This document shows positions 1 through 25,829 of a stretch of DNA of 25,829 nt, in pieces. The notes below the pieces were generated by a model. It had not been told where the DNA came from. It ran no database searches and saw only the letters and a list, made by a program, of their open reading frames with translations. Where the stretch lies: assembly GCA_964604735.1 (NCBI GenBank), contig CAZSBI010000099.1:1-25829 (forward strand), read 5' to 3'. Numbering within the stretch: position 1 is the stretch's first letter; the number at the start of each line of letters is the position of its first letter. A program made the position numbers and the translations under genes. Origin of the DNA: an uncultured Flavobacteriaceae bacterium (GTDB lineage: Bacteria > Bacteroidota > Bacteroidia > Flavobacteriales > Flavobacteriaceae).

Positions 1-1019
1 TTGCAACAGTAGTGAGTTGTGCAAACGACGAAGCTAAACCAAAGCAAGCAGTACAAAAAGAAGTGCAACAAAAAGAAGACAATAAATTTGCTGCATTAGA
101 CAAACAAGCAAAGACATTATTTGCGGTTTTACCCAAAGAAGCTGTAAATCCGGATAATGCCATAACGCCTGAAAAGGTAGCCCTTGGCAAGGCGCTGTAT
201 TTTGATAAGCGATTGTCAAAAGACAACACACAAAGTTGTAATACTTGTCACAATTTAGACACTTATGGCGTTGATAATCAATCGTTTTCAAAAGGAAATA
301 ACGGTGGATTTGGCGGTAGAAATTCGCCTACAACTTTAAACGCAGCATTTCATATTGCCCAATTTTGGGATGGTAGAGAGCCCGATGTAGAAGCACAAGC
401 AGGCGGTCCGGTATTAAATCCGGCAGAAATGGAAATGCCAAGTGAAAAAGCCGTAGTTGACAGACTGTCAAAAATTAAAGAATACATTGAAATGTTTCAA
501 AAAGCATTTCCCGACAGCAAAACACCTATTACTTATGATAATATGAAAAAAGCCATTGGTGCTTTTGAAAGAAAATTGGTTACACCAACCAAATTTGATA
601 AATATATTGCAGGAGACAGCAAAGCATTAAATGATGAAGAAAAACAAGGTTTGCAAACCTATATCGACGCCGGTTGTACAGCTTGTCACTCAGGCGCTTT
701 GTTAGGCGGAAATATGTACCAAAAATTTGGTTTGTTTGGCGACTATTGGAAAGAAACAGGAAGTAAAAAAGTTGATAACGGCAAATTTGATGTCACTAAA
801 AATGAAGCTGATAAATATGTATTTAAAGTGCCTTCACTTAGAAATGTCGAAAAAACTTATCCCTATTTTCACGATGGAAGCGTTGCCGATTTAAAAGACG
901 CCGTAAAAATGATGGCAAAATTAGAATCAAACAAAGAACTTAACGAAGAGCAAGTAAATCAGATCGTTACTTTCTTAAAAACACTAACCGGAGAAGTTGA
1001 TCAAAGCTTGAAACAATAA
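1..1019 (+). CDS. di-haem cytochrome c peroxidase (CCP/MauG family), 5'-partial; the predicted lipobox lies at the window edge
   Basis: Two CxxCH haem-binding motifs (CNTCHN, CTACHSG). Conserved CCP blocks are present (FDKRLSKDNTQSC, FWDGR, PSLRNV, YFHDG). The frame is open to base 1 with no stop. The first residues, ..VVSCAND, look like a lipobox (VVSC), so the signal peptide is upstream of the window. Confidence 0.85.
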   Translation, partial: ATVVSCANDEAKPKQAVQKEVQQKEDNKFAALDKQAKTLFAVLPKEAVNPDNAITPEKVALGKALYFDKRLSKDNTQSCNTCHNLDTYGVDNQSFSKGNNGGFGGRNSPTTLNAAFHIAQFWDGREPDVEAQAGGPVLNPAEMEMPSEKAVVDRLSKIKEYIEMFQKAFPDSKTPITYDNMKKAIGAFERKLVTPTKFDKYIAGDSKALNDEEKQGLQTYIDAGCTACHSGALLGGNMYQKFGLFGDYWKETGSKKVDNGKFDVTKNEADKYVFKVPSLRNVEKTYPYFHDGSVADLKDAVKMMAKLESNKELNEEQVNQIVTFLKTLTGEVDQSLKQ

Positions 1020-1044
1020 AGTTAGCTTTATTAGAATAATATAA

Positions 1045-1077
1045 ATCCCAAAGAGATACTCTTTGGGATTTTTTTTG
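1045..1077 (+). terminator. rho-independent terminator downstream of the peroxidase gene
   Basis: Perfect 11-bp stem (atcccaaagag / ctctttgggat) with a 3-nt loop, followed by T8. Confidence 0.8.
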
Positions 1078-1197
1078 TCCGAAAAATATATTTTTAACAT
1101 TTTTGTAACAAAACATTAACATTTTCGTTAATATTAAAACATCAGAAGATATTGGTGTTTTTGTCAAGAAAATTGTACATTGCAAAGGCATAATAAT

Positions 1198-2235
1198 ATG
1201 CAAAAAATGAATTTGAAAGTATTGATGAAAAACGTATTACTTTATTTAATGTTGTTTGCTGTTGCTTGTGTTTCGGCACAAAACAAATACGATTTTGCCG
1301 TATATTTTGACACGGGTGCTTGGGAAGACGGCACAAAAGCTTTTGAACAATTTCTCGATTGGAAAGGTTTATCGCATAAAAGGGTAAATGCTCAATATGT
1401 AAACACACATAATTTGCAAACCCATTTCAAAGGCATTTATTTTCCGGGCGGTGATGCTGATTATTACAATGCTGACATCAATTACGATGGCGTAAGACAC
1501 ATAAAACAATTGGTTGCTAACGGATATTATATCGGAATGTGTGCCGGAGCCGATTATGCCTGTGACAAACTTATTTGGGAAGGTGTTACTTACGACTATC
1601 CGCTCGATTTTTTTCAAGGAACAGCTGTCGGACCAATAGATATCATTGCACCTTGGCCGCAATATACAATGACAACAATTGCTATGGATATGAACGATGA
1701 AATCAATAAATACGGTAGGGCAACCGAAGATATGTTATACTGGGGAGGTTCAACATTTAGCACAAGCGCAGCTAATAGTTTTGATGTGGTTGCACGTTAT
1801 GCCAATGCCGGAAATCAGTCGGCAATCATTAAATTTGATTACGAAAACGGACGTGTATTATTAATAGGACCTCACCCCGAAATAGAAGAAGATGATTACC
1901 GCGATCATACAAGTATTGTAGAAGAATTAGATGATAACGGCAGCGATTGGAATTTTTTATGGACAGCAACAGATTGGTTGCTAAAAAGACCTGTTTCGGT
2001 GCCAAATGATGGTAAAACAATAAAACTGTATCCAAATCCGGCAACTGATATAGTGTATATTAATATGGATAAGAAAATTGAAGAAATAACGGTGATAAAT
2101 CAGCAAGGACAAATAGTATTACGACAAAAAACTAATCAAAAATATATTGATATTTCAAAATTGGTAAAAGGTATTTATTTGATCAAATTGAAAACATTTG
2201 ATGAGTTTACTATAAAGAAACTGGTCGTTCAATAG
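1198..2235 (+). CDS. T9SS-secreted protein: class-I glutamine-amidotransferase-like (BPL_N/DJ-1-like) domain plus a type IX secretion C-terminal sorting domain
   Basis: N-terminal signal peptide (MNLKVLMKNVLLYLMLFAVACVSAQ). A G-x-C-x-G nucleophile-elbow-like motif (GMCAGAD) sits in an alpha/beta domain. The C-terminal ~80 aa (KLYPNPATDIVYINMD...GIYLIKL...) match the T9SS CTD pattern. The ATG at 1198 or 1207 is preferred over the TTG at 1180. Confidence 0.6.
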   Translation: MQKMNLKVLMKNVLLYLMLFAVACVSAQNKYDFAVYFDTGAWEDGTKAFEQFLDWKGLSHKRVNAQYVNTHNLQTHFKGIYFPGGDADYYNADINYDGVRHIKQLVANGYYIGMCAGADYACDKLIWEGVTYDYPLDFFQGTAVGPIDIIAPWPQYTMTTIAMDMNDEINKYGRATEDMLYWGGSTFSTSAANSFDVVARYANAGNQSAIIKFDYENGRVLLIGPHPEIEEDDYRDHTSIVEELDDNGSDWNFLWTATDWLLKRPVSVPNDGKTIKLYPNPATDIVYINMDKKIEEITVINQQGQIVLRQKTNQKYIDISKLVKGIYLIKLKTFDEFTIKKLVVQ

Positions 2236-2319
2236 AAAAGTAAACACTTTCACCAAAAAAACATAAACTAATCATAAAAAAATAACTAAATTTACAAACC
2301 TTATTAAAACAAACAAATT

Positions 2320-2895
2320 ATGAACGAATTTTTTGAAGGATTATCCAAAATAGAACAAGTATATTGGGCAGCCGCTGTAATTGGGTCATTTGTGCTTGCC
2401 ATTGTGTTTTTATTAACCTTTATGGGTGGCGGTGCCGATGCCGATGTTGACGCAGACACCGAATTTGAAATGCACGACGGCGATGTCGGATTTCAGTTTT
2501 TTACATTTAAAAATATTGTTGCATTTATAACTATTTTTGGTTGGAGCGGATTAAGCTGTATCAAAGGCGGTTTGTCAACCGGAACGACATTGTTTATTTC
2601 TACCATTGCCGGATTGCTAATGATGATTATAACCGGATATCTATTCTTTTTTATTCATAAATTGGCAGAAAACGGGGCTATGCAGATAGAAAATGCCCTT
2701 GGACAAATAGGCGAAGTTTATTTGCCGATAGCCGAAAATCGTAGTGGTATAGGAAAAGTACATATCAAAATACAAGGAGCTTTGCGAGAGTTAGATGCAT
2801 TAAGCGATGAAAATGAAAAATTACCTACCGGAACAATTGTCAAAGTGATTGATATTATTGGTAGCGAAACACTTTTAGTAGAAAAATTATCTTAA
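2320..2895 (+). CDS. NfeD-like (YqiJ/YuaF-type) membrane protein, partner of flotillin
   Basis: Hydrophobic TM segments at the N-terminus. A C-terminal beta-rich OB-fold-like segment (GKVHIKIQGALRELDAL...GTIVKVIDIIG) is typical of short NfeD proteins. The flotillin gene starts 35 bp downstream. Confidence 0.75.
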   Translation: MNEFFEGLSKIEQVYWAAAVIGSFVLAIVFLLTFMGGGADADVDADTEFEMHDGDVGFQFFTFKNIVAFITIFGWSGLSCIKGGLSTGTTLFISTIAGLLMMIITGYLFFFIHKLAENGAMQIENALGQIGEVYLPIAENRSGIGKVHIKIQGALRELDALSDENEKLPTGTIVKVIDIIGSETLLVEKLS

Positions 2896-2930
2896 ACAAA
2901 ATCATATATTAATTAAAAACCATTTATTTT

Positions 2931-4484
2931 ATGAACACATTATTTATTATGGCAGGTGGATTAGAATACGGAATTTATACCATTCTGGCATTCTTCTTTA
3001 TCATCTTTATTTTTGTTTATTCGTTGCTAAAACGATACAAACGTTGTCCTTCGGACAAGATATTGGTTGTTTACGGAAAAACAGGAGGCAACAAAACAGC
3101 TAAAACCATTCACGGTGGTGCTGCATTTATTTGGCCTATAATTCAAGATTATCAATTTTTGAGTTTGACGCCAATGTCTATCGAAGTTAACTTAACCAAT
3201 GCTTTGAGTAAGCAAAATATCAGGGTAAATGTTCCTTCACGTTTTACCATCGGTATTTCTACCGAACCAACCGTAATGCAAAATGCAGCAGAACGTTTGT
3301 TGGGTTTAGATATGGAAAGTATTAGAGATTTGGCACAAGAAATTATTTTTGGTCAATTGCGTTTGGTAGTTGCATCAATGGATATTGAAGAAATTAATTC
3401 GGATAGAGATAAATTTTTATCGCATATAACACATAGTGTTGAAGCTGAATTAAAGAAAGTGGGTCTAAAACTGATAAACGTAAACATTACTGACATTCAC
3501 GATGAATCAGGATATATAGAAGCATTAGGTAAAGAAGCGGCAGCAAAAGCAATAAATGATGCAAAAATTTCGGTTGCCGAAAAAGATAGAGATGGTTCTA
3601 TTGGACAAGCCAATGCGGTGCAAGAACAACGTATTCAAGTAGCCAATGCAGTCGCTAAAGCAAAAATCGGAGAGGCAGAAGCTGACCAAACAGAACGCGT
3701 GCAAGTGGCAAATGCTAATGCTATGGCAAAAATCGGTGAGGCAGAGGCGCAACAACAAGAACGTATCAAGATTGCTGTTGCCAATGCCAAAGCTATTGAA
3801 GGAGAAAATATTTCGAAAATTGAAATCGCAGAATCTGATGCATTGAGACGTGAACGTCAGGCAGAAGCCAACAAACGTGCTACATCCTCAGAAAAAGTAC
3901 AAGCCGCAAAAGCACTTGAAGAAGCTTATGCTGCTGAAAAATTGGCCGAAGAAGCCAGAGCAAAACGCAAAGAAGCCGAGCAATTGGCTGATATTGTAGT
4001 GCCTGCGCAAATTGACAAGCAAAAAGTAGAAATAGATGCCGAAGCCGAAGCAGAACAAATTAGACGTATTGCCAAAGGGCAAGCAGATGCCATTTTCTTA
4101 AAAAAAGAAGCCGAAGCAAAAGGTTTATACGAAATTCTAACCAAACAAGCAGAAGGTTTGAAACGTATTGTAGAAGCCTCAGGAGACGATCCAAAAGATG
4201 CCGTCAGATTATTATTGGCAGACAAATTGCCGGAATTAATAAAAATACAAGCCGAAGCCATTAGTAATATCAAAATTGATAAGATTACAGTTTGGGAAAA
4301 TGGTGGCGGAAAAGATGGTAAAACAGCTACATCTAACTTTATCTCGGGTATGTACAAATCTGTACCACCGTTACAAGAAATGTTTGATATGGCAGGAATG
4401 CAATTGCCAAACTATTTGAAAGGTGAAGAAAAGAAAGAAGAAGAAGCTCCCAAGGTAAAAGAAGAAAAATCAACGGAAGAATAA
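2931..4484 (+). CDS. flotillin family protein (SPFH/band-7 domain, YqiK-like)
   Basis: N-terminal membrane anchor, an SPFH domain and a long Ala/Glu-rich coiled coil. The coiled coil has the characteristic imperfect 22-aa flotillin repeats (QVANAVAKAKIGEAEADQTERV / QVANANAMAKIGEAEAQQQERI). The C-terminal tail is K/E-rich. Confidence 0.9.
   Translation: MNTLFIMAGGLEYGIYTILAFFFIIFIFVYSLLKRYKRCPSDKILVVYGKTGGNKTAKTIHGGAAFIWPIIQDYQFLSLTPMSIEVNLTNALSKQNIRVNVPSRFTIGISTEPTVMQNAAERLLGLDMESIRDLAQEIIFGQLRLVVASMDIEEINSDRDKFLSHITHSVEAELKKVGLKLINVNITDIHDESGYIEALGKEAAAKAINDAKISVAEKDRDGSIGQANAVQEQRIQVANAVAKAKIGEAEADQTERVQVANANAMAKIGEAEAQQQERIKIAVANAKAIEGENISKIEIAESDALRRERQAEANKRATSSEKVQAAKALEEAYAAEKLAEEARAKRKEAEQLADIVVPAQIDKQKVEIDAEAEAEQIRRIAKGQADAIFLKKEAEAKGLYEILTKQAEGLKRIVEASGDDPKDAVRLLLADKLPELIKIQAEAISNIKIDKITVWENGGGKDGKTATSNFISGMYKSVPPLQEMFDMAGMQLPNYLKGEEKKEEEAPKVKEEKSTEE
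3636..3767 (+). repeat. imperfect 66-bp tandem duplication inside the flotillin gene (encodes the flotillin EA repeats)
   Basis: Two adjacent 66-bp units are visibly similar (caagtagccaatgcagtcgctaaagcaaaaatcggagaggcagaagc... / caagtggcaaatgctaatgctatggcaaaaatcggtgaggcagaggc...). A partial third unit follows. Confidence 0.6.
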
Positions 4485-4504
4485 TTAACGATTCTAATTA
4501 TCAT

Positions 4505-4550
4505 AAAACGGTCAAGAAAACAACTTTGTTTTTTTGACCGTTTTTATTTG
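4505..4550 (+). terminator. rho-independent terminator after the flotillin operon
   Basis: Long hairpin (aaaacggtcaagaaaacaa / ttgtttttttgaccgtttt, one G-U pair) followed by a T-rich tail. Confidence 0.7.
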
Positions 4551-4700
4551 CGAGTTCTCAAATATCCAATGCGCCACAATACTGTATTGTTTTGGTTCTT
4601 AATAGCTATTAACCAATATAAGCAAAACGATATACTATTTTTGCGTTTAAAAAAAGATTGGAATAATAAGTAATAATTTACAGCGTTTATAGCTACATAA

Positions 4701-5501
4701 TTGGAGCAAATGAAATACATTATACATTTAATCATAAGTATATTATTAACTCTTTTGACACAGATTGGCGGATTGCTTTACTTGTCTGCTGTTTGGTTTA
4801 ACAGAAATAAATCAGAAAACAAAATCAAACAAACAGCACTTTGGTTTGCAGTTTTATACTTGACAGCAACATTTGTTATTGTGCCTGTTGCAGCGCCGCT
4901 GTTTGGCAGAGAAAAAGTGCAAGAAAATGACAAAATAAGCGCTCATACATTTATTACAAAACTATTTAACCGCAATTATGTGCGCCCGGAATTAAATTTA
5001 GTTTTACAACAGACCGCTACTGATTTTACTAAGATGTATCCTAATCTGAAATTGATATATTTAGACGCAAATTTTCCTTTTTTCAATGGTTTTCCGCTCT
5101 TGCCACATCTTAGTCATAACGATGGCAAAAAGATTGATTTGGCTTTTGTTTACAAAGATAGAACCGGAAAATTGACCAATCAAAAACCAAGTATAAGCGG
5201 TTATGGCAAATATGTACAGCCCTTGAAAACGGAGTTAAATCAGACTAAATTTTGTAAACAAAAAGGCTATTGGCAATACGATTATTCTAAATATTTTACT
5301 TTTGGCAGCATTCACCCCGATTTGCAATTAGCCAAAAAACCTACTCAAAAATTAATTGAAATAATCAGCAAACAAAAAGGCATTAAAAAAATATTTATAG
5401 AACCCAATTTAAAAAATCGCTTGCATTTGCATTCGTCAAAAATACGCTTTCACGGTTGCAGGGCTGTCCGTCATGATGATCATATTCATATACAGTTGTA
5501 G
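4701..5501 (+). CDS. membrane-anchored protein, putative LAS-superfamily (M15-like) zinc peptidase
   Basis: Two N-terminal TM helices. There is an H-x2-G-x3-D motif (HNDGKKIDL, resembling M15 HxxGxAxD) and a C-terminal H-x2-H-x-H cluster (HDDHIH), consistent with LAS-type Zn ligands. The assignment rests on motifs only. Confidence 0.4.
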   Translation: MEQMKYIIHLIISILLTLLTQIGGLLYLSAVWFNRNKSENKIKQTALWFAVLYLTATFVIVPVAAPLFGREKVQENDKISAHTFITKLFNRNYVRPELNLVLQQTATDFTKMYPNLKLIYLDANFPFFNGFPLLPHLSHNDGKKIDLAFVYKDRTGKLTNQKPSISGYGKYVQPLKTELNQTKFCKQKGYWQYDYSKYFTFGSIHPDLQLAKKPTQKLIEIISKQKGIKKIFIEPNLKNRLHLHSSKIRFHGCRAVRHDDHIHIQL

Positions 5502-5679
5502 ATTAATAATTTAGAATAATGAATGCTTAATTAACCCTTTTTATCTTAACATAATGTTAAATATGTTAAAGTTGAATTAAAATCACCCCCTCCCCTCATT
5601 TTTTATACATAGTTTTATGGAACATTTAATAAATAAAGCTCGTAGTTTTTATTAAACCGGATTCTATAAAGCATAAACT

Positions 5680-6567
5680 ATGATAAATGAATTAAACAAA
5701 ATAAAAGAGATTTACAATAACGGAGATAATATTATTCAGTATTTAAAATCAAAGTCAAAAACTAAAAAAAATGCTCTTGAAGACATACTTATAAGTTATG
5801 ATTTTCAATCCGGAACCTATATTGAACACTATTATAAAAATATAGATTTTATCAATGATTATAGTAGTGCAATAGCTGATGAAATTAATCAATTGGGCAA
5901 ATACGATTCAATAATTGAAGTAGGAATCGGAGAAGGGACAACCTTTGCTACTTTAATGCAATATTTAAAAACTACACCAAAACAAAAATTAGGATTCGAT
6001 ATTTCATTGTCTCGTTTATTATACGCAAAAAAATTCTTAGAAGAACAAAAAATTCAAAAAGTTAATTTATTTACAGCTGATTTATTTAACATTCCCTTGC
6101 TTGACAATTCGGTAGATATTGTATATACTTCACATTCAATTGAACCAAATGGAGGGCGTGAAAAAGAAGCTTTAGAGGAATTGTTTCGTATCACACGAAA
6201 GTATTTAATTCTTCTTGAACCTGCATTTGAGTTTGCATCAAAAGAGGCAAAAAATCGTATGAAAAGTCATGGTTATGTAAAAAATTTACATCTTATAGCA
6301 AAAGACTTAGGTTATGATGTCATAAAGCACGAATTATTTAAAAATACTGCTAACAAGCTGAATCCTACCGGATTAATAATTATTAAAAAACAATCTGAAT
6401 CAAAAAATCACAACGAACCGGTTTGTCCGGTAATCAAAAGTAAGTTGATAAAAAAATCTTGTAGTTTGTTCTCGGAAGAAAGTTTATTGGCATATCCGCT
6501 AATCAATAATATTCCTTGTTTGTTAAAAGAAAATGCAATAGTAGCTACTCATTTATCAAAATTTTAA
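5680..6567 (+). CDS. class I SAM-dependent methyltransferase with a C-terminal Trm112-like zinc-ribbon domain
   Basis: Motif I IEVGIGEGTTF and an acidic post-I residue; Rossmann-like layout. The C-terminal CPV...C...AYPLINNIPCLL matches the Trm112/YcaR (DUF343) pattern. Confidence 0.6.
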   Translation: MINELNKIKEIYNNGDNIIQYLKSKSKTKKNALEDILISYDFQSGTYIEHYYKNIDFINDYSSAIADEINQLGKYDSIIEVGIGEGTTFATLMQYLKTTPKQKLGFDISLSRLLYAKKFLEEQKIQKVNLFTADLFNIPLLDNSVDIVYTSHSIEPNGGREKEALEELFRITRKYLILLEPAFEFASKEAKNRMKSHGYVKNLHLIAKDLGYDVIKHELFKNTANKLNPTGLIIIKKQSESKNHNEPVCPVIKSKLIKKSCSLFSEESLLAYPLINNIPCLLKENAIVATHLSKF

Positions 6568-6676
6568 GCAATAGGCTTTATATAATTTAGATAGTTTCGT
6601 TACCAAAATTCTTATCCATTTTAATACAAATAGGAGATGTTTGTTTGTCGCAGGGTTATACAGTTGTAAAAATATG

Positions 6677-6684
6677 TATATTTG
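6677..6684 (+). promoter_or_regulatory. candidate Bacteroidota -7 box (TAnnTTTG) for the M1 peptidase gene
   Basis: TATATTTG lies 48 nt upstream of the ATG at 6732. It falls inside the longer 6645-start ORF, which argues for the shorter start. Confidence 0.3.
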
Positions 6685-6731
6685 CATTGCTAAAAGGCAC
6701 AATCCTTGCGAACAACAACAAAAAAACAACA

Positions 6732-8348
6732 ATGAATTTATCTAAGTATCTATTCTTACTATTTTTGAATATATTATTTTCTGCCAATGCGCAATATGTC
6801 AATAAACAAAAAAACATTGTCGATATAATAGCCTACGAATTTACCATCGAAATAAATGACGAGCACAACGAAATATCGGCAGAAGCATTGATTCAACTAA
6901 AAGTATTACAAAAAACTGATTCTGTTTACTTGGATTTTGATAAGCTTGTTCATTCCGGAAAGGGAATGAAAATACAAAGTATTTCTCTCAATCAAAAGCA
7001 AAGTCCCAATTACAAACATATAGATGATAAAATTGTTTTTTACGACACTGAAAACTGGCATAACAAATCAAACATCTACTTGATTATCAGATATAAAGGT
7101 GTGCCAAAAGACGGTTTATATATCAGCCGGAATAAATACGGAAAACGTACTTTTTTTGGCGACAATTGGCCAAATCGGGCGCATTATTGGTTGCCTGTAA
7201 TCGATCATCCCTCAGATAAAGCAAAGGTAGCTTTTAGCATTATTGCCCCCAAACATTATCAAATAATTGCTACGGGTACAAAGCTTGGGCAAAATGATTA
7301 TCAGGATAAAATTGCGTGGCATTACCAAAGTTTGATTCCCATAAGTACAAAGGTAATGGTTTTTGCAGCCGCCGATTTTAAGGTGAAAAATTACCCCAAA
7401 GTATTGCTCTCCGAACAAAAATTGCCTATTAGCAGTTGGATTTATAAATCGTCGCCGGACGAAGGCTTTGACGATTACCGTTGTGCCATACGCGTTGTCA
7501 GTTTTTATGATAGTTTGGTCGGGCCGTACAGCTACGAAAAGTTAGCCAATGTACAGTCCAAAACACGTTTTGGCGGTATGGAAAACGCCGGCAATATTTT
7601 TTATGCCGAAAGCACGGTTGATGGCAGCAAAAGTGTAGAAAATTTAGTAGCGCACGAAGTGGCACATCAATGGTTTGGCAACTCGGTAAGCGAACAAAAT
7701 TGGTCGGATATTTGGCTTAGCGAAGGCTTTGCAACTTACCTAACCGATATGTATTTAGAACACAAATACGGCAAAGAAAAACTCAAAGAACGTATGGCAA
7801 TGGAACGCAATAAAGTTATTCGTTTTAACAGATACAATGCCAAACCCATTGTCTATAACGAACAAAGCCGATTGATGAATTTGCTCAACCCTAATTCCTA
7901 CGAAAAAGGCGCTTGGGTGTTGCATATGTTGCGTCAAAAAATGGGTGACGAAAACTTTGTTAAATCCCTGCGTGTTTTTTATCAAAAATACAGAAACAAA
8001 AACGCAAGCACTTCCGATTTTATTGATATAGTCGAAAATATTTCAAAACAAGATTTGCGAGGTTTTTTTAAACAATGGTTATATGTTGCAGGGCTGCCAA
8101 AACTAAAAATGTCTTATGCAATTGAAGGCAATACAATTACATTTGATGTGTTGCAACAGAATGCAAATCTTTATCAATTATCAATGCCTGTTAAAGTTAT
8201 TTTTGGAAATAATGCACAACTATTTAATTTAGAAATAAACCAAAAACAACAACAATTTAAGTTTAAACTTTTGGCGCCTGTTTCAGAAAAAGAAGCGCGA
8301 GTTCTTTTTGACCCAAATGTGCAAGTTTTGTTTGAATTGGCAGATTAA
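6732..8348 (+). CDS. M1-family zinc metallopeptidase (aminopeptidase N-like), secreted
   Basis: Gluzincin HEXXH-(18)-E motif (VAHEVAHQWFGN...WLSEGFATY) and the GxMEN exopeptidase motif (GGMENAG). Signal peptide MNLSKYLFLLFLNILFSANAQ from the ATG at 6732. Confidence 0.85.
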   Translation: MNLSKYLFLLFLNILFSANAQYVNKQKNIVDIIAYEFTIEINDEHNEISAEALIQLKVLQKTDSVYLDFDKLVHSGKGMKIQSISLNQKQSPNYKHIDDKIVFYDTENWHNKSNIYLIIRYKGVPKDGLYISRNKYGKRTFFGDNWPNRAHYWLPVIDHPSDKAKVAFSIIAPKHYQIIATGTKLGQNDYQDKIAWHYQSLIPISTKVMVFAAADFKVKNYPKVLLSEQKLPISSWIYKSSPDEGFDDYRCAIRVVSFYDSLVGPYSYEKLANVQSKTRFGGMENAGNIFYAESTVDGSKSVENLVAHEVAHQWFGNSVSEQNWSDIWLSEGFATYLTDMYLEHKYGKEKLKERMAMERNKVIRFNRYNAKPIVYNEQSRLMNLLNPNSYEKGAWVLHMLRQKMGDENFVKSLRVFYQKYRNKNASTSDFIDIVENISKQDLRGFFKQWLYVAGLPKLKMSYAIEGNTITFDVLQQNANLYQLSMPVKVIFGNNAQLFNLEINQKQQQFKFKLLAPVSEKEARVLFDPNVQVLFELAD

Positions 8349-8989
8349 TTCCTTAGTTTTTTCAAGCTAAATCCTTCAATATTTCTAATTCGTTGGTTTA
8401 TTAACGGCGATTTGATATCTTTAAAAAACACTTCATAAGTATCTTCAAAAAAAGTAAACGATGTGCCGTCTTTTCTGATACGTTTTGTATCTTTTTTGTA
8501 TAAAATTCCGATTTTGCCATCGACAACATCTTTCTTTTTCAGATAACCGATGATGGAAGCAATGGTTTCTTGACGTTTGTTTTCGTGCAAACTAATACAA
8601 TAATAGTAGTCGGTGATGCTGTCTTCGCGTTTGATATTCCGCGCGGGAATATTGAGCACATAATTTTCGTAAAAAACACTCGATTTACGATGCATTGTTT
8701 TCACGTCAATATTCATTAAAATACCGTTTGCGGTAATTTCGAAATCCTTACCATAGTCTTGTCCTTCGATATGCCCAAATGAACGCACCGGACGAGGCAA
8801 TCCGTATAAATCGGCAAATACAACTTCGCCCAAAGTGCCTGTTAATCGTAGCGCTTCGGTTTTATCTTTTTTTTGTGCGTCCCAAATATTTGCCACCGGA
8901 TGATGCTTTAAAGAATGAATAACCAAATCTTTTGTGTATTTTTTTTGCGCGTCACTGACCGGAATATCAAAATAAAATTGATTTTGCAT
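8345..8989 (-). CDS. hypothetical protein, possible PD-(D/E)xK nuclease-like fold
   Basis: Clean 214-aa ORF. Its stop overlaps the M1 gene stop (shared ttaa). It has its own terminator-separated transcription unit. The motif run E...DFEI...NIDVK is compatible with a PD-(D/E)xK signature, but no family was recognised. Confidence 0.45.
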   Translation of the reverse strand: MQNQFYFDIPVSDAQKKYTKDLVIHSLKHHPVANIWDAQKKDKTEALRLTGTLGEVVFADLYGLPRPVRSFGHIEGQDYGKDFEITANGILMNIDVKTMHRKSSVFYENYVLNIPARNIKREDSITDYYYCISLHENKRQETIASIIGYLKKKDVVDGKIGILYKKDTKRIRKDGTSFTFFEDTYEVFFKDIKSPLINQRIRNIEGFSLKKLRN

Positions 8990-9053
8990 ATCTTAAAAAC
9001 GTATTGAATAATAATGAGTTAAAGATAACACTTTTTTTATAACTTTTGTTGAC

Positions 9054-9090
9054 AAAAAAAAGCTGTCACTTTGTAGCGACAGCTTTGTTT
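9054..9090 (-). terminator. rho-independent terminator after the M13 peptidase gene (minus strand)
   Basis: On the minus strand: hairpin aaagctgtc / gacagcttt followed by T9. Confidence 0.7.
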
Positions 9091-9104
9091 AGATTTAATA
9101 TTTT

Positions 9105-11153
9105 TTACCAAATTTTCACGCGGTCTTCGGGTTTCATATACATACGGTCTCCTTCTTTAATATCGAAAGCTTTGTAAAACGCATCGACATTTTTGAGGGG
9201 TTGTGTAGCACGTATTTGTCCGGGACTGTGCGGGTCGGTTTTTATTTGTTTTTTAAGTGCTTCGTCTCTTGATTTGGTACGCCAAATAGTTGCCCAAGAA
9301 AGATAAAAGCGTTGTTCGGGAGTAAAACCTTGAATTTTGTCCGGTTTTTTGTGGTCTTTATAATACAATTGCAATGCCGTATAAGCAGCATTAACACCGC
9401 CTAAATCGCCAATATTTTCGCCTGAGGTAAATTCGCCGTTTACAAAAATATTTGGCAGAGGTTCTAATTTGCTATACTGATCGGCAAGTTTTTTGACCAA
9501 AACATTAAATTGCTCAAAATCTTGATTTGTCCACCATTGTTCAAAATTTCCTTCGGCATTAAATTTAGCTCCTTGATCGTCAAATCCGTGCGAAATTTCG
9601 TGTCCGATTACGGCGCCCATTCCTCCGTAATTGACAGCTTCATCGGCTTTGTAATCATAAAAAGGTGCTTGTAAAATAGCAGCAGGAAAAACAATTTCAT
9701 TATAAGAGGGATTGTAGTAGGCATTGACTATTTGCGGTGCCATTCCCCATTCGGTTTTATCGACAGGTTTGTTTAGTTTGGCAATATTTTCTTCAAAATG
9801 CCATTTAGAAACACGCAGGCTGTTATCAAAATACGAACCGCCGTCTTTGATTGCTAAAATTTGCAGTTTGCTATAATCTTTCCATTTGTCAGGATAGCCT
9901 ATTTTAATTTGTAAGGCATTTACTTTTTCAATGGCTTTTTTCTTGGTTTCATCGCTCATCCAAGTTAAATTATTGATGCGTTGTCTGTAAGCTTTTTGCA
10001 AGTAGTTAATCATCTCCTTAGCTTTGGTTTTGGCTTCGGGAGGGAACATTTTGTCAACATACAGTTTGCCTACGGCTTCGCCGATTGACCAATTAACCGT
10101 TGCCAAGGCACGTTCTTCCAAGGGACGACGTTCCTTTAAACCATCGAGTGTTTTGCCGTAAAACTCCCAATTGGCATCAGATATTTCCGGACTTAATTTG
10201 TCGGCTGTACTTCGTAACAAGTGCCAAGTTAAAAAATCTTTGATAATATCAATTTTCTCGTTTTTGTACAACGTATTGAAGGTTTTTAAATAATTGGGTT
10301 GCGTAACAATTACTTTTTCGACATTAAGATGAAAAGCCTTCAAATAATTTTTAAGGTCAAAATCGGGCATAAGATTTGCTAATTGCTCAACCGTCATCGG
10401 ATTGTAAGTATTTTCGGGTTTACGCCTTTCTTCTTTGGTCAATTTTGCTTGTGCCAACTTGGTTTCGAGTGCTAAAATATTATTTTTTGCTTGGGTTATT
10501 TCGGCATCTGTTTTTCCGATAAATTTCAGCATTTTACCGATATGTTCTTGGTATTGCGCTCTGATTTTTTTAGCATCATCAGTATCAGAAACATAGTAAT
10601 CGCGCTCGGGCAGCCCTAGTCCGGAAGGGGATAAGTACAATACATTTTTTGTGCTGTTTTTCATATCGGCGCCAACGCCAATTCCCATAAAAACAGAACT
10701 TAATACCGGTTCTGTTTCAATCATATATTGTGCTACATCTTGTTTGTTTTGTATAGCGTTGATTTTGTCTAAAAAAGGTTTTATCGGCTTAATTCCTTCT
10801 TTTGTTCTTTGTTGTATATCCATTATAGAAGCAAAATAATCGAGTGCCTTACGTTGGTCGCTTCCGGCTTTGTAAGCGGTATTTTTTTGCGCTTCTTTCA
10901 AAATTTTCAGGGTGTTTTTGTCAGTATTTTTGCGCAATTCGTCAAAACTGCCCCAACGTGAACGGTCTGCCGGAATTTTGGTGTTTTTCATCCATTCTCC
11001 ATTTACAAAATTGTAAAAATCGTCTTGTGGTCTGATGCTTTTATCCATAAATTCTAAATTTAATCCTATGGGTTGTTGTTTCTTGTTTGAATGATTTTGT
11101 TGACAACTTGTAAATAAAATCAATATAAGCAATAAGATTGATAAGTTTTTCAT
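9105..11153 (-). CDS. pepO: M13-family zinc metalloendopeptidase (PepO/neprilysin-like), lipoprotein
   Basis: HEXXH (VIGHEISHGFDD), the downstream ENIGDLGG (ExxxD) motif and an NAYY motif. Lipoprotein signal MKNLSILLLILILFTSC. Confidence 0.9.
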   Translation of the reverse strand: MKNLSILLLILILFTSCQQNHSNKKQQPIGLNLEFMDKSIRPQDDFYNFVNGEWMKNTKIPADRSRWGSFDELRKNTDKNTLKILKEAQKNTAYKAGSDQRKALDYFASIMDIQQRTKEGIKPIKPFLDKINAIQNKQDVAQYMIETEPVLSSVFMGIGVGADMKNSTKNVLYLSPSGLGLPERDYYVSDTDDAKKIRAQYQEHIGKMLKFIGKTDAEITQAKNNILALETKLAQAKLTKEERRKPENTYNPMTVEQLANLMPDFDLKNYLKAFHLNVEKVIVTQPNYLKTFNTLYKNEKIDIIKDFLTWHLLRSTADKLSPEISDANWEFYGKTLDGLKERRPLEERALATVNWSIGEAVGKLYVDKMFPPEAKTKAKEMINYLQKAYRQRINNLTWMSDETKKKAIEKVNALQIKIGYPDKWKDYSKLQILAIKDGGSYFDNSLRVSKWHFEENIAKLNKPVDKTEWGMAPQIVNAYYNPSYNEIVFPAAILQAPFYDYKADEAVNYGGMGAVIGHEISHGFDDQGAKFNAEGNFEQWWTNQDFEQFNVLVKKLADQYSKLEPLPNIFVNGEFTSGENIGDLGGVNAAYTALQLYYKDHKKPDKIQGFTPEQRFYLSWATIWRTKSRDEALKKQIKTDPHSPGQIRATQPLKNVDAFYKAFDIKEGDRMYMKPEDRVKIW

Positions 11154-11313
11154 TGGTTTGTTTTTTATCTTCTATACAAATGTAAGCGAAAATAAGGGTT
11201 TTAATGTAAAGCTTTTGTTAAGAATGATGCGAAAAATTATTAAATTTCAAATCATTGGCAATTATTCTGTTTTTAAAGCCGTCAAAAGTCATCAAAAAAC
11301 TTAATTATTTTTT

Positions 11314-11321
11314 TATTTTTG
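11314..11321 (+). promoter_or_regulatory. candidate -7 box (TAnnTTTG) for the DDAH-like gene
   Basis: TATTTTTG lies 21 nt upstream of the ATG at 11342, in the divergent intergenic region shared with pepO. Confidence 0.3.
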
Positions 11322-11341
11322 TTGCACACAAACACAAAGAT

Positions 11342-12262
11342 ATGTCGCTAAAATTTAATATTCAAAACGAAATAAATACTTTACAATCTGTTGTTTTAGG
11401 TAGGGCTGACAGTAACGGACCTGCACCGACACCGGAACAATGTTACGACCCTAAATCTAGAGAACACGCACTGGCGGGTACCTATCCGAAAGAAGCTGAT
11501 ATGATTAAAGAAATGGCTGCTTTTGAAGCTGTTTTAAAAAAGCATAATGTGCGAGTTTATCGCCCCGATTTGCTTGAAAATGTCAATCAGATTTTTACAA
11601 GAGATATTGGTTTCGTAATCGAAGATAAATTTATTAAAGCCAATATTTTGCCGGACAGAGAAGCTGAGTTTCAGGCAATTAACTCAATTTTAGACAATTT
11701 TGATTGTCGTAATGTGGTGCAACCGCCCGAAGAAGTACACGTAGAAGGAGGCGATGTAATGCCTTGGAACGAATATATTTTTGTAGGCACCTATCGCTAT
11801 CCCGATTACCCCGATTATATCACGGCACGCACCAATGCGGCAGCTGTCGATTTCTTGCAACAGACTTTTCCGAATAAAAAAGTAATCGCTTTTGACCTAA
11901 AAAAATCGAATACCGAAGCCAAAGAAAATGCCCTGCACTTAGACTGTGTTTTTCAACCTGTGGGCAAGGGAAAGGCAATTATTCACAGAGAGGGGTTTTT
12001 AGTCGAAGAGCAATATCAATTTTTGGTCGATTTGTTCGGCAAAGAAAATATGTTTCACATCAACAAAGACGAAATGTATAATATGTTTTCCAATGTATTT
12101 TCTATTTCGCCGGAAGTTGTCGTTTCCGAGCAAGGCGCTACGCGTTTAAACAAGTGGCTTCGTGAGCAGGGACTGACCGTTGAAGAAGTGCCTTATGCCG
12201 AAATATCGAAGCAAGAAGGCTTGTTACGCTGTTCTACTTTGCCTTTGCAACGTGAAAAATAG
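11342..12262 (+). CDS. amidinotransferase-superfamily enzyme (dimethylarginine dimethylaminohydrolase / arginine deiminase-like)
   Basis: HLDCVF block and a C-terminal catalytic-Cys motif (GLLRCSTLPL, resembling RCM[ST]xPL of ADI/DDAH). Start set at MSLKFNIQ; the 29 codons upstream contain the promoter box. Confidence 0.65.
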   Translation: MSLKFNIQNEINTLQSVVLGRADSNGPAPTPEQCYDPKSREHALAGTYPKEADMIKEMAAFEAVLKKHNVRVYRPDLLENVNQIFTRDIGFVIEDKFIKANILPDREAEFQAINSILDNFDCRNVVQPPEEVHVEGGDVMPWNEYIFVGTYRYPDYPDYITARTNAAAVDFLQQTFPNKKVIAFDLKKSNTEAKENALHLDCVFQPVGKGKAIIHREGFLVEEQYQFLVDLFGKENMFHINKDEMYNMFSNVFSISPEVVVSEQGATRLNKWLREQGLTVEEVPYAEISKQEGLLRCSTLPLQREK

Positions 12263-12394
12263 TGTCAATTAGAAGCTTTTTTCTGCCAAATAGACTTTAA
12301 TTTAAAAAATTTTGCACTTGATTTAGTTGCAATTATTCATTTTCTATTTTTTATAATCCTTTAAAAGTAGTAACTTTACCAAAAAAATTACACA

Positions 12395-14755
12395 ATGAAA
12401 TTGTTACATTATATATGGGTGATTATCTTGTTTTCCGGACTCGTTTCCTGTCAAGAAACCAAAGAGGTAAAAAAGCCCGATGTTTACGCCATAGTACCGC
12501 AACAAACCACTTATATTTTTCGCATTAACAAAGATAGCATTCTGACTGATAACAAAGTTGTTATGCTCAATAATTTTGTGTCAAAATCAACACAAAAATA
12601 CCTGAATAATCTGCATTATAAAACTCCGTTTATCATCAATGTATTAGAAAATAACACTAAGATAAAAGGTTTTGTTGCCGTAGGCAAAACTGCCGATGTC
12701 GATAGCATTTTTAATGGAAAAAAATACGAATACGAAAACTTTCCGATTTTTGAAGAAATCATAAACAAGCAACATTTTTACGCGACACAAATCGATGGGC
12801 AGACCTTAGTGTCTAATCAGAAATTGTTTATTGAAAATTGTATCCGTCAAAAAAGTGAGCTAAATGAAACAATGCAAAGTGAAATTTTTAAATTGGGCAT
12901 AAACACTTTGGACAACAACGCCGATGTAAATATGATTGTACATTTGCCCAAATTACATAAAGATATTTTTTATGATAATGCCTTAAAAATTACATCAAAA
13001 CAATGGGCAGATTGGGAGTTTTTTGATCTGATTGATGATGACAAACAAGTATATTCGGGTATGAATTTGACAAAAGACAGTCTCAAAAAGTTTATGGCAA
13101 ACTTTGCGGGAGTCGAATCTTTTAAACACAACAGCAAACAATTTGTGCCTTATACCGCTTCCGAAATTATTAGTTTTTCCTTTGCCGATTATGCCGACTT
13201 TTATGATAAATACACTTCGTTTTTTAATAATTCTGAGGCAAATCAAATCAAATTTGACGACAAATTGTTAGGTCTAACAGGCTTGAGTTTTTTTGTAGAA
13301 AATAGCAACAAAGCACTAATACTTTCAACAGAAAATACCGAAGATTTTGTAGGTGATAATCCGATAAAAGAAATGACTTTTGGCGACATAACAGTGTACA
13401 AATGTAATGACGATGAATTGATAAACAATCATTTTTCAAAGTTAATTCCCTCGTTGTCAGTAAATTATTTTTCGGTTATTGACAATTATATTATTTTAGC
13501 CGAAAGTAAATCGTACCTGCAAAAAGTACTCAACGATTATCAAAATCATTCTACTTTGACAAACAATTCCGCTTATCAAAAATTGGTATCCGAATTGCCC
13601 GAAAATTTTAATATGGAAATCATCAATTCCGGAATAAATGTATCAGGGCATCAATATCTCTCAGCGCGCACATACAATAGTGACGACGGCAATATTTTTG
13701 TCAATTTTGTGCTGCAATCAAAGGATAAAAACACACATAATAATTTGATTGAACAATTGCTTTCTTATCAATTTGACGACACGCCAATAAACGAACCGCA
13801 GTTGGTTTATAACCACAAAACCAAGCAAAACAACATTATTTATCAAAATGATAAAAACGAAATAGTTTTGGTCAATATGAAGGCTAAAGTATTGTGGAAA
13901 ACCAAAGTAAAAGGTGAGGTTGTAGGCAAAATTCAACAAGTAGATTTGTTGCGTAATCGCAAATTGCAATATACTTTTGTGACGCCGCATTATTGGTACG
14001 TTATTGACCGTTTAGGGCGAATTGTAGAAGATTTTCCGGATCATTTTATGCAAAAAATAAGCAAAGGAATAAGTGTGTTTGACTATGACAGCAATCGCAA
14101 ATATCGTTTCGGAATTACACAAGGAAACAAGTTTAGATTATACAATAACGAAGCTAAAAAAGTAGAGGGTTTTAAAGTTAAAACAGATGACGATATTCTT
14201 TTTGCACCACAACATTTTCGTATCGGAAGCAAGGATTTTATCGTAATGCAAGATGTAGAAGGAAAATTATACATACTTAATCGACGTGGCGAAACACGTA
14301 TCAAAGTCGATAAAAGTTTTAAAATAACTAACAATAATTGGGGTGTTTATAACAAAAAATTTATCAATATAGACGATGATAATAATATTATTTCAATTGA
14401 TTTAAAAGGCAAAATAAAAAGCGCCAAGATGGACTTAGGTACTCATATTTTAAGCAAAATTAATGATGAAACGCTTAGCGCAGTATCCGGTAACAAGCTG
14501 TTAATCAACAAGAAAGTAATTTCATTAGATCTAGGTGAATATACCCGTCCAATGATTGTTAAAAATCGAAAAGAAATTTATGTCTTTTTGTCAAATCAAG
14601 ACAATCAGAAAATATATGCGTTTGATAAACACGGAAAATCTTTGAAGAATTTTCCAATCATCGGAAAACAAATAATTGATATGAAAATTAATAAATCAGG
14701 AAAATATATTTTGGCTTACGACAATTCCAATAACTTGATTGTCTATAAGTTTTAA
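12395..14755 (+). CDS. large lipoprotein of unknown function (786 aa)
   Basis: Lipoprotein signal MKLLHYIWVIILFSGLVSC. Long uninterrupted ORF with coding-like composition. C-terminal third has repeated beta-rich segments. No family recognised. Confidence 0.6.
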   Translation: MKLLHYIWVIILFSGLVSCQETKEVKKPDVYAIVPQQTTYIFRINKDSILTDNKVVMLNNFVSKSTQKYLNNLHYKTPFIINVLENNTKIKGFVAVGKTADVDSIFNGKKYEYENFPIFEEIINKQHFYATQIDGQTLVSNQKLFIENCIRQKSELNETMQSEIFKLGINTLDNNADVNMIVHLPKLHKDIFYDNALKITSKQWADWEFFDLIDDDKQVYSGMNLTKDSLKKFMANFAGVESFKHNSKQFVPYTASEIISFSFADYADFYDKYTSFFNNSEANQIKFDDKLLGLTGLSFFVENSNKALILSTENTEDFVGDNPIKEMTFGDITVYKCNDDELINNHFSKLIPSLSVNYFSVIDNYIILAESKSYLQKVLNDYQNHSTLTNNSAYQKLVSELPENFNMEIINSGINVSGHQYLSARTYNSDDGNIFVNFVLQSKDKNTHNNLIEQLLSYQFDDTPINEPQLVYNHKTKQNNIIYQNDKNEIVLVNMKAKVLWKTKVKGEVVGKIQQVDLLRNRKLQYTFVTPHYWYVIDRLGRIVEDFPDHFMQKISKGISVFDYDSNRKYRFGITQGNKFRLYNNEAKKVEGFKVKTDDDILFAPQHFRIGSKDFIVMQDVEGKLYILNRRGETRIKVDKSFKITNNNWGVYNKKFINIDDDNNIISIDLKGKIKSAKMDLGTHILSKINDETLSAVSGNKLLINKKVISLDLGEYTRPMIVKNRKEIYVFLSNQDNQKIYAFDKHGKSLKNFPIIGKQIIDMKINKSGKYILAYDNSNNLIVYKF

Positions 14756-14801
14756 TGATGTCGGTATAACAAAATGGTATGATTTGTCACATAGTAGGAA
14801 T

Positions 14802-14809
14802 TAATCTTT
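14802..14809 (+). promoter_or_regulatory. candidate -7 box (TAnnTTTG) for the membrane-protein/GT2 operon
   Basis: TACATTTG lies 30 nt upstream of the ATG at 14840. Confidence 0.3.
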
Positions 14810-14839
14810 TGTACATTTGCAGTCTAAAATAAATAATTA

Positions 14840-15274
14840 ATGATACAATTTACACATTCATATTGGGCCTATTTCGTTTTATTCTTGATGATTTTTACGC
14901 TAATAAGATTTCTGATTTCGCTATTGCGCAAAAAACCATTTTCGTATAATCGCGATTTTCGATTGGCATTATTTACCTTAATTGTGTTTTATATTCAAGT
15001 TGTATTAGGAATATTTAACTATTTCGGCTCGCATTATTTTGAAGGACTCAAAAACGGAAAATTTGCTGAGTATATGAAAGTAGCTCACGACAGACAAGCC
15101 GTAATGGAACACCCTGTTATGATGCTAATTGTCTTAATGTTAATGCATTATGGATTTAATAGAATGAAAAAAAATACCAATTCTGCCAAGCAGCAAATGG
15201 CAATCATTATATTTTACGGCATCGGATTTTTGTTGGTGCTAATTCGTATCCCTTGGCAAACTTGGTTAAATTAA
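14840..15274 (+). CDS. small integral membrane protein (4 predicted TM helices), unknown function
   Basis: Four hydrophobic stretches. Lies 7 nt upstream of the GT2 gene, so probably co-transcribed. Confidence 0.5.
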   Translation: MIQFTHSYWAYFVLFLMIFTLIRFLISLLRKKPFSYNRDFRLALFTLIVFYIQVVLGIFNYFGSHYFEGLKNGKFAEYMKVAHDRQAVMEHPVMMLIVLMLMHYGFNRMKKNTNSAKQQMAIIIFYGIGFLLVLIRIPWQTWLN

Positions 15275-15280
15275 TATTTT

Positions 15281-16180
15281 ATGTTTTTATCGGTAATTAT
15301 TTGCACTTACAATCGCGACCAACACATAGCGCGCGCCCTACAAAGTTTAGTGGCACAAGATTATGATAGAAGCGATTTTGAAATTATCGTTGTCGATAAC
15401 AATTCGACCGATAAAACTCCGGAAATAATAGCCGATTTTAAAGCCAATCACCCCGATTATAATATTGTTTTGAGCAAAGAAACCCGACAAGGATTGTCTT
15501 ACGCACGCAACAAAGGCATTGACTTGGCACGAGGTACTTATCTGTCATATATTGATGACGATGGTATTGCCAAACCCGATTATATTTCGCAAATAAAAAA
15601 ATATACCGAGCAATATCCCGAATATTTTGCCTTAGGCGGAAAGGTATTGCCTACCTACGAAACCAAAGAAGAACCCGCTTGGATGAGTTCGTATATCGAA
15701 CGTATTATTTCGGTTGTCGATTTGGGCGATGAGGTCAAAGAATTACCCAAAATTTATCCGGTAGGTTGCAATATGATTTTTAAGAAAGAAATTTTCGATC
15801 GCGTTGGCGGATTTAATACCGAGTTAAAACTACGTTCCGATGACAAATATATATTTCTGAAAATCAGACAAGAAGGCTACAAAGTCCTGTATCTGCCCAA
15901 AGTCGTCGTTTGGCACTATATAGATGCTTTTCGTACTACTGCCGAATATGTCAAAAAAGTTAGTTTGCTCAATGGCGAAGCCGAATATACCCGAATAAAA
16001 TCGACCGGAAAGAATTACCGTTGGTCAATGATGGCACGCCTTTTCGATTATTTGTTTAAAGTAAGCGCCAGCCTGATTTTATGGTTGCTTTTTGCATTAA
16101 AAGGACAAAATATCAAAGGCAAAATGTTGTTTATCTCACTTTGGAAACAATTTACCGGGTTTGTAAGATCTCCTAAGTAA
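15281..16180 (+). CDS. family 2 glycosyltransferase
   Basis: N-terminus typical of GT-A/GT2: SVIICTYNR, VVDNNSTD and a DDD motif (YIDDDG). Confidence 0.85.
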   Translation: MFLSVIICTYNRDQHIARALQSLVAQDYDRSDFEIIVVDNNSTDKTPEIIADFKANHPDYNIVLSKETRQGLSYARNKGIDLARGTYLSYIDDDGIAKPDYISQIKKYTEQYPEYFALGGKVLPTYETKEEPAWMSSYIERIISVVDLGDEVKELPKIYPVGCNMIFKKEIFDRVGGFNTELKLRSDDKYIFLKIRQEGYKVLYLPKVVVWHYIDAFRTTAEYVKKVSLLNGEAEYTRIKSTGKNYRWSMMARLFDYLFKVSASLILWLLFALKGQNIKGKMLFISLWKQFTGFVRSPK

Positions 16181-16352
16181 GGGGACGCTTGAAGTTGGAA
16201 GTCCGAAGACGGAAGACCGAAGTCCGAAAGAAGGGAAAAGGGACGAGGGAAAAGGTAAAAGTGCGGTTGAAGACCGAAGACGGAAGACCGAAGTCGGAAG
16301 TTCGAAGTAGGTCACTGTCCCGACAAGCCAACAGCCAACAGCCAACAGCCAC
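16181..16352 (+). repeat. GC/purine-rich intergenic repeat element, copy A. Contains GAAGNNN heptad arrays and a CCAACAG x3 microsatellite.
   Basis: Starts directly after the GT2 stop codon. Contains gaagttg gaagtcc gaagacg gaagacc gaagtcc, then gggaaaagggacgagggaaaagg, then six more heptads, then taggtcactgtcccgacaag, then ccaacag x3. It is about 85% identical to the reverse complement of 21797-21916. Confidence 0.85.
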
Positions 16353-16377
16353 TTCTCATTCATATAAAAAAATAACG

Positions 16378-16385
16378 TAAATTTG
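16378..16385 (+). promoter_or_regulatory. candidate -7 box (TAnnTTTG) for the 16402 operon
   Basis: TAAATTTG lies 16 nt upstream of the ATG at 16402, just after the repeat. Confidence 0.3.
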
Positions 16386-16401
16386 GTTTTTAAAAAAATT
16401 T

Positions 16402-17274
16402 ATGCAATTACTACTCGTCATACAAGCATTTTTTGAACAATTCATTCAGAGCGCAGCGACGCTTATCAAAGTATTATTGTTGAGCAAATCGAACGAAAAG
16501 CCGCCGGGGCCAAAACATAACGAATTGGTTATTTTGGGAAATGGTCCATCGTTAAAAGATTTTTTGACTTATCATAGAAAATTCTTAAAAGATAAAGCGA
16601 GTTTGGCAGTCAATCATTTTGCCGATTCAGATGCCTTTGTCGAAATACAACCCGATTATTACTTGATCAATGTTCCCGAATTTTGGACAGATAATGTCGA
16701 TGATGATGTGCGCCAAAGACGCGACAAATTAGTCAAAAATATCATCGAAAAAACACAATGGCAAATGACGCTTTTCTTAGGCGTAGGCGCCAAAAAATCG
16801 AAGCTTTGGCAAGAGATATCTAAGCAAAACAAGCAGATAAATATCTATTATCTCAATCCGACACCCGTTGCCGGATACGCTTGGTTTAGACACTTCTGCT
16901 ACCGAAAACAGTGCGGTATGCCTCGTCCGCACAATGTGCTAATTCCCTCTTTATTGATGAGTATCAATATGCAATTCGGCAAAATATTCATCACCGGTGC
17001 AGACCATAATTGGATGAAAGAATTATTTGTAGCCGATGACAATACGGTTTATCTTACCCAAAAACATTTTTACGATTTGCAAACCGCTCGCCCCGATGTG
17101 ATGAAAAAAACGGGAAAAGGCAAGCGTAAAATGCACGAAATATTGATTAAATTTGTACATAGCTTTGCCGGATATTTCGATATAAACAACTATGCCAAAT
17201 CACAAAACGTCCGGATTATCAATATCACCCCCGACTCGTTTATAGATGCTTTTGAAAGAATGAAATTAGATTAA
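16402..17274 (+). CDS. CstII/MptE-like (DUF115, GT42-like sialyltransferase fold) protein, putative glycosyltransferase
   Basis: VILGNGPSLKDF matches the IIAGNGPSL motif of CstII-type enzymes. A second conserved block, IFITGADHNW, corresponds to the LSGIDFY region. Confidence 0.5.
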   Translation: MQLLLVIQAFFEQFIQSAATLIKVLLLSKSNEKPPGPKHNELVILGNGPSLKDFLTYHRKFLKDKASLAVNHFADSDAFVEIQPDYYLINVPEFWTDNVDDDVRQRRDKLVKNIIEKTQWQMTLFLGVGAKKSKLWQEISKQNKQINIYYLNPTPVAGYAWFRHFCYRKQCGMPRPHNVLIPSLLMSINMQFGKIFITGADHNWMKELFVADDNTVYLTQKHFYDLQTARPDVMKKTGKGKRKMHEILIKFVHSFAGYFDINNYAKSQNVRIINITPDSFIDAFERMKLD

Positions 17275-17284
17275 TTTTGTATAT

Positions 17285-17560
17285 TTGCTTATGCACAAAG
17301 TCGAAAACATACAAGAACATAAACATCTTTTTTGGGATACAAATATTGATAATATTGACCTTGAAAAGCATTCAAGATTTATTATTGAACGCGTGGTAAT
17401 GCGTGGAAATATCTCCGATTGGAAATGGATGCGACAGATTTACAGTAAAGAAATAATTAGCCGAAAAATAGTTGAAATAAGATATTTAGACCAAAAAACA
17501 TTATCATTTCTAAGTGTTATTTATAAAATTCCGAAAGAACAATTCAGATGCTATTCTTAG
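17285..17560 (+). CDS. small conserved partner protein of the AbiEii-family NTase (putative antitoxin-like component)
   Basis: 91-aa ORF (FWDTNIDNIDLEKHSRFIIERV...IPKEQF). Its 3' end overlaps the start of the downstream NTase gene by 13 nt, suggesting translational coupling. It resembles the short proteins commonly found upstream of AbiEii-like genes in Bacteroidota. Confidence 0.5.
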   Translation: MLMHKVENIQEHKHLFWDTNIDNIDLEKHSRFIIERVVMRGNISDWKWMRQIYSKEIISRKIVEIRYLDQKTLSFLSVIYKIPKEQFRCYS

Positions 17561-18186
17561 AAACTATACATAGAGACACATTCAATTTACTTCAAAAAAT
17601 CTCACAAATTGAAGCATTTGATAATTTTGCATTAGCCGGTGGTACTGCATTAGCTTTGCAGTTGGGCCATCGTATTTCCATAGACTTAGATTTTTTTACA
17701 CAAGAAGAATTTGATTCTGAAAATTTAAAATTATTGATTGAAAACCATTTTGAAGCTATAAATTTTGCAACAGACAAAAATAGTTTGTCAGCTTATATTA
17801 AACACGAGTCTGCTACTGTAAAAGTTGATTTTATTAGACATAACTATCCGGCATTTCACAAAATAATTAATAAGGATAATATTAGAATGTATGCCTTAGA
17901 AGAAATTGTTGCAATGAAACTTAATGCTATAAAAAATAGAGGGGCTAAAAAAGATTTTTACGATATTTATGAAATATTACAGCATTATTCCGTAGCAACA
18001 ATAATCGAATGGTATCTTCAAAAATATCAAAACTTAAATTTATTAATGTTACTAAAAAGTTTGACATATTTTGTAGATGCAGATAATGAACCAAATCCAA
18101 TTAGTTTAAGAAATATTTCTTGGGATGTTATAAAAAAACAGATTTCAATAAAAACAGAAAATTATATAGATGCACAAACTAAATAA
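17548..18186 (+). CDS. nucleotidyltransferase, AbiEii/AbiGii toxin family (DUF1814), minimal 212-aa form
   Basis: N-terminal NTase signature AGGTALALQLGHRISIDLDFF (GGTAL...R.S.DLD). Confidence 0.7.
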   Translation: MLFLETIHRDTFNLLQKISQIEAFDNFALAGGTALALQLGHRISIDLDFFTQEEFDSENLKLLIENHFEAINFATDKNSLSAYIKHESATVKVDFIRHNYPAFHKIINKDNIRMYALEEIVAMKLNAIKNRGAKKDFYDIYEILQHYSVATIIEWYLQKYQNLNLLMLLKSLTYFVDADNEPNPISLRNISWDVIKKQISIKTENYIDAQTK

Positions 18187-19081
18187 ATCGACATACAAAT
18201 TACCCAATTTAGAACTTTTGGCAAAGCAATTGGTCGAAGGCACATTAGTGGGCTTGCACAAAAGTCCGTTTCACGGATATTCTGCCGAATTTTTAGAGCA
18301 TAAAATTTATACACCCGGTGAAAGTACCAAATTTATCGATTGGAAATTATTTGGCAAAACAGACAAACTCTACACCAAAAAGTTTGAAGACGAAACCAAT
18401 CTGCGCGCCCATTTTATCTTGGACAATTCTTCGTCAATGCATTATCCTGTTGTAAACAGTTTTGATGTGGACAAACTCAATAAAATTCAATTTTCGGTTT
18501 TGGCATCAGCCGGATTGATGGAAATACTCAAAAAACAACGAGACGCCATTGGTCTCAGTATCTATTCCGATGATTATGAGTTTTATGCCAACGAAAAAAA
18601 CAATCCGAAGCACCATCGTTTGTTGTTGCATCAATTAGAAAATGCTCTGAACGATAAAAGCCGTCAAAAAACGACTAAAACCTATCAATATTTGCACGAA
18701 ATTGCCGAAAATATCCACCGTCGCAGTTTGGTTGTATTGTTTACCGATTTGTGGGAAGTGCGTGAAAATAAAACTGAATTGTTTGAAGCGCTTCGTCATT
18801 TAAAATACAATAAACATCAAGTATTGTTATTTCATATCTACGATTATAAAACCGAATTTGCCTTCGATTTTGCCAACAAAGCCACCAAGTTTGTCGATAT
18901 AGAACACGGAACACAACTCAATATTTACCCTGAACAAATCAAAGAAAACTACGAAAAAGCAGTCGCCGATTATTTCCAAAAAATAAAAGAAACCTGCTAC
19001 CAATACAAAATTGATTATATACCTGCCGACATTCAACGCGGATTTAAACAGATTCTTGTACCTTTTTTATTGGCTCGATAG
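18170..19081 (+). CDS. DUF58 domain protein (VWA-like; normally the partner of a MoxR AAA+ ATPase in Bat-type operons)
   Basis: Block YTPGESTKFIDWKLFGKTDKLYTKKFEDE...FILDNSSSM matches the DUF58 pattern (Y.PGD..R.IDWK..AR.....VK.FEEE.....LD.S.SM). Its start overlaps the NTase gene end by 17 nt. Confidence 0.7.
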   Translation: MHKLNKSTYKLPNLELLAKQLVEGTLVGLHKSPFHGYSAEFLEHKIYTPGESTKFIDWKLFGKTDKLYTKKFEDETNLRAHFILDNSSSMHYPVVNSFDVDKLNKIQFSVLASAGLMEILKKQRDAIGLSIYSDDYEFYANEKNNPKHHRLLLHQLENALNDKSRQKTTKTYQYLHEIAENIHRRSLVVLFTDLWEVRENKTELFEALRHLKYNKHQVLLFHIYDYKTEFAFDFANKATKFVDIEHGTQLNIYPEQIKENYEKAVADYFQKIKETCYQYKIDYIPADIQRGFKQILVPFLLAR

Positions 19082-19093
19082 GATTTGTAAAAT

Positions 19094-19846
19094 TTATTTT
19101 ATCACACGAATATCATCCGTCAACAACCAAGCTTTTTTGCCATTGGCAAGTTTAACTAAGTACCAATCTCCTTCCTTTTCTAACACTTTTACTTTACTGC
19201 CTTCGTGCAACGTGACAATTTTTTCGGAACTAAGATTTGGTTCTGTCATCAAGTTGGTTTTCGGATTAAAAACAATGGCATATTTTTCGTGTTGCAGTTG
19301 TCTTGCATAATTGGCATTATACCACGAAAACAGTAGTAGGAACAAGCTGACAAACATTCCGGCAAATGCCATTCGCTTGGTTGATATGTTTTTTGAAAAA
19401 AGAAATAATCCAAAAACAAATACCCCTGCAAATGCCCAGAAAATGCTAAGATATGCCCAAGTATTGTAGGCAAAAAATCGAGTTATTTTCTTTTTTTGTC
19501 GCAATAGAAAATTTTCGGGAACACGGTCAATTTTATCCATTTTAAGCTGATTTGCCAATTGTAAATTATAGGCAGTATCCTCATCATCCGGATTGATTAA
19601 CAGGGCTTTTTCATAATAATAAATCGATGGGGCAATACGATTGAGTTTATAATAAGAGTTTGCCAAATTATAATACAATTCTGCCGATTGCCGATCTGCT
19701 TCCAAAGCCTTTTCGTACTTTGTAACGGCTGTTTGATAGTCACCGTTTTTGTAGGCTTTATTGCCTTGACTAAACAACACTTCGGGACTTTGTGCCAAGC
19801 TAATTGAGCTTACAAACCATATAATCAGTATCAAAATATTTTTCAT
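19094..19846 (-). CDS. batE: BatE-like protein (TPR repeats + TM segments + C-terminal SH3b domain)
   Basis: Signal peptide, TPR-like YYNLANSYYKL...YYYEKALLINP, two TM helices and a C-terminal SH3-like segment (GSKVKVLEKEGDWYLVKLANGKKAWL). Immediately downstream of batD (3-nt gap). Confidence 0.65.
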   Translation of the reverse strand: MKNILILIIWFVSSISLAQSPEVLFSQGNKAYKNGDYQTAVTKYEKALEADRQSAELYYNLANSYYKLNRIAPSIYYYEKALLINPDDEDTAYNLQLANQLKMDKIDRVPENFLLRQKKKITRFFAYNTWAYLSIFWAFAGVFVFGLFLFSKNISTKRMAFAGMFVSLFLLLFSWYNANYARQLQHEKYAIVFNPKTNLMTEPNLSSEKIVTLHEGSKVKVLEKEGDWYLVKLANGKKAWLLTDDIRVIK

Positions 19847-19849
19847 AAC

Positions 19850-21631
19850 TTATTTTTTTTCAAATAATTGGTTCATTGCTTTTTCTGCTTCGATATAATC
19901 TTCTTCCATTTTGGTAGTGGTAGCAGGAGCGTAACGCGCCATATCGCACTTGTTCAGAATGGCAAAAAGTGCCTCTATTTTGTCTTCGGAAATACTTTTG
20001 TCTTGCAAAATTCGCTTGATGTTTTCTCTGCTTATTTCAGAAGTGTCAATTTTTAAATTAGCCTTTAAAAAGTTATGAAACGCTTTTTCTAAATTGGCAT
20101 AAAATGCTTTTTTATCGCCAATGGAATTTTTAGCGTCTTTTAAAAATTTCTGTGCCAAAGATTTCGATTTTTTTAGTTTTTCAAAATCTGCATCATAAAC
20201 TTTATTCGATTGATATTTATGATAAGCAAACAGTAAAAATGCCAATATAAACGGAATGCTCAGCAATATTTCAAAAGTCTTGCTGCCAAAAAAATCTTCG
20301 GTCTTTTTAGGTACAAACTCGGCTTTGTTTTTGATAAACCTAAAATCGTTTGCACTACTGTTATTATTGGTTGTTTTACTGATTGTTTGCCTTGTTGTCT
20401 GCGTATTTCCGTCGCCGGTTACAAACAGTACAATATCATTGGTTGTACGGATTTCGTAATTGTTTGTCTGGGGGTCGAAATAGACAAATCGCAAGCCGGG
20501 AATAATAAATTTTCCGGAGGTATTGGGTACAATTACATAACTTTCTTTGACCAATCCGCTGTTGCCCGAGTAAGTAGTTTGCAATTGCTCTTTGTGCTTG
20601 GGGTCAAACAATTCTAAACCTTCGGGGGTTTTAAGTTTGGGCAAATCGAATAGTTTAAAGTTTCCTTTTCCTCTTGCTATTACACTAATATTGACGGGGT
20701 CACCAACTTTGACTTGCGAGTTATCAATATTCACCTTGAAGCTGAAATTGCCTACGGCACCCGAGAAATCATCCGGTTTTTGTTTTTGCGGCAATTCTTT
20801 TACATTGAGTACTTTTTTAGAAGCCGTTACTCTGATTTTTTCCATCTGATATTCTTGCACACGCATAAAACCATAGTTGCGAATAACAGGTTTTCTTATC
20901 AACACATTCAAGGATAAAGGATTGATAGTCAGCTTGCCGGCGTGTTGCGGAAAAAGTAATTTTTTGTAAAGCACATAATAGGTATAATCTTTTCCGTTTA
21001 TAGTACCTTGATAAGGACCCGATACATTTTTATCGACGGTTTGTACCCAAAAACCATTCATTTTGGTTTCTTTGGCAATTTCGTAATTGGAAATATTTAA
21101 TTTGTCCGAAAAATATAAACGGTATGAAATGCCTACGGCTTCGTTTACATAAGGCTTTGTTTTGGTAGGCTCAGCCACTAAAAATATATCTGAATTTTTG
21201 CCCGATGTAGTAACCTTGTCATTATTATTTGACGAACTTGCAACTTTCTTCTTGCCCTTAACTACTTCTATTTGAATGGCTTGGGTTTCATAAGTTTTGT
21301 CACCTGCTTCAAATTTGGCTTTTCCAATGGTTAAAGTACCCGTTTTTTGAGGTTGTAAGTAATATGTATAACCGTAAATGATGGTTGTTTTGCCGTTATT
21401 GTTATAATATTCTTCCGAAGTGGAAGGTCCCATCGCTTTAAACCCTTCAAATTTTGGCGGTGTAAAGTTGTTGATATCGGCAGAGATACCACGAATGGAA
21501 ACATCAAAACGGACAACCATACGATCATCTGTTGTTAATGTTTTTTTAGACACACGCGCAGTAAATTTTACCTGTGCTTGTGTATTTAGCACAAATAATC
21601 CGATAAAAAATAAGAATAATATCCTTTTCAT
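19850..21631 (-). CDS. batD: BatD-like protein (oxygen-tolerance protein BatD family)
   Basis: Signal peptide, a large beta-rich extracytoplasmic region, a single TM near residue 450, and a cytoplasmic tail ending in ...ALFAILNKCDMARYAP, which is characteristic of BatD. Confidence 0.65.
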   Translation of the reverse strand: MKRILFLFFIGLFVLNTQAQVKFTARVSKKTLTTDDRMVVRFDVSIRGISADINNFTPPKFEGFKAMGPSTSEEYYNNNGKTTIIYGYTYYLQPQKTGTLTIGKAKFEAGDKTYETQAIQIEVVKGKKKVASSSNNNDKVTTSGKNSDIFLVAEPTKTKPYVNEAVGISYRLYFSDKLNISNYEIAKETKMNGFWVQTVDKNVSGPYQGTINGKDYTYYVLYKKLLFPQHAGKLTINPLSLNVLIRKPVIRNYGFMRVQEYQMEKIRVTASKKVLNVKELPQKQKPDDFSGAVGNFSFKVNIDNSQVKVGDPVNISVIARGKGNFKLFDLPKLKTPEGLELFDPKHKEQLQTTYSGNSGLVKESYVIVPNTSGKFIIPGLRFVYFDPQTNNYEIRTTNDIVLFVTGDGNTQTTRQTISKTTNNNSSANDFRFIKNKAEFVPKKTEDFFGSKTFEILLSIPFILAFLLFAYHKYQSNKVYDADFEKLKKSKSLAQKFLKDAKNSIGDKKAFYANLEKAFHNFLKANLKIDTSEISRENIKRILQDKSISEDKIEALFAILNKCDMARYAPATTTKMEEDYIEAEKAMNQLFEKK

Positions 21632-21796
21632 TGGTCAATTTTTCATTTAATAAAATTGCAAATTGTTTATACAAAAAACAAGCTTTCAAAATTAACACCT
21701 AAAACGGCTTTTGGTCAAGTATTTAACAAAAATTTATCATTCCCCGACATTTTTACAGTTTATATGGCACAAAAAGCAGCTAAAACTGACGAAAAG

Positions 21797-21916
21797 ACAT
21801 TGTTGGTTGTTAGCTGTTGGCTTTTGGCTTATCGGGACAGTGACCTACTTCGGTCTTCCAACTTCAAACGCACTTTGTCCTTTTCCCTCGTCCCTTTTCC
21901 CTTTGTCCCTTGTCCC
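21797..21916 (-). repeat. intergenic repeat element, copy B (inverted relative to copy A)
   Basis: Read on the minus strand it starts directly after the TonB-dependent receptor stop codon. It reads gggacaagggacaaagggaaaagggacgagggaaaagg..aaagtgcgtttgaag ttggaag accgaag taggtcactgtcccgataagccaaaagccaacagctaacaaccaacaa. It has the same core as copy A but only 3 GAAGNNN heptads and a degenerate CCAACAG array. Confidence 0.85.
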
Positions 21917-24118
21917 TCAAAATTTTATATGCAAAGTCAATATTACATTAGACCCCATATCGGAAATATTCTTATCTCTAAGTACCGACAAATGATTTAT
22001 ATAATTGACATTCAGCGCATTGTGAACAGAAACATTTGTTGTCATCTTAACTTTTCCTATGTTTATATTAGCGCCTAAACTTGCATTAAGCAAAGTATAA
22101 GCAGGCATTTGTTTTTCGAAACTACTGACTTTGTCTGCTGCAAATGTGTGATTAATTCCGAAATTGAGATAATATTTTTTGATATATTTATGCGGATGTC
22201 TATTGGTCAATCTAATTTGATTTTTCCATTGGTTTGCCGGAATTAAAGGCAGATAATTTGCGTTTTGCAACATACCTGTTACGGTTTCAAAACTCGAACT
22301 GATATGCAACCAATCTAAAGGATGCGGATGCAAATGCAAGCCTGCTTCTCCTCCATATAAGTAGGCATTATTTTGTTGATAGGCGTACACCGGCAGGCTA
22401 TTTAGCATTCTATTTTGTGGTTGCAAATAAATATAATTGTTAATACGATTGTAAAAAGAATTGACAAAAAACTCGAAATGTGTACTCTCATATTCCAAAT
22501 TGGCATCAAACTGTATGTTTTGCTCATTTTGCAAACGCTCATTTCCAATTTCAACTCTATTGCCATGTGCACCATTTGAGGTTAATTCGGCTAAATTGGG
22601 TGCTCTAAATCCACTGGCAATATTTAATCGCAAATGTGTTTTTTTGTTAATATCCGTTTTCATTCCCAAAGCGCCCGTAAAACTGCCAAGGTTTTTCTCA
22701 ACGGCTTTTCTAAAATACATTTCACCTTGTTTGCCTACTTGTTTTGTTGAAATATGTCTATAATCGTAACGCATACCTGCTTGCCAAACAGTTTGTTTTT
22801 TTTGATAATTAATCGTCGTAAAAAGACCTATATTTTGCACATTGGCATCGGGAAGTAAGTAATGCTTGCCAAAATTATTGTTGTTTTGCCACATCGCTTG
22901 CACCCCGATAATGCTTTCAAAATATTTTCTTTTGGGCAAATAATATTTTGTATCAAGATTTAAAGTGTTGAGTTGCATTCCGATTTTATCAACCCCTTCC
23001 CATTTTAGAATACGTTTATGCGCCGTAAATCCGATATTGGTTTTGATTTTAGAACGGTCTAATTTGAACTCATTTTTTAGACTGATATTATGATTTGTAA
23101 CATCTTGATATTTGTCAAGCATTGTATAGTCTGCTTCCATGTTTTTAGTAGCCAAAGGCAATCCGTTTTGGGCATAATTGTAATTGTATCGCAGGTCGGT
23201 AGTGCGTTTATCGGTCTTGTTTCCCAAAGCTAATTTTACATCGGTCGAACGGTATCGTGAGTTAAAAACTCTCTTATCATCCGGCACTTGATAATCAGCA
23301 TTTATATTGTAGGCTATTCGTGATAAAAATTGCCATTCTTTGCCCGATGTTTTTACACCTGCGGTAGCATGTGCGCCTTGCGTATTGCTAAAATATTGCA
23401 TTTTTACATCGGCTTTTGTCTTGTTTTTAGAAGCAAATTTTTCGGGTACCAAATAAACCACGCCGCCCAAAGCGTCGGAGCCATACAATAATGAGGCGGG
23501 ACCTTTAATTACCTCGACACCATTGATGCCCGAAGGCTCTAATCCCATACCGTGAGCTTCGCCAAATTGAAAATTTTCGAGTCGTACACCTTGATTGTAA
23601 ATCAGCACTCTATTGCCTGTTAATCCGCGAATTACCGGCTTGCTGATCCCCGCTCCGGTACTCAATTTTGAAACGCCTGCCACTTGCGAAATGCCGTCCA
23701 TTAAATTTTGCACGCCTGAGCGTTCCATTGCCGCTACGCTTTTATGACTCACTTTCATCACGTTGTCTTTTTGCAATTTGTTAAAAGCAGTCGAGATGAT
23801 TACCTCATCCATTTCAAAAACATTTTCGTGCATTTGAATTTGAAGCACTTTTACGTTCTGATTAAATTTTACGATTTTAACAATATCTTTATATCCAACA
23901 TAAGTGAAGCGAATTTCCACTTCGGATTTTGCAATATTTTTGATGGTAAAATTTCCATCAATATCGCTTACTGTTCCTTTGTTTATTTTAGGAATCAAAA
24001 TGTTGACTCCTGCTAATTTTTCATTTGATTTAGCATCGGTTACGACACCTTTAATTGTATGTTGCGCTTGTGTATTTATTGTAGTAGCTATAATGAATAG
24101 CCATAATAATTTTTTCAT
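21917..24118 (-). CDS. TonB-dependent outer-membrane receptor with N-terminal carboxypeptidase-regulatory-like domain
   Basis: Signal peptide. CarbopepD_reg-like block (GVVTDAKSNEKLAGVNILI...GTVSDIDGNFTI). Plug and 22-strand barrel-like alternating pattern. C-terminal aromatic residue (…LHIKF). Confidence 0.85.
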   Translation of the reverse strand: MKKLLWLFIIATTINTQAQHTIKGVVTDAKSNEKLAGVNILIPKINKGTVSDIDGNFTIKNIAKSEVEIRFTYVGYKDIVKIVKFNQNVKVLQIQMHENVFEMDEVIISTAFNKLQKDNVMKVSHKSVAAMERSGVQNLMDGISQVAGVSKLSTGAGISKPVIRGLTGNRVLIYNQGVRLENFQFGEAHGMGLEPSGINGVEVIKGPASLLYGSDALGGVVYLVPEKFASKNKTKADVKMQYFSNTQGAHATAGVKTSGKEWQFLSRIAYNINADYQVPDDKRVFNSRYRSTDVKLALGNKTDKRTTDLRYNYNYAQNGLPLATKNMEADYTMLDKYQDVTNHNISLKNEFKLDRSKIKTNIGFTAHKRILKWEGVDKIGMQLNTLNLDTKYYLPKRKYFESIIGVQAMWQNNNNFGKHYLLPDANVQNIGLFTTINYQKKQTVWQAGMRYDYRHISTKQVGKQGEMYFRKAVEKNLGSFTGALGMKTDINKKTHLRLNIASGFRAPNLAELTSNGAHGNRVEIGNERLQNEQNIQFDANLEYESTHFEFFVNSFYNRINNYIYLQPQNRMLNSLPVYAYQQNNAYLYGGEAGLHLHPHPLDWLHISSSFETVTGMLQNANYLPLIPANQWKNQIRLTNRHPHKYIKKYYLNFGINHTFAADKVSSFEKQMPAYTLLNASLGANINIGKVKMTTNVSVHNALNVNYINHLSVLRDKNISDMGSNVILTLHIKF

Positions 24119-24293
24119 TTTTTGTGTTTTAATTTAGTGCTAAAGCTGTTGATTTGTGGTGAATAAAATAATATCATTTTTATATTTGACAGTCGGTGAT
24201 TAAAGCCTTCAATTTTTTTTGACGGTATAAATCACGTTACTGCCTACAATGCCCAATAAAATCATTGAATTGTATAAAAATGACCGAAAATTT

Positions 24294-24644
24294 TCAGCTT
24301 AAAGGCGGAGCACGCAACGAAAAATGACGAAGAATTTTTGTAGAAACGACTTGCGGTAAGTCTATGGCAATTGTATAATATTGCCGGGGCAAATCAAGAT
24401 GAAAAATTTGCCCGTTAAACCAATACACATAATTTAATTGCTTATGCAAACTACCACAACTGTTATCAATTTTTTGAAATTGTGAGTGACTGCTGTGATA
24501 GAGCACACCATGATCATTGTCAAACAAGTGTTCGAGTTGCCAAATAGACGGCAATTGAATCAACGCCACAAAAAAGTAGGCAATAATAATATGTTTGGTT
24601 TTTGTTTGCAAGAAACTTAATTTTTCCGATGCAAAAATAAACAT
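24294..24644 (-). CDS. hypothetical His-rich small membrane-anchored protein
   Basis: 116-aa ORF with one N-terminal hydrophobic segment. Lies 175 bp upstream of the TonB-dependent receptor on the same strand. Only weak support. Confidence 0.3.
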   Translation of the reverse strand: MFIFASEKLSFLQTKTKHIIIAYFFVALIQLPSIWQLEHLFDNDHGVLYHSSHSQFQKIDNSCGSLHKQLNYVYWFNGQIFHLDLPRQYYTIAIDLPQVVSTKILRHFSLRAPPLS

Positions 24645-24858
24645 TTCTTGACTGAGTTTATGTTAGTTAAGTTACCAAGAGTGATATTTTATTTGAAATA
24701 GCTCACTTTATAAAAATTTATCAGATAAATGCCGAAAAGACAGCAAAAACAGACAAAAATGCAGTAAATATCAAAATAATTAGCCATTTTGACAGGTGTT
24801 TTCAATGGGTATGGTAGTTGAAGAACTATATGACGATAAACGACTAAAAATATAAAAT

Positions 24859-25829
24859 ATGAACTTAGATAAATTTACCATAAAATCGCAAGAAACCGTG
24901 CAAAAAGCGATGCAGATTGCCCAAGGATTGGGACATCCGCAAATAGAAAATGCACATATTATAAAAGCAATGCTTGAAGTAGATGAAAACGTAACACCGC
25001 ATATCTTAAAAAAAGTTGGGGTTGATGTTGAACTGTTCAAGCAAAGATTAAACGCAATTATTGAAAAAATGCCCAAACAACAAGGAGGCAATATTCAGTT
25101 GTCGCGTATGGCTTCAAAAAGCTTAACGGATGCTTTAAATAAAGCCGAAAAAATGAAAGATGACTACGTCAGTATTGAGCATCTTTTATTAGCTGTTTTT
25201 GATAGCGGCGATGATATTTCGCGCTTACTTAAAGAAATGGGTGTCAACAAAAAAGCCTTAGAAACTGCCATTCAGGAAATCAGGAAAGGTAGTAGCGTAA
25301 CCTCGCAAAGTCAGGAAGATACTTATCAGGCATTAGAAAAATATGCTATAAATTTGACCAAATTGGCTCGCGAAGGAAAAATGGATCCTGTTATTGGACG
25401 CGACCGTGAAATTCGTCGTATTTTACAAATCCTATCAAGACGCACCAAAAACAATCCGATATTGGTAGGCGAACCGGGTACCGGAAAAACAGCCATTGTC
25501 GAAGGACTAGCGCACCGAATAGCCAAAGGTGACGTGCCCGAAAATTTAAAGGATAAACAAATTTATTCCTTAGATATGGGTGCGCTTATGGCAGGTGCCA
25601 AATACAAAGGCGAGTTTGAAGAACGCTTAAAATCAGTTATCAACGAAGTAAAAAAAGCCGAAGGTGATATCATTTTATTTATTGACGAAATTCACACTTT
25701 GGTAGGCGCCGGCGGTGGTCAAGGTGCTATGGATGCCGCCAATATTTTAAAACCCGCCTTGGCACGTGGCGAACTCAGAACCATTGGTGCTACAACTTTG
25801 GATGAGTATCAAAAACATTTTGAAAAAGA
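24859..25829 (+). CDS. clpB: ClpB chaperone (AAA+ disaggregase), 3'-partial
   Basis: Clp N-domain repeats, then Walker [25 protein letters not shown], Walker B ILFIDEIH and GATTLDEY. The frame runs to the end of the window. Confidence 0.95.

Follow-up and report, generated by a model that had tools for sequence, protein, structure and literature searches.

The window analysed here, a stretch of 25,829 nt with a G+C content of 34.7%, contains two copies of a small repeat, both of which are intergenic and lie between annotated-type genes. Copy A is found directly downstream of a gene for a family-2 glycosyltransferase (GT2) on the plus strand and copy B directly downstream of a gene for a TonB-dependent receptor on the minus strand. 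The window also encodes a Por_Secre_tail protein and Bat-operon genes, and the nearest named homologues of its proteins belong to Lutibacter, Polaribacter and Flavobacterium, which places the DNA in the Bacteroidota and probably in the Flavobacteriales. The features of the two copies and their immediate surroundings are listed below; L006 and L132 are loci outside the window that carry related modules.

15281-16180, plus strand: GT2 gene, with its stop codon TAA at 16178..16180
16181-16352, plus strand: copy A, directly 3' of the GT2 gene
16181..16190, plus strand: left end of copy A, GGGGACGCTT
16191..16232, plus strand: GAAGNNN array 1, five exact units and a degenerate GAAAGAA
16233..16255, plus strand: G-rich heptad block GGGAAAAGGGACGAGGGAAAAGG, identical in copy B
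16256..16272, plus strand: linker TAAAAGTGCGGTTGAAG, a junction common to copy B, L006 and both L132 modules
16269..16310, plus strand: GAAGNNN array 2, six units with starts from 16269 to 16304
16308..16327, plus strand: non-repetitive linker TAGGTCACTGTCCCGACAAG, with one difference from copy B
16328..16352, plus strand: right end of copy A, three CCAACAG units (16328-16348) and CCAC
16378..16385, plus strand: promoter-like motif TAAATTTG, 17 nt before the downstream ATG at 16402
21762..21828, minus strand: weak hairpin, in which the decayed CCAACAG array pairs with downstream CAGTTTTAGCTGCTTTT, then TTTTTGTG
about 21800-21916, minus strand: copy B, directly 3' of the TonB-dependent receptor gene
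21800..21827, minus strand: right end of copy B, decayed CCAACAG array (CCAAAAG, CCAACAG, CTAACAA, CCAACAA)
21828..21847, minus strand: linker TAGGTCACTGTCCCGATAAG
21845..21865, minus strand: GAAGNNN array of three units (GAAGTTG, GAAGACC, GAAGTAG)
21862..21878, minus strand: linker ACAAAGTGCGTTTGAAG, with AAAGTGCGTTTGAAGTTGGAAGAC identical in L006
21879..21916, minus strand: left end of copy B, G-rich heptad/octad block GGGACAAGGGACAAAGGGAAAAGGGACGAGGGAAAAGG
21917-24118, minus strand: TonB-dependent receptor gene, with its stop codon TGA at 21919-21917

The basic layout is seen in copy B, which consists of a G-rich block, a linker, three GAAGNNN units, a second linker and a decayed CCAACAG array. 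The G-rich block is itself made of 7-8-nt units (GGGACAA, GGGACAAA, GGGAAAA, GGGACGA and GGGAAAAGG). Copy A runs from array 1 (GAAGTTG, GAAGTCC, GAAGACG, GAAGACC and GAAGTCC, starting at 16191, 16198, 16205, 16212 and 16219) through the G-rich core and a linker to array 2 (GAAGACC, GAAGACG, GAAGACC, GAAGTCG, GAAGTTC and GAAGTAG), and then through the other linker to the three CCAACAG units, so that its G-rich core is placed between its two GAAG arrays. In front of the G-rich block it has two parts that copy B lacks, a further GAAGNNN array and the remnant of a left end, and it is in effect an internally duplicated form of the copy B layout. The left end of copy A can be read as a deleted remnant of a G-rich block and linker because an allele from another strain, L192, has GGGGCGAGGGAAAAGTACGCTT at the same position.

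The two copies are clearly homologous (blastn E values of 3e-17 and 7e-14), sharing stretches of 62 nt at 89% identity and 56 nt at 88% identity, and the non-repetitive linkers AAAGTGCGKTTGAAG and TAGGTCACTGTCCCGA fall within the shared stretch. A period of 7 was detected by TRF at 16198-16351 and 21875-21917. The pattern GAAGNNNGAAGNNNGAAG, which represents three consecutive GAAGNNN units, has eight matches in the window, where 100 shuffles gave an expectation of 0.00, and all eight lie inside the two copies. A sequence-only reading of this DNA had described copy A as five plus six GAAGNNN units with three CCAACAG units, and copy B as three GAAGNNN units with a decayed CCAACAG array, and a recount returned exactly these numbers.

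The same reading had placed both copies within 0-1 nt of the upstream stop codon and in the same, purine-rich orientation relative to that gene. The adjacency is in fact exact, as both elements begin at the first base after the stop, at 16181 for copy A and 21916 for copy B. The sense strand of the upstream gene is 69% and 71% purine in the two copies, values that are the extremes of the whole window, and the earlier description was therefore right in all countable details. The copies are 5.5 kb apart and inverted relative to each other on the chromosome, yet the purine strand is always the sense strand, which indicates that orientation tracks transcription and not replication.

The open reading frames that cross the element are not genes. 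With units of 7 nt the frame changes from one unit to the next, no Pfam match was obtained for the ORFs crossing the element, and a protein-database search with their translations gave weak matches only, to other translated heptad arrays. The LPTSDFR repeats among these, for instance, are (GAAGTCG)n read backwards. A protein query with such six-frame artefact peptides gave the weak matches that led to the loci L006, L007 and L008. The K/R/E-rich and LLAVG..GTVTYF ORFs had already been taken for translation artefacts from the sequence, and the lack of Pfam matches, the heptad-type similarities and the absence of the region in relatives all bear this out; a protein-coding gene was rejected on these grounds.

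The variability of the element is evident from public metagenome contigs in which the GT2 protein is 99-100% identical, where the site exists as three alleles. The intergenic region is 221 nt long in the window and 164 nt in the L001/L002 allele. L001 lacks exactly 71 bp, a block whose ends fall at corresponding positions in the two arrays of GAAG units, and with it the G-rich core has gone; it has two more CCAACAG units than copy A, plus a CCAATAG. Recombination between arrays 1 and 2 accounts for this shorter form. The third allele, L192, has a distinct left end, GGGGCGAGGGAAAAGTACGCTTGAAG..., followed by different heptads, and two of the GT2-site contigs end inside the array. The three alleles, together with the contigs that break off within the array, may be regarded as direct evidence, at the level of sequence comparison, for slippage and unequal-recombination behaviour. 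The slipped-strand change in copy number that had been suspected from copies A and B alone is thus supported by heptad counts compared among strains.

More distant relatives, with protein identities of 73-83% across both sites, present empty sites. In the GT2 orthologues at 77-78% identity (L193 and L196) the same downstream gene follows after 18 and 54 nt; the repeat was not found after GT2 in either, and no 7-nt arrays were found in about 25 kb of their sequence. The element was likewise not found in a GT2 relative at 83% identity, there is no repeat after the stop codon in a 73% relative of the TonB receptor, and arrays were not found in L203 and L205. With a spacing of only 18-54 nt, the GT2 gene and its downstream neighbour are probably co-transcribed in those relatives. 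All of the GT2 relatives without the element end in ..KPKF* or ..RPKF*, and in the element-bearing lineage the protein ends in ..SPK*, one codon earlier, so the left edge of the element coincides with a remodelled gene end. The receptor protein, with the C-terminus ..HIKF, has the same length as its 73% relative. The comparison suggests that the element is a recent arrival in one Flavobacteriales-like lineage.

A module composed of purine heptads, GGTAAAAGTGCGKTTGAAG and GAAG-W-Y-S heptads recurs in two other places. L132, a Prolixibacteraceae genome, has two modules, the first of which lies 14 nt after the stop codon of a FabH-like gene and in the sense orientation. L006, a metagenome contig, has one module upstream of nuoB, with an ORF ending just before it; the module apparently starts 0-14 nt after the stop of this 33-codon frame, which is open to the contig end. 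An assignment of the frame as NuoA was rejected, as it is merely a 33-codon open frame running to the end of the contig. Stop adjacency and orientation thus hold for L132 and probably for L006, and in each of the 4-5 family members seen it is the purine strand that serves the upstream gene as sense strand. Orientation is therefore consistent for the present family, within a sample of only 4-5 copies. A 19-nt junction is conserved between the Flavobacteriales-like organism and the Prolixibacteraceae genome, a similarity that hints at selection or horizontal mobility.

An exact 20-mer of the unique linker has no match in 185,579 species genomes, and in the JGI metagenomes it is present only in the source strain and in one chance coding match (L004). 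The family junction pattern gave one chance coding match (L129) in IMG/VR, and none with a second pattern. A junction-anchored pattern recovered 62 genomes from many phyla, in which the array frequently comes directly behind a stop codon and in many cases has its inverted copy next to it on the far side. GAAGNNN arrays as such are very common across phyla, the five-unit pattern having more than 120 stretches in IMG/VR alone that comprise many unit types and range in G+C from 24% to 73%.

Positions and orientations in this broad sample were counted with crude gene calls among the IMG/VR matches listed. Among these listed matches, arrays at gene ends are purine-sense in 105 cases and pyrimidine-sense in 85. 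The purine-sense arrays between same-direction genes have a median relative position of 0.20, nearer to the upstream stop, and of those listed 40 of 58 lie in the upstream half (p = 0.005) and 23 of 58 within 10 nt of the upstream stop. The listed pyrimidine-sense arrays have no positional bias (median 0.46, n = 39). Much of the strand difference arises because units ending in T make TGAAG itself the stop; with other units, 17 of 53 purine-sense and 9 of 46 pyrimidine-sense arrays among the matches listed lie within 10 nt. The expectation of a consistent orientation for GAAGNNN arrays beside stop codons is borne out only weakly in the broad sample (105 versus 85). Hugging of gene 3' ends is a general property of the heptad-array class; strict orientation is not.

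Searches for a structured RNA were negative. There is no Rfam match at the gathering score in the window, and a permissive search found nothing over copy A (E up to 10) or the related loci (E up to 1); low-scoring chance matches to Rfam lie outside the element. Folding of both copies had been proposed as a check on an RNA role, and when folds were computed for each strand of the two copies and of the L001 allele none did better than its shuffles (z from -1.5 to +1.6). Periodic G-U pairing of (GGCUGUU)n with (CGGUCUU)n on the antisense RNA was rejected, with a z of only -1.5 and the pairing lost in copy B, and a REP/BIME-type palindrome was rejected because both strands of both copies fold no better than shuffled sequence.

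Terminator-like sites were found at neither copy. The hairpin of copy B has a free energy of -12.6 kcal/mol and a z of -1.2, which is not significant, and with TTTTTGTG it is a candidate only for a receptor-gene terminator. An intrinsic terminator was rejected on this evidence, and the termination module that had been proposed becomes unlikely, with no terminator-like site, no significant fold and a tight gene pair around copy A in relatives. Downstream of copy A, the motif TAAATTTG presumably fits the Bacteroidetes -7 promoter consensus TAnnTTTG and is a candidate on that assumption; given this motif, the gene 3' of copy A may possess its own promoter. The idea that the insert brought the promoter with it was set aside as speculative, as the alignment to the right of the CCAACAG array is AT-rich noise only.

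The hallmarks of mobile DNA were also sought. No terminal inverted repeats span either copy, no duplicated flank was seen when filled and empty sites were compared, and a MITE was rejected for want of both features. No transposase, integrase or reverse transcriptase lies near the copies within the window, and BLAST against plasmid and phage collections gave no match. A diversity-generating retroelement was rejected, with no reverse transcriptase in the window and both copies outside coding regions; the differences between copies A and B include indels and C/G-to-T/A changes, which count against a template/variable pair. CRISPR was rejected as well. With respect to G-quadruplexes (G4), copy B has a formal motif because of its five G3 tracts with 4-5-nt loops, and copy A, with no more than three such tracts, has no canonical motif; the core of the L001 allele contains none, and L006 and L132 have GG only. 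G4 formation as the raison d'être of the family was rejected, the motif being missing in most copies.

It is on balance likely, if by no great measure, that the element is a DNA-level hypermutable heptamer-repeat island that is tolerated in gene 3' flanks and passively transcribed. It is a small dispersed non-coding repeat in which abutting GGGAMRA, GAAG-W-Y-S and CCAACAG arrays are joined by two short unique linkers, and it would act at the DNA level and not via a product. Replication slippage would add and remove units, and unequal recombination between internal arrays would delete or duplicate whole blocks. Every unique linker is internal with arrays on both sides, so that ectopic recombination within the arrays could move linkers between loci, and it is probably the arrays that provide the homology needed for such copying of internal linkers. 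From these sequence comparisons we infer slippage and ectopic recombination to be the generating and dispersing processes. The island would persist only where it is harmless, in the interval between the upstream stop codon and the promoter or leader that serves the following gene. Its transcription is most likely passive and would give a purine-rich tail without structure, or a spacer between cistrons, and we infer that selective tolerance is the reason for its position.

Some observations do not follow from slippage. Slippage would grow an array from within and leave its edge unmoved, so the starts at +1 and the lost last codon of GT2 are unexplained by it. The +1 start, the lost codon, the sense orientation and the 19-nt junction count against the slippage island but are not decisive, given the few copies. 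The +1 starts, the lost GT2 codon and the orientation that follows transcription nevertheless keep three rival explanations alive.

According to one of these, which is unlikely, the element works in RNA, as a functional module of the 3' UTR or of the space between cistrons. Its unstructured purine heptads would be a multivalent platform to which a protein that recognises single-stranded RNA could bind, for example an RRM-1 protein like RbpB, a cold-shock protein or S1. Such binding would tune how stable or how well translated the flanking cistrons are, and the number of units would set the dose. The sense orientation of all family copies, the conserved junction common to two Bacteroidota lineages and the lack of structure, as such platforms have, all fit this idea. 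Analogies may be drawn with B. thetaiotaomicron RbpB, which binds a triple GUAGGAUA repeat (bioRxiv 10.1101/2021.04.27.441718) where the element contains GUAGGUCA, with CspB, which binds one protein per heptamer as cited in PMC4679880, and with the heptamer repeats of Xanthomonas, which are mostly transcribed (PMC4692102). The resemblance to the RbpB motif is weak, however. Moreover, the flanking genes manage without the element in relatives at 73-83% identity, and otherwise identical strains differ by whole blocks, even to the loss of the G-rich core. There is a similarly small chance of a mobile or copy-paste origin, in which the element would be non-autonomous and prefer stop codons or the 3' ends of genes as targets, and the heptad arrays would be secondary expansions inside it. 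Both window copies begin at +1, with L006 apparently 0-14 nt and L132 14 nt after a stop; the last GT2 codon is lost exactly at the start of the element, as if insertion had replaced TTT-stop; the empty sites in relatives are clean; the loci share non-repetitive linkers; and 23 of the 58 purine-sense arrays in tandem gene contexts among the matches listed are within 10 nt of the upstream stop. Against this, the flushness in the broad sample comes largely from arrays whose units supply the stop, and the copies end in variable arrays, not in defined termini. Terminal inverted repeats, a recognisable target-site duplication, a transposase, integrase or reverse transcriptase near the copies in the window, and any match in the plasmid and phage collections are likewise lacking.

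The element could also be a strand-specific barrier, in which antisense RNA loads Rho and is kept from extending into the upstream gene while sense RNA passes, or in which G-rich or polypurine DNA forms a G4 or H-DNA that acts on polymerases. The antisense transcript would be pyrimidine-rich and unstructured with C above G (33% C, 21% G), the sense orientation is in each of the four contexts compatible with transcription running on into the genes that follow on that strand, and copy B has five G3 tracts. By analogy, formation of G4 in vitro is described for related G-rich heptamers, at which transcript starts or stops are more frequent than at controls (PMC4692102). Yet the barrier is improbable: the G4 motif is missing in copy A, the L001 allele (core deleted), L006 and L132, a C/G ratio of about 1.6 is merely modest, an antisense promoter is not known and generic heptad arrays are found in both orientations. 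The least likely rival, and a very improbable one, is the leading idea of the sequence-only reading, an intrinsic terminator or a 3'-UTR-derived small RNA. The location directly after stop codons would suit either, copy B has its weak hairpin and then TTTTTGTG, and in other phyla many heptad arrays with an inverted copy form long hairpins after genes. But neither copy has a terminator-like site, the hairpin of copy B has a z of only -1.2, copy A is without hairpin or U-run and sits inside what relatives show as a tight gene pair, and Rfam gave no match. A more far-reaching version of these ideas, for which the chance is slim, is a genuine 3'-end module that is copied orientation-specifically to the first base after stop codons, sometimes replaces the last codon and acts in the transcript. 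If this were true, the element might for example be a tunable multivalent protein-binding tail, or an insulator through which sense transcription passes but which loads antisense RNA with Rho; the count of heptads would be a fast-evolving rheostat, and stop-hugging heptamer arrays across bacterial phyla would share one unrecognised mechanism.

No other long simple repeats are as over-represented in bacterial genomes as heptanucleotide arrays, and what these do and how they arose has yet to be explained. The GT2 and receptor sites offer a clean natural experiment, with three alleles, empty sites, opposite copies that follow gene direction and an exact stop junction with codon loss. It can thus be tested in Flavobacteriia whether such arrays come from slippage and are simply tolerated, or whether they are positioned at the 3' ends of genes and serve a purpose there, and also whether they affect the co-transcription of neighbouring genes. 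On the practical side, islands of this kind break metagenome assemblies and yield spurious LPTSDFR-type ORF calls in protein databases.

Repeats of period 7 are well represented among bacteria, and the literature search found no paper with the unit sequences of the element. Some heptamers of cyanobacteria provide a distant parallel. The STRR heptamers that Mazel et al. reportedly described in 1990 are said to be tandem and dispersed in intergenic DNA, and one STRR unit is reportedly CAACAGT, one base off a CCAACAG rotation. They differ from the present element in belonging to another phylum and in having no shared linkers.

In the majority of prokaryotic genomes no long simple repeats are more abundant than heptanucleotide repeats, and polymerase slippage is given as the cause (Mrazek, Guo and Shah 2007, as relayed in PMC4679880 and PMC4692102). 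As far as these two accounts describe them, they are like the present element in being of period 7, intergenic, non-coding and variable in length, and unlike it in being single pure arrays, whereas the element has composite units with conserved unique linkers and forms a dispersed family. Some MITEs carry internal minisatellites, and that of Porphyromonas gingivalis is also a small dispersed non-coding Bacteroidota repeat with an internal tandem array (PMC4596501), but MITEs have terminal inverted repeats and target-site duplications and the present element has neither.

Closer to the present lineage are the intergenic heptamer assemblages of Gramella forsetii, Aequorivita sublithincola and Elizabethkingia anophelis (MacGregor 2015, PMC4679880). 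Compared by description, these are alike in that several heptamer arrays abut in one intergenic region, that close relatives with the same gene neighbours lack them and have shorter intergenic regions, and that they are near-identical at more than one locus, with draft contigs ending inside them (PMC4679880). They differ in being TAACTGA-anchored and mostly upstream of start codons (PMC4679880), whereas the present element has GAAG-W-Y-S, GGGAMRA and CCAACAG units and is flush after stop codons.

In terms of position, the nearest counterparts are the GGGNATC and GGGGAYT repeats of Xanthomonas and Nostoc, whose mean distance is 28 nt to the upstream ORF and 160 nt to the downstream one (Rehm et al. 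2015, PMC4692102). Most of those in the sense orientation are 0-50 bp from the stop or overlap the stop codon; the length of the repeats varies between close relatives, they are mostly transcribed and their function is not known (PMC4692102). The STRR heptamers of cyanobacteria are also mentioned there, as three tandem heptanucleotides of Calothrix PCC 7601 (PMC4692102). The Xanthomonas and Nostoc repeats are heptamers with G3 runs and are mostly intergenic between same-direction genes (PMC4692102), features in which the present element resembles them, and its two copies, both in sense orientation and starting at +1, are well inside the 50 bp after a stop. The present element differs in phylum and in unit sequence, its G-rich units being GGGACAA, GGGAAAA and GGGACGA and not GGGNATC or GGGGAYT, and the four tracts needed for a G4 are found in copy B only. 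The Xanthomonas repeats are kept between the same genes in two species (PMC4692102), whereas the present element is absent from relatives. Overall, the element shares all of the tested defining features of the known heptamer-repeat class.

The left junction of the heptad-array element (copy A, window 16181-16352, plus strand) coincides with the loss of a terminal Phe codon from the upstream family-2 glycosyltransferase (GT2) gene. The C-terminus ..SPK* (window 16169-16180) is confined to the element-carrying lineage when compared with the element-free relatives L193, L196 and L203, whereas the GT2 protein ends in ..KPKF* or ..RPKF* in all relatives at 77-86% identity. Within copy A (window 16205-16224 and 16269-16294) many of the heptad units contain GAAGAC, the sequence recognised by the type IIS enzyme BbsI/BpiI, and GAC and GTC triplets alternate between units to give a 14-nt super-period. 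For the same strain, contigs in public metagenomes terminate within the heptad array (L002 3569-3621; L192 5227-5289). Arrays elsewhere also yield spurious gene-caller proteins, such as the LPTSDFR-repeat "proteins" P0001-P0007.

A toxin-antitoxin gene pair, over which the G+C content falls to 0.22-0.30, lies further along the window:

17285-18186: DUF6922/AbiEii pair (type IV toxin-antitoxin), flanked by the 290-aa and DUF58 genes

Since the 290-aa gene directly adjoins the DUF58 gene in L193 and L196, the pair looks like an insertion of about 0.9 kb. L193, a 78% relative, also carries a tyrosine-recombinase (Phage_integrase) gene at 99-1481, with the conserved GT2 cluster shortly downstream of it, an arrangement which hints that the neighbourhood of this cluster is a variable region.

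A heptad array that directly follows a gene is itself followed by its inverted copy in Acidobacteriota, Planctomycetota, Cyanobacteria, Chryseobacterium and others, and the two form a long hairpin with 7-nt-periodic arms that may be an expandable terminator stem. Such pairs are found at the following array-bearing loci:

L131; L135/L151/L176; L150; L153; L156; L174; L188/L189
L032; L033; L107; L111

The related heptad modules of the metagenome contig L006 and the Prolixibacteraceae genome L132 have in common an extra conserved block 3' of the heptads, GACCCTGAAATGCCTGTTCYGAAGGATTTCGGAAKGTC..., which is absent from the window:

L006, ~3215-3170, minus strand: GACCCTGAAATGCCTGTTCYGAAGGATTTCGGAAKGTC block
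L132, 2122-2200: GACCCTGAAATGCCTGTTCYGAAGGATTTCGGAAKGTC block

The block, for which no match was found in Rfam, contains a 7-bp hairpin, TTCCGAA-GGAT-TTCGGAA, in which a C-to-U change preserves the pairing through G-U.

On the 660-kb contig L007, the 1.3 kb that separates divergent genes (8170-9490) consists of higher-order repeats of 141-286 bp, and every repeat holds a GAAG-W-Y-S heptad array with conserved sequence on either side, ..GGTGCTTTTGGTGCTTTGGTGGTAAAAGGG [array] GATGACGATCCTTTTGCA... L007 and the window share the same heptad "dialect", although the linkers and the context are different.
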